From the NCBI GenBank assembly GCA_016927065.1, contig JAFGNJ010000007.1, forward strand, positions 51,944 through 115,943: a stretch of DNA of 64,000 nt, read 5' to 3'. Below are positions 1-64,000 of the stretch, piece by piece. The position numbers and the translations under genes were made by a program. The DNA is from Deltaproteobacteria bacterium. GTDB lineage: Bacteria; Desulfobacterota; B13-G15; RBG-16-54-18. Position 1 is the stretch's first letter; every line of letters starts with the position of its first letter. The notes beneath the pieces were generated by a model. The model saw nothing but the letters and a program-made list of their open reading frames with translations, was not told where the DNA came from and made no database searches.

Positions 1-252
1 TTTTTCTTCTGCTACACCATTTTCGAAATGCATTGGACCCTCACTCTTTCCATTTGCGTCGCAACCGCGACAAACGTAAGCGGAATTGTCCAGGACTCGT
101 TCTCCGAATCACAAAGCAACTAAAAAGAATATCACAGATATCATCACAAGTATCAGATCTAAACTTTTCACTCCTGATCCATTACATCGAGCCAAAATGG
201 TATTGAACAACGCCTACCTCACTGCCCCTCTGAAAAAACATGGTTCCTCTAT

Positions 253-939
253 TTACATAATCATCTGCCTCATAATATTGGCTGCATTGCTGCGGCAGAT
301 ATCTTCGATATCCTTGTATTCAGGATTGTGGTCTCTCCCCAAGTATTCCTCCAACTGCTCAATGAGCCTCTGGGTGAAGCGCTTTTCGTATTCTCCATCC
401 AGCGCCTTCTCACCGGCCAATCTGCTTGAGCCTTGGACATCGTAGGCCCCGGCCTTGATGTTGCGACACCCGGCAGCAACTAGGAGGCGACCGAGGGGGG
501 TCGCTGCGGGCGAGATCTCCAGGGAATGCACCTGGAGACACCGCCGCGTCACTTCGTGCAGGGGACTCTCAAAGCCCCAGGCCATATCCGTAATATAAGA
601 GCACATAATCATCCCCCCTGGAGGGATGCAATTCCCAAGGATTTCAAAGAGCCCCTCGGCAAGACTGTCCTGCCCACTGAGGACCCCGGCATCTCCATTA
701 TCGAAGGCGAAACAGTCGAGATAGTGTATATCGAGCCAACCGAATATCCGGCTGCTGGGGTTGCCCTTGCTGTAGATACCGGTGACAATGGGCTCGCAAC
801 TGAGTTTCCCCTCGTTGTCTTTCAGAAAGATATCGATGTCAAAGTGTCCGACCCTGCGCCTGGGCGCACACTGGACCTGGAGGGTGAAATGGCCCAGAGC
901 GCGATCTTGCAATCCTTCGAGCTGCGGCACCTGTTGCAT
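253..939 (-). CDS. conserved hypothetical protein (228 aa)
   Basis: Long uninterrupted ORF with host-like composition. No motif I can name with confidence. The overlapping + strand ORFs 86..445 and 526..1047 look like shadow ORFs. Confidence 0.5.
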   Translation of the reverse strand: MQQVPQLEGLQDRALGHFTLQVQCAPRRRVGHFDIDIFLKDNEGKLSCEPIVTGIYSKGNPSSRIFGWLDIHYLDCFAFDNGDAGVLSGQDSLAEGLFEILGNCIPPGGMIMCSYITDMAWGFESPLHEVTRRCLQVHSLEISPAATPLGRLLVAAGCRNIKAGAYDVQGSSRLAGEKALDGEYEKRFTQRLIEQLEEYLGRDHNPEYKDIEDICRSNAANIMRQMIM

Positions 940-1024
940 GCCTCAACCCTCACACGAATTCTCCCGTCCTGTCAACCCCTTTGGATATGGACATTTAGAA
1001 AGAGTTATTGTAAGGTGATCCAGT

Positions 1025-1101
1025 CGGGATGTGGCTCAGTCTGGTAGAGCACCGCGTTCGGGACGCGGGGGTCGCTGGTTCAAATCCAGTCATCCCGACC
1101 A
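1025..1101 (+). tRNA. tRNA-Pro (anticodon CGG), CCA end encoded
   Basis: Folds as a cloverleaf by hand. Acceptor CGGGATG/CATCCCG, D arm GCTC-AGTCTGGTA-GAGC, anticodon stem CCGCG/CGCGG with loop TTCGGGA (CGG), T arm GCTGG-TTCAAAT-CCAGT, then ACCA. Confidence 0.9.
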
Positions 1102-1134
1102 TTTTTTTATCTCAAAAGTGCATCCACAAAACAT

Positions 1135-1279
1135 CCTCTCCCCAGTGGGGAGAGGACAAAGGTGAGGGGGAAGCATCATATCCACCCTCACCCCAACCCT
1201 CTCCCGCCAGCGGGAGAGGGAGAAAGTGGAGCAGTTATCACAATGCATTCCTCTCACCCTGAACTTTCTCCCCAGGAGA
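1135..1279. repeat. three related GC-rich palindromes (REP-like) between tRNA-Pro and plsY
   Basis: CCTCTCCCC-AGT-GGGGAGAGG (1135..1155), CCCTCTCCCG-CCAG-CGGGAGAGGG (1197..1220) and a weaker TCTCC-CCA-GGAGA (1267..1279). All share the CTCTCC/GGAGAG core. Confidence 0.6.
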
Positions 1280-1301
1280 GAGGGGATCAAAAGTTAACAC
1301 C

Positions 1302-1895
1302 ATGATTCTTAACATCCTCCTCATTGTCTTCGCATATCTCCTAGGCTCCATACCCACCGGCCTGCTACTCTCCAAGGCTCTGGCCGGGAAGGACCCGCGA
1401 CAACAAGGCAGCCGAAACATCGGCGCCACCAATGTCATGCGCACCGCGGGCAAGACCCTGGGTGCCGTCACCCTCATCGGCGATGTACTCAAGGGCCTCA
1501 TCCCGGTGGTCATCGCCCTGTGGCTGGGGAGGGAACAAACCTGGGTCGCCGGCGTGGGCGTGGCCGCTTTTCTGGGACACTGTTTTTCCATTTATCTCCG
1601 TTTTAAAGGGGGCAAGGGCGTGGCCACGGCTCTGGGGATTTTTCTCCCATTAGCACCTCTGGCCGTTTTCTTTGATATTTTGTTCTTTGCCGGAGTTGTT
1701 GTAGCCTGCAGGATTGTCTCGGTGGGATCTATTTTAGGGGCTGTAGCCATGCCGATCTTGATCTGGCTCGTGGGGTATCCCCTGCCCTATGTCATCTTGG
1801 GGATCTGCGTTGCCGCCCTCATCATCTACCGACACAAGGAGAACATTCAGCGTCTAATGGCGGGAGGAGAAAACAAATTCTTGGGCAAGTCATAA
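1302..1895 (+). CDS. plsY: glycerol-3-phosphate acyltransferase PlsY
   Basis: 197-aa polytopic membrane protein. N-terminus YLLGSIPTGLLLSK...SRNIGATNVMRTAG and FKGGKGVAT are PlsY hallmarks. Confidence 0.9.
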   Translation: MILNILLIVFAYLLGSIPTGLLLSKALAGKDPRQQGSRNIGATNVMRTAGKTLGAVTLIGDVLKGLIPVVIALWLGREQTWVAGVGVAAFLGHCFSIYLRFKGGKGVATALGIFLPLAPLAVFFDILFFAGVVVACRIVSVGSILGAVAMPILIWLVGYPLPYVILGICVAALIIYRHKENIQRLMAGGENKFLGKS

Positions 1896-1896
1896 C

Positions 1897-2424
1897 TTAG
1901 AGTTTCTCTAAGATCGCCCTCCTTTTTTTCTCCTTTTTTGACAACTGTCTGGCAGACCCCTTCTTTGGGGGCTCGATGAGTTCCTCTTCGTCCCATTCCT
2001 CCTCATCCTTTGCCATCCCCTCCCTATCACCGGCAAGGGCCGCCTCCATCCTGCGCTCGAAGGCATCCGATGAGATAGCAGATAACCCCGCGCGCTCGGC
2101 ATGTTCCTGTATCTCCCTATCAGAGGTCACCACCGCTCCGTACCGCACCCCCCCTACCCTGCGTTGGATCCATTCGTCGGCTGTCTCCCCCTTGCCGGTG
2201 TAGACCACCTGAATCCCCTTGTGCCTGGTGCGGGTGCTGGAGAGATTACCCCCTCCCCACCCGTCAAAAACCACGGTGATAGGGTGCCCCCGAATCTTTT
2301 TATACGCGACAAGGCGTTCGATCAGGGTCTCTCTCCCCTGCTCAAGGTTTCGGGCATCCACAAAACTCAGGGAGTCTGACTGTCTGATGAGGTTGTATCC
2401 GTCGATGATGAGTTCAAGAGGCAT
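1897..2424 (-). CDS. NYN-domain (YacP/Rae1-like) RNA-binding/ribonuclease protein
   Basis: N-terminus LIIDGYNLI...VVFDG is typical of the YacP-like NYN family. It has an acidic/basic C-terminal tail. Confidence 0.7.
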   Translation of the reverse strand: MPLELIIDGYNLIRQSDSLSFVDARNLEQGRETLIERLVAYKKIRGHPITVVFDGWGGGNLSSTRTRHKGIQVVYTGKGETADEWIQRRVGGVRYGAVVTSDREIQEHAERAGLSAISSDAFERRMEAALAGDREGMAKDEEEWDEEELIEPPKKGSARQLSKKEKKRRAILEKL

Positions 2425-2478
2425 GATCCCCCCCAGTAATACAAAAAAGCCCCTTCAAACCTTAATCACTCGTGATAA

Positions 2479-3396
2479 TCAGAGATATGAAATCCAATCC
2501 TGGTACTGATCAAGCTCCCCGTGTGCGGCCTTGAAAAAGGTGCTCTGGATCTCCTTGGTGACAGGGCCGGGCTTACCTGACCCGATCTTGCGATCGTCGA
2601 TCTCGCGCACCGGCGTGACCTCCGCCGCCGTGCCGGTAAAAAAGACCTCGTCGGCCGTGTAGAGTTCATCCCGGGTAAAGCGCTGCTCGACGATCTTCAT
2701 CCCCTTGTCCGCAATAATAGTCATGACCGATACCCGGGTGATCCCGGCCAGGACAGAGGTAAGGGGTGGGGTCTTGATGAGCCCGTTCTTCACGACAAAG
2801 ATATTCTCGCCGGTGGCCTCGGACACATAGCCGTCCGTATCGAGCATAAGGGCCTCGTCGTAGCCCCCCCGCACCGCCTCGCGCTTGGCAAGAACCGAGT
2901 TGACATAGTTGCCGCAAATCTTGGCCTTGGTCATCATGACGTTCACGTGGTGGCGGCTATAGGACGAGGTCTTGACCCTGGTCCCTTGCTGCAGGGCCTC
3001 TTCCCCGAGATAGGCCCCCCACTTCCAGGTGATAATGGCCACCCTGATGGGGTTGTCCTGTGGATGCACCCCCATGGCGCCATCTCCGATAAAGACCAGG
3101 GGGCGAATATACCCTTCCTTGAGACCATTCACCCGCAGGGTATCTTTACACGCCTCGATAAGCTCCTCCGGCGCAAAAGGGATTTCGATCTCGGCGATGT
3201 GGGCCGAGTCAAAGAGTCGATGGATATGCTCGGGAAGCCGGAAGACCCCGGAACGGCCGTCTGGGCACTGGTAACAGCGAATCCCTTCAAAAACGCCCAT
3301 ACCGTAGTGCAGTGTATGGGTGAGGATGTGCACCTTCGCCTCATCCCAGTGGATGAGCTCTCCATCCATCCATATCTTGTTCACCTTCTCTACCAT
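2479..3396 (-). CDS. ilvE: branched-chain amino acid aminotransferase
   Basis: IWMDGELIHWDEAKVHILTHTLHYGMGVFEGIR and the rest are IlvE-like (class IV aminotransferase). The ORF opens at GTG 3417, but ATG 3396 follows a GAGGAGG Shine-Dalgarno, so the start is uncertain. Confidence 0.9.
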   Translation of the reverse strand: MVEKVNKIWMDGELIHWDEAKVHILTHTLHYGMGVFEGIRCYQCPDGRSGVFRLPEHIHRLFDSAHIAEIEIPFAPEELIEACKDTLRVNGLKEGYIRPLVFIGDGAMGVHPQDNPIRVAIITWKWGAYLGEEALQQGTRVKTSSYSRHHVNVMMTKAKICGNYVNSVLAKREAVRGGYDEALMLDTDGYVSEATGENIFVVKNGLIKTPPLTSVLAGITRVSVMTIIADKGMKIVEQRFTRDELYTADEVFFTGTAAEVTPVREIDDRKIGSGKPGPVTKEIQSTFFKAAHGELDQYQDWISYL

Positions 3397-3426
3397 ACCG
3401 CTACTCTGCCTCCTCACCCTGTAAGA

Positions 3427-3837
3427 TCACGTTCTTACTTCTTCCTTACTGATCCGGTCCAATATGCCGTTGATAAACGCCCCTGATTCCTCGGTGCCGA
3501 ATTTCTTGCCGAGGTCAATGGCCTCGTTCAGAGCCACCTTGACGGGGATGTCATCACAATACTGAAGCTCATAAACTCCCATTCTGAGAATACTTTTATC
3601 CACCCGGTCCATGCGATCCAAACGCCAGTGCTCGGCATATCTCTTGATCACCGCGTCGATCTCCTCACGGTATTGTTGAACCCCTTCGACTATCCTGGCC
3701 GCAAACTCCTTGACCGGCCCCGATGGGGAAACTGTTTGCCAAAAGAGCTTCAGTGCCTCCTGATGATCAAGGGGGTTGACCTCCAACTGATAGAGTATCT
3801 GCAGCGCAATCTCCCTGGCCTTGCGTCTCGTGCCCAA
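3427..3837 (-). CDS. nusB: transcription antitermination factor NusB
   Basis: 136 aa, RRKAREIALQILYQ N-terminus, and the classical position downstream of ribH. Confidence 0.9.
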   Translation of the reverse strand: MGTRRKAREIALQILYQLEVNPLDHQEALKLFWQTVSPSGPVKEFAARIVEGVQQYREEIDAVIKRYAEHWRLDRMDRVDKSILRMGVYELQYCDDIPVKVALNEAIDLGKKFGTEESGAFINGILDRISKEEVRT

Positions 3838-3865
3838 CGAAAGCCCATCTCTCAGCTAGCAGGTC

Positions 3866-4351
3866 TCAAGCCTTTTTGCCGCCCAGTGTTCGATAGAGGT
3901 TCGCCATCTCGATGGCTGACAAGGCCGCATCCCACCCCTTGTTGCCGACCTTGGTCCCCGCACGCTCAATGGCCTGCTCGATGGTGTCGGTCGTAATAAC
4001 CCCAAAGGCAATGGGAATGGCGCTCTGCAGCGATAGCTGGGCGATCCCTTTGGTTACCTCGGCGCTGATATAGCTAAAGTGGGGGGTGGCCCCCCTAATA
4101 ACCGCCCCGAGGCAGATGATGGCGTCGTACTTATTGCGCTCCACCAGTTGCCTGACCACCGCCGGGATCTCAAAGGAACCGGGGGTCCGGTATATCTCGA
4201 CGGCGTCCTCGTCGGCACCGTGTCTGCTCAGGGCATCTAACGCCCCCTCTAAGAGCCGCTCGGTGATAAAGTTATTGAAGCGGCTCACCACGATTCCAAA
4301 GCGCAGCCCATCTGCCTTGATCTTTCCCTCTATGATCTTCGCCATACTCAC
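3866..4351 (-). CDS. ribH: 6,7-dimethyl-8-ribityllumazine synthase
   Basis: FGIVVSRFN...ITERLLEGA...VPGSFEIP-type signature, 161 aa. Confidence 0.92.
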
Positions 4352-5556
4352 GCTCCTTCTATCTTCAGGACATGCCCCAACTTCTTTTGTTTGGTCTTCA
4401 GGTAGCTGAGATTCTCCTGGCGGGGGGTAACCTCTATGGGCACCCGTTCCACTACTTCAATGCCGTACCCCTCCAGGCCGATGATCTTCTTGGGGTTATT
4501 GGTCATGAGACGAATTTTATGCAGTCCCAAATCTGCCAAGATCTGTGCCCCGATACCGTAGTCCCGCAGGTCCGGTTCAAACCCCAACTCCTCGTTGGCC
4601 TCCACCGTGTCCTTGCCGTGCTCCTGGAGACAGTAGGCCTTGAACTTGTTGGCCAGGCCGATTCCCCGTCCTTCCTGTCGCATATACAGAAGGACACCTT
4701 TGCCTTCTTTGTCGATCATATGCATAGCAGTATGCAACTGTTCTCCGCAGTCGCAGCGAAGTGAACCAAATGTATCCCCGGTGAGACACTCGGAGTGAAC
4801 CCGCACCAGGACCGCATCTGTGGAGCCGATCTCACCCTTGACCAGCGCAAGGTGATGGTGGGGATCAACGTCGTTCTCGTAGAGTATCCCCATGAACTCT
4901 CCGCCATACTCGGTGGGGAGTGTTACGGTGGCCAGCCGCCGCACGAGGGATTCGTTATGCAGCCGATATTTTATGAGATCGGCGACAGTCACAATCTTGA
5001 GCCCGTGCTGCTTGGCAAACGCTTCCAGATCAGGCATGCGGGCCATCGAGCCATCCTCGTTCATGATCTCGCAGATCACCCCTGCAAACTTGAGCCCGGC
5101 GAGGCGGGCGAGGTCCACCGATCCCTCCGTCTGTCCTGTCCGCACCAGTACGCCCCCTTGTTTCGCCCTGAGGGGAAAGATATGCCCCGGCCGAACCAAG
5201 TCCTCGGGCTTGGCATCTGCGGCGATGGCCGCCTGGATGGTGGCCGCCCGATCGGCAGCGGAGATCCCCGTGGTCACCCCGTGGCGGGCATCAATTGAGA
5301 CGGTGAAGGCCGTGCCGAAGCTTGCGGTATTCTCATGGACCATCATAGGGAGCTTGAGCCGCTTTACCTGCTCCTCGGTCAGAGAAAGGCAGATAAGCCC
5401 TCTCCCGTACTTGGCCATGAAGTTAATGGCCTCGGGAGTAACCAGCTCAGCGGCCATGGTTAAGTCGCCCTCGTTCTCCCGATCCTCGTCGTCCACGAGG
5501 ATAACCATTCGCCCCGCCTTAATATCCTCTATGGCTTCTTTAATGGTGCTGACCAC
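4348..5556 (-). CDS. ribBA: bifunctional 3,4-dihydroxy-2-butanone-4-phosphate synthase / GTP cyclohydrolase II
   Basis: [11 protein letters not shown] (DHBP synthase) and a C-terminal [10 protein letters not shown]...CDCG...EGRGIGL (GCH II). 4-nt overlap with ribH. Confidence 0.92.
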
Positions 5557-5590
5557 TGTCCATCCTCTTATTCTCTAAGCAAAATAATCA

Positions 5591-6241
5591 TTATTCACGG
5601 TAAAATCCATGTTCAGCCAAAAACCTCTCGTCGATCCCCCCTGAACTATCTACCCCTTTTTCTAAAAACCGCTTCACGTATTTGCCGATGATATCCACCT
5701 CAATATTCACGTGATCACCGGCCCGTTTCTTTCCCAGGGTGGTACTCTCGGCAGTATAGGGGATAATAGTTACGGTAAACGTATCCCCTCGCAACCCACT
5801 GACGGTAAGGCTAACTCCGTCCACCGCTACGGAGCCTTTCTCCACGAGGTAGGAAGCAAGCCCACGTGGTACTGTGATGGTCATGTCAAGCGAACCAGCG
5901 CCCCTACAGACCTCAACAACTGGGCCCGTTGCATCCACATGACCCGTTACCAGGTGTCCACCCAGGCGGTCGCTCATCCGCAAGGCCCGCTCCAGGTTGA
6001 CCTCATCACCGGGCCTGAGGGATCCCACGGTTGTCCTCACGAGGGTCTCAGGGGAGACATCTGCCTGAAATTCTGTCGGTGCCAAAGCACTCACCGTTAG
6101 GCAGGCCCCGTTGACACAAATACTATCACCCACCATCATATCTGTCAACGCAGCTGGGGTGGAGATTGACAACACAAGCAGATCCCCTCTGCGCTGCGTC
6201 TGCGTTACTTTTCCAATCCCCTCAACGATCCCGGTGAACAC
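5591..6241 (-). CDS. ribE: riboflavin synthase alpha chain
   Basis: The canonical N-terminus (V)[11 protein letters not shown] begins at GTG 6241. The upstream extension of the ORF to 6325 would run through nrdR. The lumazine-binding repeat is duplicated. Confidence 0.85.
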
Positions 6242-6704
6242 CTTTCCGTTCCCTGCGCTCGAGGAGCCCCTTGAGCTCACCCATAAATTGATTGATATCC
6301 TTGAACTGACGATAAACCGAAGCAAATCTCACGTAGGCCACCTCGTCAAGTTCGTGCAGCTCCTCCATGATCCGCTCTCCAATCTCGCTGGAAGGAATCT
6401 CTCTTCCACCCCGCTCCTGAGTCCAGATCTCGATCCGCTCCACAACCCGTTCAAGACTATCCATACTCACCGGCCTTTTTTCACAGGCCTTCCTGAGACC
6501 GAGCATGATCTTATCACGGTCGAAGGGTTCTCGCCGACCATCGTGCTTCACCACCAACGGAAGGACTTCGGCTACTCGCTCGTAGGTGGTGAATCTGCGG
6601 TTGCAGTCATCACAGACACGGCGGCGGCGTGTCTCATCCCCCTCCTTACTCAGGCGGCTATCGATCACCCGATTGCTGAGGCTGGAACAATACGGGCACC
6701 GCAT
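6222..6704 (-). CDS. nrdR: transcriptional repressor NrdR
   Basis: MRCPYC...CxxC zinc ribbon followed by an ATP-cone, 160 aa. Confidence 0.92.
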
Positions 6705-7187
6705 CTATTGCCTCTTCCGTATTTTTTTTGGCTGCAATCGTTCCGGTTGAAACTGCTCTACGATCACGCTGGACTCCTCCCACATCTGCTGGGCCAAGGG
6801 GTCGGCATACCCCTCCTCAAAAACCACACGCTGGATCCCGGCGTTAATAAGCATCTTGGTACAAATGATACAGGGGAGATTGGTGCAGTAGAGGGTGGCC
6901 CCGTTGATGGAAACCCCGTAATAGGCGGCCTGAATAATGGCGTTCTGCTCGGCATGCAACCCCCGGCAGAGTTCGTGTCGTTCTCCCGATGGTATCTTCA
7001 GCTCATCTCGCAGGCAACCGACGTCGAGACAATGCGGCAGACCCGAGGGGGCACCATTGTACCCGGTGGCCAGAATCTTCTTATCCTTAACAAGGACGGC
7101 TCCTACCTGCCGTCTGAGACAGGTGGACCTGCTGACCACCAACCGGGCGATCTCTATGAAATACTCATCCCAACTTGGACGTGCCAT
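6705..7187 (-). CDS. deoxycytidylate (dCMP) deaminase family protein
   Basis: WDEYF...GYNG...HAEQNAI...[14 protein letters not shown] zinc-deaminase motifs. At 160 aa it is too short for RibD and has no reductase domain. Confidence 0.85.
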
Positions 7188-8453
7188 CTAATCGTTGGAA
7201 AGTCTATCCTGATAAAAGGGGAACTCCCGGCAGAGCTCTTCTGCCTGCTGGGCCACGCGCTTTTGCACTGCAGGATCAGGATAGCTGTCGAGGACCTCGG
7301 TGATGAAAGAGGCAATCAGGGCCATCTCTTTGTCCCGCATCCCCCGCGTGGTTACGATGGGGGCACCGATCCTGATCCCGCTGGTAACCATAGGGGTACG
7401 TTGGTCGAAGGGGATCATATTCTTGTTCACGGTGATCCCGGCCAGTCCCAGCGCATCCTCCGCCTCTTTGCCGGTAATCCCCTTGTTGATCAGGTCGATG
7501 AGGATAAGATGATTGTCGGTTCCCCCGGAGACAATCTTAAACCCATGTTTCTGCAACTCTTGAGCCAGGACCTTGACGTTGCGCACCATCTGCCGCTGGT
7601 AGGCCTTGAACTCTTTGGTCATGGCCTCTTTGAAACAAACCCCCTTAGCAGCTATCACGTGCATGAGAGGCCCCCCCTGGATGCCGGGGAAGATACTCTC
7701 GTCAATGCGTTCGCTGAATTCCGCTTGGCACAAAATAAAGCCGCCGCGAGGACCTCGCAGGGTTTTATGCGTCGTGGAGGTTACAAAGTGGGCGTGGGGA
7801 ACAGGCGAGGGGTGGATGCCAGCGGCGATAAGTCCGGCGATGTGGGCCATGTCCGCCATCAGGTATGCCCCTACCTCATCGGCGATCTCCCGAAAGCGCT
7901 TAAAGTCAATGATCCGGGGATAGGAACTCGCCCCGGCGATGATCAGTTGAGGCCGTATCTTTTTGGCTACGGAGAGGACCTCGTCATAATCAAGGCATTC
8001 CGTCTCCCTGGCCACACCGTAAAAGGCCGTCTTATAAAGCTTACCCGAAAAGCTGGCAGGGGAACCATGACTCAGATGTCCCCCATGGGAGAGGTCCATG
8101 CCCAGGATGGTTGCGCCGGGGCGCAAAACGGCTAAACAGACCCCCATATTGGCCGACGTCCCGGAGTGGGGTTGGACATTGGCGTGATCGGCGCCGAAGA
8201 GCTTTTTGGCCCGCTCGATAGCAAACCGTTCCACCACATCCACATACTCACAACCACCGTAATATCTCTTGCCGGGATATCCCTCGGCATACTTATTAGT
8301 GAGGATCCCCCCCTGGGCCTCCAGGACCGCGTTGCTGGTGTAGTTCTCCGAGGCGATCAGCTCTATCTTGTTCTCCTGGCGAAGGATCTCGCGCACAATG
8401 GCCTCCGCCATCTCCGGGTCAACCTCATGGAGGGCCGACTTCAGCTTGTTCAC
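7188..8453 (-). CDS. glyA: serine hydroxymethyltransferase
   Basis: LIASENYTS...[12 protein letters not shown] signature, 421 aa. Confidence 0.95.
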
Positions 8454-8902
8454 ACGCGGAAATTCCTCCTCTCAACGGCCTCGATCTTTTCGAGTCTCTT
8501 GAGGTGCCTACCCCCTTGAAACTCAGCCTCTAACCATGCCTTTACTATCTCTTGGGCCAACCCGAGTCCAACAATCCTTCCACCCATGACCAGGATATTG
8601 GCGTTGTTGTGTTCCCTCGCCATGCGGGCTGCGTAGACGTGGCTGACCAGGGCCGCACGCACCCCGGGGAATTTGTTGGCGACAATGCTCATACCGATTC
8701 CGGTGCCACAGATAAGTATCCCCCTCTCTACCTCACCGGACGATACCTTCTGGGCAACCGCTTGGCCGAAATCAGGATAGTCAACTGTATTCTCATCGAA
8801 ACACCCAAGGTCCTCCACCTCGTATCCCAGCTCCCTTACAAAGGTCACCAGGTCTGCCTTAAGACGGAATCCCCCGTGATCACTCGCCATAGCCGTCAGC
8901 AT
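8450..8902 (-). CDS. rpiB: ribose-5-phosphate isomerase B
   Basis: [10 protein letters not shown]...[17 protein letters not shown] signature. ATG 8902 lies 6 nt after a GAGGGG SD at the fabF stop, and the ORF could also open at 8914. Confidence 0.9.
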
Positions 8903-8903
8903 C

Positions 8904-10145
8904 TTACCCCTCATATCTTTTGAAGACTAATGTTGCGTTGGTACCGCCAAAGCCGAATGCGTTTGAGATAACCACCTTCACGTCTCCTTCCCTCGCTGTG
9001 TTGGGGACATAGTCCAGATCACAACGAGGGTCGGGGTTTTCATAGTTGGTGGTAGGAGGGATAATCCGGTCCCTGATAGCAAGGGCGGAAAAAACAGCCT
9101 CGGTACTCCCCGCAGCCCCCAAGAGGTGTCCGGTCATCGACTTGGTGGAACTGACGGGGATCTTATATGCGTAATCCCCGAAGACCCGCTTAATAGCCAC
9201 CGTCTCCGTTATGTCGTTGAGCTCCGTGGAGGTTCCATGGGCGTTTATATAGTCGATCTCTTCCGGGGAGAGCTTAGCATCGTGTAGGGCCATCTGCATA
9301 CACCGCGTCGCCCCATCCCCGTCAGGATCAGGGGCCGCGAGGTGATAGGCATCGGCACTATACCCATAACCGATCAACTCTGCATAGATCTTTGCCCCTC
9401 TTGCGCGGGCATGCTCGAGCTCTTCCAGGATGGTGATGCCGGCGCCCTCACCCATTACGAAGCCGTCCCGATCTCGTTCAAAAGGACGGCTGGCCCTCTC
9501 GGGTTCGTCGTTCCTTGTGGAAATGGCCTTCATGGAGTTAAAGCCCGCCACAGCCAGGGGGGTAATGGTAGCCTCTACGCCGCCGGCTATAATGGCATCG
9601 GCATCACCGTATTGGATGCACCGAAATGCACTACCGATGGAATGGGCGCCGGTGGCGCAGGCCGTGACAACACAGAGATTAGGCCCCTTGACGCCGAGGT
9701 GGATGGCAATCTGCCCTGAGGCCTCGTTGGCAATGATCATGGGGATGAAGAACGGGCTAACCCTCTGTGGTCCACGTTCGAGGAGAACCCTGTGGTACTT
9801 CTCAATATTCGTCAATCCCCCAAGGCCGGTACCGACGATGGCGCCGATCCGTTCGGCGTTATTGTCGGAGATCTCCAGGCCGGCATCATCCAGCGCAATA
9901 CGCGTCGCCGCCAAGGCATAGTGGATGAAGAGATCCATTTTCTTGATCTCCTTCGGCTCAATATAGTCTTCAGCTCGAAAACCTTTTACCTCGGCAGCAA
10001 TCTTGGTCTCGAAACCTGTGGTATCAAACTTGGTTATAGGGCCAACCCCGGAAACCCCCTTGCATATCTTTTCCCACACCGGGTCTATACCTACCCCCTG
10101 CGGGAGTACGAGGCCAACTCCGGTAACGACCACTCTCTTACTCAC
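8904..10145 (-). CDS. fabF: beta-ketoacyl-ACP synthase II
   Basis: RVVVTGVG...ACATG (active-site Cys)...NAHGTST...FGFGGTN, 413 aa. Confidence 0.93.
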
Positions 10146-10231
10146 ATAATCACCTCAGTCTTATTAATACGCCTCCTCTCTATATCACAATGCCGTGGTA
10201 GTCTACTCTAACACTGTATGATGGGCAGCGG

Positions 10232-10260
10232 TGGAAAAAGAGAGGAGGGTATAACCTCCT
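10232..10260 (-). terminator. possible intrinsic terminator/attenuator between acpP and fabF
   Basis: On the minus strand, AGGAGG-TTATAC-CCTCCT is followed by CTCTTTTT immediately after the acpP stop. Confidence 0.4.
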
Positions 10261-10267
10261 TTTGTAA

Positions 10268-10498
10268 TCAAGTGCGTTCCTGGATGTACTTCAAGGCATC
10301 GCCGACGGTCACAATCTTCTCGGCATCTTCATCTGGTATCTCTATTCCGTACTCGTCCTCCAAAGCCATCACCAGTTCGACGAGGTCCAGGGAATCGGCA
10401 CCCAAATCATCGATGAACTTGGCCTCGGGAACCACCTCACTTTCACTAACTCCAAGCTGCTGCACAATCAGTTCTTTAACCTTTGCCTCCAGAGACAT
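10268..10498 (-). CDS. acpP: acyl carrier protein
   Basis: 76 aa with the [17 protein letters not shown] phosphopantetheine-attachment motif. Confidence 0.95.
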
Positions 10499-10560
10499 CG
10501 AGTACTACCTCCTTTTGTTAGTTTTTTCTTATTCAAACCTATCAGGTAAGGGAAATATTT

Positions 10561-11487
10561 TCAAGCACCTTTCATCTGCTCCAGGCTTGCCAGGTCCTCC
10601 AGATGGAACATCTCTCGGGTCCCATCTATGCGGCGCAGCAGGCCTAACAATACCGTGCCCGGTCCAAGCTCCACAAACCGCTCCACGCCCAGCCCGATCA
10701 TCCGGCGTACCGAATCCTCCCATTTCACCGGGCTGCTTACCTGCCGGACCAAGAGATCGAGCACTCGTTCCTTCGAGGAATTAGGCTCGGCCTCAACGTT
10801 GGTCACCACCGGGACTTTTACCTCATTGATCTCTATCTTCGCCAACTCCTCCCCCAACTTCTGTCCCGCGGATTTCATCAGGGGAGAATGAAAGGGGGCG
10901 CTCACCTGGAGGAGGATGGCCCGCTTCGCCCCCATTTCTTGGGCCACGGTGATCCCACGTTCAATGGCCTTCATGTTACCGGAGATCACAATTTGGCCGG
11001 GCGAATTGAAGTTGGCAGGGGTGAGCACCTCACCCTCTGCTGCCTTCTCACAGAGCTCTTCTATCTGCGAACGCTCCAGACCTAAAACGGCCGCCATGCC
11101 CCCTTCTCCTACCGGGACCGCCTTCTGCATAAATTCCCCGCGCAACCTTACCATCCGAACGGCATCCTGAAAGTTCAAGGCCTCGGCGGCCACCAGGGCG
11201 CTGAACTCACCGAGACTGTGACCGGCGAGGTAGTCGGGCTCCCATCCTATCTCCTGCCGCATGACCCGCAAGGCGGCGATGCTCACCGTCAGGATACAGG
11301 GCTGGGTATTTGCCGTCAGCCGTAGTTCCTCCTCCGGGCCGTTGAAGCAGAGGCCTTGGAGATCAAATCCGAGGGCGTCGTTGGCTTCCGCGAAGATCTC
11401 TCGGGCGACGGGGAAATGCTCGGCAAGCTCCTTTCCCATCCCCACATATTGAGAACCCTGCCCTGAAAAGATAAAGGCCGTCTTCAC
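10561..11487 (-). CDS. fabD: malonyl-CoA:ACP transacylase
   Basis: FIFSGQGSQ...GHSLGEFSALV...signature, 308 aa. Confidence 0.92.
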   Translation of the reverse strand: MKTAFIFSGQGSQYVGMGKELAEHFPVAREIFAEANDALGFDLQGLCFNGPEEELRLTANTQPCILTVSIAALRVMRQEIGWEPDYLAGHSLGEFSALVAAEALNFQDAVRMVRLRGEFMQKAVPVGEGGMAAVLGLERSQIEELCEKAAEGEVLTPANFNSPGQIVISGNMKAIERGITVAQEMGAKRAILLQVSAPFHSPLMKSAGQKLGEELAKIEINEVKVPVVTNVEAEPNSSKERVLDLLVRQVSSPVKWEDSVRRMIGLGVERFVELGPGTVLLGLLRRIDGTREMFHLEDLASLEQMKGA

Positions 11488-11489
11488 TA

Positions 11490-12653
11490 TCAGCTTCTCC
11501 CGCTGGCAAAATCCTTGATAAGCTCCAGGGCAATGTTGTTGCGTTGGATCTGACTGGTCCCTTCGTAGATCTGTAGGATCTTGGCGTCTCTCATCATCTT
11601 CTCAACCGGAAAATCTCTCATATAGCCATAACCCCCGAGGACCTGCACGGCATCGACGGTCACCTTCATAGCCATCTCACTGGGGAAAAGTTTGGCCATA
11701 GCCGACTCCTTACTAAACCGTTTGGGATTGCTGTCGATGTGCCGGCCCACGGCGTAGACGAGAGCGCGAGCTGCCTCGATAGCGGCGGCCATATCGGCCA
11801 GGATGTGTTGGATGGCCTGAATGGAGATAATCCGCTGCCCAAACTGAACCCGTTCCCGAGCATATCGAGCCGCCGTCTCAAAGGCCCCTTGGGCAAGCCC
11901 CACCGCCTGAGAACCGATCCCCGGACGGGACATATCAAAGGTCTTCAGGATGATAATAAGGCCGACACCCTCTCGATTTCCGATAAGGTTTTCTTTAGGT
12001 ATCCAGCAATCCTCAAATACCAACTCCCTGGTAGCTGAGGCCCTAATCCCCAATTTCTGTTCCTTCTTGCCGAAAGAGAACCCCTTGGTCCCTTTCTCGA
12101 CGATAAAACCGCTGATTCCACGCGGTCCCCGTTTCTTATCCGTAACGGCAAAAACAGAATAGATCTCCGCCTCTCCACCGTTGGTTATCCATTGTTTGGT
12201 CCCATTGAGGACATATCCGTCCCCATCTTTTGTCGCCGTGGTCTGTATGGCGGCCACGTCGCTACCCGCATTTGCCTCGGTGGCACCGAAGGCGGCTAGT
12301 CTCTTGCCGCTGGCGATCTCGGGAAGATACTTTTTCTTCTGCTCCTCGGTGCCGTAGAGTAAAATAGGATAAGCCCCTAATCCGCTTCCGGCAAAACTGA
12401 CCGATACACCGATGCAGGCCCTACTCAGCTCCTCCACCACCAAACAGTTTTCAAGCACCCCTCCTCCGAAACCACCATATGCCTCAGGTATAAAGACCCC
12501 AAAGAGTCCCGTTTCTGCACATGTATGCATGATCTCCCAAGGAAACTCCTCCCGTTCATCCAACTCTGCCCTAAGCGGCATCACTTTTTCTTCGGCTATC
12601 TTCCGGGCGAGATCCTTGAGCATCCGTTGTTCTTCTGTTAAAAAATACTCCAC
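11490..12653 (-). CDS. acyl-CoA dehydrogenase family protein (short/medium-chain type)
   Basis: TEANAGSD, QWITNGG and a C-terminal IYEGTSQIQRNNIA (catalytic Glu context) are typical ACAD motifs, 387 aa. It sits where fabH normally lies. Confidence 0.88.
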   Translation of the reverse strand: MEYFLTEEQRMLKDLARKIAEEKVMPLRAELDEREEFPWEIMHTCAETGLFGVFIPEAYGGFGGGVLENCLVVEELSRACIGVSVSFAGSGLGAYPILLYGTEEQKKKYLPEIASGKRLAAFGATEANAGSDVAAIQTTATKDGDGYVLNGTKQWITNGGEAEIYSVFAVTDKKRGPRGISGFIVEKGTKGFSFGKKEQKLGIRASATRELVFEDCWIPKENLIGNREGVGLIIILKTFDMSRPGIGSQAVGLAQGAFETAARYARERVQFGQRIISIQAIQHILADMAAAIEAARALVYAVGRHIDSNPKRFSKESAMAKLFPSEMAMKVTVDAVQVLGGYGYMRDFPVEKMMRDAKILQIYEGTSQIQRNNIALELIKDFASGRS

Positions 12654-12707
12654 GTATGTACCCCCTTCAATAATATTTCACTACATCACTTTTTCTTTGA
12701 AGTGAGA

Positions 12708-13742
12708 CTAAACAACAGTATCGTTATCCCCGCCAAACCGCTTCAGGTCTTGACTCTCGCGCAGGGCATCGGTCAAAAGACGGTTGATATCACCGCGCAC
12801 ATATCCACAGGCGGCCCGGATGGCGTTTTTGATGGCCTTCGAGGAGGAGTGCCCATGGCAGATAAAACAGGTCCCGTTGATACCCAAGAGCGGAACCCCG
12901 CCATACTCGGAGTAATCGATCCGGCGCTTAATATTGTCCTGCACCTGTCTCATAAAGATATATCCAATCCTGGCCCACAGGCTTTTGCGGGTCGCTGCCC
13001 GTAACATGGCGGTCATGGACTCTGCGATCCCCTCACTGCTCTTCAACGCCACATTGCCCACAAAACCGTCGCACACGATGACATCGACGATGCCGCTGGA
13101 GATATCCCTCCCCTCGACATTGCCGATGTAGTTCAGTCCGCTCTCCTTCAAGATGGCGTGGACCCGCTTGGTGAGCTCGTTCCCTTTGCCGTCTTCCCTG
13201 CCGTTGCTCAAGAGGCCTACCTGCGGACGGTCCTTGCCCAAGACAAATCGGGCGTAAATCTCACCCATAACGGCAAACTGCACCAGATGAATGGGTTTAC
13301 AGTCCACATTGCCACCGGCATCTATAATAATCGAAGTCCCGGTGAGGGTGGGGTGAACGCTGGCCAATGCCGGCCGTTCCACACCCTCTAATTTCTTCAT
13401 TTTCCACATACTGACGGCCATGGCCGCCCCGGAATTACCGGCCGTCACCACCGCTTCACACGTTCCGTCTTTCATGAGATCCAATGCAACGCTGATTGAG
13501 GTATCCTGCTTGGCCCGGAGGACCTTGGCCGGCGACTCATGCATCTGTACTGCTTCCGCCGTATGGACGATGGTCACGTTCGACCTCGACCAGTGGTGTT
13601 TGACCAATTCCCTTTCTATCAACGGCTGGGAACCGACGAGGATTACTTCATCTTGGCTTAATTCCTTGGCCGCCAGCACCGCCCCTTTTACAATGGCCTC
13701 GGGGGCATGATCACCGCCCATGGCATCAACTGCAACTTTCAT
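12708..13742 (-). CDS. plsX: phosphate acyltransferase PlsX
   Basis: MKVAVDAMGGDHAP N-terminus at ATG 13742. The ORF-track start at 13760 is a TTG six codons upstream. Confidence 0.92.
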   Translation of the reverse strand: MKVAVDAMGGDHAPEAIVKGAVLAAKELSQDEVILVGSQPLIERELVKHHWSRSNVTIVHTAEAVQMHESPAKVLRAKQDTSISVALDLMKDGTCEAVVTAGNSGAAMAVSMWKMKKLEGVERPALASVHPTLTGTSIIIDAGGNVDCKPIHLVQFAVMGEIYARFVLGKDRPQVGLLSNGREDGKGNELTKRVHAILKESGLNYIGNVEGRDISSGIVDVIVCDGFVGNVALKSSEGIAESMTAMLRAATRKSLWARIGYIFMRQVQDNIKRRIDYSEYGGVPLLGINGTCFICHGHSSSKAIKNAIRAACGYVRGDINRLLTDALRESQDLKRFGGDNDTVV

Positions 13743-13778
13743 TGCTTTATTACCTTTCAATTAACCAAAGAGATCGTA

Positions 13779-13961
13779 TTACCCTTCCTCTACCTCTACA
13801 ACCTCTTTGCCTTTATACGTGCCGCAATGGGGGCAAACACGGTGGGGCATTTTGGGCTCGTGACACTGGGGACAAAGCGACAAATTCACGGATGTCAATC
13901 TGTCATGACTCCTTCTTCTATCCCGCCTCGCCTTGGAAGTCCTTCTTTTCGGAAGAGCCAT
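13779..13961 (-). CDS. rpmF: 50S ribosomal protein L32
   Basis: [19 protein letters not shown]...[18 protein letters not shown], 60 aa. Confidence 0.9.
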
Positions 13962-13982
13962 TATCTTCTCCTAATATAGTTA

Positions 13983-14513
13983 TTACGGCAAGCTCGATCT
14001 GATCGTTTTTAACACGGCAAACCGGGGGTCAATATGCTGGCGATCACAGCCGCATTCACCAACATTAAGGTCCATCCCACATACACTGCACAACCCCTTG
14101 CACTCATCATGGCAAAGGGGTTTCATAGGAATGTTCAGCCATATCTGTTCCTCTACGATATCTCTGATCTCAATACCTTCCTCCGGTAGAAAGCCTATAT
14201 CTAAATCATCGTGCAAAAGCTCTCTGTCTTCTTCGCAAGAAACATGGTGTTCAAGAATAAAGAATTCCTCGAACTCCGATACAACGGGGAGGATAAAATC
14301 CTTCAGGCACCGAGAGCACTCGAGAGAAACCGCAGTACTGATGCGTCCCGTGGCCTTAATACCCTGAGGGGTACGCTGAAGCAACAGGGCTCCCTTCACC
14401 GCCGGGGCCACGCTTAAACCGTGCTCCTCTTGCTCATAGGGACCATCAGGGTACAGTTGATCCATAAATATCTCCCTCCCTTCGGGAGGGATGGCATCCC
14501 ATCTAACTTTCAT
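13983..14513 (-). CDS. yceD: YceD/DUF177 family protein
   Basis: Conserved position upstream of rpmF-plsX. C-terminal CxxxC...CxxC...C cluster (CHDECKGLCSVCGMDLNVGECGC). Confidence 0.85.
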   Translation of the reverse strand: MKVRWDAIPPEGREIFMDQLYPDGPYEQEEHGLSVAPAVKGALLLQRTPQGIKATGRISTAVSLECSRCLKDFILPVVSEFEEFFILEHHVSCEEDRELLHDDLDIGFLPEEGIEIRDIVEEQIWLNIPMKPLCHDECKGLCSVCGMDLNVGECGCDRQHIDPRFAVLKTIRSSLP

Positions 14514-14832
14514 CTGATAGGTAAGATCTCCTGTTAGTTAAATCTTCTGTCGGCAAGACTTTGATTGACCACCGAATTTAAAGCAATAAGTATATATATC
14601 TCCCCTTTTTTGTCAAGGCTAAAAAGGGGGTGTTTGTGAAGAAGCTGATCCCCAAAAGCTCTGAATTGCATCAAACGAGGGAGAATTTGACCAGGGCCAC
14701 CTCGAGCACCGATTCGACAACGTATGCGTCGCTCCGTGGTAAGAAAGAACTAGTTCACAACTAAAAATAATACAAGACCCCTCTTGCGTAGATCTAAACA
14801 TTTCTCTACAATGAGAGAAAGGAGAATCTTTG

Positions 14833-16359
14833 ATGGGAGAAAAAATCGTTATCTTCGACACCACCCTACGGGACGGCGAGCAATCACCTGGAGCCGCGAT
14901 GAATGTGGCAGAAAAAGTGAGGATTGCCCAACAGTTGGAAAAAATGGGAGTTGATGTCATCGAGGCGGGTTTCCCCATTTCGTCACAGGGAGATTTTGAG
15001 GCTGTTAAAACGATTGCAGAAGCGATCACCCACTCGGAGGTGGCTGCTCTGGCCAGAGCAAATGCTCAGGATATTGACAGGGCCTGGGAGAGTATCAAAA
15101 CGGCCAAATTCCCCCGACTCCATACCTTTATTTCAACCTCGGATATTCATCTTAAATATCAATTAAGAAAATCGAGGGAGGAAGTAATGCGGATTGCGGC
15201 ACAATCCGTTGCAAGGGCCAAAAAACATACTGACAACGTTGAATTCTCAACCATGGACGCAACCCGCAGTGATTCCAAGTTCCTCGCGGCAGTGATTGAA
15301 ACGGCCATAGAGGCAGGGGCAACGACGATTAATATTCCCGATACCGTAGGTTATGCCATTCCCTCGGAGTTTGGAGAGTTGATCCGGACGCTCCGACAAA
15401 CGGTCAAGGGTATAGAAAAGGTCACCCTGAGCGTCCACTGCCACAATGATCTTGGTCTCGCGGTCGCTAATTCCCTCATCGCTATCCAGAATGGCGTGAG
15501 ACAGGTGGAGGGCACAATCAATGGCATTGGGGAACGGGCGGGAAATACCTCCCTCGAGGAGGTGGTCATGGCCATCCGCACGCGGAAGGATCTTTTTCAC
15601 GTATCTACCCGAATCGTCCCCAAACATATCTTTGCCACCAGTCGTCTCGTCTCAAAGATTACGGGCATGGTGGTCCAGCCTAATAAGGCCATTGTAGGGG
15701 CGAATGCCTTTGCCCATGAATCGGGCATTCATCAGGACGGTGTACTGAAGGACAAGCAGACATATGAAATCATGACCCCTGAATCGGTAGGGATTTCCCA
15801 ATCCTCTCTCGTCCTGGGAAAACTCTCTGGACGACATGCTTTCAAAGAGAGGCTGAAAGAATTAGGTTTTCGGCTTTCAGAAAAAGATGTTGAACTGGCC
15901 TTCACCCGGTTCAAGGAACTGGCAGATAAAAAGCACGAGATCTACGATGAGGATATTGAGTCGATCGTGGCCGAAGAGATCCTCCGCATGCCCGACCGCT
16001 ATAAGCTCGTCTATCTGAACGTCATTTCGGGAAACGTCACCGTCCCCACGGCCACGGTAAAGATGGAGGTGGATGGCGAAATCATACAGGAGGCCGGTTT
16101 CGGAGATGGGCCGGTGGATGCCACCTTCAAGACGATCAAAAAGATTACGCGCACCCGATCAAAACTCCTTCAGTTTGCCGTCAGCGCGATCACCGGCGGC
16201 ACAGAGGCTCAGGGAGAGGTAACAGTAAGGCTGGAGGAAAAAGGCCGGGCCGTGATCGGCCAGGGGGCCGATACGGACGTAATTGTGGCCAGCGCGAAGG
16301 CCTACATTAACGCCTTGAACAAACTGGAGTATCGAAAAAAAGAACTGCGAGGCCTATAG
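14833..16359 (+). CDS. leuA: 2-isopropylmalate synthase
   Basis: [14 protein letters not shown]...[13 protein letters not shown] and a C-terminal LeuA dimerisation/regulatory domain. AAGGAG SD lies 8 nt before ATG 14833. Confidence 0.93.
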
Positions 16360-16360
16360 C

Positions 16361-17629
16361 ATGGGGATGACCATAACCGAAAAAATCCTGGCTGCACATG
16401 CTGGTGTAGAGAAGGTCGCTCCCGGCGAGATCATCAATGCCCAAGTGGACGTGGCCCTGGGAAATGACATCACCGCCCCCTTGGCCATCAAGGCCTTCGG
16501 GGAAATGGGAGCGAATAAGGTCTTTGATAAAGACAAGGTAATTCTGGTACCAGACCATTTCACCCCCAACAAGGACATCCAGTCCGCCGAACAATGCCGG
16601 CTGATGCGGGAGTTCGCCCAGGAACAGGACTTAACACACTATCTGGAGGTGGGGCGGATGGGGATCGAACACGCCCTGCTGCCGGAAATGGGGCTCGTGG
16701 GACCGGGGTATCTCGTCATTGGCGCGGACAGCCACACCTGCACCTACGGCGCCCTGGGGGCCTTCGCCACCGGCGTGGGGAGTACCGACCTGGCCGCGGC
16801 CATGGCCGCGGGGGAGATCTGGCTCAGGGTTCCCGAGACGATAAAATTCATATACAGGGGAGATTGCCAGCCGTGGGTCGGAGGAAAAGACCTCATCCTC
16901 TATACTATCGGGGCAATCGGAGTAGACGGAGCCCTCTATCAGGCCATGGAATTCACCGGCGAGGCCATTAGTGCCTTGGAGATGTCCGGTCGGTTTACCA
17001 TGGCCAATATGGCTATCGAGGCCGGCGGGAAAAATGGCATCTTCCCGCCCGATGAGATCACCCTGGAATACATTCGCGGGAGGATCAAAAACGGATATAC
17101 CCTCTATCAAGGCGACGAGGACGCCTCCTATGCGGAGATAAAGGAATTTGACGTTTCTGCCATCGATCCTCAGGTAGCCTGCCCTTCATCTCCCGCCAAT
17201 GTGCAGGGGGTGCGGGAGTTGACTGGGGTAGCAATTGATCAGGCGGTCATCGGCTCATGCACCAACGGAAGACTGGATGATCTCAGGATCGCAGCCCATA
17301 TCCTCAAAGGCAAAAAAGTGGCCCCATACGTCCGCCTCATCGTGATCCCCGCAACGCAGGAGATCTATCTCCAGGCCCTCCGAGAAGGACTCCTGGAAAT
17401 ATTTGTTCAGGCGGGTGGCGCAGTGAGCACCCCTACGTGCGGTCCTTGTCTCGGCGGCCACATGGGGGTCTTGGGAGCGGGGGAAGTGGCCATCGCCACG
17501 ACCAACCGTAACTTCGTGGGCAGGATGGGTCATCCTACAAGCCAGGTCTATCTGGCCAACCCGGCGGTGGCTGCCGCAAGCGCCATCAAGGGGAAAATAG
17601 TTCATCCGGAGGAAGTGGTAGATAAGTAA
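16361..17629 (+). CDS. leuC: 3-isopropylmalate dehydratase large subunit (short, about 420-aa type)
   Basis: [11 protein letters not shown]..., DSHTCTYGA and GSCTNGR aconitase-family Fe-S ligand motifs. It starts 2 nt after the leuA stop. Confidence 0.9.
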
Positions 17630-17664
17630 ACTGCTATCTCGCAAGCGGGATGGCGCGAGGGGTC

Positions 17665-17736
17665 AAGGGTCCAAGGATTCCAGCAAAAAAATAAAGATCA
17701 ATGCTTTTACGTGAACCCTCGAATCCTTGAACCCTT
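17665..17736. repeat. 16-nt inverted repeat (15/16) flanking a 40-nt A-rich loop downstream of leuC
   Basis: AAGGGTCCAAGGATTC (17665..17680) versus GAATCCTTGAACCCTT (17721..17736). Confidence 0.5.
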
Positions 17737-17797
17737 TACGACCTTAAGTGTGTTTATAAGCGCAGTAAACTGAATCGCAGTTCAAAGACCTAATAAT

Positions 17798-18025
17798 ATG
17801 GACACCATTTCTATTCTCATCAAGATACCACGCCGGGAAATTGCCTACCTAAACTTCATCCTCGAATCGTATGAAGGGGTGGCGGTAGTGAGAACCGTCG
17901 ACCCCCACGAGGGTATTGTCGAAGTGATGGTACCACCCTCTTATCAGGAGGAAATCAAGGACATTCTCAAGGACCTCGGTACTGAGTTCCCGATTCAGGA
18001 ACTCACGGCTGCGGCTAAAAGCTAA
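17798..18025 (+). CDS. DUF4911-like small protein
   Basis: 75 aa. The pattern IxxxREIAYLNFILESYEGVAVVRTVD resembles the DUF4911 family, recognised from memory only. Confidence 0.6.
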   Translation: MDTISILIKIPRREIAYLNFILESYEGVAVVRTVDPHEGIVEVMVPPSYQEEIKDILKDLGTEFPIQELTAAAKS

Positions 18026-19193
18026 TATTCTGAAGGCGCCCTACCGCCTCTTCAAGCCTCCCCTCCGGCACTGTCAAGGCAACACGCACATACCCCTCAC
18101 CCGCCTCACCGAATCCGTTCCCCGGCGTGACGACCACCCCTGCCTGATCAAGCACAAGAGAGGAGAAAGAAACCGAATCATGGCCGGAAGGCACCTTTAT
18201 CCAAAGATAAAAGGTCGCCTTGGGAGAATTCACCTGCAATCCCACTGAGTGGAGGCCTTGTACCATAACATCGCGCCGCCTTTGATAAGTCGCGCACATC
18301 TGCTCTACAACAGATTGATTCCCCTCTAACGCCTCTATACCTGCCCACTGGACGGCCTGAAAGACACCGGAATCAATATTGGTCTTGGCCTTTCCCAACC
18401 CGGCCAGGATTTCTCTATTCCCCACCGCAAAGCCAAGGCGCCACCCGGTCATATTGTAGGTCTTGGAAAGGGAGTGAAATTCCACTCCTACCTCCATAGC
18501 ACCTTCCACCTCCAAAAAGCTGGGAGGTGCATAACCGTCATAGCTGATCTCACTGTAGGCTGCATCGTGACAAACAATGATATGATAGCGTCGGGCGAAA
18601 TCAATCACCTCGGCGAAAAAATCCTCATCCGCAACAGCCGCCGTAGGATTGTTGGGATAATTGATAAAGAGCAGCGTCGCGGACTCAGCTACCTCACGGG
18701 GAACCTGTCTGAAATCGGGCAAAAATCCCCGCTCCTCAACCAGGGGCATAAAAAAGGACTTCCCGCCGGCAAATACCGTCCCCGCATGATAAACTGGATA
18801 TCCAGGACTGGGAACAAGGGAGTACGCACCGGGGTTGATAAAGGCTAACGGAATATGGGCAATCCCCTCTTTGGAACCGATCAGGGCGAGCACCTCACCA
18901 TCTGGATCCAGTGTTACTCCAAACCGCTTCTCATACCATCGACTTGCCGCCTCTCGGAATTCTCGCAGTCCCTCATAACCGGGATAACGGTGATTTTTTG
19001 GATTAAGGACCTCTTCTCTCATACGTTCCAGAATCCGCTGCGGCGTGGGAAGGTCTGGATCTCCCACCCCCAGGTCAATAATATCCACCCCTTTGGTCCT
19101 CAAGGCTGCTTTCCGCCGATCAAGCTCCGCGAAGAGGTAAGGAGGAAGGGAAGTAAGTCTCTGCGCCATCTCAATCGTTCTTCTATCAGCCAT
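18015..19193 (-). CDS. class I/II aminotransferase, LL-diaminopimelate aminotransferase-like
   Basis: LPPYLFAELD...IDLGVGDPDLPTP...SLSKTYNMTGWRLG (PLP-Lys context), 392 aa. The specific substrate is not provable from sequence by eye. Confidence 0.8.
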   Translation of the reverse strand: MADRRTIEMAQRLTSLPPYLFAELDRRKAALRTKGVDIIDLGVGDPDLPTPQRILERMREEVLNPKNHRYPGYEGLREFREAASRWYEKRFGVTLDPDGEVLALIGSKEGIAHIPLAFINPGAYSLVPSPGYPVYHAGTVFAGGKSFFMPLVEERGFLPDFRQVPREVAESATLLFINYPNNPTAAVADEDFFAEVIDFARRYHIIVCHDAAYSEISYDGYAPPSFLEVEGAMEVGVEFHSLSKTYNMTGWRLGFAVGNREILAGLGKAKTNIDSGVFQAVQWAGIEALEGNQSVVEQMCATYQRRRDVMVQGLHSVGLQVNSPKATFYLWIKVPSGHDSVSFSSLVLDQAGVVVTPGNGFGEAGEGYVRVALTVPEGRLEEAVGRLQNISF

Positions 19194-19422
19194 TCTTTCT
19201 CCTTATTAAATAGCTATTAATCAATACTCAAAAGTACACCTGCGAGACAAAAAACAAGGTATATTACCTATCAAATACCCCAAAAGGCAAGGGGGAGTTT
19301 GCTCTCCTAGGTGATCTCTGAACATACCCCCTCTCATAAAACGCATATAAAATTAGGGAGTTGAAACCCGCAAGATATGAAGAAATAGGTCACCATACGG
19401 AGTAATGAAAATGTGACAAATA

Positions 19423-19451
19423 TTGACATCGTTGGTTAAAGGTGATAGTGT
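19423..19451 (+). promoter_or_regulatory. weak candidate sigma70 promoter upstream of pilB
   Basis: TTGACA (19423..19428), a 17-nt spacer, then TAGTGT (19446..19451). The -10 element is poor. Confidence 0.25.
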
Positions 19452-19499
19452 AATAAAGCTTAACGTCATACGTATATCCAGAAGAAAGAGGATACCATC

Positions 19500-21188
19500 A
19501 TGTCCTTGAGGCTAGGACAATTACTCCTAAAGGCAAATATTATAACCGAAGACCAGCTGAAGCAGGCCCAGGGAGAGCAGAAGCTCAGGGGGCTAAACTT
19601 GAGCTCCGTATTGATAGAAATGGGATTTCTCTCGGAGCACGACCTCCTCGCCTTCCTCCATAAACGCTATGGGCTGCCTTCCATCAATCTCTCCGACTTG
19701 GAATTAGACCCCAAGCTTGTAGGATTAGTGGGTGATGAGTTTATGCATAAGAATCAAGTGGTGCCGGTCCGCAGAAGCGGCTCTACCCTCTATCTTGCCA
19801 TGGTTGATCCCTTTAACGTATCGGTAATTGATGATATTAAGTTCCGAACGGGATATCATGTAGAGGCCTTGGTTGCCTCTGAAACGGACATCAAAACAAC
19901 CATAAACAGATTTCTCAATCCCACCTCTTCCATCGACGGTGCCCTCGCCGACTTTGAGGATGAAGGAATGGAGGTGGTAAAAAGCGATGAAACCTTTGAT
20001 ATCAGTGAGTTAGAGAAGACCGCCGATGAGGCACCCGTCGTAAAGCTGGTTAACCTCATCCTCGCCGATGCCATCACAAAGGGGGCCAGCGATATCCACA
20101 TTGAGCCGTACGAAAAATTCATGCGGGTGCGTGAAAGAATTGACGGCGTCCTCTATGAGGTAATGAGGCCGCCTATCCAGATGAAAAACGCCGTTATCTC
20201 CCGTGTCAAGATCATGTCTCAATTGGATATCGCAGAACGACGCCTCCCCCAGGGGGGACGTTTCCTGATCAGGATGCAGAACAGGGAGATGGACTTTCGG
20301 GTATCGCTCATTCCCACCCTCTTTGGTGAGAAGGTGGTTATGCGGCTCCTTGATAAGTCAAAACTTCAACTCGACATGACCAAATTGGGCTTTGAACGCG
20401 ATACCCTGGATCTGTTCCGCGAGTCCATCTATAAACCCTTTGGGATGATCTTGGTTACCGGACCGACGGGAAGCGGAAAAACCACCACCCTCTATTCTGT
20501 CCTCTCCGAATTGAATAAGGTATCAGAAAATATCTGTACCGCCGAGGACCCAATAGAATTCAACCTCCCCGGCGTCAACCAGGTCCAGATGCATGAAGCC
20601 ATTGGACTGAACTTCGCTTCCTCCCTGAGGGAATTTTTGCGCCAAGACCCTGATATTATTTTGGTGGGAGAGGTAAGAGACCTGGAAACGGCTGAGATAG
20701 CGGTAAAGGCCGCCTTGACCGGACATCTCGTCCTCAGCACACTCCACACCAACGATGCCCCCAGCACTATCGGACGACTACTGGACATGGGGGTGGAACC
20801 GTTTCTCGTTTCTTCTTCTCTTATTGTGACCGTGGCACAGCGTTTAGTCCGCTGCATCTGTCCTGATTGCAAGGAACCCATTGATATGTCACCTGAAGCC
20901 CTTGTGGATCTGGGTATCCCTGAAGAAGAGGCCCATGATTTCAAGTGTTATAAGGGAAAGGGATGCAACAAGTGCAGCAATATCGGGTATCGTGGCAGGT
21001 TATCGTTGTTCGAGGTGATGCCCACGACTGATGAGGTCCAGGACTTGACCCTCCGACGGGCCCCCGCCAACGAAATTAGGCGGGCGGCCGTCCAGGCAGG
21101 TATGAAGACCTTGAGACAAAGTGGGATCATCAAAATCAAACAAGGCGTAACCACCATCGAAGAGGTACTGCGGGTAACCGTCGCCTAG
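19500..21188 (+). CDS. pilB: type IV pilus assembly ATPase PilB (GspE family)
   Basis: N-terminal MshEN/T2SSE_N-like helix pair, Walker A GPTGSGKTTT, Asp/His boxes and a tetracysteine CPDC...CNKC motif. Confidence 0.9.
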   Translation: MSLRLGQLLLKANIITEDQLKQAQGEQKLRGLNLSSVLIEMGFLSEHDLLAFLHKRYGLPSINLSDLELDPKLVGLVGDEFMHKNQVVPVRRSGSTLYLAMVDPFNVSVIDDIKFRTGYHVEALVASETDIKTTINRFLNPTSSIDGALADFEDEGMEVVKSDETFDISELEKTADEAPVVKLVNLILADAITKGASDIHIEPYEKFMRVRERIDGVLYEVMRPPIQMKNAVISRVKIMSQLDIAERRLPQGGRFLIRMQNREMDFRVSLIPTLFGEKVVMRLLDKSKLQLDMTKLGFERDTLDLFRESIYKPFGMILVTGPTGSGKTTTLYSVLSELNKVSENICTAEDPIEFNLPGVNQVQMHEAIGLNFASSLREFLRQDPDIILVGEVRDLETAEIAVKAALTGHLVLSTLHTNDAPSTIGRLLDMGVEPFLVSSSLIVTVAQRLVRCICPDCKEPIDMSPEALVDLGIPEEEAHDFKCYKGKGCNKCSNIGYRGRLSLFEVMPTTDEVQDLTLRRAPANEIRRAAVQAGMKTLRQSGIIKIKQGVTTIEEVLRVTVA

Positions 21189-21207
21189 CCGCCACGGAGA
21201 ATAAACA

Positions 21208-22290
21208 ATGGCCCTTGATCTTCAAGATCTACTTAAGACAATGGTTGAAAATGATGCGACAGACCTCCATATTACCACCGGCACCCCTCCTCAAATTCGA
21301 GTTTACGGCCGTTTGGTCCCCTTAGATCTGCCTCCTCTGGGTGGCGCTGATACCAAGAGGCTTGCGTACAGTGTGCTTACCGACACCCAAAAACAACGCT
21401 TTGAGGAGGAGCATGAACTCGATTTTTCCTTTGGAATAAAGGGGCTGTCCAGGTTTAGAGGAAACCTCTTCTTTCAGAGGGGGATGGTGGCGGCAGCCAT
21501 TAGAACCATACCCTATAAAATCAGGAGCTTCCAGGATTTGGGGCTCCCCCCTATTGTCGAGGAACTCATTAGGAAACCCAAGGGGCTTCTCTTGGTCACA
21601 GGCCCTACCGGCTGTGGCAAATCAACCACCCAGGCGGCTATGATAGATCAGATCAACGAGGAAAGAAACGCCCACATCATTACTATTGAAGATCCCATCG
21701 AATACCTCCATCCTCACAAGGGGTGCATTTTGAACCAGCGGGAGGTCAACGCCGATACCTTCACTTTTACTACAGCCCTAAAACACATTCTGCGCCAGGA
21801 CCCCGATGTGGTCCTCCTTGGAGAGATGAGGGATTTGGAGACCATCGAAGCAGCACTGACCATAGCCGAGACCGGGCACCTCACCCTCGCCACCCTGCAC
21901 ACCAACTCATGTACTGAAACGGTCAATAGAATTATTGATGTCTTCCCTCCACACCAGCAGCCTCAGGTCAGGACCTTACTCTCCTTTGTCCTGGAAGGGG
22001 TCCTCAGCCAGCAGCTCCTCCCCAAGGCCAATGGGACAGGACTGGCCTTGTCCCTGGAGATTATGGTCCCCAACTCAGCCATCCGCAATCTCATCAGGGA
22101 AGATAAAGTCCATCAGCTATACGGTCAGATGCAGATAGGACAGATCAAATTCGGTATGCAGACGATGAATCAATCACTCCTCTCACTCTACGAGAGGGGA
22201 CTCATCACCCTCAACGACGCCATGGGAAGATCCCCCAACTTAGAGGAGTTCCGACAAATGTTGGGGGATACCGCAGAAAAAAAGAAATGA
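21208..22290 (+). CDS. pilT: twitching-motility retraction ATPase PilT
   Basis: ASDLHI-like TDLHIT, GPTGCGKSTT, AALTIAETGHL..TLHTNS, 360 aa. Confidence 0.92.
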   Translation: MALDLQDLLKTMVENDATDLHITTGTPPQIRVYGRLVPLDLPPLGGADTKRLAYSVLTDTQKQRFEEEHELDFSFGIKGLSRFRGNLFFQRGMVAAAIRTIPYKIRSFQDLGLPPIVEELIRKPKGLLLVTGPTGCGKSTTQAAMIDQINEERNAHIITIEDPIEYLHPHKGCILNQREVNADTFTFTTALKHILRQDPDVVLLGEMRDLETIEAALTIAETGHLTLATLHTNSCTETVNRIIDVFPPHQQPQVRTLLSFVLEGVLSQQLLPKANGTGLALSLEIMVPNSAIRNLIREDKVHQLYGQMQIGQIKFGMQTMNQSLLSLYERGLITLNDAMGRSPNLEEFRQMLGDTAEKKK

Positions 22291-22312
22291 CATAAAATAA
22301 AAGGGAATTATC

Positions 22313-23518
22313 ATGCCAAAGTACGCATGGGAGGGAAGACTACCCCAAGGAGGGTTTCGGAAGGGCGAGCTTGAGGGTCCGAATGAGATGGCGGTGCGGA
22401 CCTATCTCAGACAGCAGCAGATCATTCCCACCAAGATCGTGAAAAAGGCGACTGAGATCAAGATTTCCCTTCCTTTTTTGAAAGGAAGAGTAACAAAAAA
22501 GACCCTGGCGGTCTTCACCCGTCAGTTGGCCACCATGATCGACGCAGGACTTCCGTTGGTCCAATCTCTTGATATATTGGCCCATCAGGAGGAGGACGAG
22601 ACCTTTCAGGGGATCATCAGAACGGTAAAAAATGAGGTAGAGGCCGGGGCCACCCTGGCAGCAGCCCTGCAGAAACACCCCCGTGTCTTTGACAACCTGT
22701 ACGTCAACTTAGTGGTAGCAGCGGAGGAGGCCGGTACCCTCGACGTCATACTCAACCGCCTGGCCGCCCATATTGAAAAAATGGAGGCGCTAAAAAAGAA
22801 AATAAAGGCCGCCCTCGTATATCCTGCCATGATCCTAAGCGTTGCAATCATCGTCACCGTTGTCTTGATGGTATTTGTCGTGCCGGTCTTCGAGAAGCTC
22901 TTTTCGGGGATCGGGTCAAGCCTTCCCCTACCGACTCAGATCGTTATCGGCATCAGCAATATCTTCAAGAGCTATCTACCGATCGTCATTGGCATCGTTA
23001 TCATCCTGGCCATCGTGGTAAACAGATACTACAAAACGGAAAAGGGGAGGTTGCGAATAGACGATCTTATTCTAAAACTCCCGATCTTTGGAGAGCTCTT
23101 ACGCAAGGTAGCTATCTCCAGATTCTCCCGCACCTTGGCAACCCTCGTGACCAGCGGGGTCCCTATCTTGGAGTCTCTCAATATAGTGGCGGGAGCAGCG
23201 GGGAATAAGGTGGTCGAAGAAGCCATTAAGAAAGGACGGGACAGCATAAGTGAAGGACAAACCATCTCTGAACCATTAGCTGAAAGCGGCGTCTTCCCTA
23301 TGATGGTAACTCAAATGATTGGAGTGGGGGAGACTACCGGGTCCCTCGAACTCATGCTTACCAAGGTCGCTGATTTCTATGACGATGAGGTTGATATGGC
23401 CGTGGCCACCCTGAGCTCCATGCTTGAACCGGTATTAATGGTTTTCTTAGGGGTGGTCGTCGGTGGATTGGTCATCTCCATGTATCTGCCCATCTTTAAG
23501 ATGGCCTCGGCCTTCTAG
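22313..23518 (+). CDS. pilC: type IV pilus platform protein PilC (GspF family)
   Basis: Two GspF repeats (FTRQLATMIDAGLPL / FSRTLATLVTSGVPI) and 3 TM segments, 401 aa. Confidence 0.92.
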   Translation: MPKYAWEGRLPQGGFRKGELEGPNEMAVRTYLRQQQIIPTKIVKKATEIKISLPFLKGRVTKKTLAVFTRQLATMIDAGLPLVQSLDILAHQEEDETFQGIIRTVKNEVEAGATLAAALQKHPRVFDNLYVNLVVAAEEAGTLDVILNRLAAHIEKMEALKKKIKAALVYPAMILSVAIIVTVVLMVFVVPVFEKLFSGIGSSLPLPTQIVIGISNIFKSYLPIVIGIVIILAIVVNRYYKTEKGRLRIDDLILKLPIFGELLRKVAISRFSRTLATLVTSGVPILESLNIVAGAAGNKVVEEAIKKGRDSISEGQTISEPLAESGVFPMMVTQMIGVGETTGSLELMLTKVADFYDDEVDMAVATLSSMLEPVLMVFLGVVVGGLVISMYLPIFKMASAF

Positions 23519-23531
23519 CCGAAGAGAAAAA

Positions 23532-25124
23532 ATGAAAAAGCAATTAAAAAAACTAATACTGTATAGATTTATCCTCATTACCATAACCCTCTTCATGGGG
23601 CTGCTCTTTCAATTGAGGGGTATATCAGCCTTTTGGGGGCCGTATGCCTTCTTCTATTTTTTCATCTTTCTCATCTATGCCACCACCATCATCTTCACCT
23701 TCCTCATTCAGAAGGCCAAAAATTTCACATTCTTAATCCATGCCCAGACGGCAGCGGATGCCTTGATAATCACAGGAATCATTTATATCTCTGGCGGTAG
23801 CGACAGTGTCTTCACGCCACTGTATATATTAGCGATCCTGGAGGCCGGGGTTATGCTGGAACGACGAGGGGGCCTCATGGCGGCTTCTGTCTGCAGTATC
23901 TCATATGGACTCCTTCTGACCCTGGAATATCACTGGGTGATCCCCTCACTCATCATCCGCCTCCCTTATCACAATGTCGACCTGCTAACTAAGGTGTCTG
24001 CTTACATCCTTGCTTTCTTTGGATCAGGATACCTCACCGGATATCTTGCCGAAGAGGTACAAAAAAGGGGCAAAGAGCTGATAAAATCAAAAGAAGACTT
24101 CAGCCGCCTTGAGGCCTTTAACCGAGATGTTATTCAGAGTATCCAGAGTGGTCTCTTGACGGTCAACTTGAAAGATCGGGTGACCTTTCTCAATAAGGCT
24201 GGGCAGGAAATTCTGGGTATTACGATCTCTCAATGTAAAAACCGCCCCATCTCAGATCTATTCTCTACCCTCAATAACAATTTCCATGAAGGGCTTCGCT
24301 CCCGTATGGAAACGACCTTTCAGAAGCCTGACGGAGAGGAGACAAAATTGGGTCTTTCCATCTCTCCTTTAAAAGATCATAGAGGCAACAAGGTAGGGCA
24401 GATCATCATCTTTCAGGATCTCACGCACATTAAGGAAATGGAAGAATCTATGCGGAGATCGGAAAAACTGGCCACCATCGGGCAACTAGCTGCCGGCATT
24501 GCCCATGAAATCCGCAATCCCTTAGCATCAATCAGTGGGGCCATCCAACTGCTGAAGGAGGAACAAGAGGGGGGTGAGAGCGACCAACGTTTGATGGAAA
24601 TCATCCTCGCCGAGTCTGGCCGTTTGAATCGCCTCATCACCGATTTTCTCCTCTATGCCCAGCCTCCAAAGCTCAACAAAAAAAAGGTGGATGTCGGTGC
24701 CTTAGTGGAAAACACACTGGAGGTTTTTACTCGCTCTCCACAATGGACTAAAGGGATGAAGTTGGCCAAAATCGTGGATGCAAATGCCACCATTGCTGCC
24801 GACCCTCAACAATTGGAGCAGGTCCTGTGGAACCTCTTTATCAACGCGGTCGACGCCATGGAGGGAAAAGGTATGTTGGAAATTAAGGTCAACCGGGATG
24901 GAACGGGGAAAACGGTTACACTTTTAGTCGCCGATACGGGCAAAGGAATCTCTCCGAAACATATCGATAGGATCTTCGATCCCTTTTTTACAACCAAAGA
25001 AGGGGGATCAGGATTAGGACTCTCTATCGTTCATAAAATAGTAGAAAACCATGAAGGGGATATATCCGTGGAGAGCAGATCTGACCGTGGAACCACGTTC
25101 ACCCTTACCTTCCCAGCTACATAG
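23532..25124 (+). CDS. pilS: sensor histidine kinase, PilS-like
   Basis: Polytopic N-terminus, PAS region, H-box HEIRNPL, and N/G boxes (DTGKGI, GGSGLGLSI). ATG 23532 avoids overlap with pilC. Confidence 0.8.
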   Translation: MKKQLKKLILYRFILITITLFMGLLFQLRGISAFWGPYAFFYFFIFLIYATTIIFTFLIQKAKNFTFLIHAQTAADALIITGIIYISGGSDSVFTPLYILAILEAGVMLERRGGLMAASVCSISYGLLLTLEYHWVIPSLIIRLPYHNVDLLTKVSAYILAFFGSGYLTGYLAEEVQKRGKELIKSKEDFSRLEAFNRDVIQSIQSGLLTVNLKDRVTFLNKAGQEILGITISQCKNRPISDLFSTLNNNFHEGLRSRMETTFQKPDGEETKLGLSISPLKDHRGNKVGQIIIFQDLTHIKEMEESMRRSEKLATIGQLAAGIAHEIRNPLASISGAIQLLKEEQEGGESDQRLMEIILAESGRLNRLITDFLLYAQPPKLNKKKVDVGALVENTLEVFTRSPQWTKGMKLAKIVDANATIAADPQQLEQVLWNLFINAVDAMEGKGMLEIKVNRDGTGKTVTLLVADTGKGISPKHIDRIFDPFFTTKEGGSGLGLSIVHKIVENHEGDISVESRSDRGTTFTLTFPAT

Positions 25125-25159
25125 GCTCCTTACAAACCCCACTGTTCGGAGGAACGGAT

Positions 25160-26533
25160 ATGAAGAAACAAAATATACTAGTAGTCGACGACGAAAAGAG
25201 CATGTGTGATTTTTTAGAAATCATGTTACACAAAGAAGGGTATGAGCTAACCAGCACTACCAGTGGGGAAAAGGCCCTAGAGCTCTTAGAAAATAACCTG
25301 TACAGTATGGTCCTCACCGACGTCAAGATGCCGGGCGTGGATGGCTTTGAGGTCTTACGCAAGACCAAAGAGGTAAGTCCTGATACGGTAGTGATCATGA
25401 TAACGGCTTACGGTTCTCCTGAAGGAGCGGTGACCGCCATAAAAGAAGGGGCCTATGATTATATCACCAAACCTTTTAGGGTAGAAGAAGTAAAGCTGAC
25501 GATAAAAAAATCCCTCGAACGAAGCGATCTGATCAAGGAAAATATTCTTCTGCGTCAAGCGGTAGAGGAGCGATACAAATTCTGGAATCTCATCGGCAAG
25601 AGTCCCAATATGCAGCGGGTATATGATCTCGTCGAGAAGGTCTCCCAAACTAAGGCTAATGTCTTGATTACGGGGGAAAGCGGAACGGGCAAAGAACTGG
25701 TGGCCAAGGCCGTCCACTATAACAGCACCAGGAAGGACCGCTCTTTTATCACCCTAAACTGCGGCGCCATCCCGGAAAACCTTTTGGAGAGCGAGCTATT
25801 CGGGCACATGAAGGGATCCTTTACCGGAGCCATCGCCAACAAGAGGGGATTGTTGGAGATGGCCGAGGCCGGAACCCTTTTTATGGATGAGATCGGGGAA
25901 CTCCCCCTTCCCTTACAGGTGAAGTTGTTGCGAATGATCCAAGAGCGTGAGTTTAAGCGGGTGGGAGGAACTGAAGACATCAAGGTTGACGTCAGAATCA
26001 TCTCGGCCAGCAATCAAGACCTACAACAGAAGGTCGCTCTCGGCGCTTTCCGAGAAGATCTCTTCTACCGCTTAAATGTCATTCAAATCAAGCTTCCCCC
26101 CTTAAGGGAACGCAAAGAGGATATTCCCTTGCTCGTGAGCCACTTCATCCGCAAGTATAGTGCTGAAACGGGGAAAGAGATACAGGGGACAGCACCCGAG
26201 TCCCTAGAGCTCTTACTAAATTATGATTTTCCCGGTAATGTCAGGGAATTGGAAAACATCATTGAGAGGAGTTTAACGCTGGAGACCGCATCGACAATCA
26301 CGGAGCGGCATATCCGCTCGTATCTTAATGAGCGGATGATCTCAAAGAGCATTCCTCCCTCTTTAGAAATCCCTGATGAAGGAATTGATCTCAACAAGGT
26401 GGTGGAAGACTTGGAAAAGGCCTTTATCATCAAGGCATTGGAACACACCGGAGGAATCAAAAAGAAGGCCGCCGAGCTATTAGGAATGAACTTTCGAGCG
26501 ATGAGATATAAATTAGCAAAATATGATCTTTAG
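25160..26533 (+). CDS. pilR: sigma54-dependent response regulator, PilR-like
   Basis: REC domain (DVKMPGVDG), AAA+ GESGTGKE, GSFTGA (GAFTGA variant) and a C-terminal Fis-type HTH. Confidence 0.85.
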   Translation: MKKQNILVVDDEKSMCDFLEIMLHKEGYELTSTTSGEKALELLENNLYSMVLTDVKMPGVDGFEVLRKTKEVSPDTVVIMITAYGSPEGAVTAIKEGAYDYITKPFRVEEVKLTIKKSLERSDLIKENILLRQAVEERYKFWNLIGKSPNMQRVYDLVEKVSQTKANVLITGESGTGKELVAKAVHYNSTRKDRSFITLNCGAIPENLLESELFGHMKGSFTGAIANKRGLLEMAEAGTLFMDEIGELPLPLQVKLLRMIQEREFKRVGGTEDIKVDVRIISASNQDLQQKVALGAFREDLFYRLNVIQIKLPPLRERKEDIPLLVSHFIRKYSAETGKEIQGTAPESLELLLNYDFPGNVRELENIIERSLTLETASTITERHIRSYLNERMISKSIPPSLEIPDEGIDLNKVVEDLEKAFIIKALEHTGGIKKKAAELLGMNFRAMRYKLAKYDL

Positions 26534-28200
26534 CTCCTTCTAAACCACCCTTCTACTTCCCGCCAACTCCATGTGATCAAAAGAGGCCGTCCATGGGGAC
26601 ACGTAGTAGGTTGTCCAGCTTCCTCCCATTCCCTCAGAAGGGAATTCACCTCTTCTTCCTGCAACCGGTGGTTCGCCTTGACAGCACCTCGGCAGGCCAG
26701 AAGCACACAGAGCCGATCCAAAACTCGATCGAAAGCGCCACCCTCTCCACGCTCTGCCAACTCTTCGCTTAATGCCTCAAGAAGAGATTGTAGATCTTCC
26801 CCCTGCAGAAATGAAGGTATGGAAGTGACGGACACGGCCCTCTCACCAAACTCTTCTATCTCCAGTCCTACTCTGGCCAATTCGAATCGATATCCAACGA
26901 GTAACTCCTTTTCATCTTTCTTCACCTCAATGGGTTGGGGAATGAGAAAGGGTTGTTGAGAGATCTTCTCACCCTCTAGCGCCTTTTTCAATCGCTCGTA
27001 AAGGATCCGTTCATGAGCTGCATGTTGATCAATAATCATCACACCCTCTTCCCCTTCTATGACAAGGTAGGTTCCCTTAAGCTGTCCCGTCATACGCCAC
27101 AGGGGAGGAGAAGAAGAAATTCTTTCAGTACCAATGGCAAGAGAAGATGGTGCTGAATAGGGGGCCATCTCCTCCCTGATCTCCGATGCCTCATAAGACT
27201 TAATCGTGGGGAAATGGCTCAAGGCATCTTTAAGCGAATCGCAGATTAATCGGTGTAGCTCTTCCCCTCTCCTGAATCGGACTTCCATCTTTGCCGGGTG
27301 GACGTTGACATCCACTTCCGAAAAAGGAATGGAAAGGGAAAGGATAGTCACCGGATACATCCGGGCGGGGATAAATCTTCGGTATGCCTCTGAAACGGCA
27401 TGGAAAATCAGTTTGTCCCTGATGTAGCGACCATTCACGTAGATATAGATACCCTTGGAAGAACCACGGATGTAGGTAGGAACAGTGGCCCACCCCTGTA
27501 CAACTCCGAACCCATTGCTTGCTTCAACGCGCACCAATTGAGTGGTGACTTCCTTGCCGAGAATAGCCCTGATTCGTGAACGCTCCTCCTGGGTGGAAGG
27601 AAGGTTGAAAACAACACGATTATTGTGTTTCAGAATAAAGCCCACTGAACTATGGACGAGGGCCATTCTGGTGATCACCTCAATGATATGGGCCATCTCG
27701 GTCTGTACCCCTCGTAAGAACTTTTGCCTCGCCGGCACGTTATAGAAAAGATCCTTTATCTCCAACCGTGTCCCTGGAGGGCATCCGATCTCTTCCGCCC
27801 CCTGTACCCGACCATCCTCCACCAGGATCCGTGTTCCTGAAATCTCATCATGAGCCCTCGTGATCAGGCTCACACAAGATACTGCTGCAATGGAGGAAAG
27901 GGCCTCACCCCGAAAACCAAGGGTACCCAAGATATTGAGGTCTTTCTCATCATAGATTTTACTCGTGGCGTGTCTCTCAAGGGCCAGGAAAGCATCCTCT
28001 TTCACCATTCCCTCCCCATCGTCCATCACCGTAATACGTTTCTTACCCCCCTCCTCTATCTCTACCGTAATGACGCCACTTCCGGCATCCAAGGAATTTT
28101 CCACCAATTCCTTTACCACGGAGGCTGGACGCTCAATTATCTCCCCCGCTGCTATTTTACTCACTATATCAGGGGGGAGAACTCGTATCTTGGATTTCAT
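26530..28200 (-). CDS. mutL: DNA mismatch repair protein MutL
   Basis: IAAGEIIERPASVVKELVENSLDAG GHKL ATPase N-terminus. Convergent 4-nt overlap with pilR. Confidence 0.92.
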   Translation of the reverse strand: MKSKIRVLPPDIVSKIAAGEIIERPASVVKELVENSLDAGSGVITVEIEEGGKKRITVMDDGEGMVKEDAFLALERHATSKIYDEKDLNILGTLGFRGEALSSIAAVSCVSLITRAHDEISGTRILVEDGRVQGAEEIGCPPGTRLEIKDLFYNVPARQKFLRGVQTEMAHIIEVITRMALVHSSVGFILKHNNRVVFNLPSTQEERSRIRAILGKEVTTQLVRVEASNGFGVVQGWATVPTYIRGSSKGIYIYVNGRYIRDKLIFHAVSEAYRRFIPARMYPVTILSLSIPFSEVDVNVHPAKMEVRFRRGEELHRLICDSLKDALSHFPTIKSYEASEIREEMAPYSAPSSLAIGTERISSSPPLWRMTGQLKGTYLVIEGEEGVMIIDQHAAHERILYERLKKALEGEKISQQPFLIPQPIEVKKDEKELLVGYRFELARVGLEIEEFGERAVSVTSIPSFLQGEDLQSLLEALSEELAERGEGGAFDRVLDRLCVLLACRGAVKANHRLQEEEVNSLLREWEEAGQPTTCPHGRPLLITWSWREVEGWFRRS

Positions 28201-28329
28201 CTTGATTTTTCCAAGTGCTAGGAGATCAATAAAATTACGGATAAAAGATCGGCATCAAGTCTATATAGGACAATAATAAAAAAAGAAATAATGGAAAATT
28301 CCTCGTATTCTAAGAAGAAGATCTCAACC

Positions 28330-29289
28330 TCATTCCTCGCGAAAGGCACCCATACGGCGGAATCGTTGATATCTATCTGATAGAATTGTCTCCTCAGAAA
28401 AATCCCTCAACTCTTCGAGATGACGTACTATGGCCGCCTTCACCGTGGCCGCAGCTCTCTGATAATTGCGGTGGGCGCCACCCACCGGTTCAGGGATAAT
28501 CTCGTCGATGACCCCCAAACTCAAAAGATCAGTAGCCGTCATTTTCATGGCCTCCGCTGCCAGGGAACTTTTGGTACCATCCCGCCACAGGATGGCGGCG
28601 CAACCCTCCGGGGTTATAACCGAATAGATAGCATTCTCCAACATAAGGATTCTATTCCCCACCCCGATGGCCAAGGCACCACCGCTCCCCCCTTCGCCGA
28701 TGACCACCGCAACGATCGGAACAGGGAAAGTAGCCATCTCCATTAGGTTGCGGGCAATAGCCTCAGCCTGCCCTCGTTCTTCGGCACCTACACCGGGATA
28801 GGCCCCTGGGGTGTCGATCATGGTAATAATAGGCTTCTTAAACCTCGCCCCCAACTCCATGATCCTGAGGGCCTTACGGTAACCCTCGGGGTGGGGCATC
28901 CCAAAATTTCGATAGCCCATTTCCTTAACATCTCTCCCCTTCTGATGTCCAACAACCACCACAGCCTCACCATCGAGGCGGGCAAGACCTCCTACCATGG
29001 CCGGATCATCCATAAACCCCCTATCGCCATGGAGTTCTATAAAGTCGTCAAAAATCAATTGGATATAGTCTAACGTATGGGGCCGATCGATGTGACGAGA
29101 CAGCTGTGTCCTCTGCCAGGGGTTAAGCTGAGCATGGATTTCCTCGCGTACTTTAGCTATCCTTTTTTCTAGCCACTCTATACGTGCGCTGACCTTAGTG
29201 TCATTGCGTGGGGCAAAACGCTGGAGTTCCTCATATTCCCGTTCTAAATCCATCAGCGGTTTTTCAAAATCAAGATAGTGTCTTACCAT
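28330..29289 (-). CDS. accA: acetyl-CoA carboxylase carboxyltransferase alpha subunit
   Basis: LDFEKP...IDTPGAYPG.GAEERGQAEAIA signature, 319 aa. Confidence 0.93.
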   Translation of the reverse strand: MVRHYLDFEKPLMDLEREYEELQRFAPRNDTKVSARIEWLEKRIAKVREEIHAQLNPWQRTQLSRHIDRPHTLDYIQLIFDDFIELHGDRGFMDDPAMVGGLARLDGEAVVVVGHQKGRDVKEMGYRNFGMPHPEGYRKALRIMELGARFKKPIITMIDTPGAYPGVGAEERGQAEAIARNLMEMATFPVPIVAVVIGEGGSGGALAIGVGNRILMLENAIYSVITPEGCAAILWRDGTKSSLAAEAMKMTATDLLSLGVIDEIIPEPVGGAHRNYQRAAATVKAAIVRHLEELRDFSEETILSDRYQRFRRMGAFREE

Positions 29290-29341
29290 ATGCTATATCT
29301 CCCTTGACAATATTCTCATCTCCTCATACCCAGAAAATCTC

Positions 29342-32300
29342 TCACTCCATCTCAACTGTCTTTTCTCCAAAGAGTCCCTCCACCGAGTTCCGCATCCGCT
29401 CGGAAGGCGCTACCATCAGCGGAGGTGAAAGCGCCATGATCACTTCTGACCGATGGGGAACGATGAAGTGCAGTAAGGCCTCGCACTCCCCCTTATTCTC
29501 CTCCAGGATCTTTTTCAGTCTCTGCAACTGATCTTTGGAAACCCCTGGTGTGCGGAGCCAAAAATGGATCTTCGATATCTTCTCCGTTTTTGCCTCATCA
29601 AGAGGCACCACGGAAGATGCTTTTACCTTATGTCTCTCCTCCCCCTTATCCAAAACCCCTCGAATCAAGACTGGCATATCTACCTTTATATAAGGGCGGA
29701 CGTTGCGAAAAAGGTCGGGGAAGATTATTACTTCCACCCTCCCCTTCATATCCTCCAAGGAGAGAAAGGCCATTTGGTCGCCCTTTTTGGTGCTAATCTC
29801 CTTCACCTCCGCTATCAACCCGCCGACGCTAACCTGAACACCGCTTGCCATCTCGCCGAGGGCCTCTGTATCCGCCGTAGTGAGCGTTCGAATCTCCTCT
29901 TGATATCTGATAAGGGGGTGGCTGGTCAGATAAAAACCGAGCACCTCCTTTTCAAAGCTCAAACACTGATGTTCTGGCCATTCCTCTATGACGGGCAAGG
30001 GGGTTGGCCCATGAGGGGATGCAAGCCCGCCGAAGAGGGCCGGTTGTCCTCCACGACGCTCTTTCTGTCGTGCCTGTCCCTGTTCCAAGGCCTCTGCTAA
30101 AACCAGCATGAGCTGTGATCGATGAGCCCCCATAGCATCAAAGGCTCCTGCTTTAATGAGACTCTCAAGTACCCTGCGGTTCACCTTGCGTAAATCAACC
30201 GATTCACAAAAATCAAAGAGAGACGATATTTGCTCTCCTCCCTCTCGAAGGTGCAGTATCTCCTCAACAGCCCCCAACCCCACGTTTTTAACCGCACCCA
30301 GTCCATATCTAATGTTTCCACCCGAGACCGTGAAACCCCAATCGCTTTCATTGATGTCGGGGGGGAGAACTTCGACTCCTTTCTCCCTACACTCAGCCAG
30401 GTACCTCATCACCTTATCGGTGTTGTCCATGTCACAGGTAAGCAGCGCCGCCATGAACTCGATAGGGTAATGAACTTTGAGGTAGGCCGTCTGATATGCG
30501 ATCAATGCGTAGGCGGCGCTGTGAGATTTATTAAAGCCATACTCGGCGAACTTATTCATCATTTCGAAGATGCGTTCGGCCTTTTTCTTATCAATACCAT
30601 TGTGGGAAGCGCCCTCTATAAATTTCTCTTTAAGGCGCTCCATCTCCGCAGGGTCCTTTTTGCTCATGGCCCGGCGTAGGATATCGGCATCCCCAAGCGA
30701 AAAATTGCCCAAGGTGCTGGCTATCCGCATCACCTGTTCTTGATAGACAATCACCCCATAGGTGTCCGCAAGGACCTCCCGTAACGCAGGCACATCGTAT
30801 TTAACCGCCGCCTTCCGATGTCTCCGTTTGATAAAATCATCCACCATGCCGCTACCAAGGGGACCGGGGCGGTAAAGGGCCACCAAGGCGATAAGGTCTG
30901 TAAAGCTCTCCGGACGCAGCTTGACCAGAAGATCCCTCATCCCGGAGCTCTCCAACTGGAATATCCCTGAGGTATCACCGGAACCAAGGAGCCGGTAAGT
31001 CTCTTGGTCATCAAGTGGGATGCGGTCAAGCTCGACTTTTTCACGCTTCGTCCGCTCAATCAACGCTACTGCCTTGCTTAAGACCGTGAGGGTCTTGAGT
31101 CCTAAAAAGTCGAATTTTACCAACCCAATACGCTCCACATCCTTCATGGCATATTGGGTAACCACCTCACCATTTCCACCTCGATAGAGGGGAATATATT
31201 CCATGAGGGGCCGATGGGAGATAACTACGCCCGCAGCGTGGGTAGAGGCATGGCGAACCATTCCCTCCAGAGACCGGGCCAGCGAGAGGAGTTTGGACAC
31301 CTGCAGATCTCCCTCGGCTAATTCCTTCAGCCTCGGTTCCTGCTCGAGGGCTTGTTTGAGGGTAATATTGAGGGTATTGGGTATAAGTTTGGCGATAACA
31401 TCCACCTCCTTGTAGGGAAGATCCAGCACCCGCCCTACATCTCTTACCACCGCCTTGGCCTGCATCTTGCCGAACGTGATGATCTGGGCCACATTCTCTT
31501 TCCCATACTTTTCAGTCACATATCTAATGACTTCATCTCTTCCCTCAATGCAGAAGTCCACATCGATGTCGGGGAGGCTGACACGTTCGGGATTGAGGAA
31601 CCGCTCGAAGAGGAGATCATATGGCAGAGGGTCGATATCGGTTATCCCCAGGGAATAGGCCGCCAAACTCCCCGCCGCAGACCCCCTCCCAGGCCCCACC
31701 GGGATCCCCCGCTCCTTGGCATAGGTGATAAAATCGGCCACGATGAGAAAGTAGCCGGAAAAACCCATGGAACTAATAATAGAGAGTTCCTCCTGCAACC
31801 GCCTCTCATACCGCTCACGCTCCTCCGGTGGAGGAGGGGCATAGGCGAAACGTCGCTCCAAACCTTCCCGCGCATTCCGCTCGAGATAGCGGTCCAACGA
31901 TTCCCCGGCAGGGGGCTTAAAGTGGGGAAGATGATATTCTTCAAAGCGCAGTTCCAGGTTGCAACGCTCGGCTATCTCCATAGTGTTCTTTAATGCCTCT
32001 GGATAGTGGCCGAATAGTTTCTCCATTTCGTCTGGGGAACGCACATAGAATTGATCGGTAGAAAATCGCATTCTTTGAGAATCTTTAAGGGTCTTGCCCG
32101 TTTGAATGCAAAGCAGTATATCATGGGCCACGGCGTCCTCACGCCGTAGGTAATGACAATCATTGGTGGCAACCAAAGGCACCCCCAGCTCCTGACCCAA
32201 TTCCAGCAATCCCTGATTAACGACCTTTTGTTCTTGAAGACCGTTGTCCTGGAGTTCTAAGTAAAATCTCCTCTCGTCAAAAATCTCCCTATACCAGCCT

Positions 32301-32779
32301 GCAACGGTCTTAGCCTCATCCTTTTTCCCTTGTACAAGAAGAGTAGGTATCTCACCCTTGAGACAGCTACTGAGGGCGATCAAACCCTTATTGTATTGTT
32401 CGAGGAGTTCCTTATCTACTCGAGGTTTATAATAGAATCCTTCGAGATGAGCGAGGCTTGCCAAGCGGATGAGATTTTTATACCCTTCTTGATTTTTAAC
32501 TAACAGTACCAGATGGTAGAAAGCGTCTTTGGATGCACCTGGTTCTTTTTTGAGGCGTGACTCAGGGGCCAGGTAAACCTCGCACCCGATGATCGGTTTT
32601 ATTCCATGGCTGACGGCCCCCTGATAGAACTCAATCGCCCCGAACATGTTTCCATGGTCTGTCAAGGCCAAAGACCGCATGCCATACTTGCGTGCAAGGG
32701 GAAAAAGCTCTTCAAAACGAATGGCTCCGTCCAAAAGGCTATATTGACTGTGAAGATGAAGATGGATGAATTCTTTCAT
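29342..32779 (-). CDS. dnaE: DNA polymerase III alpha subunit
   Basis: PHP N-terminus FIHLHLHSQYSLLDG, palm/fingers motifs and an OB fold, 1145 aa. No intein-like insertion. Confidence 0.95.
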   Translation of the reverse strand: MKEFIHLHLHSQYSLLDGAIRFEELFPLARKYGMRSLALTDHGNMFGAIEFYQGAVSHGIKPIIGCEVYLAPESRLKKEPGASKDAFYHLVLLVKNQEGYKNLIRLASLAHLEGFYYKPRVDKELLEQYNKGLIALSSCLKGEIPTLLVQGKKDEAKTVAGWYREIFDERRFYLELQDNGLQEQKVVNQGLLELGQELGVPLVATNDCHYLRREDAVAHDILLCIQTGKTLKDSQRMRFSTDQFYVRSPDEMEKLFGHYPEALKNTMEIAERCNLELRFEEYHLPHFKPPAGESLDRYLERNAREGLERRFAYAPPPPEERERYERRLQEELSIISSMGFSGYFLIVADFITYAKERGIPVGPGRGSAAGSLAAYSLGITDIDPLPYDLLFERFLNPERVSLPDIDVDFCIEGRDEVIRYVTEKYGKENVAQIITFGKMQAKAVVRDVGRVLDLPYKEVDVIAKLIPNTLNITLKQALEQEPRLKELAEGDLQVSKLLSLARSLEGMVRHASTHAAGVVISHRPLMEYIPLYRGGNGEVVTQYAMKDVERIGLVKFDFLGLKTLTVLSKAVALIERTKREKVELDRIPLDDQETYRLLGSGDTSGIFQLESSGMRDLLVKLRPESFTDLIALVALYRPGPLGSGMVDDFIKRRHRKAAVKYDVPALREVLADTYGVIVYQEQVMRIASTLGNFSLGDADILRRAMSKKDPAEMERLKEKFIEGASHNGIDKKKAERIFEMMNKFAEYGFNKSHSAAYALIAYQTAYLKVHYPIEFMAALLTCDMDNTDKVMRYLAECREKGVEVLPPDINESDWGFTVSGGNIRYGLGAVKNVGLGAVEEILHLREGGEQISSLFDFCESVDLRKVNRRVLESLIKAGAFDAMGAHRSQLMLVLAEALEQGQARQKERRGGQPALFGGLASPHGPTPLPVIEEWPEHQCLSFEKEVLGFYLTSHPLIRYQEEIRTLTTADTEALGEMASGVQVSVGGLIAEVKEISTKKGDQMAFLSLEDMKGRVEVIIFPDLFRNVRPYIKVDMPVLIRGVLDKGEERHKVKASSVVPLDEAKTEKISKIHFWLRTPGVSKDQLQRLKKILEENKGECEALLHFIVPHRSEVIMALSPPLMVAPSERMRNSVEGLFGEKTVEME

Positions 32780-32846
32780 GTTTTATTACTACGATCACAA
32801 GGATTAAAAGCGGTTAGTAAGCCTGCCGACGTCATAAGAGGAATCC

Positions 32847-34394
32847 TTATTCCCACTCAATGGTACTCGGAGGCTTGGAGCTGATATCGTAAACGACGCG
32901 GTTTACCCCTTGTACTTCATTGATGATTCGATTAGCCATCGTGCCCAAAAGCTCATATGGAAATCTTACCCAATCCGCCGTCATTCCATCACGACTGGAA
33001 ACGGCTCGCAAAGCGATCACGTGTTCATAAGTCCTCTCATCCCCCATTACCCCCACCGTTTTGATGGGGAGCAATACCGCAAAAGACTGCCAAACCTCCT
33101 GATAGAGCCTCGCATGAGTAACTTCCTCTTGAATGACGGCATCCGCTTCGCGCAAGATCTTCAACCGTTCCTCGGTTACCTCCCCTATGACCCTCACCGC
33201 CAAACCCGGACCAGGAAAGGGTTGTCGATAAACGATCCGATCAGGGAAGCCCAACTCCTTTCCGACCTTTCGTACCTCATCCTTAAACAGTTCTCGCAAG
33301 GGTTCGATGAGTTTTAATTCCATTCGTTCCGGAAGCCCCCCCACGTTATGATGACTCTTAATGGTAGCCGATGGCCCTTTAAACGATATGCTCTCGATAA
33401 CATCGGGATAGAGAGTCCCCTGTGCCAGATATTCCACCGTGCCAAGTTTTTTTGCCTCCTTTTCAAAAATTGAGATAAAAAGTTCCCCGATCACCTTCCG
33501 TTTCTGTTCAGGATCCTCTACACCCTTGAGTCGGGTCAAAAAATCCGTGCGGGCGTCTACGAAGCGGAGATCTAAATGGAAAAAGTCCTTGAAGGTTGAT
33601 AATACCTCCTCCGCCTCATCCTTACGCAAGAGGCCATTATCAACAAATATACAGGTAAGTCGCTCCCCGATGGCCTGGTGCACGAGGGCAGCAACCACCG
33701 AGGAATCAACCCCCCCGCTCAAGGCGCAGATGACCCGTTGCTCCCCCACCTCTTCCTTGATCCGCTGCACCGAGGTCTTTACAAAGGACTTCATGTCCCA
33801 ACTCCCGCGGCACCGGCACATATGAAAGAGAAAATTATGCAGTATCTGATCGCCGATCTCGCTGTGGGCGACCTCAGGATGAAATTGGAGACCTACCAAT
33901 TTTCGATTCGGGTCTCCCATAGCAGCGATAGGAGAATTGGCGGAACACGCAAAGGTCTTAAATCCGGAGGGGAGGTTTTCGACCCGATCACCGTGGCTCA
34001 TCCATACCCGGTACGTCTTACCCTTCTGGAGTCCTTTAAAGATCTCAGAAGGCTCATCAACCCGCAGGTCCGCTTTCCCATACTCTCGCTCCCTTGATGG
34101 CGCTACTTCCCCCCCTAGGACAGAAGTCATTAACTGCATACCATAGCAAATCCCCAAGACGGGGATATCAAGGTGGAAAAGCTCCTCATCTACCCGGGGG
34201 GCGTCCTTGCCGTAGACACTGGCGGGTCCCCCCGAGAGGACAATTCCTTTTGTTGCATTACCCCTGATCAACTCTGGAGAAAGTGTATAAGGATGAATTT
34301 CACAGTAGACCTTTTGTTCCCTGATGCGTCGGGCGATGAGTTGGGTGTATTGGGAACCACAATCAAGGATTATTACTTTCTCTTCGGACATCAA
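32847..34394 (-). CDS. guaA: GMP synthase (glutamine-hydrolysing)
   Basis: GATase [15 protein letters not shown]..., ATP-PPase SGGVDSSV, C-terminal KPPSTIEWE. Confidence 0.95.
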
Positions 34395-35430
34395 TCTCCC
34401 TTATATCATCCTCGGCCAATATCCCACTGTCTATGAGTTCCCGGAGATCTTCCGGATATCTCCCCTGCTCCAAGAAAAAGATTTTTCTCCCCCACTCAAC
34501 CCTTTCTTGTCTTACCTTTTCGACATATCCTTGGAGGGAATACGTGGCTCCACGTTGATCTCTCCATAAGAATTTAAAATTAAAAGGGAAAAAAGATATA
34601 AAAAGAAGAATGAGGGCGATGATAAGCCCCACCCCATATCTGACATACGCTGGCTTCTGCTGTCTCCGCACCTTTGCCGCTGGCGTCAATCGGCCAGGTG
34701 TTTCAACCCTCTTGATGCCTTTTTCCTTGAGATCGCCCCCCTCTAAAAGACTCGCTATAATTTCCAGGGTAGCGAACTTCCCGAGGAGGCTTATATCAAC
34801 AATCTCTTGTACACTTCTGGTGCCATCAACCAGTCGGTAGACCGCATCATGATCTTCCGACAAGCTTATGCCGTGTTCTTCAAGGGTCCCGCTCTTTTGG
34901 AGAACCATTGTTGGAGGGGGTACCTTCTTCTCTATCTCCGGCCACTCGTCCACCATCTTGAGGATATTCAACATCACTTCATCGGCATTTAACTGGACAG
35001 AAACCTTTGGTAATGCTTCTCTTGAAAGAGGATCAAATTTGAAAGTCCCTTCTTCCAAGCGAAATACTTCGTAAATTAGTTCGTGCACTTGCGTATAGAG
35101 GGCGTTGAGGACGGCCTGCTCTTCGGCCATCCCTTCTTCCACAACGATCTCTCCTAAAAAACGGCCTGACTTTTTCTGGCTCCGCAGGGCGGTATACAAG
35201 TCGTCCCGGGAAATAATGCCTGTCTTGGCCAACCGCTCCCCTAAAAGGTCCCCCTTTGTCCTCTGGGTGGAAGTAGCATGGGTTATTCTCCCCTCGAAAA
35301 AGCTTATACCGGCCTCATCATCCTTCTTGCCCCATACCCACACCCTCAGGACGCCTGTCTTGCCCTGCTGTCCCAGCAGCTGAATTACCTCCAGAATATT
35401 AAAATCCTTGAGTGACCCTTCTAAAGCCAT
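34363..35430 (-). CDS. DUF4388 (PATAN-like) domain protein with C-terminal TM segment
   Basis: N-terminus [24 protein letters not shown] is the DUF4388 signature. There is a hydrophobic segment [17 protein letters not shown]. It overlaps the guaA start by 32 nt. Confidence 0.7.
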
Positions 35431-35437
35431 CGTCCCA

Positions 35438-37396
35438 TCACCTTCTAATCCCTTCCAACGAAAAAGTAGGTTTGTATATCTCTAATCCTTGTTTCTTATA
35501 TCCTCCCCACAGCGCTAAAACGTAAAAAGCAGCAAAAGCCAACAAGATCACAAATATTCCGCCAACCATGCCATAGGCGGAGGATGGGTAGGGCGGTGGG
35601 ATTATCCCCTTCCAAAGGAAAAATACCCCCAAAAAGATAAAGAATATCCAGAGATAGAACACACCCCGCACGTTATAACCCTTCCAGATATAACCCATGC
35701 CGGGGAGAAGTAAGGGAAACAGTTTTTCATAAATCCCCATTCTGATCTGAAAGCCTTTCGTCTCCCGTAGCTTGCTCTCCTTTATGTCCCGCCCCATCTC
35801 TTTGCCCTTCAAGATGCGAAAACATCTGACACAGATACGCTTTCTCCCCTCCTGCTTGCCCTGGGTTTGATTGTTGATCATTCCACAGAGGGAACACCTC
35901 CACCACTCACCTCGCCCCCTACCGCCATATGAAACCACGACCAGAAAGACCAAAAACAAGACGGGCACAATAAAAGGTAACCGAGGAGAAAGGTCGCCGA
36001 GCCAGACATCCAGTATGAAATACGAAGGACCGGTCTCTTGCCAAAGACCACCAAAAAGCCTTTCCCACAAACGCTCCAGGGGGACGGCCACGTCTATCAC
36101 ACTGCGATTGGGATGGGGAGAATCAATCTTCAAATGATCCCCAATGATTTGGGGACTTAATTCCTTGGCCTTTTGAAAGTTTTTATCGGCATCTTCTAAG
36201 ATAAGCATCGACTTCTCCGTAAGGGCCTTACTCAGATTAAAGTAATAGATACCGTTTTGGGGGGCTAGTTCTATGGCCTGGTTATATAACGCGCTCGCCG
36301 TTTCAGGATCGCCAAGGGCCATATACAGATTTCCAAGGTTGGAAATAGCGTCAACGTCCGATGCATTAAGCCTTATCACATTTTGATAATACCTCTTCGC
36401 CTCGACATAATCCCCTTCCCGCTTGAAAGCCAAGGCCAAGGTGAAGAGGGCATCTCGATCATCAGGATGATCCTGCGCCCACAGCCGCAACCGCTCCACT
36501 GCCTGGGGTTTGCGAGCCCCATATGACGCCTCGTAGATGTCAAAGACCACCTGGGATCGAGACCCTTGCATCGATTGAAAAAGGGCGTCACCAGCAGGGG
36601 GAATATAGACAACGAACAAGAATGCGAGTATCACTAACCCCTTCTCCCCTTTGGTGAGGTATCTCCATAGGATGAAGCTCCACACAAGGGCACACCATAG
36701 GATATTGAGTTGGAGTAGAAAAGGAAGGGCAAGGAGAAAGATCCGTCCAACCCCCCATATCATCTCTCTCGTGCTACCTTGCAACTCCTCTCGCATTGCA
36801 TGAAAAAATATCGGCAGGCGCTTAAAGAACACCATCAGACAAAAGGCGAGTATAGTCAACAAAACCGCGAGGCCCGCAATATAGAAGAAGTTGAGACCTT
36901 TGCCGCAGATCAGCGGTATATTGCGGAAATAGGCCCTTATACCTTCAATATTATTCTCGAGGGCCGCGTAGAGGTTAAAACTACCCTTTTTCAAAATGGT
37001 ATGAGCCGTATAGAAATAGGCGGGCGGGAGATCAGGCGCCATCCTTTGGGCGTACTCCCCCAGTTCTACCGCCCTTTCCTTGTCCTCCAGCGCCATGCCC
37101 TCTCTCATTAAGAGGAGGGCATACTCCCATAGGTTTGTAATTCCCCTATCGAGCTTCAGTTGGAGGATCTCCTCCAATTGCTCCTCACCAAGATCTCCTG
37201 CAGCCACTGCCTCTCGACGTTGGTCCCACTGTTTCTGGAAGTCGGCATCTTGTGGGGTAGGAGAAGACCATACATTCTCGTCTGTCGGTTGCTCCTGAGC
37301 CCCACCGCCTCCCCCTGCGCAGAGAAGCAGAAGGCATACTAAAAAGGCCGTCAACAACCAACTCTTCACGCTTCTTTTCACCAATGTTCCCCCCAC
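35438..37396 (-). CDS. polytopic TPR-repeat membrane protein with internal CxxC...CxxC zinc-ribbon-like loop
   Basis: Signal/lipobox-like N-terminus and TPR-like repeats (YYQNVIRLNASDVDAISNLGNLYMALGD...). Multiple TM helices and the loop WWRCSLCG...ICVRCF. An alternative GVG start at 37381 is possible. Confidence 0.7.
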   Translation of the reverse strand: MGGTLVKRSVKSWLLTAFLVCLLLLCAGGGGGAQEQPTDENVWSSPTPQDADFQKQWDQRREAVAAGDLGEEQLEEILQLKLDRGITNLWEYALLLMREGMALEDKERAVELGEYAQRMAPDLPPAYFYTAHTILKKGSFNLYAALENNIEGIRAYFRNIPLICGKGLNFFYIAGLAVLLTILAFCLMVFFKRLPIFFHAMREELQGSTREMIWGVGRIFLLALPFLLQLNILWCALVWSFILWRYLTKGEKGLVILAFLFVVYIPPAGDALFQSMQGSRSQVVFDIYEASYGARKPQAVERLRLWAQDHPDDRDALFTLALAFKREGDYVEAKRYYQNVIRLNASDVDAISNLGNLYMALGDPETASALYNQAIELAPQNGIYYFNLSKALTEKSMLILEDADKNFQKAKELSPQIIGDHLKIDSPHPNRSVIDVAVPLERLWERLFGGLWQETGPSYFILDVWLGDLSPRLPFIVPVLFLVFLVVVSYGGRGRGEWWRCSLCGMINNQTQGKQEGRKRICVRCFRILKGKEMGRDIKESKLRETKGFQIRMGIYEKLFPLLLPGMGYIWKGYNVRGVFYLWIFFIFLGVFFLWKGIIPPPYPSSAYGMVGGIFVILLAFAAFYVLALWGGYKKQGLEIYKPTFSLEGIRR

Positions 37397-37399
37397 GCC

Positions 37400-38884
<1,485 letters not shown>

Positions 38885-39382
38885 CTATCTTAGACAATAT
38901 ATTTAAGGCACTATAGCAAAATGACCCCGTTGCTGTCAACGAAGGAAAAGGGGCGGAAGCGAGGCCGGTCAGCGCAGAAATGGAATGTCTGTAAATGTAT
39001 TTAAGTTATAAAATTGAGAGTATGGTATGAGGCCTGCGATGACCTCAACCGAGGGAATGTGTCGCTCCCGCTCTTCAGCATAAAATAGAAATGGAGAAAC
39101 ACTATCAATAGAAAGTTCCCAATGGCAGAAGGCCACTCCCGCTCATATGAGCAATTGTCATGGCCATGTGGCCTCCCGCGAATCATAAAAATCAATAATC
39201 CACCCCTTTAGAAAACCGAAGGTGACCCTTTGGTCAGGGGGGGACTTGTAATCTATTTTTTAAACGATGAGATAACCAAATCTCACCATCACTTTCCCTG
39301 CTTTAAGGAGGAAAATACCTGTCTGTTCCATCACCAGCACAGTGCCTTACTCCTATCGTTGTTCAAGACCATCCCCCTGGTA

Positions 39383-39796
39383 TCACTCACACTCCCCGAT
39401 CCATCTCCCTGACTGCGTCATGGTCATCTCCGTATCCTCCTGTTCCATCTTGATAACCCCTTCAAAGGTCTCCCCTTTGTAAGTTACGTGACCTTTGAAA
39501 ATAGCAGTGCCTTGGCCTGTCTCACACTCCATAACCCAGGTGACGGTATCTCCCTTGATGTCTTGCTTGACCACCTTACAGTTCTGACCTGGTTCTATCT
39601 TTTGAGGCACCAAATCCGTCCCGGTCAGACATTGGGTGTGTGTCTGTGGGGGGAACTGCATGGGCAATCCCGTCATCTCCATCGTGGTCGTTATCTCCCA
39701 CTCCCCCTCCTTCATGTTGGGGCCTGGGGGGGCACATGCAAAACACACGACTAACACCAAAACCGTCAGCAATCCAATGATTTCCCTTTTCTTCAT
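39383..39796 (-). CDS. DUF3617-like lipoprotein
   Basis: Signal peptide with Cys lipobox. GEWEITTTMEM...QTHTQCLT...C pattern typical of DUF3617, recognised from memory. Confidence 0.65.
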   Translation of the reverse strand: MKKREIIGLLTVLVLVVCFACAPPGPNMKEGEWEITTTMEMTGLPMQFPPQTHTQCLTGTDLVPQKIEPGQNCKVVKQDIKGDTVTWVMECETGQGTAIFKGHVTYKGETFEGVIKMEQEDTEMTMTQSGRWIGECE

Positions 39797-39910
39797 GTTC
39801 TTTCCCTCCTTATTTTAAAAGTTGATAATAGCATCATTTGTAGGTCATTGACCGTTTTATTACGGGTTTGTTTCATCACAAGGCTTCTGCCGAATAATCC
39901 AGGACTTACC

Positions 39911-40348
39911 TCAACGCGGTAAAATATCCTCCGGCATCTCCGGAAAGCGCTTTTTGAGGCCGTCAAAATATCCGGGATCGCCGATGCAATCCGGATTGTC
40001 TTCTTCGGCGCAGGGTATCTCGGCTATTTCCCAACGGTCTTTGACCTTTTTCAAAAGAACTGAAATATCTTCATACATGTTCGCCCCGTCTTTGGACTGG
40101 GGCATCGAGTGTACCCATGCGTAACCGTTTTTAACCTTCAGATGCCTGACCACAAAAATCACTTCCAGATGATGCTGTCCTTTGACCCATTCGCGCAGGG
40201 TATCCAGAATGGCCTTTCTCTCGGCGCTGCCCGGTTGCGGCGTATATGCCTCAGGGTCTGAATCTCCAGCAGCCGGCAGGTTTGCGACGGCACAAGACAG
40301 ACTCATGAATATGAGCAGCAAACCGAGTATGATGAGTTTTCTTTTCAC
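39911..40348 (-). CDS. hypothetical lipoprotein (145 aa)
   Basis: Signal peptide plus MSLSC lipobox. No recognisable domain. Confidence 0.55.
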   Translation of the reverse strand: MKRKLIILGLLLIFMSLSCAVANLPAAGDSDPEAYTPQPGSAERKAILDTLREWVKGQHHLEVIFVVRHLKVKNGYAWVHSMPQSKDGANMYEDISVLLKKVKDRWEIAEIPCAEEDNPDCIGDPGYFDGLKKRFPEMPEDILPR

Positions 40349-40474
40349 GTAGCCTCATCTGGTTACACAAACAGTCTGTGTTGAAGCGATATATATATTA
40401 CATTAAGCAGAGCTGTCAAGGAGGGAAATAAGCGGGCTGGACTCCCCTCCCGATATCGAGTGTACGGAAGCTCC

Positions 40475-40525
40475 TTGCCTTCTCCTATTGTTTACCATAT
40501 ACTGGCGGAAACCTTGGGGGGAAAC
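40475..40525 (+). promoter_or_regulatory. promoter/leader repeat copy 1 (upstream of radC fragment)
   Basis: TTGCCT, 17 nt, TATACT, followed by a G-rich SD. It contains the 16-nt core GTTTACCATATACTGG (40490..40505) that recurs at 40804..40819. Confidence 0.45.
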
Positions 40526-40804
40526 ATGAATGCTGCATCAGCACAACGATGGCGACACCCAGGGGGGAAACTGAGAGAGCTTGGGCCGGAGACGCTCTCC
40601 GATGCCGAACTCCTCGCCGTCCTGATTTCTACCGGCATTAAGGGAAAACCCGCCGAACGGATCGCCGATGAAATCCTCGTCAGATTCGGGTCATTCAAGG
40701 CAATGGCCAAACAACCGTTGCATAAGCTTAAAGAAATAAAGGGACTGGGGGCAGTGAAGATCCACCGCATCGCCGCCGCCTTTGAGATTGCACGGCGGAT
40801 GTAG
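40526..40804 (+). pseudogene. radC: radC (UPF0758) N-terminal helix-hairpin-helix fragment, lacking the JAB/MPN domain
   Basis: LSDAELLAVLISTGIKGKPAERIADEIL..FGS......L.EIKGLGAVKIHRIAAAFEIARR matches only the RadC N-terminal region. It stops where the protease-like domain with HNHPSG should follow. Confidence 0.65.
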
Positions 40805-40840
40805 TTTACCATATACTGGACGAAAATTAGGGGGAAAGTG
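40788..40840 (+). promoter_or_regulatory. promoter/leader repeat copy 2 (upstream of hsdR)
   Basis: TTGCAC, 18 nt, TATACT, then GGGGGAAAG SD before GTG 40843. It has the same 16-nt core GTTTACCATATACTGG plus a similar purine-rich tail. Confidence 0.45.
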
Positions 40841-40842
40841 CA

Positions 40843-43170
40843 GTGGCGTTGACAGAGGCCGACACCAGGGCAAAGCTCATTGACCCCGCATTACATCGGC
40901 GCGGCTGGACAGAAGACCTTATTCGCCGCGAAGAGACAGATCGCGGAATCGATGTTGTCGACGGCAAACCAAGGCGAAGAGAACGGGGAAGAACAGATTA
41001 CCTCTTACAGGTTCGAGTCAACATTACCGCACAACCTATTCCCCTTGGTCTGATCGAAGCAAAGCGAGATAATGAGCCGCCCGATAAGGGTCTTGAGCAG
41101 GCCAAAAAATATGCCCGATTGAATCATGTCCCTTTTGTATTTTCCTCTAATGGGCATCTCTTCGTGGAATACGACCACTTGACCGGCAAAACTTCTAAAC
41201 CCCAATCCCTTGAAGTCTTTCCAACACCTTCTAAACTTCGCCAACGTTATGAAAAAAGGAGCAAGGTTTCATTAGAGGCTGAAGAGGCCAAACCGCTCCT
41301 GGTTCCATATCCAGGCGGAGAGGCAAGCAGGCGCTATTATCAAGACGCTGCCATCCGTGCGGCACTGGAAAAAATCTTCCAAGGCCAAAAGCGGGTGCTC
41401 CTCTTTCTTGCGACGGGTTCAGGAAAGACCTTTATCGCAGTTCACCTTTTGAAAAAGATTGCCGATGCCGGGCAGCTCCATCGGGCATTATTCGTCTGTG
41501 ACCGTGATGAGTTACGTTCGCAAGGGCTCGGTGCATTTCAAAATGTCTTCGGGGCGGATGCCGCTGAAGTAAGCACGGCGAACCCCCAGAAGAACGCCCG
41601 TATATTGATTGCGACCTATCAAACACTCAATGTGGCAGGAGAGGTCGAAGACGCCAAATTCTTTCTTGAAAACTACCCTGAGAACTATTTTAGCCACATT
41701 ATCATCGATGAGTGCCACCGAAGCGCATGGGGCAAATGGAGCATCGTATTAACAAGAAACCCTGATGCCGTTCAGATAGGTCTAACCGCAACCCCTCGCC
41801 ACTGGGAAGGTGGGGTGGAGGAAGAACGCAAAGAAGATGAAGAAATCACGGCCAATAATCTCCGGTACTTTGGCGAACCGGCCTATGAATATGATATGGC
41901 CCAGGGGATTGAGGACGGCTATCTCCCTGCCTGCGAGGTCATCAGGCGTATGACAGATTTGGATGAAACTGGGGTGACGCGCGAAGATATCGAGCGCTTA
42001 GGGGGGAAGGATGCCATAACAGGACAGCCCATCTCGGTTGCCGACGCCAGAAGGTACTATGAAGCGCCGTCTTTCGAAGCTTCTATCCAACTGCCTGATA
42101 GGGTTAGGACCTGGTGCAAGGACCTCTTTGAGATGCTCCTGCAAACCGGCGGCCCTCATCAGAAGACCGTTATTTTCTGTGTTCGTGACACCCATGCCGA
42201 TGCCGTTGCTGCGGAGATGAATAATCTTTATGCTGAGTGGTGCGCCAAAGAAGGCCAAAATAGATGGGAGCCTTATGCCTTCAAATGCACCGCCGCTGTC
42301 GGTGGCAGTCAATATATCGCGGATTTGCGAGGCTCGGAGCGAAGTCACGTTATCGCCACCACCGTTGATCTCATAACCACGGGCGTTGATGTGCCGATAC
42401 TTCGCAATGTCGTTTTCTTTAAATATGTCCGTTCTCCTATCTCCTTTCAGCAGATGATGGGGAGGGGATCAAGAATTCATTTGCCTACCAATAAGTTGAT
42501 GTTCCGCGTCTATGACTATACAAACGCCACCCGTCTTTTGGGAAAGGATTTCATTACAAGACCTACCCCACCTCAACCTCCAGGGCCACCAGCGCCGCCT
42601 GAAAAGATAATCCGCGTGGAAGGTTTTGATGTCCACGTAAATCCTGCCGGAACCTATATTGTTATCGGGAAAGAAGGAAAATTGGGAATGGTTACGGTAG
42701 AAGAATATAAACAAAGCCTTGCTGAACACTTAGTTGGAGAGGCTAAGACACTTGATGATTTTCGACACCAGTGGATCAACGTACAGGATCGAAAAAGGCT
42801 GATAGACGCTCTTCCAGATGATGGGCAGGGGATAAGACTCCTTCGGGAACTCTTGAACCGCAAAGAATATGACCTTTTTGACGTGCTGGCGGAGATTGGA
42901 TTTGGTGTAGCTCCAAAGAGTCGTAGGGAAAGGGTAGAAGCGCTCCACTACAAACACGGTGATTGGTTTAAGGGTTTACCTAAGAAGACAGCGAATACAT
43001 TGCTTGCCCTTGCCAGGCAATTTGAAAAGAGTGGAACCGAGGAATTAGAAAATCCCCATGTGTTCAATGTCCCTGATGTGGTCAAAGCGGGTGGTCTGGA
43101 AGCCCTCAAAATTCTCGGCGATCCTAAAAAAATTATTAGCGAGACTAAAGAGAGATTGTTTGCAGCATGA
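40843..43170 (+). CDS. hsdR: type I restriction endonuclease R subunit
   Basis: N-terminal PD-(D/E)xK region (DYLL...IEAKRD) and SF2 helicase motifs LATGSGKTF, IIIDECHRS, LTATP, QMMGRGSR. The C-terminal region resembles the EcoEI-type R C-terminal domain, 775 aa. Confidence 0.92.
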   Translation: MALTEADTRAKLIDPALHRRGWTEDLIRREETDRGIDVVDGKPRRRERGRTDYLLQVRVNITAQPIPLGLIEAKRDNEPPDKGLEQAKKYARLNHVPFVFSSNGHLFVEYDHLTGKTSKPQSLEVFPTPSKLRQRYEKRSKVSLEAEEAKPLLVPYPGGEASRRYYQDAAIRAALEKIFQGQKRVLLFLATGSGKTFIAVHLLKKIADAGQLHRALFVCDRDELRSQGLGAFQNVFGADAAEVSTANPQKNARILIATYQTLNVAGEVEDAKFFLENYPENYFSHIIIDECHRSAWGKWSIVLTRNPDAVQIGLTATPRHWEGGVEEERKEDEEITANNLRYFGEPAYEYDMAQGIEDGYLPACEVIRRMTDLDETGVTREDIERLGGKDAITGQPISVADARRYYEAPSFEASIQLPDRVRTWCKDLFEMLLQTGGPHQKTVIFCVRDTHADAVAAEMNNLYAEWCAKEGQNRWEPYAFKCTAAVGGSQYIADLRGSERSHVIATTVDLITTGVDVPILRNVVFFKYVRSPISFQQMMGRGSRIHLPTNKLMFRVYDYTNATRLLGKDFITRPTPPQPPGPPAPPEKIIRVEGFDVHVNPAGTYIVIGKEGKLGMVTVEEYKQSLAEHLVGEAKTLDDFRHQWINVQDRKRLIDALPDDGQGIRLLRELLNRKEYDLFDVLAEIGFGVAPKSRRERVEALHYKHGDWFKGLPKKTANTLLALARQFEKSGTEELENPHVFNVPDVVKAGGLEALKILGDPKKIISETKERLFAA

Positions 43171-44387
43171 ATGAGAGATATCCCCTTCCACAAGGCTGGC
43201 GTTGGGTGAAACTAGGGGAAGTGTGTGAAAAACCTGTCTATGGTTATACTGCAAGTGCGGAGCATAAAGAAGTAGGACCAAAGTTTTTACGAATTACAGA
43301 TATTCAAAATGGAAAAGTAGATTGGGATAGAGTTCCCTATTGTAGAGATAATGAGGGATTAGAAAAATACTTGCTTAAGTCTGGAGATGTTTTATTTGCT
43401 CGAACAGGAGCTACAACTGGGAAAAGTTTCCTTATTACGGAAACCCCCCAAAAAACAATTTTTGCTTCTTACCTTATACGAGTCAGAACAGGAAACAACT
43501 TAATGTCAGAATTTCTATATCAATTTCTTCAAAGTGATTTTTATTGGCAGCAGGTCGAAAGCAACAAGCGTGGTGGTGCTCAACCAAATATGAATGCTAC
43601 TTTACTCAGCCACATCGATTTACCTTTACCTCCTCTTCCAGGACAGAAACGGATAGTTGCAAAAATTCAAGAATTAATGCAAGAGATCGAACGTGCCCGA
43701 TCTGCCTGCGAAAAGCAATTAGAGGCAGCAGGGGCTTTGCCTGCTGTTTACCTGCGACAGATCTTCGAAAGCGAAGAGGCAGAGAAGTGGGAGAGGAAGA
43801 CACTAGGTGAAGTCATCTCATTTATAAAAAATGGAATAGTAGCAGAACAGAACTTTGATGGAAAAGGATTCCAGGTTACCAGAATAGAAACAATTTCCAA
43901 TGGAGTTTTAGATTCAGGAAAGATTGGTTGGGTAAACTTGCCATTAGGGAATTTTACAAACTTCAAGTTATTCAAAGGTGATATTCTATTTAGCCATATA
44001 AATAGTGTCGAGAGGCTTGGGAATTGTGCTATTTACGAAGGTATCCCTGAAAATCTTTATCATGGGATGAATCTTCTTCGTATTAAGGCTGATGAAAATA
44101 TTTTGAATCCATATTTTCTTTTGTACTGGCTTCGATCTAATCCTTGCAAAGATTATTATATCACTAATGCCAGAAGAGCCATTGGGCAAGCAAGCCTAAA
44201 TCAGAAAGATATGAGGCAAATACCAATTCGTTTACCAACTCTCTCAATCCAACAAAGCATTTGTTCTGAACTTAAAGAAAAAATGGCTCACGTTGAAAAA
44301 CTGCAATCTACAATCCAAAATCAGCAATCGGCATTAGAAGCCTTACCCCATTCAATTCTAACAAAAGCGTTTAAGGGTGAGTTATGA
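43167..44387 (+). CDS. hsdS: type I restriction-modification specificity subunit
   Basis: LPQGWRWVKLGEV... and two target-recognition domains. They are separated by conserved helices (LPPLPGQKRIVAKIQELM... and LPTLSIQQSICSELKEKM...). ATGA overlap with the hsdR stop. Confidence 0.9.
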   Translation: MNERYPLPQGWRWVKLGEVCEKPVYGYTASAEHKEVGPKFLRITDIQNGKVDWDRVPYCRDNEGLEKYLLKSGDVLFARTGATTGKSFLITETPQKTIFASYLIRVRTGNNLMSEFLYQFLQSDFYWQQVESNKRGGAQPNMNATLLSHIDLPLPPLPGQKRIVAKIQELMQEIERARSACEKQLEAAGALPAVYLRQIFESEEAEKWERKTLGEVISFIKNGIVAEQNFDGKGFQVTRIETISNGVLDSGKIGWVNLPLGNFTNFKLFKGDILFSHINSVERLGNCAIYEGIPENLYHGMNLLRIKADENILNPYFLLYWLRSNPCKDYYITNARRAIGQASLNQKDMRQIPIRLPTLSIQQSICSELKEKMAHVEKLQSTIQNQQSALEALPHSILTKAFKGEL

Positions 44388-45196
44388 AAGTCGAAGTTCT
44401 TCTAAAGAAAATTAAAGAATTTAAGGATCGTTTAAATGAACATTTTGAATTATGGGGAAATTCATTAAATAATACCATTCCGGATTATCCCATAAGAAAT
44501 AGCGCCAAGTTAAAAGAACAACAAATACAACTTTTCAGATTATATTACCAGCTTGATGAATATCTAACAAAATTTAGTAAATGTCGATTAATGCGTCACC
44601 CTGCGACTGGTATTGAATGGGATGTATACCAATCTTCGATTGGTAACGACGTTGCACAAATTAAAGGACCTTCTTTAAGTAATGCGCTTTTGGAACTTGA
44701 GGGGATTATTGGGATATTAGAAGGAGAAGATCAGGAAAAGGAGATTATGGCTGGTCGTATTTCGCGTGAGGACAAAAGGGTTTTTATAAGTCATGGCGGC
44801 GAAACTAAAGCCCTGGTCAAAATAGAGCGTTTTCTGAGAGGTTTAGGCATCACTCCTCTTATTGTTAAACATGAACCCAGTTTAGGAAAATCTTTGGACG
44901 ATTTGGTTGAAGAGCAAATGGATACTTGTATAGCAGTTATAATACTTGCTACGAAAGACGATAAAATTAAGAACGAAAAAGGAGAAGAGTATTACCAACC
45001 TCGGCCTAATGTTATACATGAAATAGGGCTTGCTCAAGAAAAGGTTAAGGACAGAATAATATATCTCAAAGAAGAAGATTGTGTTTTTCCTTCAAATATT
45101 TCTCCGAAAGTTTGGGGGAATTTTACCCAAGATAATATGGAAGAAGCATTTATTAAGATAGCAAAAGAGCTTAAAGCATTTGGCATCATTGAATAG
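44384..45196 (+). CDS. TIR-like domain protein (COG4271/PF10137 Cap12-PycTIR type) with unknown N-terminal helical domain
   Basis: Residues about 131-250 read RVFISHGG...FLRGLGITPLIVKHEPSLGKSL...CIAVIILATKDD...RPNVIHEIGLA...FPSNIS, the family signature (VFIVHGHD / FAVVLLTPDD / RQNVIFELG / PSDISG). ATGA overlap with the hsdS stop, and the hsdM GTG follows 8 nt after its stop. Confidence 0.75.
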   Translation: MKVEVLLKKIKEFKDRLNEHFELWGNSLNNTIPDYPIRNSAKLKEQQIQLFRLYYQLDEYLTKFSKCRLMRHPATGIEWDVYQSSIGNDVAQIKGPSLSNALLELEGIIGILEGEDQEKEIMAGRISREDKRVFISHGGETKALVKIERFLRGLGITPLIVKHEPSLGKSLDDLVEEQMDTCIAVIILATKDDKIKNEKGEEYYQPRPNVIHEIGLAQEKVKDRIIYLKEEDCVFPSNISPKVWGNFTQDNMEEAFIKIAKELKAFGIIE

Positions 45197-45204
45197 GAGC
45201 AAAT

Positions 45205-46713
45205 GTGCCTAAATTAAATAACCGCAAAATCACATCTCCTCAATCGCTGAATGCCTATATCAAGGGTATCTGCGACATTATGCGGAGGTCGGGGAGGGCG
45301 GGGGCGCTTCAATATGTCCCTGAGCTTACGTGGATGCTCTTCCTTCGCATTCTTGATGAACGAGAAGAAAAAGAGGCGGAGCAAGCAAAGGCGGTGGGCG
45401 CCGATTTCAGCCCATCCTTGGAGTATTCCTACCGCTGGCGGGATTGGGCAGTGTCTGATGGAGACAAGCGGCAAGAACTTCAGAAAGGAACCCTGGGCGG
45501 GTTTATGAGTTTCGTTAACGGCGACCTCCTTCCAGCGTTGAGAAAATTGAAGGATAAACCAGGTGCGACTCCGCGCCAGAAGGTTGTCAGCGAGGTCTTT
45601 TCGTCTTTTGAGAGAACCGGTGTGGATACGGAGCGGAACCTTCTGGACATCCTCGATAAGATCAATGAGCTTTCTTTAGACCATGTTGATGAAACTCATA
45701 TGTTTCCCATCTCCCAAGTCTATGAAGGGTTGCTCCAGAAGATGGGGGAGAAGAATAATGATGGCGGCCAGTTCTTCACGCCGAGAGAGGTTATTCGGGT
45801 AATGGTAAGGGTAATTGACCCGAATATTGGGGAGGTAGTCTATGACCCATGCTGCGGCACAGGAGGTTTTTTGGCCCAGGCATACCAGCACATGAAGCAA
45901 AAAACAAAGACAGGGATGGATATAGAAACACTTAAAACCAGGACATTTTATGGGCGAGAGAAAGAGAATTTGGTCTATCCCATCGCTTTAGCAAACCTTG
46001 TGCTTCAGGAGATTGATGAACCCCACATCTGGCATGGGAATACATTAACAGGGCTTGAGATTTATGGCGGTCTCTTCTCCGGCGCACCTGCTCTGTTTGA
46101 TGTAGTGCTCACCAATCCTCCCTTCGGCGGGAAAGAAGGTAAAGATGCCCAAACGCGATTTGCCTACAAAACAGGCGCAACCCAGGTGCTTTTCCTCCAA
46201 CACGTTATCGATAGTCTTGTACCAGGCGGGAGATGCGGGATTGTTATGGACGAAGGCGTGCTCTTTCGCACGAACGAAACCGCCTTTGTGCAGACTAAGC
46301 GCAAACTTCTCAATGAGTGCAACCTGTGGTGCATTGTAAGCCTTCCTCCAAAGGTTTTCATGAATGCCGGTGCTGCGAGTAAGACCAACCTGTTATTTTT
46401 TACAAAAGGTGAACCGACAAAAGAGATCTGGTATTACGATCTGGCTGATCTCAATATAACCAAAAAGCAACCCTTGGCCTTGGCGCAATTTGACGAATTT
46501 TTCAAGTTGCTCCCTGAAAAAGCAAGCAGCGACCGATCCTGGCGCGTGCCGATAGAAGAGATACAGGCAAAAAAATATGATATCAAGGCGGTAAATCCCA
46601 ACCGTAAAAGCGGAGGAGACACCAGAACACCTGAAGAGTTGCTTACCATTATTGAGGAACAAACAGAAGAGATTAAAAAGGCATTAATAGAATTAAGACA
46701 CAAAGGCGTCTGA
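45205..46713 (+). CDS. hsdM: type I restriction-modification N6-adenine DNA methyltransferase subunit
   Basis: HsdM_N-like N-terminus, AdoMet motif VYDPCCGTGGFL and catalytic NPPFGG. GTG start lies 5 nt after AGGAG. Confidence 0.93.
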   Translation: MPKLNNRKITSPQSLNAYIKGICDIMRRSGRAGALQYVPELTWMLFLRILDEREEKEAEQAKAVGADFSPSLEYSYRWRDWAVSDGDKRQELQKGTLGGFMSFVNGDLLPALRKLKDKPGATPRQKVVSEVFSSFERTGVDTERNLLDILDKINELSLDHVDETHMFPISQVYEGLLQKMGEKNNDGGQFFTPREVIRVMVRVIDPNIGEVVYDPCCGTGGFLAQAYQHMKQKTKTGMDIETLKTRTFYGREKENLVYPIALANLVLQEIDEPHIWHGNTLTGLEIYGGLFSGAPALFDVVLTNPPFGGKEGKDAQTRFAYKTGATQVLFLQHVIDSLVPGGRCGIVMDEGVLFRTNETAFVQTKRKLLNECNLWCIVSLPPKVFMNAGAASKTNLLFFTKGEPTKEIWYYDLADLNITKKQPLALAQFDEFFKLLPEKASSDRSWRVPIEEIQAKKYDIKAVNPNRKSGGDTRTPEELLTIIEEQTEEIKKALIELRHKGV

Positions 46714-46757
46714 ATAAAGTCCTATAAGTTGATGAAAAAGGAAATTATTAACGATGA

Positions 46758-46810
46758 CCGCCCTGACTACCCTTGCGGGAGAGCCCCCTGGGCTCTTATC
46801 ATCAGGGCGG
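46758..46810 (+). other. nested hairpin downstream of hsdM
   Basis: Outer stem CCGCCCTGA (46758..46766) / TCAGGGCGG (46802..46810). Inner stem AGAGCCC (46780..46786) / GGGCTCT (46790..46796) with a 3-nt loop. There is no U-tract, so it is not a canonical terminator. Confidence 0.4.
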
Positions 46811-47060
46811 AACCTTTACTAAATAGTATGGCATTAGAAATTTAAAAGTCAACAAAAATGTCCTACATTAATCCTCAGATAGGCGAATACATCCTCAGCG
46901 AGGTCGTGAATATATGAAGGACCGAGATTTTACCGATCGTCGGTTCAATAAGCATGAAACACATTAATTGTATCTGCGGTTTGATGCAACTGATGGCGAT
47001 TTCTCAAGGCTTCCTAATCAATAACCCCATAAAGTCGTGGTAATAATACCTAACATTCCC

Positions 47061-47089
47061 TTGACAGAATATCTTTCTAAGAGTATACT
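47061..47089 (+). promoter_or_regulatory. near-consensus sigma70 promoter of the TA-like pair
   Basis: TTGACA (47061..47066), an exactly 17-nt spacer, then TATACT (47084..47089). It is followed by a GAGGAG SD and ATG 47119. Confidence 0.65.
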
Positions 47090-47118
47090 TGCTTTTAGAA
47101 GAAGAGAGGAGCGAACCG

Positions 47119-47910
47119 ATGGGTGAGGTTTATAGAGAACTTGGAAGTAGGATTAAAAAATTGAGGGAACAACGGGGGATGAGCCAACAGAGGCTTGCAG
47201 AATTGTTCGGGTTTTCACGTCCTACCATAACGCAAATAGAGATGGGAGAGAGAAAGATATCTGCCGATGAGTTAATAAAGCTGGCGCAGATATTTGATGT
47301 CTCCGTGGAGCACCTGCTTGGTGTGAAAAAGGAGCCGGAGGTGATCCTTAAAGAGACCGAAAAGAAACAAAAGATAAAACCTCAAATAAGAATCAATGTG
47401 CCACAAAAAAATTTAGAAAAGTTCAAGGAAGTTATTATATACATCCTCAACAAGGTCGGTTCAAAGCCTAATATTGGAGAGACGGCGATTTATAAGCTTC
47501 TCTATTTCATTGATTTTGACTTTTACGAGAAATACGAAGAGCAGTTAATTGGTGCAACTTACATTAAGAACCGTTACGGGCCAACGCCAATAGAATTCAA
47601 AAAAGTAGTGGATAAAATGCTTAGAGATAGAGAAATTATAAAGGTTAAAAGTAATTATTTCGAATACCCTCAAACAAAATATTTGCCCTTAAGAAAAGGA
47701 GACCTTTCCAAGCTAAAGGCAAACGAAATCGAAACTATAGATGATGTCCTGAACAGACTCTCTGATATGAACGCCTCTCAAATAAGCGAATACTCCCATA
47801 ATGATATTCCCTGGCTTACAACAGAAGATCAAGGAATCATTGAATACGAGTCTGTTTTCTATAGAACCGCGGCTTATTCGATAAGAGAATATAGTGAAAA
47901 TATTCAATGA
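47119..47910 (+). CDS. XRE-family HTH fused to Panacea/DUF4065 (SocA-like) antitoxin domain
   Basis: N-terminus IKKLREQRGMSQQRLAELFGFSRPTITQIEMGERKISADELIKLAQIF is an HTH_3 domain. The C-terminal IYKLLYFIDFDFYEKYEEQLIGATYIKNRYGPTP matches the DUF4065 pattern. The ORF-track TTG start at 47089 lies inside the -10 box, so ATG 47119 is preferred. Confidence 0.75.
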   Translation: MGEVYRELGSRIKKLREQRGMSQQRLAELFGFSRPTITQIEMGERKISADELIKLAQIFDVSVEHLLGVKKEPEVILKETEKKQKIKPQIRINVPQKNLEKFKEVIIYILNKVGSKPNIGETAIYKLLYFIDFDFYEKYEEQLIGATYIKNRYGPTPIEFKKVVDKMLRDREIIKVKSNYFEYPQTKYLPLRKGDLSKLKANEIETIDDVLNRLSDMNASQISEYSHNDIPWLTTEDQGIIEYESVFYRTAAYSIREYSENIQ

Positions 47911-48265
47911 AATTTCCCGTTTGCCCGAGTTCAATAGGGATTTTCAGAGACTTTTTAAAAAATTTAAAACCCTAGAAGATGATTTTAAGATCTTTATAGA
48001 AATACAATTGAACCTCTATCATAAGAAAAAGATAGATAATAAAGGCATCTTTCCACTAACCGGCTTAGGGTTAGAATATCCAAGAATATACAAGGCAAAA
48101 AAGTTTGCATGTAGATCTCTAAAAAGCAAAGGGGTTCAGTCGGGTATTAGAGTAATCTATGCTTATTTTGAGGATGCGGATAGAATTGAGCTAATCGAGA
48201 TTTATTACAAAGGGGATAAACAAAGTGAAGACAAAGATAGAATATCGAAACATTACAGAAGGTAG
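47894..48265 (+). CDS. RelE/ParE/HigB-superfamily toxin-like protein
   Basis: 123 aa and basic. The C-terminal GIRVIYAYFEDADRIELIEIYYKGDKQSEDKDRI resembles the RelE/Gp49-type beta-strand plus K-rich motif. 17-nt overlap with the upstream antitoxin-like gene. Confidence 0.6.
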   Translation: MKIFNEISRLPEFNRDFQRLFKKFKTLEDDFKIFIEIQLNLYHKKKIDNKGIFPLTGLGLEYPRIYKAKKFACRSLKSKGVQSGIRVIYAYFEDADRIELIEIYYKGDKQSEDKDRISKHYRR

Positions 48266-48284
48266 GGGAGCGTAGAGAAATAAC

Positions 48285-49070
48285 ATGACCCAACCCATTG
48301 CCGAAGGCGAAAGCGTCATACTCCTGGATGTGGAGGATGGTAAGGAGTTCTTCTACCGGATGCGGGAGAAGGGACATATCAACCTCCACAAGGGGAAGAT
48401 CCTCCACACCGAGATCATCGGCAAGCCCGAAGGGACGGTGGTGCGCACCTCAAGAGGGAACCCCTTCCTCGTCTTCAGGCCGACCCTCACACAGTACATC
48501 ATGCACATGAAGCGGGATACCTCCATCATCTATCCCAAAGACCTCGCCTTCATCCTCCTCTACGCCGATATCCACCCCGGCTGCACCGTTCTCGAGGCGG
48601 GGATCGGCTCCGGCTCCCTTACCCTGGCCTTGCTGCGTGCCGTAGGAACAGAGGGGAGGGTCATCTCCTATGAGCGGCGCGAGGAGTTCATCGAGCGGGC
48701 CAAAAAAAACATCCAGCTCTTTATGGGGGAGCCACCCAATTTAGAAATAAAACAGCGCGATATCTATGAAGGAATCGAGGAAACGGGGCTTGATCGGATC
48801 ATTCTCGATGTCCCAGAACCCTGGCGCGTAATACCCAACGCGGCTGAAGTCCTGCGTCTGGGCGGTATCTTTGTCGGCTATCTCCCCACCATCATTCAGG
48901 TCAAGTCCTTGGTGGACGCCCTGCGAGAGGAAAAAAGGTTTTCCTCCATCGAGGTCTTTGAGGTCCTGTTCAGAAATTGGAACATCGAAGGGCTCAGCGT
49001 GCGCCCCTTCCATCAGATGGTGGGGCATACGGGATTTTTAACCCTTGGTAGGAAAGGGGAGGCCCCTTGA
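48285..49070 (+). CDS. trmI: tRNA (adenine-N1)-methyltransferase TrmI/GCD14 family
   Basis: N-terminal beta domain followed by IIYPKD...VLEAGIGSGSLTLAL...LDVPEPW signature, 261 aa. Confidence 0.88.
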   Translation: MTQPIAEGESVILLDVEDGKEFFYRMREKGHINLHKGKILHTEIIGKPEGTVVRTSRGNPFLVFRPTLTQYIMHMKRDTSIIYPKDLAFILLYADIHPGCTVLEAGIGSGSLTLALLRAVGTEGRVISYERREEFIERAKKNIQLFMGEPPNLEIKQRDIYEGIEETGLDRIILDVPEPWRVIPNAAEVLRLGGIFVGYLPTIIQVKSLVDALREEKRFSSIEVFEVLFRNWNIEGLSVRPFHQMVGHTGFLTLGRKGEAP

Positions 49071-49093
49071 TCCAACCCCAGCTATGCTCTTCA

Positions 49094-49156
49094 AATCCCC
49101 CCTTCCCCCCTGGCCAAAGGGCCACCTTCGGCTTCGGTTTTCTAAAGGGGGGTATT
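49094..49156. repeat. REP-like palindromic element between convergent trmI and sppA
   Basis: AATCCCCCC (49094..49102) and GGGGGGTATT (49147..49156) bracket CCTGGCCAAAGGGCCACC. The shadow translation (SPLPPWPKG...KGG) is of the kind produced by widespread intergenic repeats. Confidence 0.4.
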
Positions 49157-49245
49157 TCTTATGGGGTTTTGAACTTAACGCAAGGCTCAAAAAATGGAGA
49201 AATCATGCTCATTTCTTAAGGGTATGACGACAGACCTTTGTGCCC

Positions 49246-50148
49246 TTACTGATACCAAATATAATTCAACCCGGGATGGGTGGTCTCTTGCACCTCCTCC
49301 TTGAGCCGCTGGGCGACACTCTCCGTGAGGTAATCGAAAAGCGACGGCCTCCGCTTGCGGGAGTAGACCACCGAAGGTCGCCCCTCAATCCCGGCCATGG
49401 CGGCGGCCATCTCTATGGTATCTTCCAAGTTACCCAGTTCATCCACTAACCCCAACGCACGGGCCTGCTCGCCTGAGAAGATCCTCCCGTCGGCAATGGC
49501 CGCTACCTTCTCGATGGGGAGCTGCCTCCCCTTGGCCACCGCCTTGATAAACTGCTGGTGAACCGCATCAATTACCTCCTGGAGCAACGCCCTCTCTTCG
49601 GGAGTCATCTCCCGAAAGGGGGACCCGACATCCTTGTAGGTACCACTCTTGATCACGTACCCCTTATACCCGATCTTCTTCAGGAGCTCTTCGAGGTTGG
49701 AAAACTGCATAATCACCCCGATGCTCCCCGTGATGGTGCCCGGATTGGCCATAATCTTGTCGGCCCCACAGGCCACATAGTACCCCCCCGAGGCCGCCAA
49801 CCCTCCAAGAGAGGCTACGATCACCTTTCTTTCTTCCCTGGCCTTGACCACCTCCCGGTAAATCTCCTGGGACGCCCCCACTCCCCCGCCGGGGGAGTCA
49901 ATGCGCAGGACAATGGCCTTCACCTCATCATCCTCGACAAAGTAATTGATCCATCGGATGGTCTCCTTGGAGTCGGCTATAACACCGGTGATCTCCACTA
50001 CCCCCACTTTGTCCCCCCCCCTGGCGAAAGAAGGGGTCTCTGGCTGAAACATGGCCTTCAAAGCAGTAACCAGTACAATAAGGCCCACAAAGACCATCAT
50101 GATGACCGCAAGGGCGATGAACCCTATGAGAATCGATTTTTTCTTCAT
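49246..50148 (-). CDS. sppA: signal peptide peptidase SppA (36K type)
   Basis: N-terminal TM, IVLRIDSPGG, ASGGYY (Ser nucleophile context), 300 aa. Confidence 0.9.
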   Translation of the reverse strand: MKKKSILIGFIALAVIMMVFVGLIVLVTALKAMFQPETPSFARGGDKVGVVEITGVIADSKETIRWINYFVEDDEVKAIVLRIDSPGGGVGASQEIYREVVKAREERKVIVASLGGLAASGGYYVACGADKIMANPGTITGSIGVIMQFSNLEELLKKIGYKGYVIKSGTYKDVGSPFREMTPEERALLQEVIDAVHQQFIKAVAKGRQLPIEKVAAIADGRIFSGEQARALGLVDELGNLEDTIEMAAAMAGIEGRPSVVYSRKRRPSLFDYLTESVAQRLKEEVQETTHPGLNYIWYQ

Positions 50149-50174
50149 CTTCCACCTCCCTTCCCAGAAGGGCC

Positions 50175-50843
50175 TCAGCGTGATAACGTTATTTCCAACT
50201 GATGAGGGGTCAAGGAGACTACCCTGGCCTTCGAATCGCTGAAGGCATAGGAGAGAAACTTGTTGGCCAACCCCCCTACCTCTCCCCTCAAGCTTACCTG
50301 CCAGGTGAACTTGGTCGGTTCAATCTCGGAAAGTGAAAACTCCTGAATCTCGCTATTCTCTTTGAGTATTTTCTCGACTGCCAGGTAAGTCTGATAACTT
50401 CGAATGCCCGAGACCACTAGGCGAATCGTGCGAACGGCGGCTCGCTCCCCCCTGCTCAAAAGCCCCAGCGATGCCAATCGTGCCTCTATCCCCTTTGAAT
50501 CTACAACGACTTCGACCAAGGCTTGATATCCGGTGGGGATCACCGTCTTTTCCAGGATCTTATAGCTCAAGACAAAGGCATCGGCCTTCTGGTAAAACTC
50601 TTGGGACAAGGTCTCGTGTCTCCTCGTGAGGGTCTGAGGTGTGACCATGCCCTTCACAACCTCCTCTACCGCCCTCACCAATCCATCTGTAAGAGCCATC
50701 TCCAGAGTGGGGCTTGGAACAGTCTCACTCCGCTCACTCTTACCCAAGACCACAATGGGTCCCTGACCCCATCCCACACTACTGACACCGCAAAAAAACA
50801 AACTAAGCACAAAAAACAGCACTATTCTTTTCATCATTGTCAA
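50175..50843 (-). CDS. hypothetical secreted protein
   Basis: Signal peptide, no recognisable domain, host-like composition. Confidence 0.5.
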   Translation of the reverse strand: MTMMKRIVLFFVLSLFFCGVSSVGWGQGPIVVLGKSERSETVPSPTLEMALTDGLVRAVEEVVKGMVTPQTLTRRHETLSQEFYQKADAFVLSYKILEKTVIPTGYQALVEVVVDSKGIEARLASLGLLSRGERAAVRTIRLVVSGIRSYQTYLAVEKILKENSEIQEFSLSEIEPTKFTWQVSLRGEVGGLANKFLSYAFSDSKARVVSLTPHQLEITLSR

Positions 50844-50847
50844 TACC

Positions 50848-51558
50848 TCACGCAGTCGATGTATGAGTTACCCAAAGCGGACCAAAACCCTCCCTCTGAT
50901 AGGCCCGCAACATCCTCCCTTTGATCAACTCCAAGAGGGCCAGAAACGTAATGATCAACTCCGCTCGAGAAGCTAAGGGAGCAAAAAGAGAAGTAAAAGG
51001 CACCGCCTCCGTGGCCCCCTGGAGCCTTTCGTATAGTTCCTTCATCTTCTCCCGAAGGGTCACCCGCTCAAGGGTGACTTCATGAAAGTCCCTGACCTCC
51101 TGGCGCTTGAGGAGCTCGCGCAACGCATCAATAAGGTGAAAGAGGTCCGCCTCGATCTCGCCGTCCTCTATTTCTATCTCTTGCGCAGGCCTGATAAAAA
51201 CATCCACCCCCAATAACGCCTGCTGCGAAAGCTGAACGGCAGCTTCCTTGAATCTTTTGTACTCTACCAGGCGCTGGACCAGTTCAGCCCGAGGATCCTC
51301 CTCTTCTTCCTCTTCTTCTTCAAGGGGTGCAGGGAGGAGCATGCGAGATTTGATATACATGAGGGTCGCCGCCATAACCAAGAATTCCCCGGCGATGGTC
51401 AAATCGAGGGCTTTCATAATCCTGATGTATTCCAAATATTGCTCGGTGACTAAGGCAATGGGTATATCGTAAATATCGAGTTGATTTTGCTTAATAAGAT
51501 GCAACAAGAGGTCCAACGGCCCCTCAAAGACATCCACCTTGACGGTATACCCTTCCAT
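50848..51558 (-). CDS. scpA: segregation and condensation protein A
   Basis: FEGPLDLLLHLIKQNQLDIYDIPIA signature, 236 aa. Confidence 0.88.
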   Translation of the reverse strand: MEGYTVKVDVFEGPLDLLLHLIKQNQLDIYDIPIALVTEQYLEYIRIMKALDLTIAGEFLVMAATLMYIKSRMLLPAPLEEEEEEEEDPRAELVQRLVEYKRFKEAAVQLSQQALLGVDVFIRPAQEIEIEDGEIEADLFHLIDALRELLKRQEVRDFHEVTLERVTLREKMKELYERLQGATEAVPFTSLFAPLASRAELIITFLALLELIKGRMLRAYQREGFGPLWVTHTSTA

Positions 51559-51560
51559 GG

Positions 51561-52550
51561 CTACATCCCTATAGCCTCCCTGACCTCAACCATTGTCTGC
51601 CGGGCCACCTCCTGCGCCCTCCTGGTTCCCTCGTGGATTATCTCATCCACCTCCGCCAGGTGGGTGAGATAATGTTGTCGCTTTTCCTGGATCGGGGCCA
51701 AGTACGCTTCCAACTTCTTGAGCAGCATCTGTTTGCAATCCTTACACCCGATCCCTGCGCGACGGCACTCTGTGTCAATCTCCGCCACGACGTCTGAATC
51801 ACTATAGATGCGGTGATAGGGAAAGAGACCGCACACATCAGGATCGCCAGGGTCTTTCCGGTATCCCCTTTGCGGATCAGTAACCATCTGCTCGATCTTG
51901 AGCGCAAGCATATCCGCGGGATCGGAGATAAAAATGGCGTTGTCGTAGCTCTTGCTCATCTTCCTTCCATCGGTCCCTCCCAAGTTGGGAACGTCCGTCA
52001 ATAACGCCTCGGGAGGAGGGAATGTCTCTTGGTAAAGATAGTTAAAGCGGCGGGCTATCTCCCTGGTGATCTCCAGATGAGGGAGTTGATCCTTCCCCAC
52101 CGGGACATAATCCCCCTTGTAGATGAGGATATCGGCGGCCTGCAATACCGGATAGCCGAGAAACCCATACGTCCCTATGTCCTTATCCGCCAGCTCCTCT
52201 TGCTGTTCCTTATAGGTGGGATTGCGCTCCAACCAGCTGAGGGGGGTAATCATGGAGAGGAGGAGATGAAGCTCCGCGTGCTCCTTGACCCACGACTGAA
52301 CAAAGAGGGTGCTACGCTGGGGGTCAAGCCCAACGCTCAACCAGTCTATGATCATCTCGGTCAGGCTCTCCTTGATGACGGCGGTGTTCTTATACTCAGA
52401 GGTAAGGGCGTGCCAATCCGCTGCAAAGTAAAAGCATTCGTACTCATCCTGCAAATCACGCCAGTTCTCCAGGATACCATGGAGATGCCCTAAGTGGGTC
52501 TTTCCTGTGGGTCGCATGCCGCTCAATATCCGCTTCCGCTTCTTCACCAT
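51561..52550 (-). CDS. trpS: tryptophan--tRNA ligase
   Basis: SGMRPTGKTHLGHLHG (HIGH) and KMSKS motifs, 329 aa. Confidence 0.95.
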   Translation of the reverse strand: MVKKRKRILSGMRPTGKTHLGHLHGILENWRDLQDEYECFYFAADWHALTSEYKNTAVIKESLTEMIIDWLSVGLDPQRSTLFVQSWVKEHAELHLLLSMITPLSWLERNPTYKEQQEELADKDIGTYGFLGYPVLQAADILIYKGDYVPVGKDQLPHLEITREIARRFNYLYQETFPPPEALLTDVPNLGGTDGRKMSKSYDNAIFISDPADMLALKIEQMVTDPQRGYRKDPGDPDVCGLFPYHRIYSDSDVVAEIDTECRRAGIGCKDCKQMLLKKLEAYLAPIQEKRQHYLTHLAEVDEIIHEGTRRAQEVARQTMVEVREAIGM

Positions 52551-52718
52551 ACGTTGGTACTCCTTCGATTGATATCCTTACGAAACCGCAAACTCCTCAA
52601 CGCGTAACGGCGGTAGCTTGTGACCACCGTCTTCGGCGGAGGAGCAAGACGATGCTTTATAAACAGCACTGTACGAGACGCTTTGTTAAATTATCAGAGC
52701 ACAACAACAAAGTCAAAC

Positions 52719-55331
52719 TCACAGATCGAGGTAGTGAGTCTTTACATACTTCATCTCATCCTCTTTATTCTTGACCTTGCCTACGAGACGGGCCAAGAGG
52801 AGGGAATCGAGGATCTCACGGTAGAGGGGGCCCGGTTGAATGCCTAACGCCTGTAGGTCCTTCCCCCGCAGACTCACCTTCATTGCGGTAAGCTTGGTAA
52901 AAAAAAGGGAAATCGCCTTTTTTATCCCCTTTTCCTCCGTCTTGGCCATGATATACAGGAGGGCCTCAATGGAAAGGGGTTTGAAGAGGGTATAGATATC
53001 TGCGGGAGTCATCCGCTTGCGGCGCGCCCGTTGCAAGACCTTGCGACCCTCACCCCTCCCCTCTATGAATCTCTTTGTGTGCCGGGGGGAAAGGGAAAGC
53101 CTCTGAGACAATTCCTCCAAATCCTTCAGGGGCAAGTGGTCGGTCAACCCGAAAAAATAGACCATCCATTTCGCGTAGCTCTCCTCTAAAAAGAGGAGGT
53201 CGAACCAGGTGATCACCTCATACACCTTCGTCAGGAGGGCCTTGGCGTGGTCGTCATACTGTAAATGTGGATGGAGGAATGGGAGGAGATCGAATTCAGC
53301 CATCCGCTCCACCATGGGGAGGGGATTCTCCTCTCGCAAGATCAACTCCATCTCCGAAAAGAGCCTCGCCCCGCTCAATCGCTCCAAAAAACCCTTGGAG
53401 ATGGCATTCTTTATCAAGCCCTGGGTCTGTTTCCCAATATGAAAGCCGAACCGCTGCTCAAAACGGATAGCCCTGAAGATGCGCGAAGGATCCTCCACAA
53501 AACTCAGGTTGTGGAGGACATTGATCACCCCCTCTTTCACATCACGCTGCCCCCCGAAAAAGTCGAGCAGTTGCCCAAAGGCCCCCGGCCTCAACTCGAT
53601 GGCCAAGGTGTTGATCGTAAAGTCTCTGCGGAAGAGGTCCATCTTGATAGAACTGATCTCTACGGTCGGAGGGGCGGCGGGGCGTTCATAGTATTCCATC
53701 CGTGCCGTGGCCACATCGACCTTATAACCGTCGGGGAAAAAAAGAGTGGCGGTCTTCATCCGCTTGTGCGCCTTTACACGGCACCCCATCTGAGCACCGA
53801 AGACCTGCGCGAAGCGAATGCCATCTCCCTCAACCACCACATCGATATCGTAGTTCTCCCGCCTCATAAGCAGATCTCTGACGAAACCACCGACCGCATA
53901 CACCTGGTACCCAACCTCCTCTCCAACCTGACCTAACGCGCGCAGGAGAGAGACGAGGTCGGGGGATAACCGTTCAGTGATGAGCTTGGCCACGGCCTTC
54001 TTTCTCGTCGAGGGGGGGGCGAGCGGTGAAGGAGTAAGGGTATCGTGCAAGGCCCGCAAGAGGTCTGTTCGGGTGATTCCCCCAATGAGCCGCCGTTCTT
54101 CCACTACCGGCAAAAACCGCTGGTTTTCCCCCACGATGTAGCCCTGCACCTCTCGCAGGGGGGTATCGGCCTGTACAATTGAAAAATCGGTAGTCATATA
54201 TTCCTCTACCATCATATCTCCGAGCCCATGGAGCATGGCCCGCTCTACAATCGGTCTGGAAATCAAACCCACCACCTGTTCCCCTTTCAGAACAGGTAAT
54301 ACGTGGATGTTATAATATTTACTCATGATATTGTGGGCCTCAGTAAGGGTATCATCCTGCCGGATGGTCTTAAGGGGGTGGATCATGATATCTCTGGCTC
54401 GTATCCGCGGTTTCACAATCTCATGCAAAACCCCCAGCAGTCTCTCCTTGGTCTCGACCATGGTCAAATCCCTGATGGTGGCCGAGGCAGCAGTGGAGTG
54501 GCCTCCTCCACCAAACGCTAAGGCCACCTCGGCAACGTCTACCTCCGCCACCCTGCTCCGAGCGATGAGATAGATCCGATCCTCCATGGTGATCAAGGCA
54601 AAAACACAGTTGAGATTCTCCATGTCCTTCAGTTTATGGACTAAAACCGCCACGTCTCCGATATAGCTGCCGGACGAACCGGTAGTTACCACTACCTCCA
54701 CCCCTCGAATGTCATAGCGTTCCGCAGAGCTGATAAGGTCATTGAGCAAAAAGACTTGTTCGGCGCTCAGCTCCCTGGTAATCATATCGGAGACGACATT
54801 GAGACTCGCCCCCTGTGCGAGGAGATAGGCAGCGGCGTAGAAATCCTCCTCGGTTGTGGAACTGAACGTGAGGGAACCCGTGTCTTCATAAATCCCCAAC
54901 ATCATAATAGTCGCCTCATCAGGGGTGAGAGAGATACCATGCTCCCGCAATATCCTGAGAAGAATTGTAATCGTAGCCCCTTTCTCTTCGACAACCTCCA
55001 CGGTCCCCGTTACATCGTCCACAGAGGGAGGATGGTGGTCGTAGACATGGATCTCGAGACCCGGTGTATCCACGATCTCGGCAAACCGCCCGATGCGGGA
55101 CCGCTGTCTGGTGTCCACCATGATAAGCCTGGTGATCTTTGCCAAATCGATATCCTTCACCCGATCCGCTTCCAAGACATAGAAGGTAGAGCGGACAAAG
55201 AAATCCCGCAGGCTCTTTTCCTGAGATCCGGGAAATACCAATTTGGCCTCTGGGTACAGCTTGTGGGCCGCTAACAGAGAGGCCAAGGCATCAAAATCAG
55301 CATTGACATGGGTAATGATGACTTCCATCAA
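52719..55331 (-). CDS. DHH/DHHA1 phosphoesterase - CBS pair - tRNA nucleotidyltransferase/poly(A) polymerase fusion
   Basis: N-terminus ITHVNADFDALASL (DHH) and GGGHSTAAS (DHHA1), then two CBS modules. The C-terminal pol-beta head is VYAVGGFVRDLLM...DIDVVV...RDFTINTLA. Confidence 0.85.
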   Translation of the reverse strand: MMEVIITHVNADFDALASLLAAHKLYPEAKLVFPGSQEKSLRDFFVRSTFYVLEADRVKDIDLAKITRLIMVDTRQRSRIGRFAEIVDTPGLEIHVYDHHPPSVDDVTGTVEVVEEKGATITILLRILREHGISLTPDEATIMMLGIYEDTGSLTFSSTTEEDFYAAAYLLAQGASLNVVSDMITRELSAEQVFLLNDLISSAERYDIRGVEVVVTTGSSGSYIGDVAVLVHKLKDMENLNCVFALITMEDRIYLIARSRVAEVDVAEVALAFGGGGHSTAASATIRDLTMVETKERLLGVLHEIVKPRIRARDIMIHPLKTIRQDDTLTEAHNIMSKYYNIHVLPVLKGEQVVGLISRPIVERAMLHGLGDMMVEEYMTTDFSIVQADTPLREVQGYIVGENQRFLPVVEERRLIGGITRTDLLRALHDTLTPSPLAPPSTRKKAVAKLITERLSPDLVSLLRALGQVGEEVGYQVYAVGGFVRDLLMRRENYDIDVVVEGDGIRFAQVFGAQMGCRVKAHKRMKTATLFFPDGYKVDVATARMEYYERPAAPPTVEISSIKMDLFRRDFTINTLAIELRPGAFGQLLDFFGGQRDVKEGVINVLHNLSFVEDPSRIFRAIRFEQRFGFHIGKQTQGLIKNAISKGFLERLSGARLFSEMELILREENPLPMVERMAEFDLLPFLHPHLQYDDHAKALLTKVYEVITWFDLLFLEESYAKWMVYFFGLTDHLPLKDLEELSQRLSLSPRHTKRFIEGRGEGRKVLQRARRKRMTPADIYTLFKPLSIEALLYIMAKTEEKGIKKAISLFFTKLTAMKVSLRGKDLQALGIQPGPLYREILDSLLLARLVGKVKNKEDEMKYVKTHYLDL

Positions 55332-55460
55332 TCATACCCCCTGAGCTTTTATACCCTAGATGGGAACCCTCTGTAAAGATATGAAGACAAGGATTTTCTT
55401 GCACCAATCAGCTATTTGTGGTAGAGCTTTAGTCAATCAAGCAAAAACAAGGAGCATAGT

Positions 55461-55727
55461 ATGGCCAAATGTCTCAAGTGCGGCAACAAGGTGCATTTCA
55501 ACATGTGGTGTTCCATTCAAAAGGTGCTTGAGGTAGAACTCAATGAGCATGAAGAAGTAATGGAAATCGTCGGTGAACCAGAGGATGAAAGCTTACGTAA
55601 TTTAGAGGTTGTTGAACTAATGGAGGCAGATCTAACCTTCTCAATGGTCAGCTGCGCCTGGTGCGGAAGCAAGGCTATTGAGATAAATGGTAAAAGAGAA
55701 ATCCTTCCACTCCGTATCCACCAGTAA
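55461..55727 (+). CDS. small zinc-ribbon-like hypothetical protein
   Basis: 88 aa with CLKCG near the N-terminus and CAWCG near the C-terminus. AAGGAG SD lies upstream. Confidence 0.45.
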   Translation: MAKCLKCGNKVHFNMWCSIQKVLEVELNEHEEVMEIVGEPEDESLRNLEVVELMEADLTFSMVSCAWCGSKAIEINGKREILPLRIHQ

Positions 55728-55744
55728 AAAACGCAATAGCAGTC

Positions 55745-56554
55745 TCACCCCTCCTCGGGAGAAGGCAGTGTAAGCCGGACTACCTCCCCTACCCCCCCCA
55801 AAATTCCCATATCTTTACCATCGAAGGTCACGGTGACACCCCCCGCATTTCCAATCAAAATCGCCAAGGAGTGTGACGTCTTATATGAATAGCTTTCCCC
55901 TGGATTGAGGATAACATCAAGGGGGAGCGAGGACTCCTCGTGTACTTGTATCCAAGTCGTATCCGCGGCCTTGATGACAAGAGTGTGCTCGATAAGGGGT
56001 GGAGGTGTCTCTTCCACAACCTCTCCCATATTCTTTGTGTCGGCTGAACGAGAGAGGAGAGGCGTGGTTTCCTTTACCAAAGAAAGAGCGGAAGGAGACT
56101 GCAACTCGTCAGTGGAAACTGTGTGCTGCTGTTCTACGGTGAAATCCTTAGCGAGCGTCTCCTGTGTACCCTGTTGAGGACCGCGTTCGGGGAAAAAGAG
56201 GAACGTAAGGACAACAATGATGATCAAGCCAATGCCCCCCGCAAACATATATTTCGTGGGAATCTTTCGTTTCCCCTCGGGCATCGATCCTTCTTTCTCC
56301 GCGGCTTTGTTTCCCTCTTCCTGCAACTGGGAATATTTAAGCAGGACTTCTTTGGGGTCTAATCCAACATGGCGGGCGTAGGCCTCGGCAAACCCCTTGA
56401 CAACGACCTCCGGAAGAAGGGTCTCACCTTCGTCCCTCTCGATAGCATCCAAAATGACGCGGCGGATCTTGGTAGCCCGACTGATCTCGGCCAAAGAGAT
56501 CTTCTTTGCCTCACGCGCGCTCTTAAGATATGCTCCGAAGCTCTCCATCTGCAT
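55745..56554 (-). CDS. rodZ: RodZ-like cytoskeleton protein (HTH - TM - DUF4115)
   Basis: N-terminal XRE-type HTH (GAYLKSAREAKKISLAEISRATKI), a single TM, and a C-terminal beta-rich domain like DUF4115. Confidence 0.75.
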   Translation of the reverse strand: MQMESFGAYLKSAREAKKISLAEISRATKIRRVILDAIERDEGETLLPEVVVKGFAEAYARHVGLDPKEVLLKYSQLQEEGNKAAEKEGSMPEGKRKIPTKYMFAGGIGLIIIVVLTFLFFPERGPQQGTQETLAKDFTVEQQHTVSTDELQSPSALSLVKETTPLLSRSADTKNMGEVVEETPPPLIEHTLVIKAADTTWIQVHEESSLPLDVILNPGESYSYKTSHSLAILIGNAGGVTVTFDGKDMGILGGVGEVVRLTLPSPEEG

Positions 56555-56598
56555 TACATCATACTATAGAGCGTGCTCTGAGCTTTGTCAATTCTCAG

Positions 56599-57486
56599 TT
56601 ACGTAAGTCCGAACTCCCGCAAGTCATACTCCTTCTTCGTCCAGTCCTTCTGCACCCGCACCCATAGGTCCAGATATACCCGCGCGCTAAGGAGCGCCTC
56701 CAGATCCATGCGGGCCTGCCTCCCGATCTCCTTTAACTTGTTGCCACCTTTGCCGATCAGGATCCCCTTTTGAGAATCTTTTTCAACATTGATCGCGGCC
56801 CTGATGAAGATTGCTCCTTCATCCCGCTCTTTGAACTCCTCCACCACCACGGCGCAAGAATAGGGAATCTCCTGATAGGTACAATGAAAGATCTTCTCTC
56901 GAATGATCTCTCGCGCCATGAACCGCTCCGTCTGATCGGTCATGACATCTGCCGAATAATAGGGGGGACCGAGGGGAAGATGCGCTACGATCTCGCTTTC
57001 TAGTTGATCAACTCCCGTCCCCACCAGGGCCGATATCGGTATGACCTTAACATACGGAAGAGGGGGGACAACTTCGGGTACGGCATCCATTCCTGTTAAG
57101 TCGATTTTATTGATCACTAAGATAATCGGCGTTCCGACCTCTTGCAGGAGTCCCTCTATCAATTTCTCCCCTTCGGGAAAGGGATCAGGCGCCTCCACCA
57201 TGTGGACTATCACATCCGCATCATGCAAAGCGCCTTTGGCCGCGGTAAGCATAGACCTGTTGAGCTTGGACGGGGCGTCATGGATCCCCGGCGTATCGAC
57301 GAGGAGTATCTGGGCCGCAGGCAGGGTCTTAATCCCCAGGATCCTGTTCCATGTAGTCTGGGGTTTGGGGGAAATGATGGCGATCTTTTCCCCCACAAGT
57401 CGATTGATGAGAGTGGATTTACCTACATTGGGCCGCCCCACGATGGGGACGACGCCCGAGCGGAACTCACTATTCTGATTCTTCAA
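56599..57486 (-). CDS. era: GTPase Era
   Basis: FRSGVVPIVGRPNVGKSTL (G1), DTPG (G3), NKID (G4) and a C-terminal KH domain. The ORF opens at 57555, but that would overlap mlaD by 86 nt. TTG 57486 gives the canonical N-terminus, so the start is uncertain. Confidence 0.88.
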   Translation of the reverse strand: MKNQNSEFRSGVVPIVGRPNVGKSTLINRLVGEKIAIISPKPQTTWNRILGIKTLPAAQILLVDTPGIHDAPSKLNRSMLTAAKGALHDADVIVHMVEAPDPFPEGEKLIEGLLQEVGTPIILVINKIDLTGMDAVPEVVPPLPYVKVIPISALVGTGVDQLESEIVAHLPLGPPYYSADVMTDQTERFMAREIIREKIFHCTYQEIPYSCAVVVEEFKERDEGAIFIRAAINVEKDSQKGILIGKGGNKLKEIGRQARMDLEALLSARVYLDLWVRVQKDWTKKEYDLREFGLT

Positions 57487-58291
57487 TCTGTTCTTCTTTT
57501 TTCTTTTTGATGGTATAGCGGATAAGCCCCTGGATGGTCTTGCTCCGCTTGGCACCTCCGAGAATCACCTTCAGGTCTTCATAGACGGTGGGGTCGTTGA
57601 TAATACCCCCTAAACTCCCTTCCCCCCGCTCTACTTTCTTGACGATGTTGTTGGCGGATTCGGCAGCGGAAGAAAACTCCTTAACCAACGTGTCTAGAGA
57701 ACCAGAGGCCACTGAAAGATTCTTTACCAGCTTCCCACCGGCAGGGTCATATAAGATGGCGTGGAGTAATCCCTCTCCACCTCTGATCTGGCCACTGATT
57801 TCCTTAACATCAATCAAAATAACATTGATGGCGTCTATGGCCTCTTCAAGTTTTGTCGCGTATTCCATGAGATCGATGGGGTCAACAGTATTGATGCGGG
57901 CCTCATCCTCCAAGACTTCATGCCCCGGTGACCCTAATGAGATCTCTACATACTTGTCCCCCAAAAGCCCCATGGTCTGAATGCTCGCGATGGAGTCTTC
58001 CCGAATTCGCTTTTGAACGCCTTTGTTGACCTTTAATTCCACCCTGACAATCCTGGCTTGGGGATCTTCGGGAAAGAGGACGGCATTTACCCTCCCTACC
58101 GTCAAACCGGCCAATCTCACCGGGGCGCCTACCATCAATCCACTGACGTTGGAAAAGGAGGCCCATAGCGTATATTGCCTTTGAAAATACTCCTGGTGGC
58201 TCCCGATGGCGAATATACCGGCGCCGAACAAAAACAGGATTGCCACCACAAAAAATCCTACCTTTACCTCAGTGAATTTGGTCGGTTTCAT
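57470..58291 (-). CDS. mlaD: MCE-domain protein MlaD
   Basis: N-terminal TM plus an MCE domain (SGLMVGAPVRLAGLTVGRV). It lies downstream of mlaE/mlaF. Confidence 0.85.
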   Translation of the reverse strand: MKPTKFTEVKVGFFVVAILFLFGAGIFAIGSHQEYFQRQYTLWASFSNVSGLMVGAPVRLAGLTVGRVNAVLFPEDPQARIVRVELKVNKGVQKRIREDSIASIQTMGLLGDKYVEISLGSPGHEVLEDEARINTVDPIDLMEYATKLEEAIDAINVILIDVKEISGQIRGGEGLLHAILYDPAGGKLVKNLSVASGSLDTLVKEFSSAAESANNIVKKVERGEGSLGGIINDPTVYEDLKVILGGAKRSKTIQGLIRYTIKKKKEEQIEESE

Positions 58292-58311
58292 TTCTTCCCT
58301 CCTTAGCTGCT

Positions 58312-59064
58312 TTAATCCACGATCTTTTTGGCAATAAAGTCTTGCACCTCTTGGATCGCAGAAGCCTTAAATTCCTCCTTAGTGCCCACCATGGCGATCC
58401 GCCCTTTATGCAAGAGGGCCAAGCGATCCGTTACCGTATAAGCGCTGTCAAGATCATGGGTGACTACGATAGACGTAACCTTTAAGATCTTCTGGAGTTC
58501 AACAATGAGCTGGTTTATTCTCTGCGTATTGGCCGGATCAAGGCCGGTCGTAGGTTCATCGTACAGGATTATTTCGGGGTCGATGGCAATGGCCCTGGCC
58601 AGGCCTACCCGTTTTTTCATCCCCCCGCTCAGCTCTGCCGGCATCTTATCCTCTATCCCATCCAGCCCTACCAGGCTCAATTTCTCCCGTACGGTCCTTT
58701 GAATTGCTTGCTCGGTGAGACGAAAGTGTTCTCTGATGGGATACGCCACATTCTCACCGGCGCTAAGGGAATCAAAGAGGGCGGCCCCTTGAAAGAGCAT
58801 GCCTATCTTTCTCCTGATGGGAATAAGCTCCTGTTCCGTAAGTGGAACGATATCTCTCGTGCCAATTTTAATGACACCCTGATCGGGTTTTTCCAGACCG
58901 GCAATAAGTTTCAGCAGAACGCTCTTGCCGGTACCGCTCCCTCCTAAGATGGTGATGGTCTCCCCTTGTTTTATCCCCAGATCCAACCCCTGAAGGACCT
59001 GGAGATCTGCGTAGGACTTGTAAAGGGATTTAATTTCAATAATCGTCCGTTTCATGCTCATCAC
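58312..59064 (-). CDS. mlaF: ABC transporter ATP-binding protein MlaF
   Basis: Walker A GGSGTGKS, signature LSGGMKKRV, Walker B ILYDEPT. Confidence 0.9.
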   Translation of the reverse strand: MMSMKRTIIEIKSLYKSYADLQVLQGLDLGIKQGETITILGGSGTGKSVLLKLIAGLEKPDQGVIKIGTRDIVPLTEQELIPIRRKIGMLFQGAALFDSLSAGENVAYPIREHFRLTEQAIQRTVREKLSLVGLDGIEDKMPAELSGGMKKRVGLARAIAIDPEIILYDEPTTGLDPANTQRINQLIVELQKILKVTSIVVTHDLDSAYTVTDRLALLHKGRIAMVGTKEEFKASAIQEVQDFIAKKIVD

Positions 59065-59065
59065 T

Positions 59066-59839
59066 TCACAGTATCAGAAAGAGCTTGGTCAAAAAGAAGT
59101 CGGTCACCAATATCAAGATAGAAACCACTACCACGGTATTCGTGGTAGAACGTCCAACACCCACAGTCCCCCCTTTGGTGATCATACCTTGATAGCAACC
59201 GATAACCGCGATGATGAGACCGAAAAAAAAGGTCTTTCCGATTCCGCTAGCCACGTCGTGCAGGGATAGGTTTTCTAAGATGCTGGTAAAGTAGTAATAA
59301 GCATTTACCTTTATTTCCATAACGCTGATAAGGAGCCCACCCACAATACCTAAGATATCGGCAACAATGGTGAGCAGAGGGAGGGACACTACTGCCGCGA
59401 TCAGCTTGGGGACCACCAACCGTTTTACGGGATTTGATCCCATGACGCGAATGGCATCGATCTGTTCGGTCACCTTCATGGAGCCGATCTCAGCGGCGAT
59501 TCCCGAACCAACCCTCCCACCTACCATAATTCCGGTAAAGACCGGCCCTATCTCTCTGACCAGGGATATGGCTACTACTACCCCAATGAACCCCTTGGCC
59601 CCGAAACGGCCCAAGGCATAGGCGGTCTGCAAGGCCAGAACCATGCCGGTAAAAAGGGCGATGACGTTGACCACGGTCAGGGAACGTATCCCGATAGATT
59701 CTACCTCTTGAAGGATAAGATTCAGTTGATAGGGCGGCCTGACCCCATAGTAAATCGCCTCACCAAGGAGTCGCGCAGCCCCCCCCACATATGTAAAGGC
59801 TGATAGTATGCGCTGTTGGATGAGATAAAACAGCCTCAT
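59066..59839 (-). CDS. mlaE: ABC transporter permease MlaE
   Basis: 257-aa polytopic protein with a REIGPV...TGIMVGGRVGSGIAAEIGSMKVTEQIDA signature. Confidence 0.9.
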   Translation of the reverse strand: MRLFYLIQQRILSAFTYVGGAARLLGEAIYYGVRPPYQLNLILQEVESIGIRSLTVVNVIALFTGMVLALQTAYALGRFGAKGFIGVVVAISLVREIGPVFTGIMVGGRVGSGIAAEIGSMKVTEQIDAIRVMGSNPVKRLVVPKLIAAVVSLPLLTIVADILGIVGGLLISVMEIKVNAYYYFTSILENLSLHDVASGIGKTFFFGLIIAVIGCYQGMITKGGTVGVGRSTTNTVVVVSILILVTDFFLTKLFLIL

Positions 59840-59856
59840 GAACTGCTCCTTACTAG

Positions 59857-60369
59857 TTAGTAAAGATTTACTCCGGCGAGCACGTGGTGAAATGCCTCCA
59901 CCGTGCGGGGAAATGCGTCACGAGGCGCCCAAAAAATGATATCATAAACCACCCCTTCCCCCTTTACCACATAGACCTCAGCCATAACCTCGGCCCCCTC
60001 AACCCATCCGTCCAACACAGTCTTTACGGCCTCTCTTCCATCAACCTTATCAGCCCCCTGGGAAATGATATGTTTACGCTCAAAGGCGATGAGGAGGTGA
60101 CGGGTAAGCGTAGTCGCATCCACATCCTCTTGTAAGGGGGTCACAGTTATCACGATCGTAGCCCCGTTTTTCGGGACCCACAGGGCGAAATCAACATCCT
60201 TCCACGACAACAGCTCCCAACCATCCTCGGGAAGTGTAAAATCAAAATAACCCTTGGGATCGCTATATCTTCCCCCTTCAACGAGTTGGAGTTGTGGAGC
60301 ACAATGGAAGAGTGAGAAGGAAATAAAGAGAAGTAAACACGTCAGATATTTGCAAGACACCTTTCGCAT
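59857..60369 (-). CDS. hypothetical lipoprotein
   Basis: ATG 60369 gives a signal peptide ending in Cys. No recognisable domain. The ORF-track start at 60405 is a TTG. Confidence 0.5.
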   Translation of the reverse strand: MRKVSCKYLTCLLLFISFSLFHCAPQLQLVEGGRYSDPKGYFDFTLPEDGWELLSWKDVDFALWVPKNGATIVITVTPLQEDVDATTLTRHLLIAFERKHIISQGADKVDGREAVKTVLDGWVEGAEVMAEVYVVKGEGVVYDIIFWAPRDAFPRTVEAFHHVLAGVNLY

Positions 60370-60495
60370 TGGAAGTAGTTTAGATGACCACAGGGGCAAA
60401 GTCAACTGTCTTGGGCAGCACTTTCATTCGGAGTTGCACGCATCGACGTTCTATGATAGCGTTGGTACATTACAAACAAAAGGAAGGAGCAACAG

Positions 60496-60909
60496 ATGCG
60501 GGGGGTAAACAAAGTAATATTGGTGGGAAATTTAGGGGCCGATCCTGAGGTCAGGTACTCCAACACTGGGACTGCCGTTGCCAACTTTCGGATCGCCACC
60601 AGCGAGAATTGGACCAATAAGGAGGGGGGGAAAGAGACCAGAACTGAATGGCATCGAATCGTTGCCTTTGGCAAATTGGCGGAGATCTGTGCAGAATATC
60701 TGAACAAAGGAAAACAGGTCTATGTGGAAGGACGATTGCAGTCCCGCTCCTGGGAGGACAAAGAGGGAAACAAACGGTGGACAACGGAGGTCGTGGCCAA
60801 CAACGTCGTGATGCTGGGACAATTGGGGGATCAAGCCAGAGGGACGGGGGGCGAGCCCGATGAAGGACCTCCCGAGCCCAGCCAACAAGATGACGACATA
60901 CCCTTCTGA
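60496..60909 (+). CDS. ssb: single-stranded DNA-binding protein
   Basis: [14 protein letters not shown]...[12 protein letters not shown] fold, a Gly/Pro-rich linker and an acidic DDDIPF tail. Confidence 0.95.
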
Positions 60910-61075
60910 GTTACTGAGAACATAAAAAATCGAGGGTTCCTCTCCCCCGATGGGAGATGATTTAAAGCGCTTCGTCGCACTGTGATATCCCGCTATTCAG
61001 TTTTTATAGAAAATAGAACGGGACGCTTTGCAAAATTGGCGAGCAGGAGCGACTCAAGGCAATGTAGGAGCAGAA

Positions 61076-61834
61076 ATGAACAATGTAACGATTTCCATTA
61101 TTCCTGCTGTCGGCATGATGATTGTTGCTAGTGCGGCCGTTATCTACTGGCGTCGTGTCTCGAAACTTCAATTCAGATGGTTCTGGCTGGGTGCCGGCTT
61201 GTGGACCATCGCGGTAGCCTTGAAGGCGGCCTGTGCCCTGCTCACAAACAAGGCAGCAATCGTTTTTATGTCGGAAATCCTATCGTATCCTCTACTCATT
61301 CTCGGCGGAGGGTTATTTATAGGCTTTCAGTCCAGTTTTTTTGAGATCGGCCTGACACTCCTGGCTGTTCTCATCTGGCATCAAATCGGACGTGACGCAA
61401 ACAGGGCGATCGGCATCGGCATTGGTGTTGGCGCTTTCGAGGCCATGCTGTTAGGAATCGCTAGTCTCACTGGCATTCTTGCTGTACTCGCCGGCATTCC
61501 GGGAACTGAAAAGATCCATGAGGGAATCAATAAGGTTGCGGCGGTAACTCCACTCTTTTGGCTTGTTGGCCCAGCTGAGAGAATTAGCGTAATATTGTGT
61601 CATGCCTCTTCGCGGGCATTGGTGTTGTTAGGCGCTAGAAATCGAAAAACAATGATGGTTTTTTGGGGTTTCTTGATTTTCACATTACTCGACGGCGTGG
61701 CCGGTGCAGCACATATTTCGGGAAAGATTGGAACAATCTCCATGTGGTGGATTGAGCTTGCCATTCTGCCGTTCGCTTTAATCAGCATCCCTATCCTTAG
61801 ATGGTGTTACGCGAGTTGGAACAAGGTGAGGTGA
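61076..61834 (+). CDS. polytopic membrane protein of unknown function
   Basis: About 7 hydrophobic segments. ATG 61076 is preferred over the TTG-type start at 61028. Family not recognised with confidence. Confidence 0.55.
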   Translation: MNNVTISIIPAVGMMIVASAAVIYWRRVSKLQFRWFWLGAGLWTIAVALKAACALLTNKAAIVFMSEILSYPLLILGGGLFIGFQSSFFEIGLTLLAVLIWHQIGRDANRAIGIGIGVGAFEAMLLGIASLTGILAVLAGIPGTEKIHEGINKVAAVTPLFWLVGPAERISVILCHASSRALVLLGARNRKTMMVFWGFLIFTLLDGVAGAAHISGKIGTISMWWIELAILPFALISIPILRWCYASWNKVR

Positions 61835-61910
61835 ATAACAAGACATCAGAAATAAGCGTCCAACTAGGCACTGAATGTGAAATGGTAAACCGCAAACCTT
61901 AGCTTAGCTG

Positions 61911-63008
61911 TTAAAAGATATACCGCCTAGCCCTGACGTTGAGCAGAAGTCCTATCCCTATCAACATGACGACGGCTGAGGACCCACCATAGCTGAGGAA
62001 GGGAAGCGGCAGGCCGACCACGGGCATTATCCCCAAGACCATACCGACATTGATTACCACGTGCCAAAATATCATCGCCGTCACCCCAAAGGCGACGATG
62101 GCCCCAAACCTATCCTGCGTCCGCACACCCTTGGTGATACCCCACAGTATCAGGAGCAAATAGAGGGTCAATACCGCCCCACAGCCGATAAATCCCCACT
62201 CTTCCCCCAGTACGGCAAAGATAAAATCCGTATGGTGTTCGGGAAGAAAATGGAGCTTGCACTGGGTGCCCTGAAGAAATCCCTTTCCCCATATCCCTCC
62301 AGATCCGATGGCGATCTTAGACTGGATGATGTGATAGCCCGTCCCTAAGGGATCCAAAGAGGGGTTGAGAAGGGTGTGTATCCTCGTGCGTTGATAATCC
62401 TTGAGGGCAAGCCAAAAAAAGGGGGTGGCGAGCATAATCGTCATTCCTAAGATAAAAAGAGATTGGAAGCGGATCTTAACAAATAGAACAATGGAGAAAA
62501 AAATTAGGATTAAGACCATAGCCGTGCCTAAATCCGGCTGCTTTACTATCAGCAGGGCGGGCACTAGAGTGATAATCGCCGGAACAAAAAGATCCCTCAA
62601 CCGGTATCCATCTTTCTTTTCGTGCTGCGCAAAATAGCGAGCAAGGGCGAGGATAAGGGCGATCTTCATCAACTCCGAGGGCTGAAAGTAGAAAAAGCCT
62701 AGCTTGATCCATCGCTGTCCACCCCCTACCACCAAACCGTAGATGAGCACACAAAGCACCACCACAAGGATCACCAAATAAATGGGATAGGTAAAATCTT
62801 CGTAATAGCGGTAATCGAACAAAAAAACCGCCAAACTGAGAAATATCCCTATCCCGAACCACAAGAGTTGCCGTTGATAAAACTGGAGTCCCTCACCTGG
62901 CATAGTAACGGTGGCACTATAAAGGTTGATGATCCCGATAACCATGAGGACAAGGATCAAGATTATCAGCCTGCCATCCAGTTGCTCCCATAATCTCTTA
63001 TCGATCAT
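61911..63008 (-). CDS. rodA: rod shape-determining SEDS protein RodA
   Basis: FtsW/RodA family pattern (QPSELMK, LPEHHTDFIF, GLPLPFLSYGGSS), 365 aa. 4-nt overlap with the upstream PBP2 gene. Confidence 0.92.
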   Translation of the reverse strand: MIDKRLWEQLDGRLIILILVLMVIGIINLYSATVTMPGEGLQFYQRQLLWFGIGIFLSLAVFLFDYRYYEDFTYPIYLVILVVVLCVLIYGLVVGGGQRWIKLGFFYFQPSELMKIALILALARYFAQHEKKDGYRLRDLFVPAIITLVPALLIVKQPDLGTAMVLILIFFSIVLFVKIRFQSLFILGMTIMLATPFFWLALKDYQRTRIHTLLNPSLDPLGTGYHIIQSKIAIGSGGIWGKGFLQGTQCKLHFLPEHHTDFIFAVLGEEWGFIGCGAVLTLYLLLILWGITKGVRTQDRFGAIVAFGVTAMIFWHVVINVGMVLGIMPVVGLPLPFLSYGGSSAVVMLIGIGLLLNVRARRYIF

Positions 63009-64000
63009 TCCTCACCTTGCCTGAGAGAAAGATACTTCTTGATCATCTCACGGGCCAGAGGAACGGCAGCAGCCCCCCCGTGCCCCCCATGCTCAACCAA
63101 AACCACCACCGCAATGGGGGTGTGGGCGGGGACATAGGCCACAAACCAGGCATGGTCCCGTAATGCGTAGGGCATATCTTCCGCTCTCGTCCGCTCACCC
63201 CCTTTGAGTCGAACCACCTGTGCTGTCCCCGTTTTGCCGGCTACCTCCATCCCGTCAATGCGAGCAGCCCTCCCCGTCCCGGAATCCTCTTTTATTACCC
63301 CTGCCAAGGCCTCCCTGAGCTCTCCCAAGTTCTGGGGAGAGATAGGAATTTTCCCGATCTCCTGGGTAGGATACTCTTCGAGCACCTTTTTCTCAAGATC
63401 CTCTACCCGTGTTGCAATTTGGGGTTTGAGAAGGAACCCGCCGTTGGCGATGGCGCTAATAAGGTTGAGTAACTGGAGCGGAGTTACCAAAAGATAACTC
63501 TGACCGATGGCCATCGAAACGGTATCACCTGCATACCATGGCCCACTCCCCCGTTTTTGCTTCCATGCTTCGGTAGGAACTAACCCTTCCTTTTCCCCGG
63601 GGAGGTCAACCCCGGTAGGTCTTCCCATGCCGAAACCCTTTGCGTAATCGCTCAGCCGCTTGACGCCGAGCCTTTCACCCACATTATAAAAATAGACGTC
63701 ACACGATTCCACCACCGCCCGATAGAACTGTATCGCCCCATGCCCTCCAGAGCGCCAACACTGAAACCCCCGCCGTCCCACATAATAGATGCCGGTACAA
63801 TTAAAGCGGGTGCCGGGCTTTATAACCCCTTCTTCAAGACCCGCTGTCGCCGTCACTATCTTGAAGACAGAACCGGGAGGATATAGCCCCTGGATACCCC
63901 TGTTTTGCAGAGGATGTAAAGGGTTGGAAATCAGTTCTTCCCACTCTTGTACCGATATCCCCTCCGCAAAGGAGGCCGGATGGAAAGAGGGGCTGCTGCA
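63005..64000 (-). CDS. mrdA: penicillin-binding protein 2 (transpeptidase), C-terminal part; gene runs off the window
   Basis: I hand-translated 63857..64000 in the same frame. It stays open and contains YPPGSVFK (SxxK active site). KTGTA is present downstream. The ORF-track start at 63856 is an internal GTG. Confidence 0.88.
   Translation of the reverse strand, partial: CSSPSFHPASFAEGISVQEWEELISNPLHPLQNRGIQGLYPPGSVFKIVTATAGLEEGVIKPGTRFNCTGIYYVGRRGFQCWRSGGHGAIQFYRAVVESCDVYFYNVGERLGVKRLSDYAKGFGMGRPTGVDLPGEKEGLVPTEAWKQKRGSGPWYAGDTVSMAIGQSYLLVTPLQLLNLISAIANGGFLLKPQIATRVEDLEKKVLEEYPTQEIGKIPISPQNLGELREALAGVIKEDSGTGRAARIDGMEVAGKTGTAQVVRLKGGERTRAEDMPYALRDHAWFVAYVPAHTPIAVVVLVEHGGHGGAAAVPLAREMIKKYLSLRQGEE

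Follow-up and report, generated by a model that had tools for sequence, protein, structure and literature searches.

It is of note that the window, the 64,000-nucleotide stretch of DNA analysed here, contains a type I restriction-modification (R-M) operon in which an additional gene, referred to below as X, is inserted between the specificity and the methyltransferase subunits (Table 1). The host operon shows the features of a type IB system, namely an HsdR with an EcoEI_R_C domain, an HsdM combining HsdM_N with N6_Mtase, an HsdS with two target-recognition domains, and co-oriented, overlapping genes. Its best hit in NCBIfam, for HsdR, was to the EcoAI/FtnUII family (NF046051), but at 472.8 bits this fell below the 550-bit equivalog cutoff; the host system is therefore a relative of EcoAI rather than an equivalog. 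The 3' end of hsdR overlaps the start of hsdS by 4 nt. For the next two junctions, the initial annotation had described a 270-aa open reading frame whose ATG overlaps the hsdS stop codon and whose own stop is followed, 8 nt later and behind an AGGAG, by the GTG of hsdM, and this reading was borne out, as were the peptide blocks that it quoted, all of which occur in the translation of X. A purine-rich AAGGGTGAG at 44373..44381 lies within the 3' end of hsdS upstream of the X ATG, and X terminates with a TAG at 45194..45196. The claim that X lies within a complete type I operon and is coupled in translation to hsdS is likewise supported. Because full-length homologues of X exist (43-88% identity) and the 4-nt overlap with hsdS recurs in eight other loci, the arrangement is not that of a chance open reading frame. 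GC3 is low in X and hsdS (0.27 and 0.29) versus hsdR and hsdM (0.49 and 0.52), which suggests that a central block of hsdS and X has been exchanged between conserved flanks. Compared with the hsdS of operons that are close in other respects, that of the window reaches only 31-36% identity. No tRNA or island-scale repeats were found flanking the locus, and scans of the locus for terminators and promoters gave nothing remarkable.

Table 1. Genes, domains and signals of the X-containing operon (positions in the window)
Feature	Position	Strand	Description	Evidence
hsdR	40843..43170	+	EcoAI-like (type IB) restriction subunit, 775 aa	Pfam ResIII, SWI2_SNF2, EcoEI_R_C, HSDR_N; PADLOC REase_I, E 2.3e-94
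hsdS	43167..44387	+	Specificity subunit (406 aa) with two target-recognition domains; GC3 0.29	Pfam Methylase_S matched twice
Gene X	44384..45196	+	270 aa, N-terminal sensor-like domain and TIR-like domain, PADLOC PDC-S35 match, GC3 0.27	
ATGA	44384..44387	+	X start and hsdS stop shared	Read directly in sequence
N-terminal domain of X	44384..44749	+	Residues 1-122, three long helices and a beta-hairpin with conserved TGxxWD	AF2 pLDDT 94.4
TIR-like domain of X	44774..45181	+	Residues 131-266, flavodoxin-like	PF10137, Foldseek, profile hit
Glu213 codon	45020..45022	+	Putative catalytic glutamate in QPRPNVIHEIG	Invariant in 23 homologues
AGGAG	45195..45199	+	hsdM ribosome-binding site, overlaps X stop codon	Read in sequence
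hsdM	45205..46713	+	Methyltransferase subunit, 502 aa, GTG start	Pfam N6_Mtase, E 1.8e-60, HsdM_N; PADLOC MTase_I, E 1.4e-174

The C-terminal half of X belongs to the TIR-like family of CBASS Cap12 and Pycsar PycTIR. PF10137, the profile to which the initial annotation had assigned it, matches residues 132-246 with 74 bits (cutoff 24.7, E 1.3e-20) over profile positions 1-116 of 119. A Foldseek search with the AF2 model of X (pLDDT 87.8) returned the TIR domain of SfSTING/Cap12 (E 2e-5) and TIR-STING (9lmq) as the top matches and then SPARTA TIR-APAZ and the SARM1 TIR, each with a probability of 1.0, and a profile comparison matched X to the Cap12 structure 7un8 with E 4.3e-6. The FISHG, ATxDD and QPRPNVIHEIG motifs are invariant in 23 homologues and align with Cap12. 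The last of these motifs contains Glu213, which aligns with the glutamate of PRDNVVFEFG in SfSTING (7un8), in agreement with its proposed role as a catalytic-type residue. The SfSTING glutamate is one that we take to be the native catalytic residue E84; a literature search for an SfSTING E84A mutant found no record. The shared family, fold and motif make it likely that X would act as these proteins do, by cleaving NAD+ after oligomerization. On the other hand, the fold of X also resembles DNPH1, the CMP N-glycosidase BcmB and nucleoside deoxyribosyltransferases, and this likeness to nucleotide N-glycosidases means that the substrate may not be NAD+. The similarity to Cap12 and PycTIR ends with the TIR-like domain. 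X lacks a STING, SAVED or cNMP-binding sensor and has no adjacent CD-NTase or cyclase, so that the absence of these modules from X and its neighbors, noted in the initial annotation, held in the Pfam, NCBIfam and PADLOC analyses; no CD-NTase or pyrimidine cyclase gene was found in any homologous locus read, and X reaches only 25 bits against the 450-bit cutoff of the NCBIfam Cap12 equivalog. Since the position of the sensor is occupied by an unrelated helical domain, nucleotide signals of the CBASS or Pycsar kind are not the trigger.

This N-terminal domain had been described as helical and unrecognized, and residues 1-125 are indeed predicted to be helical and have no match in Pfam or NCBIfam. 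Fold searches with the domain gave no significant match, the best E values being 0.44 in the PDB and 0.97 among the viral folds of BFVD; these results accordingly lend no support to mimicry of a phage protein or of either HsdS or HsdM. Word-indexed searches with alignments of the domain recovered just 1 and 3 proteins, and an exhaustive HMM search with residues 1-122 was used instead. It identified at least 176 representative protein clusters in which the domain is nearly always N-terminal and is followed by tails that fall into 32 unrelated groups. These tails include PF10137 TIR, TIR_2, Hypoth_Ymh, HEPN, a DpnII-MboI (REase) fold, GGDEF and a trypsin-like protease, and among them are matches to the defense effectors PD-Lambda-3_B/Aga_HEPN, Aga_Helical-REase, ThsB, the retron-XI/LmuA protease and PDC-S05. 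A literature search on Ymh/TIGR02391 found nothing relevant. When the genomic context of seven non-TIR fusions was inspected, none lay in an hsd locus, three of the seven being on short contigs (P0155 and P0180 of ~2 kb or less, P0198 of 3.7 kb). Because the domain heads so many unrelated tails and these fusions lie outside hsd loci, it looks, from its sequence distribution, like a generic sensor or adaptor module rather than an R-M docking domain. The N-terminal domain also evolves faster than the TIR-like domain (mean pairwise identity of 50% versus 67%), as expected for a sensor that meets a variable cue, and we count this in favor of autonomy from R-M. The ~240-aa neighbors of several proteins carrying the domain (L105, L110, L023 and L027) were considered as a conserved partner but proved mutually unrelated.

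X itself is nevertheless closely tied to R-M, as 10 of the 13 distinct loci encoding full-length homologues have it directly after hsdS in the same EcoAI-like operon. The embedded loci span four bacterial phyla and one archaeon, and all eight of those whose hsdS 3' end is still usable, besides the window, show the 4-nt ATGA overlap (L001, L002, L003, L005, L020-22, L023/24, L025 and L029), a coupling that is conserved across Thermodesulfobacteriota, Nitrospinota, Caldisericum and Bathyarchaeia. The downstream junction with hsdM is the same in L025 and nearly the same in L001, and the ...AFKGE(L/I) tail at the C terminus of HsdS is kept in most embedded loci. At the hsdR-hsdS and X-hsdM junctions, other cargo genes vary from locus to locus. 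The identity of X falls in step with that of HsdM and HsdR across the loci. Together, the shared operon, the invariable position next to hsdS and the parallel divergence amount to a tie that is tighter and older than that of a casual hitchhiker and fit a functional link with the R-M complex. Within the X clade, the association with hsd genes is incomplete. No hsd genes adjoin three of the homologues (68, 55 and 45% identity); these copies, seen here on metagenomic contigs only, might rely on an R-M system elsewhere in the genome. Two of the ten hsd-context loci are relics, L002 and L027, in which an intact X is flanked by mere stumps (~85 codons in the case of hsdS and/or 28-47 in that of hsdM). 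Overall, X-clade genes occupy R-M operons, a site adjoining AIPR and HigB, or variable islands. No match to X was found in phage records, and the matches on plasmids were weak (~28%) and restricted to the TIR half.

The initial annotation had regarded the pairing of a TIR-like gene with a type I operon as undescribed, which holds only in part. All five PADLOC models of PDC-S35 (PDLC05003-05007) match X, with E values from 2.8e-22 to 3.2e-15, the best of them covering residues 57-268, that is, part of the N-terminal domain together with the TIR-like domain, and the gene has thus already been catalogued from a screen of embedded genes. The PDC candidates come from a guilt-by-embedding approach applied to BREX, DISARM and type I R-M loci, and their curation included a step meant to remove non-defense functions (Payne et al., bioRxiv 10.1101/2024.01.29.577857). 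PDC-S35 is a single-gene candidate from such loci, which is exactly the situation of X, but a computational candidate only: we found no paper naming it in the searchable literature, nor any domain description, mechanism or experimental work. Compared with the catalogue, as far as its contents were accessible, the modular distribution of the N-terminal domain and the conserved coupling to hsdS are new.

We consider it moderately probable that X is a self-contained anti-phage protein of the PDC-S35 family in which sensor and effector are joined in a single polypeptide. The N-terminal domain of ~120 residues would represent a sensor or regulatory module common to many defense effectors and would keep the TIR-like domain inactive until a cue of infection is met. 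The TIR-like domain would then probably oligomerize and cleave NAD+, or a related nucleotide N-glycosidic bond, through Glu213, leading to growth arrest or cell death and so aborting the infection. The slot after hsdS with its overlapping start would provide co-expression, co-transfer and a layered defense, with restriction acting first and abortive infection second, and X would need the R-M complex neither to work nor to stay silent. This autonomy is suggested by the lack of hsd context in the seven non-TIR fusions, the three stand-alone X genes and the two that persist beside hsd stumps. Most likely, then, X is carried by the operon as a suicide switch against phages, rather than guarding the restriction enzyme in the style of PrrC. 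There is precedent for such an arrangement in Vibrio cholerae, where TgvAB lies inside a type I operon, provides complementary protection, and works alone when cloned without the R-M genes. TgvAB is therefore the model of autonomous embedded defense that we favor for X, although it is a two-protein GmrSD-like type IV system against modified DNA, whereas X consists of one TIR-like polypeptide and probably works through abortive infection. The Rlo genes of Campylobacter are likewise defense genes embedded in type I R-M operons.

The guard model, raised by the initial annotation, holds that X is bound through its N-terminal domain to HsdS and HsdM, and perhaps HsdR, and kept latent until a phage anti-restriction factor frees it to deplete NAD+. 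X does occupy the slot of prrC, directly after hsdS in a complete type I operon (that of PrrC, an anticodon nuclease, being the EcoprrI type IC locus); the ATGA coupling would favor co-assembly at fixed stoichiometry; the identity of X tracks that of HsdM and HsdR; and both PrrC and PARIS provide precedents for the sensing of R-M inhibition. X could plausibly form a second line behind restriction in the same way, but it is unrelated to PrrC and has neither an ABC-ATPase nor an anticodon-nuclease domain, so that any resemblance would be one of function and not of homology. Moreover, PrrC is reported to be confined almost entirely to embedded positions in type I R-M loci (Payne et al., 10.1101/2024.01.29.577857), whereas X and the relatives of its N-terminal domain also occur outside them. 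The broad, modular distribution of that domain speaks against docking on or sensing of the R-M complex, as do the X genes without hsd neighbors and the intact copies next to decayed hsd stumps, which would be unexpected if R-M were the sole brake on a toxic enzyme. The model of the domain matches no HsdS, HsdM or other PDB chain, and it diverges faster than HsdM, its supposed and well-conserved binding partner. For these reasons, we regard the guard model as unlikely. In a more specific and slightly less likely variant, the N-terminal domain would have been recruited, in those X genes that are attached to hsdS, to monitor the condition of the HsdS/HsdM complex, so that X would be a TIR-based PrrC-like guard fired when phage anti-restriction proteins disable the type IB system. 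More broadly, the domain would then represent an extensive and undescribed family of immune sensors, each a single chain, whose interchangeable effectors form at least 32 groups.

It also appears improbable that X, instead of killing by depletion, produces a nucleotide second messenger in the manner of Thoeris ThsB and thereby activates an effector encoded elsewhere. The N-terminal domain is fused in other proteins to ThsB-like TIR_2 domains and to signal-making GGDEF cyclase domains. However, no receptor or effector gene is conserved beside X, its neighbors being hsdS, hsdM or variable cargo, and most other fusions of the domain carry direct killers (HEPN, REase-fold, protease). The characterized PF10137 members, Cap12 TIR-STING and PycTIR, are NAD+-depleting effectors.

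Equally doubtful is a role outside defense, with X as a nucleotide-binding or -processing accessory, e.g. a nucleotide N-glycosidase or a regulator, co-transcribed with R-M by chance: the family is annotated merely as "predicted nucleotide-binding protein", the fold matches DNPH1, BcmB and nucleoside deoxyribosyltransferases, and in Chloroflexota TIR-like relatives with other N termini are inserted between carA and carB or precede a PyrK-like gene, but the N-terminal domain of X is elsewhere fused to classic defense effectors, X-clade genes keep the company of R-M genes, AIPR and HigB or lie in variable islands, and PDC-S35 passed the curation against non-defense functions. The placement between carA and carB does indicate that not every PF10137 branch is clearly a defense effector. 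Profile alignment detected no homology to the X N-terminal domain in these carAB-embedded relatives or in hsdM-adjacent ones (hhalign probability <1%).

If X works as we propose, a single operon would provide layered immunity, with restriction as the first barrier and a TIR-type suicide enzyme as back-up, and this arrangement has moved between bacterial phyla and into archaea. The N-terminal domain is the more useful lead: it has no known fold relative and precedes TIR, HEPN, nuclease-fold, protease and GGDEF modules as well as many unknown ones, and it looks, judging by these fusions, like a portable infection sensor, the trigger of which, once identified, would explain many orphan single-gene defense proteins together. 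The conserved coupling of X to hsdS, on the other hand, offers a clean system in which to ask whether embedded genes act as guards or travel as passengers.

The best-supported reading of X, the gene between hsdS and hsdM, is that it encodes a self-contained sensor-TIR abortive-infection protein that would have been captured by a type IB R-M operon and be co-translated with it. The position, overlaps and junctions of X reported in the initial annotation were all found in the ORF list and raw sequence. hsdR runs 4 nt into the start of hsdS, the hsdS stop shares ATGA with the X start, AAGGGTGAG precedes the X ATG within the hsdS 3' end, and the AGGAG ahead of the hsdM GTG overlaps the X stop; the four genes are therefore one tightly packed unit. 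Profile searches found ResIII/SWI2_SNF2, a helicase C domain and an EcoEI_R_C tail in HsdR (best NCBIfam match the EcoAI/FtnUII family, 472.8 bits, under the equivalog cutoff), two Methylase_S domains in HsdS, and HsdM_N with N6_Mtase in HsdM, and the operon is a complete type IB-like R-M system. In the window, GC3 is 0.27-0.29 for X and hsdS versus about 0.5 for hsdR, hsdM and the genome. There are two copies of a 34-nt leader (GTTTACCATATACTGG...GGGGG) that holds a -10-like TATACT and a G-rich RBS, the first ahead of a 114-aa fragment with only the RadC N-terminal domain (UPF0758_N) and the second ahead of the hsdR GTG; in the related operons L020-22, a full RadC gene follows hsdR. Just downstream of hsdM, a low-GC pair encoding a 273-aa protein (HTH plus SocA/Panacea antitoxin domain) and an overlapping 123-aa ORF without a family match is probably a PanA-type toxin-antitoxin module; if so, 40.4-48.3 kb would be a small defence island.

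Coordinates of features in the window and in homologous loci
Feature	Locus	Position	Strand	Detail
gene X	window	44384..45196	+	270 codons
hsdS	window	43167..44387	+	
hsdR	window	40843..43170	+	
X stop TAG	window	45194..45196	+	read in sequence
AGGAG before hsdM	window	45195..45199	+	
hsdM GTG start	window	45205	+	read in sequence
34-nt leader copies	window	40490-40523, 40804-40837		
RadC fragment ORF	window	40460-40804		
low-GC pair	window	47089-48265		
hsdS/X variant	L020	7288-8004		hsdS 238/239 aa
hsdS/X variant	L021	6689-8004		hsdS split
hsdS/X variant	L022	6844-8004		hsdS 386 aa
extra cargo	L020	4372-6786, 8968-10353		
extra cargo	L023	2270-3658		
~240-aa protein	L023	1411-2139		
~240-aa protein	L024	1312-2040		
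~240-aa protein	L077	2713-3354		
X with operon stumps	L002	2776-3934		
X with operon stump	L027	1629-2599		
carA/carB-associated relative	L012	6635-7429		
carA/carB-associated relative	L013	6995-7915		
carA/carB-associated relative	L014	6629-7441		
carA/carB-associated relative	L094	1107-1865		
carA/carB-associated relative	L086	984-1844		
carA/carB-associated relatives	L096, L079, L092, L080			
relative overlapping PyrK-like gene	L089	1237-1992		
relative beside other R-M genes	L031	74-2473		
relative beside other R-M genes	L032	3-3579		
relative beside other R-M genes	L059	1374-5914		
relative beside other R-M genes	L010	6788-11999		

About 45 full-length X homologues were found (43-88% identity), every one from uncultured organisms, and gene context was read at 13 distinct loci; these contexts, and those of the fusions discussed below, are all on metagenomic contigs, of which many are short. 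The same EcoAI-like operon surrounds X at 10 of the 13: the window, L025, L001/26/28 (Thermodesulfobacteriota), L002 (Nitrospinota), L003/20-22 (Caldisericum and relatives), L023/24, L005 (Bathyarchaeia), L029, L030 (only hsdM readable, X apparently interrupted) and L027 (hsdS gone). X directly follows hsdS wherever the upstream region of these loci is readable, the ATGA overlap recurs in 8/8 loci besides the window with a usable hsdS 3' end, and most of those with such an end keep the HsdS tail ...AFKGE(L/I). Identities to the window proteins drop in step for X (87, 84, 64 and 55%), HsdM (83, 83, 79 and 75.5%) and HsdR (78, 71 and 68%, three loci), and HsdS reaches only 31-36%. X is a real gene in a real and conserved operon position; the association is long-standing, with hsdS-X a putative exchangeable core between conserved hsdR and hsdM flanks. 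An identical X protein (P0026) occurs in three assemblies with differing hsdS lengths, so hsdS varies or decays with X unchanged. The conserved hsdR and hsdM flanks seem to mark a site where genes readily become embedded: in some loci RadC and a DUF4062/HATPase_c_4 gene separate hsdR from hsdS, or an ATPase_2/DUF234 gene separates X from hsdM, and L023/24 have an additional 242-aa gene of no known family directly after X. In two unrelated contexts, a PF10137 TIR-like gene is followed by a ~240-aa protein that has no Pfam match (phmmer E 2e-55 from one context to the other) and is possibly a partner of such genes.

The TIR-like identity first proposed for X was borne out by a PF10137 (CAP12/PycTIR TIR) match over residues 132-246 (E 1.3e-20) and by structure. 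In the AlphaFold model (pLDDT 87.8, from an alignment of 23 homologues), the N-terminal domain (residues 1-113) is helical and a disordered linker (residues 124-128 at pLDDT < 50) joins it to a flavodoxin-like C-terminal domain, which Foldseek groups with the TIR domains of SfSTING/Cap12, TIR-STING, SPARTA and SARM1. The X-family profile matches Cap12 chain 7un8, aligning QPRPNVIHEIG of X with KPRDNVVFEFG, and E213, FISHG and ATxDD show no variation across the X clade; the SfSTING Glu aligned with E213 is, we presume, catalytic. As also noted initially, no cyclase, STING, SAVED or cNMP domain occurs in X or adjoining genes.

For the lineage in which X is tied to hsdS, it is possible that X is a PrrC-style guard of the R-M complex, as proposed in the initial annotation; its placement after hsdS and the conserved hsdS/X coupling favor this, but the comparative tests that the initial annotation had set out as decisive speak against a dedicated R-M-docking role of the N-domain (residues 1-122). 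Modelled by itself (pLDDT 94.4), this domain had no significant match in fold searches of PDB and BFVD and no family in Pfam. When 1.84 billion representative proteins were searched exhaustively with an HMM (E <= 1e-3), the domain was found in 176 clusters, N-terminal in almost all matches, in proteins of about 180-485 residues. The C-terminal tails of these proteins form 32 unrelated groups, including PF10137 TIR (16 representatives in addition to X), Hypoth_Ymh (14), a group without assignment (12), DpnII-MboI fold (6), GGDEF (4), TIR_2, a trypsin-like protease and many unknowns. Tails matched PD-Lambda-3_B/Aga_HEPN, Aga_Helical-REase, ThsB, retron-XI/LmuA protease and PDC-S05 in PADLOC. None of the seven non-TIR fusions with readable surroundings (P0123, P0155, P0198, P0180, P0270, P0204 and P0283, the last read on 17 contigs) lies in an hsd locus, and several have integrases, toxin-antitoxin genes or a further TIR gene as neighbors. 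Such tail diversity is the pattern of a portable sensor or adaptor whose effectors can be swapped, and among the new leads this modular domain is the most interesting. Within the X clade it diverges faster, at a mean pairwise identity of 50% versus 67% for the TIR domain.

The comparative data thus do not support the guard mechanism, and X-clade copies lacking an intact operon speak against dependence on R-M. Three have no hsd neighbors, on contigs where R-M genes elsewhere in the genome are not visible: P0021 (68% identity) after a histidine biosynthesis operon, P0036 (55%) adjoining an AIPR abortive-infection gene and HigB, and P0040 (45%) among unannotated genes. In L002 an intact X is flanked by just 85 codons from the 3' end of hsdS and 28 codons from the start of hsdM, and in L027 it is left with 47 codons of hsdM; these are relics either of the operon or of a cassette that moved with its own junctions, and were the R-M complex the sole brake, X would not be expected intact beside such stumps. 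A self-contained X would resemble TgvAB, similarly arranged in a Vibrio cholerae type I operon, which works alone when cloned without R-M genes. A ThsB-like signaling role and a non-defense nucleotide-processing role are minor alternatives.

The pairing of a TIR-like gene with R-M, initially thought undescribed, is already catalogued: PADLOC-DB PDC-S35 models match X (E 2.8e-22, residues 57-268), and X is a member of this candidate-only family. According to Payne et al. (10.1101/2024.01.29.577857), PDC candidates were obtained by "guilt-by-embedding", in a screen for genes that lie within BREX, DISARM and type I R-M systems, so the pairing had been picked up computationally; a literature search for PDC-S35 by name or assay found no paper, and to that extent the claim stands.

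PF10137 relatives with other N termini are inserted between carA and carB or, on short contigs, directly adjoin one of the two genes; the loci with an assigned lineage (L012-L014) are all Chloroflexota MAGs. Gaps to neighbors in carA/carB-associated loci are -8 to +15 nt, and the L089 relative shares 4 nt with a PyrK-like gene. From these neighbors, one branch of this "defense" domain family seems wired into pyrimidine biosynthesis operons. TIR-like relatives with different N termini also adjoin other R-M genes: one immediately precedes the hsdM-hsdS pair of a different type I family, another lies 392 nt upstream of a gene for a type IIG-like methyltransferase of 1096 aa, and a third, in a Methanobacteriaceae MAG, has divergent hsdS/hsdM nearby.
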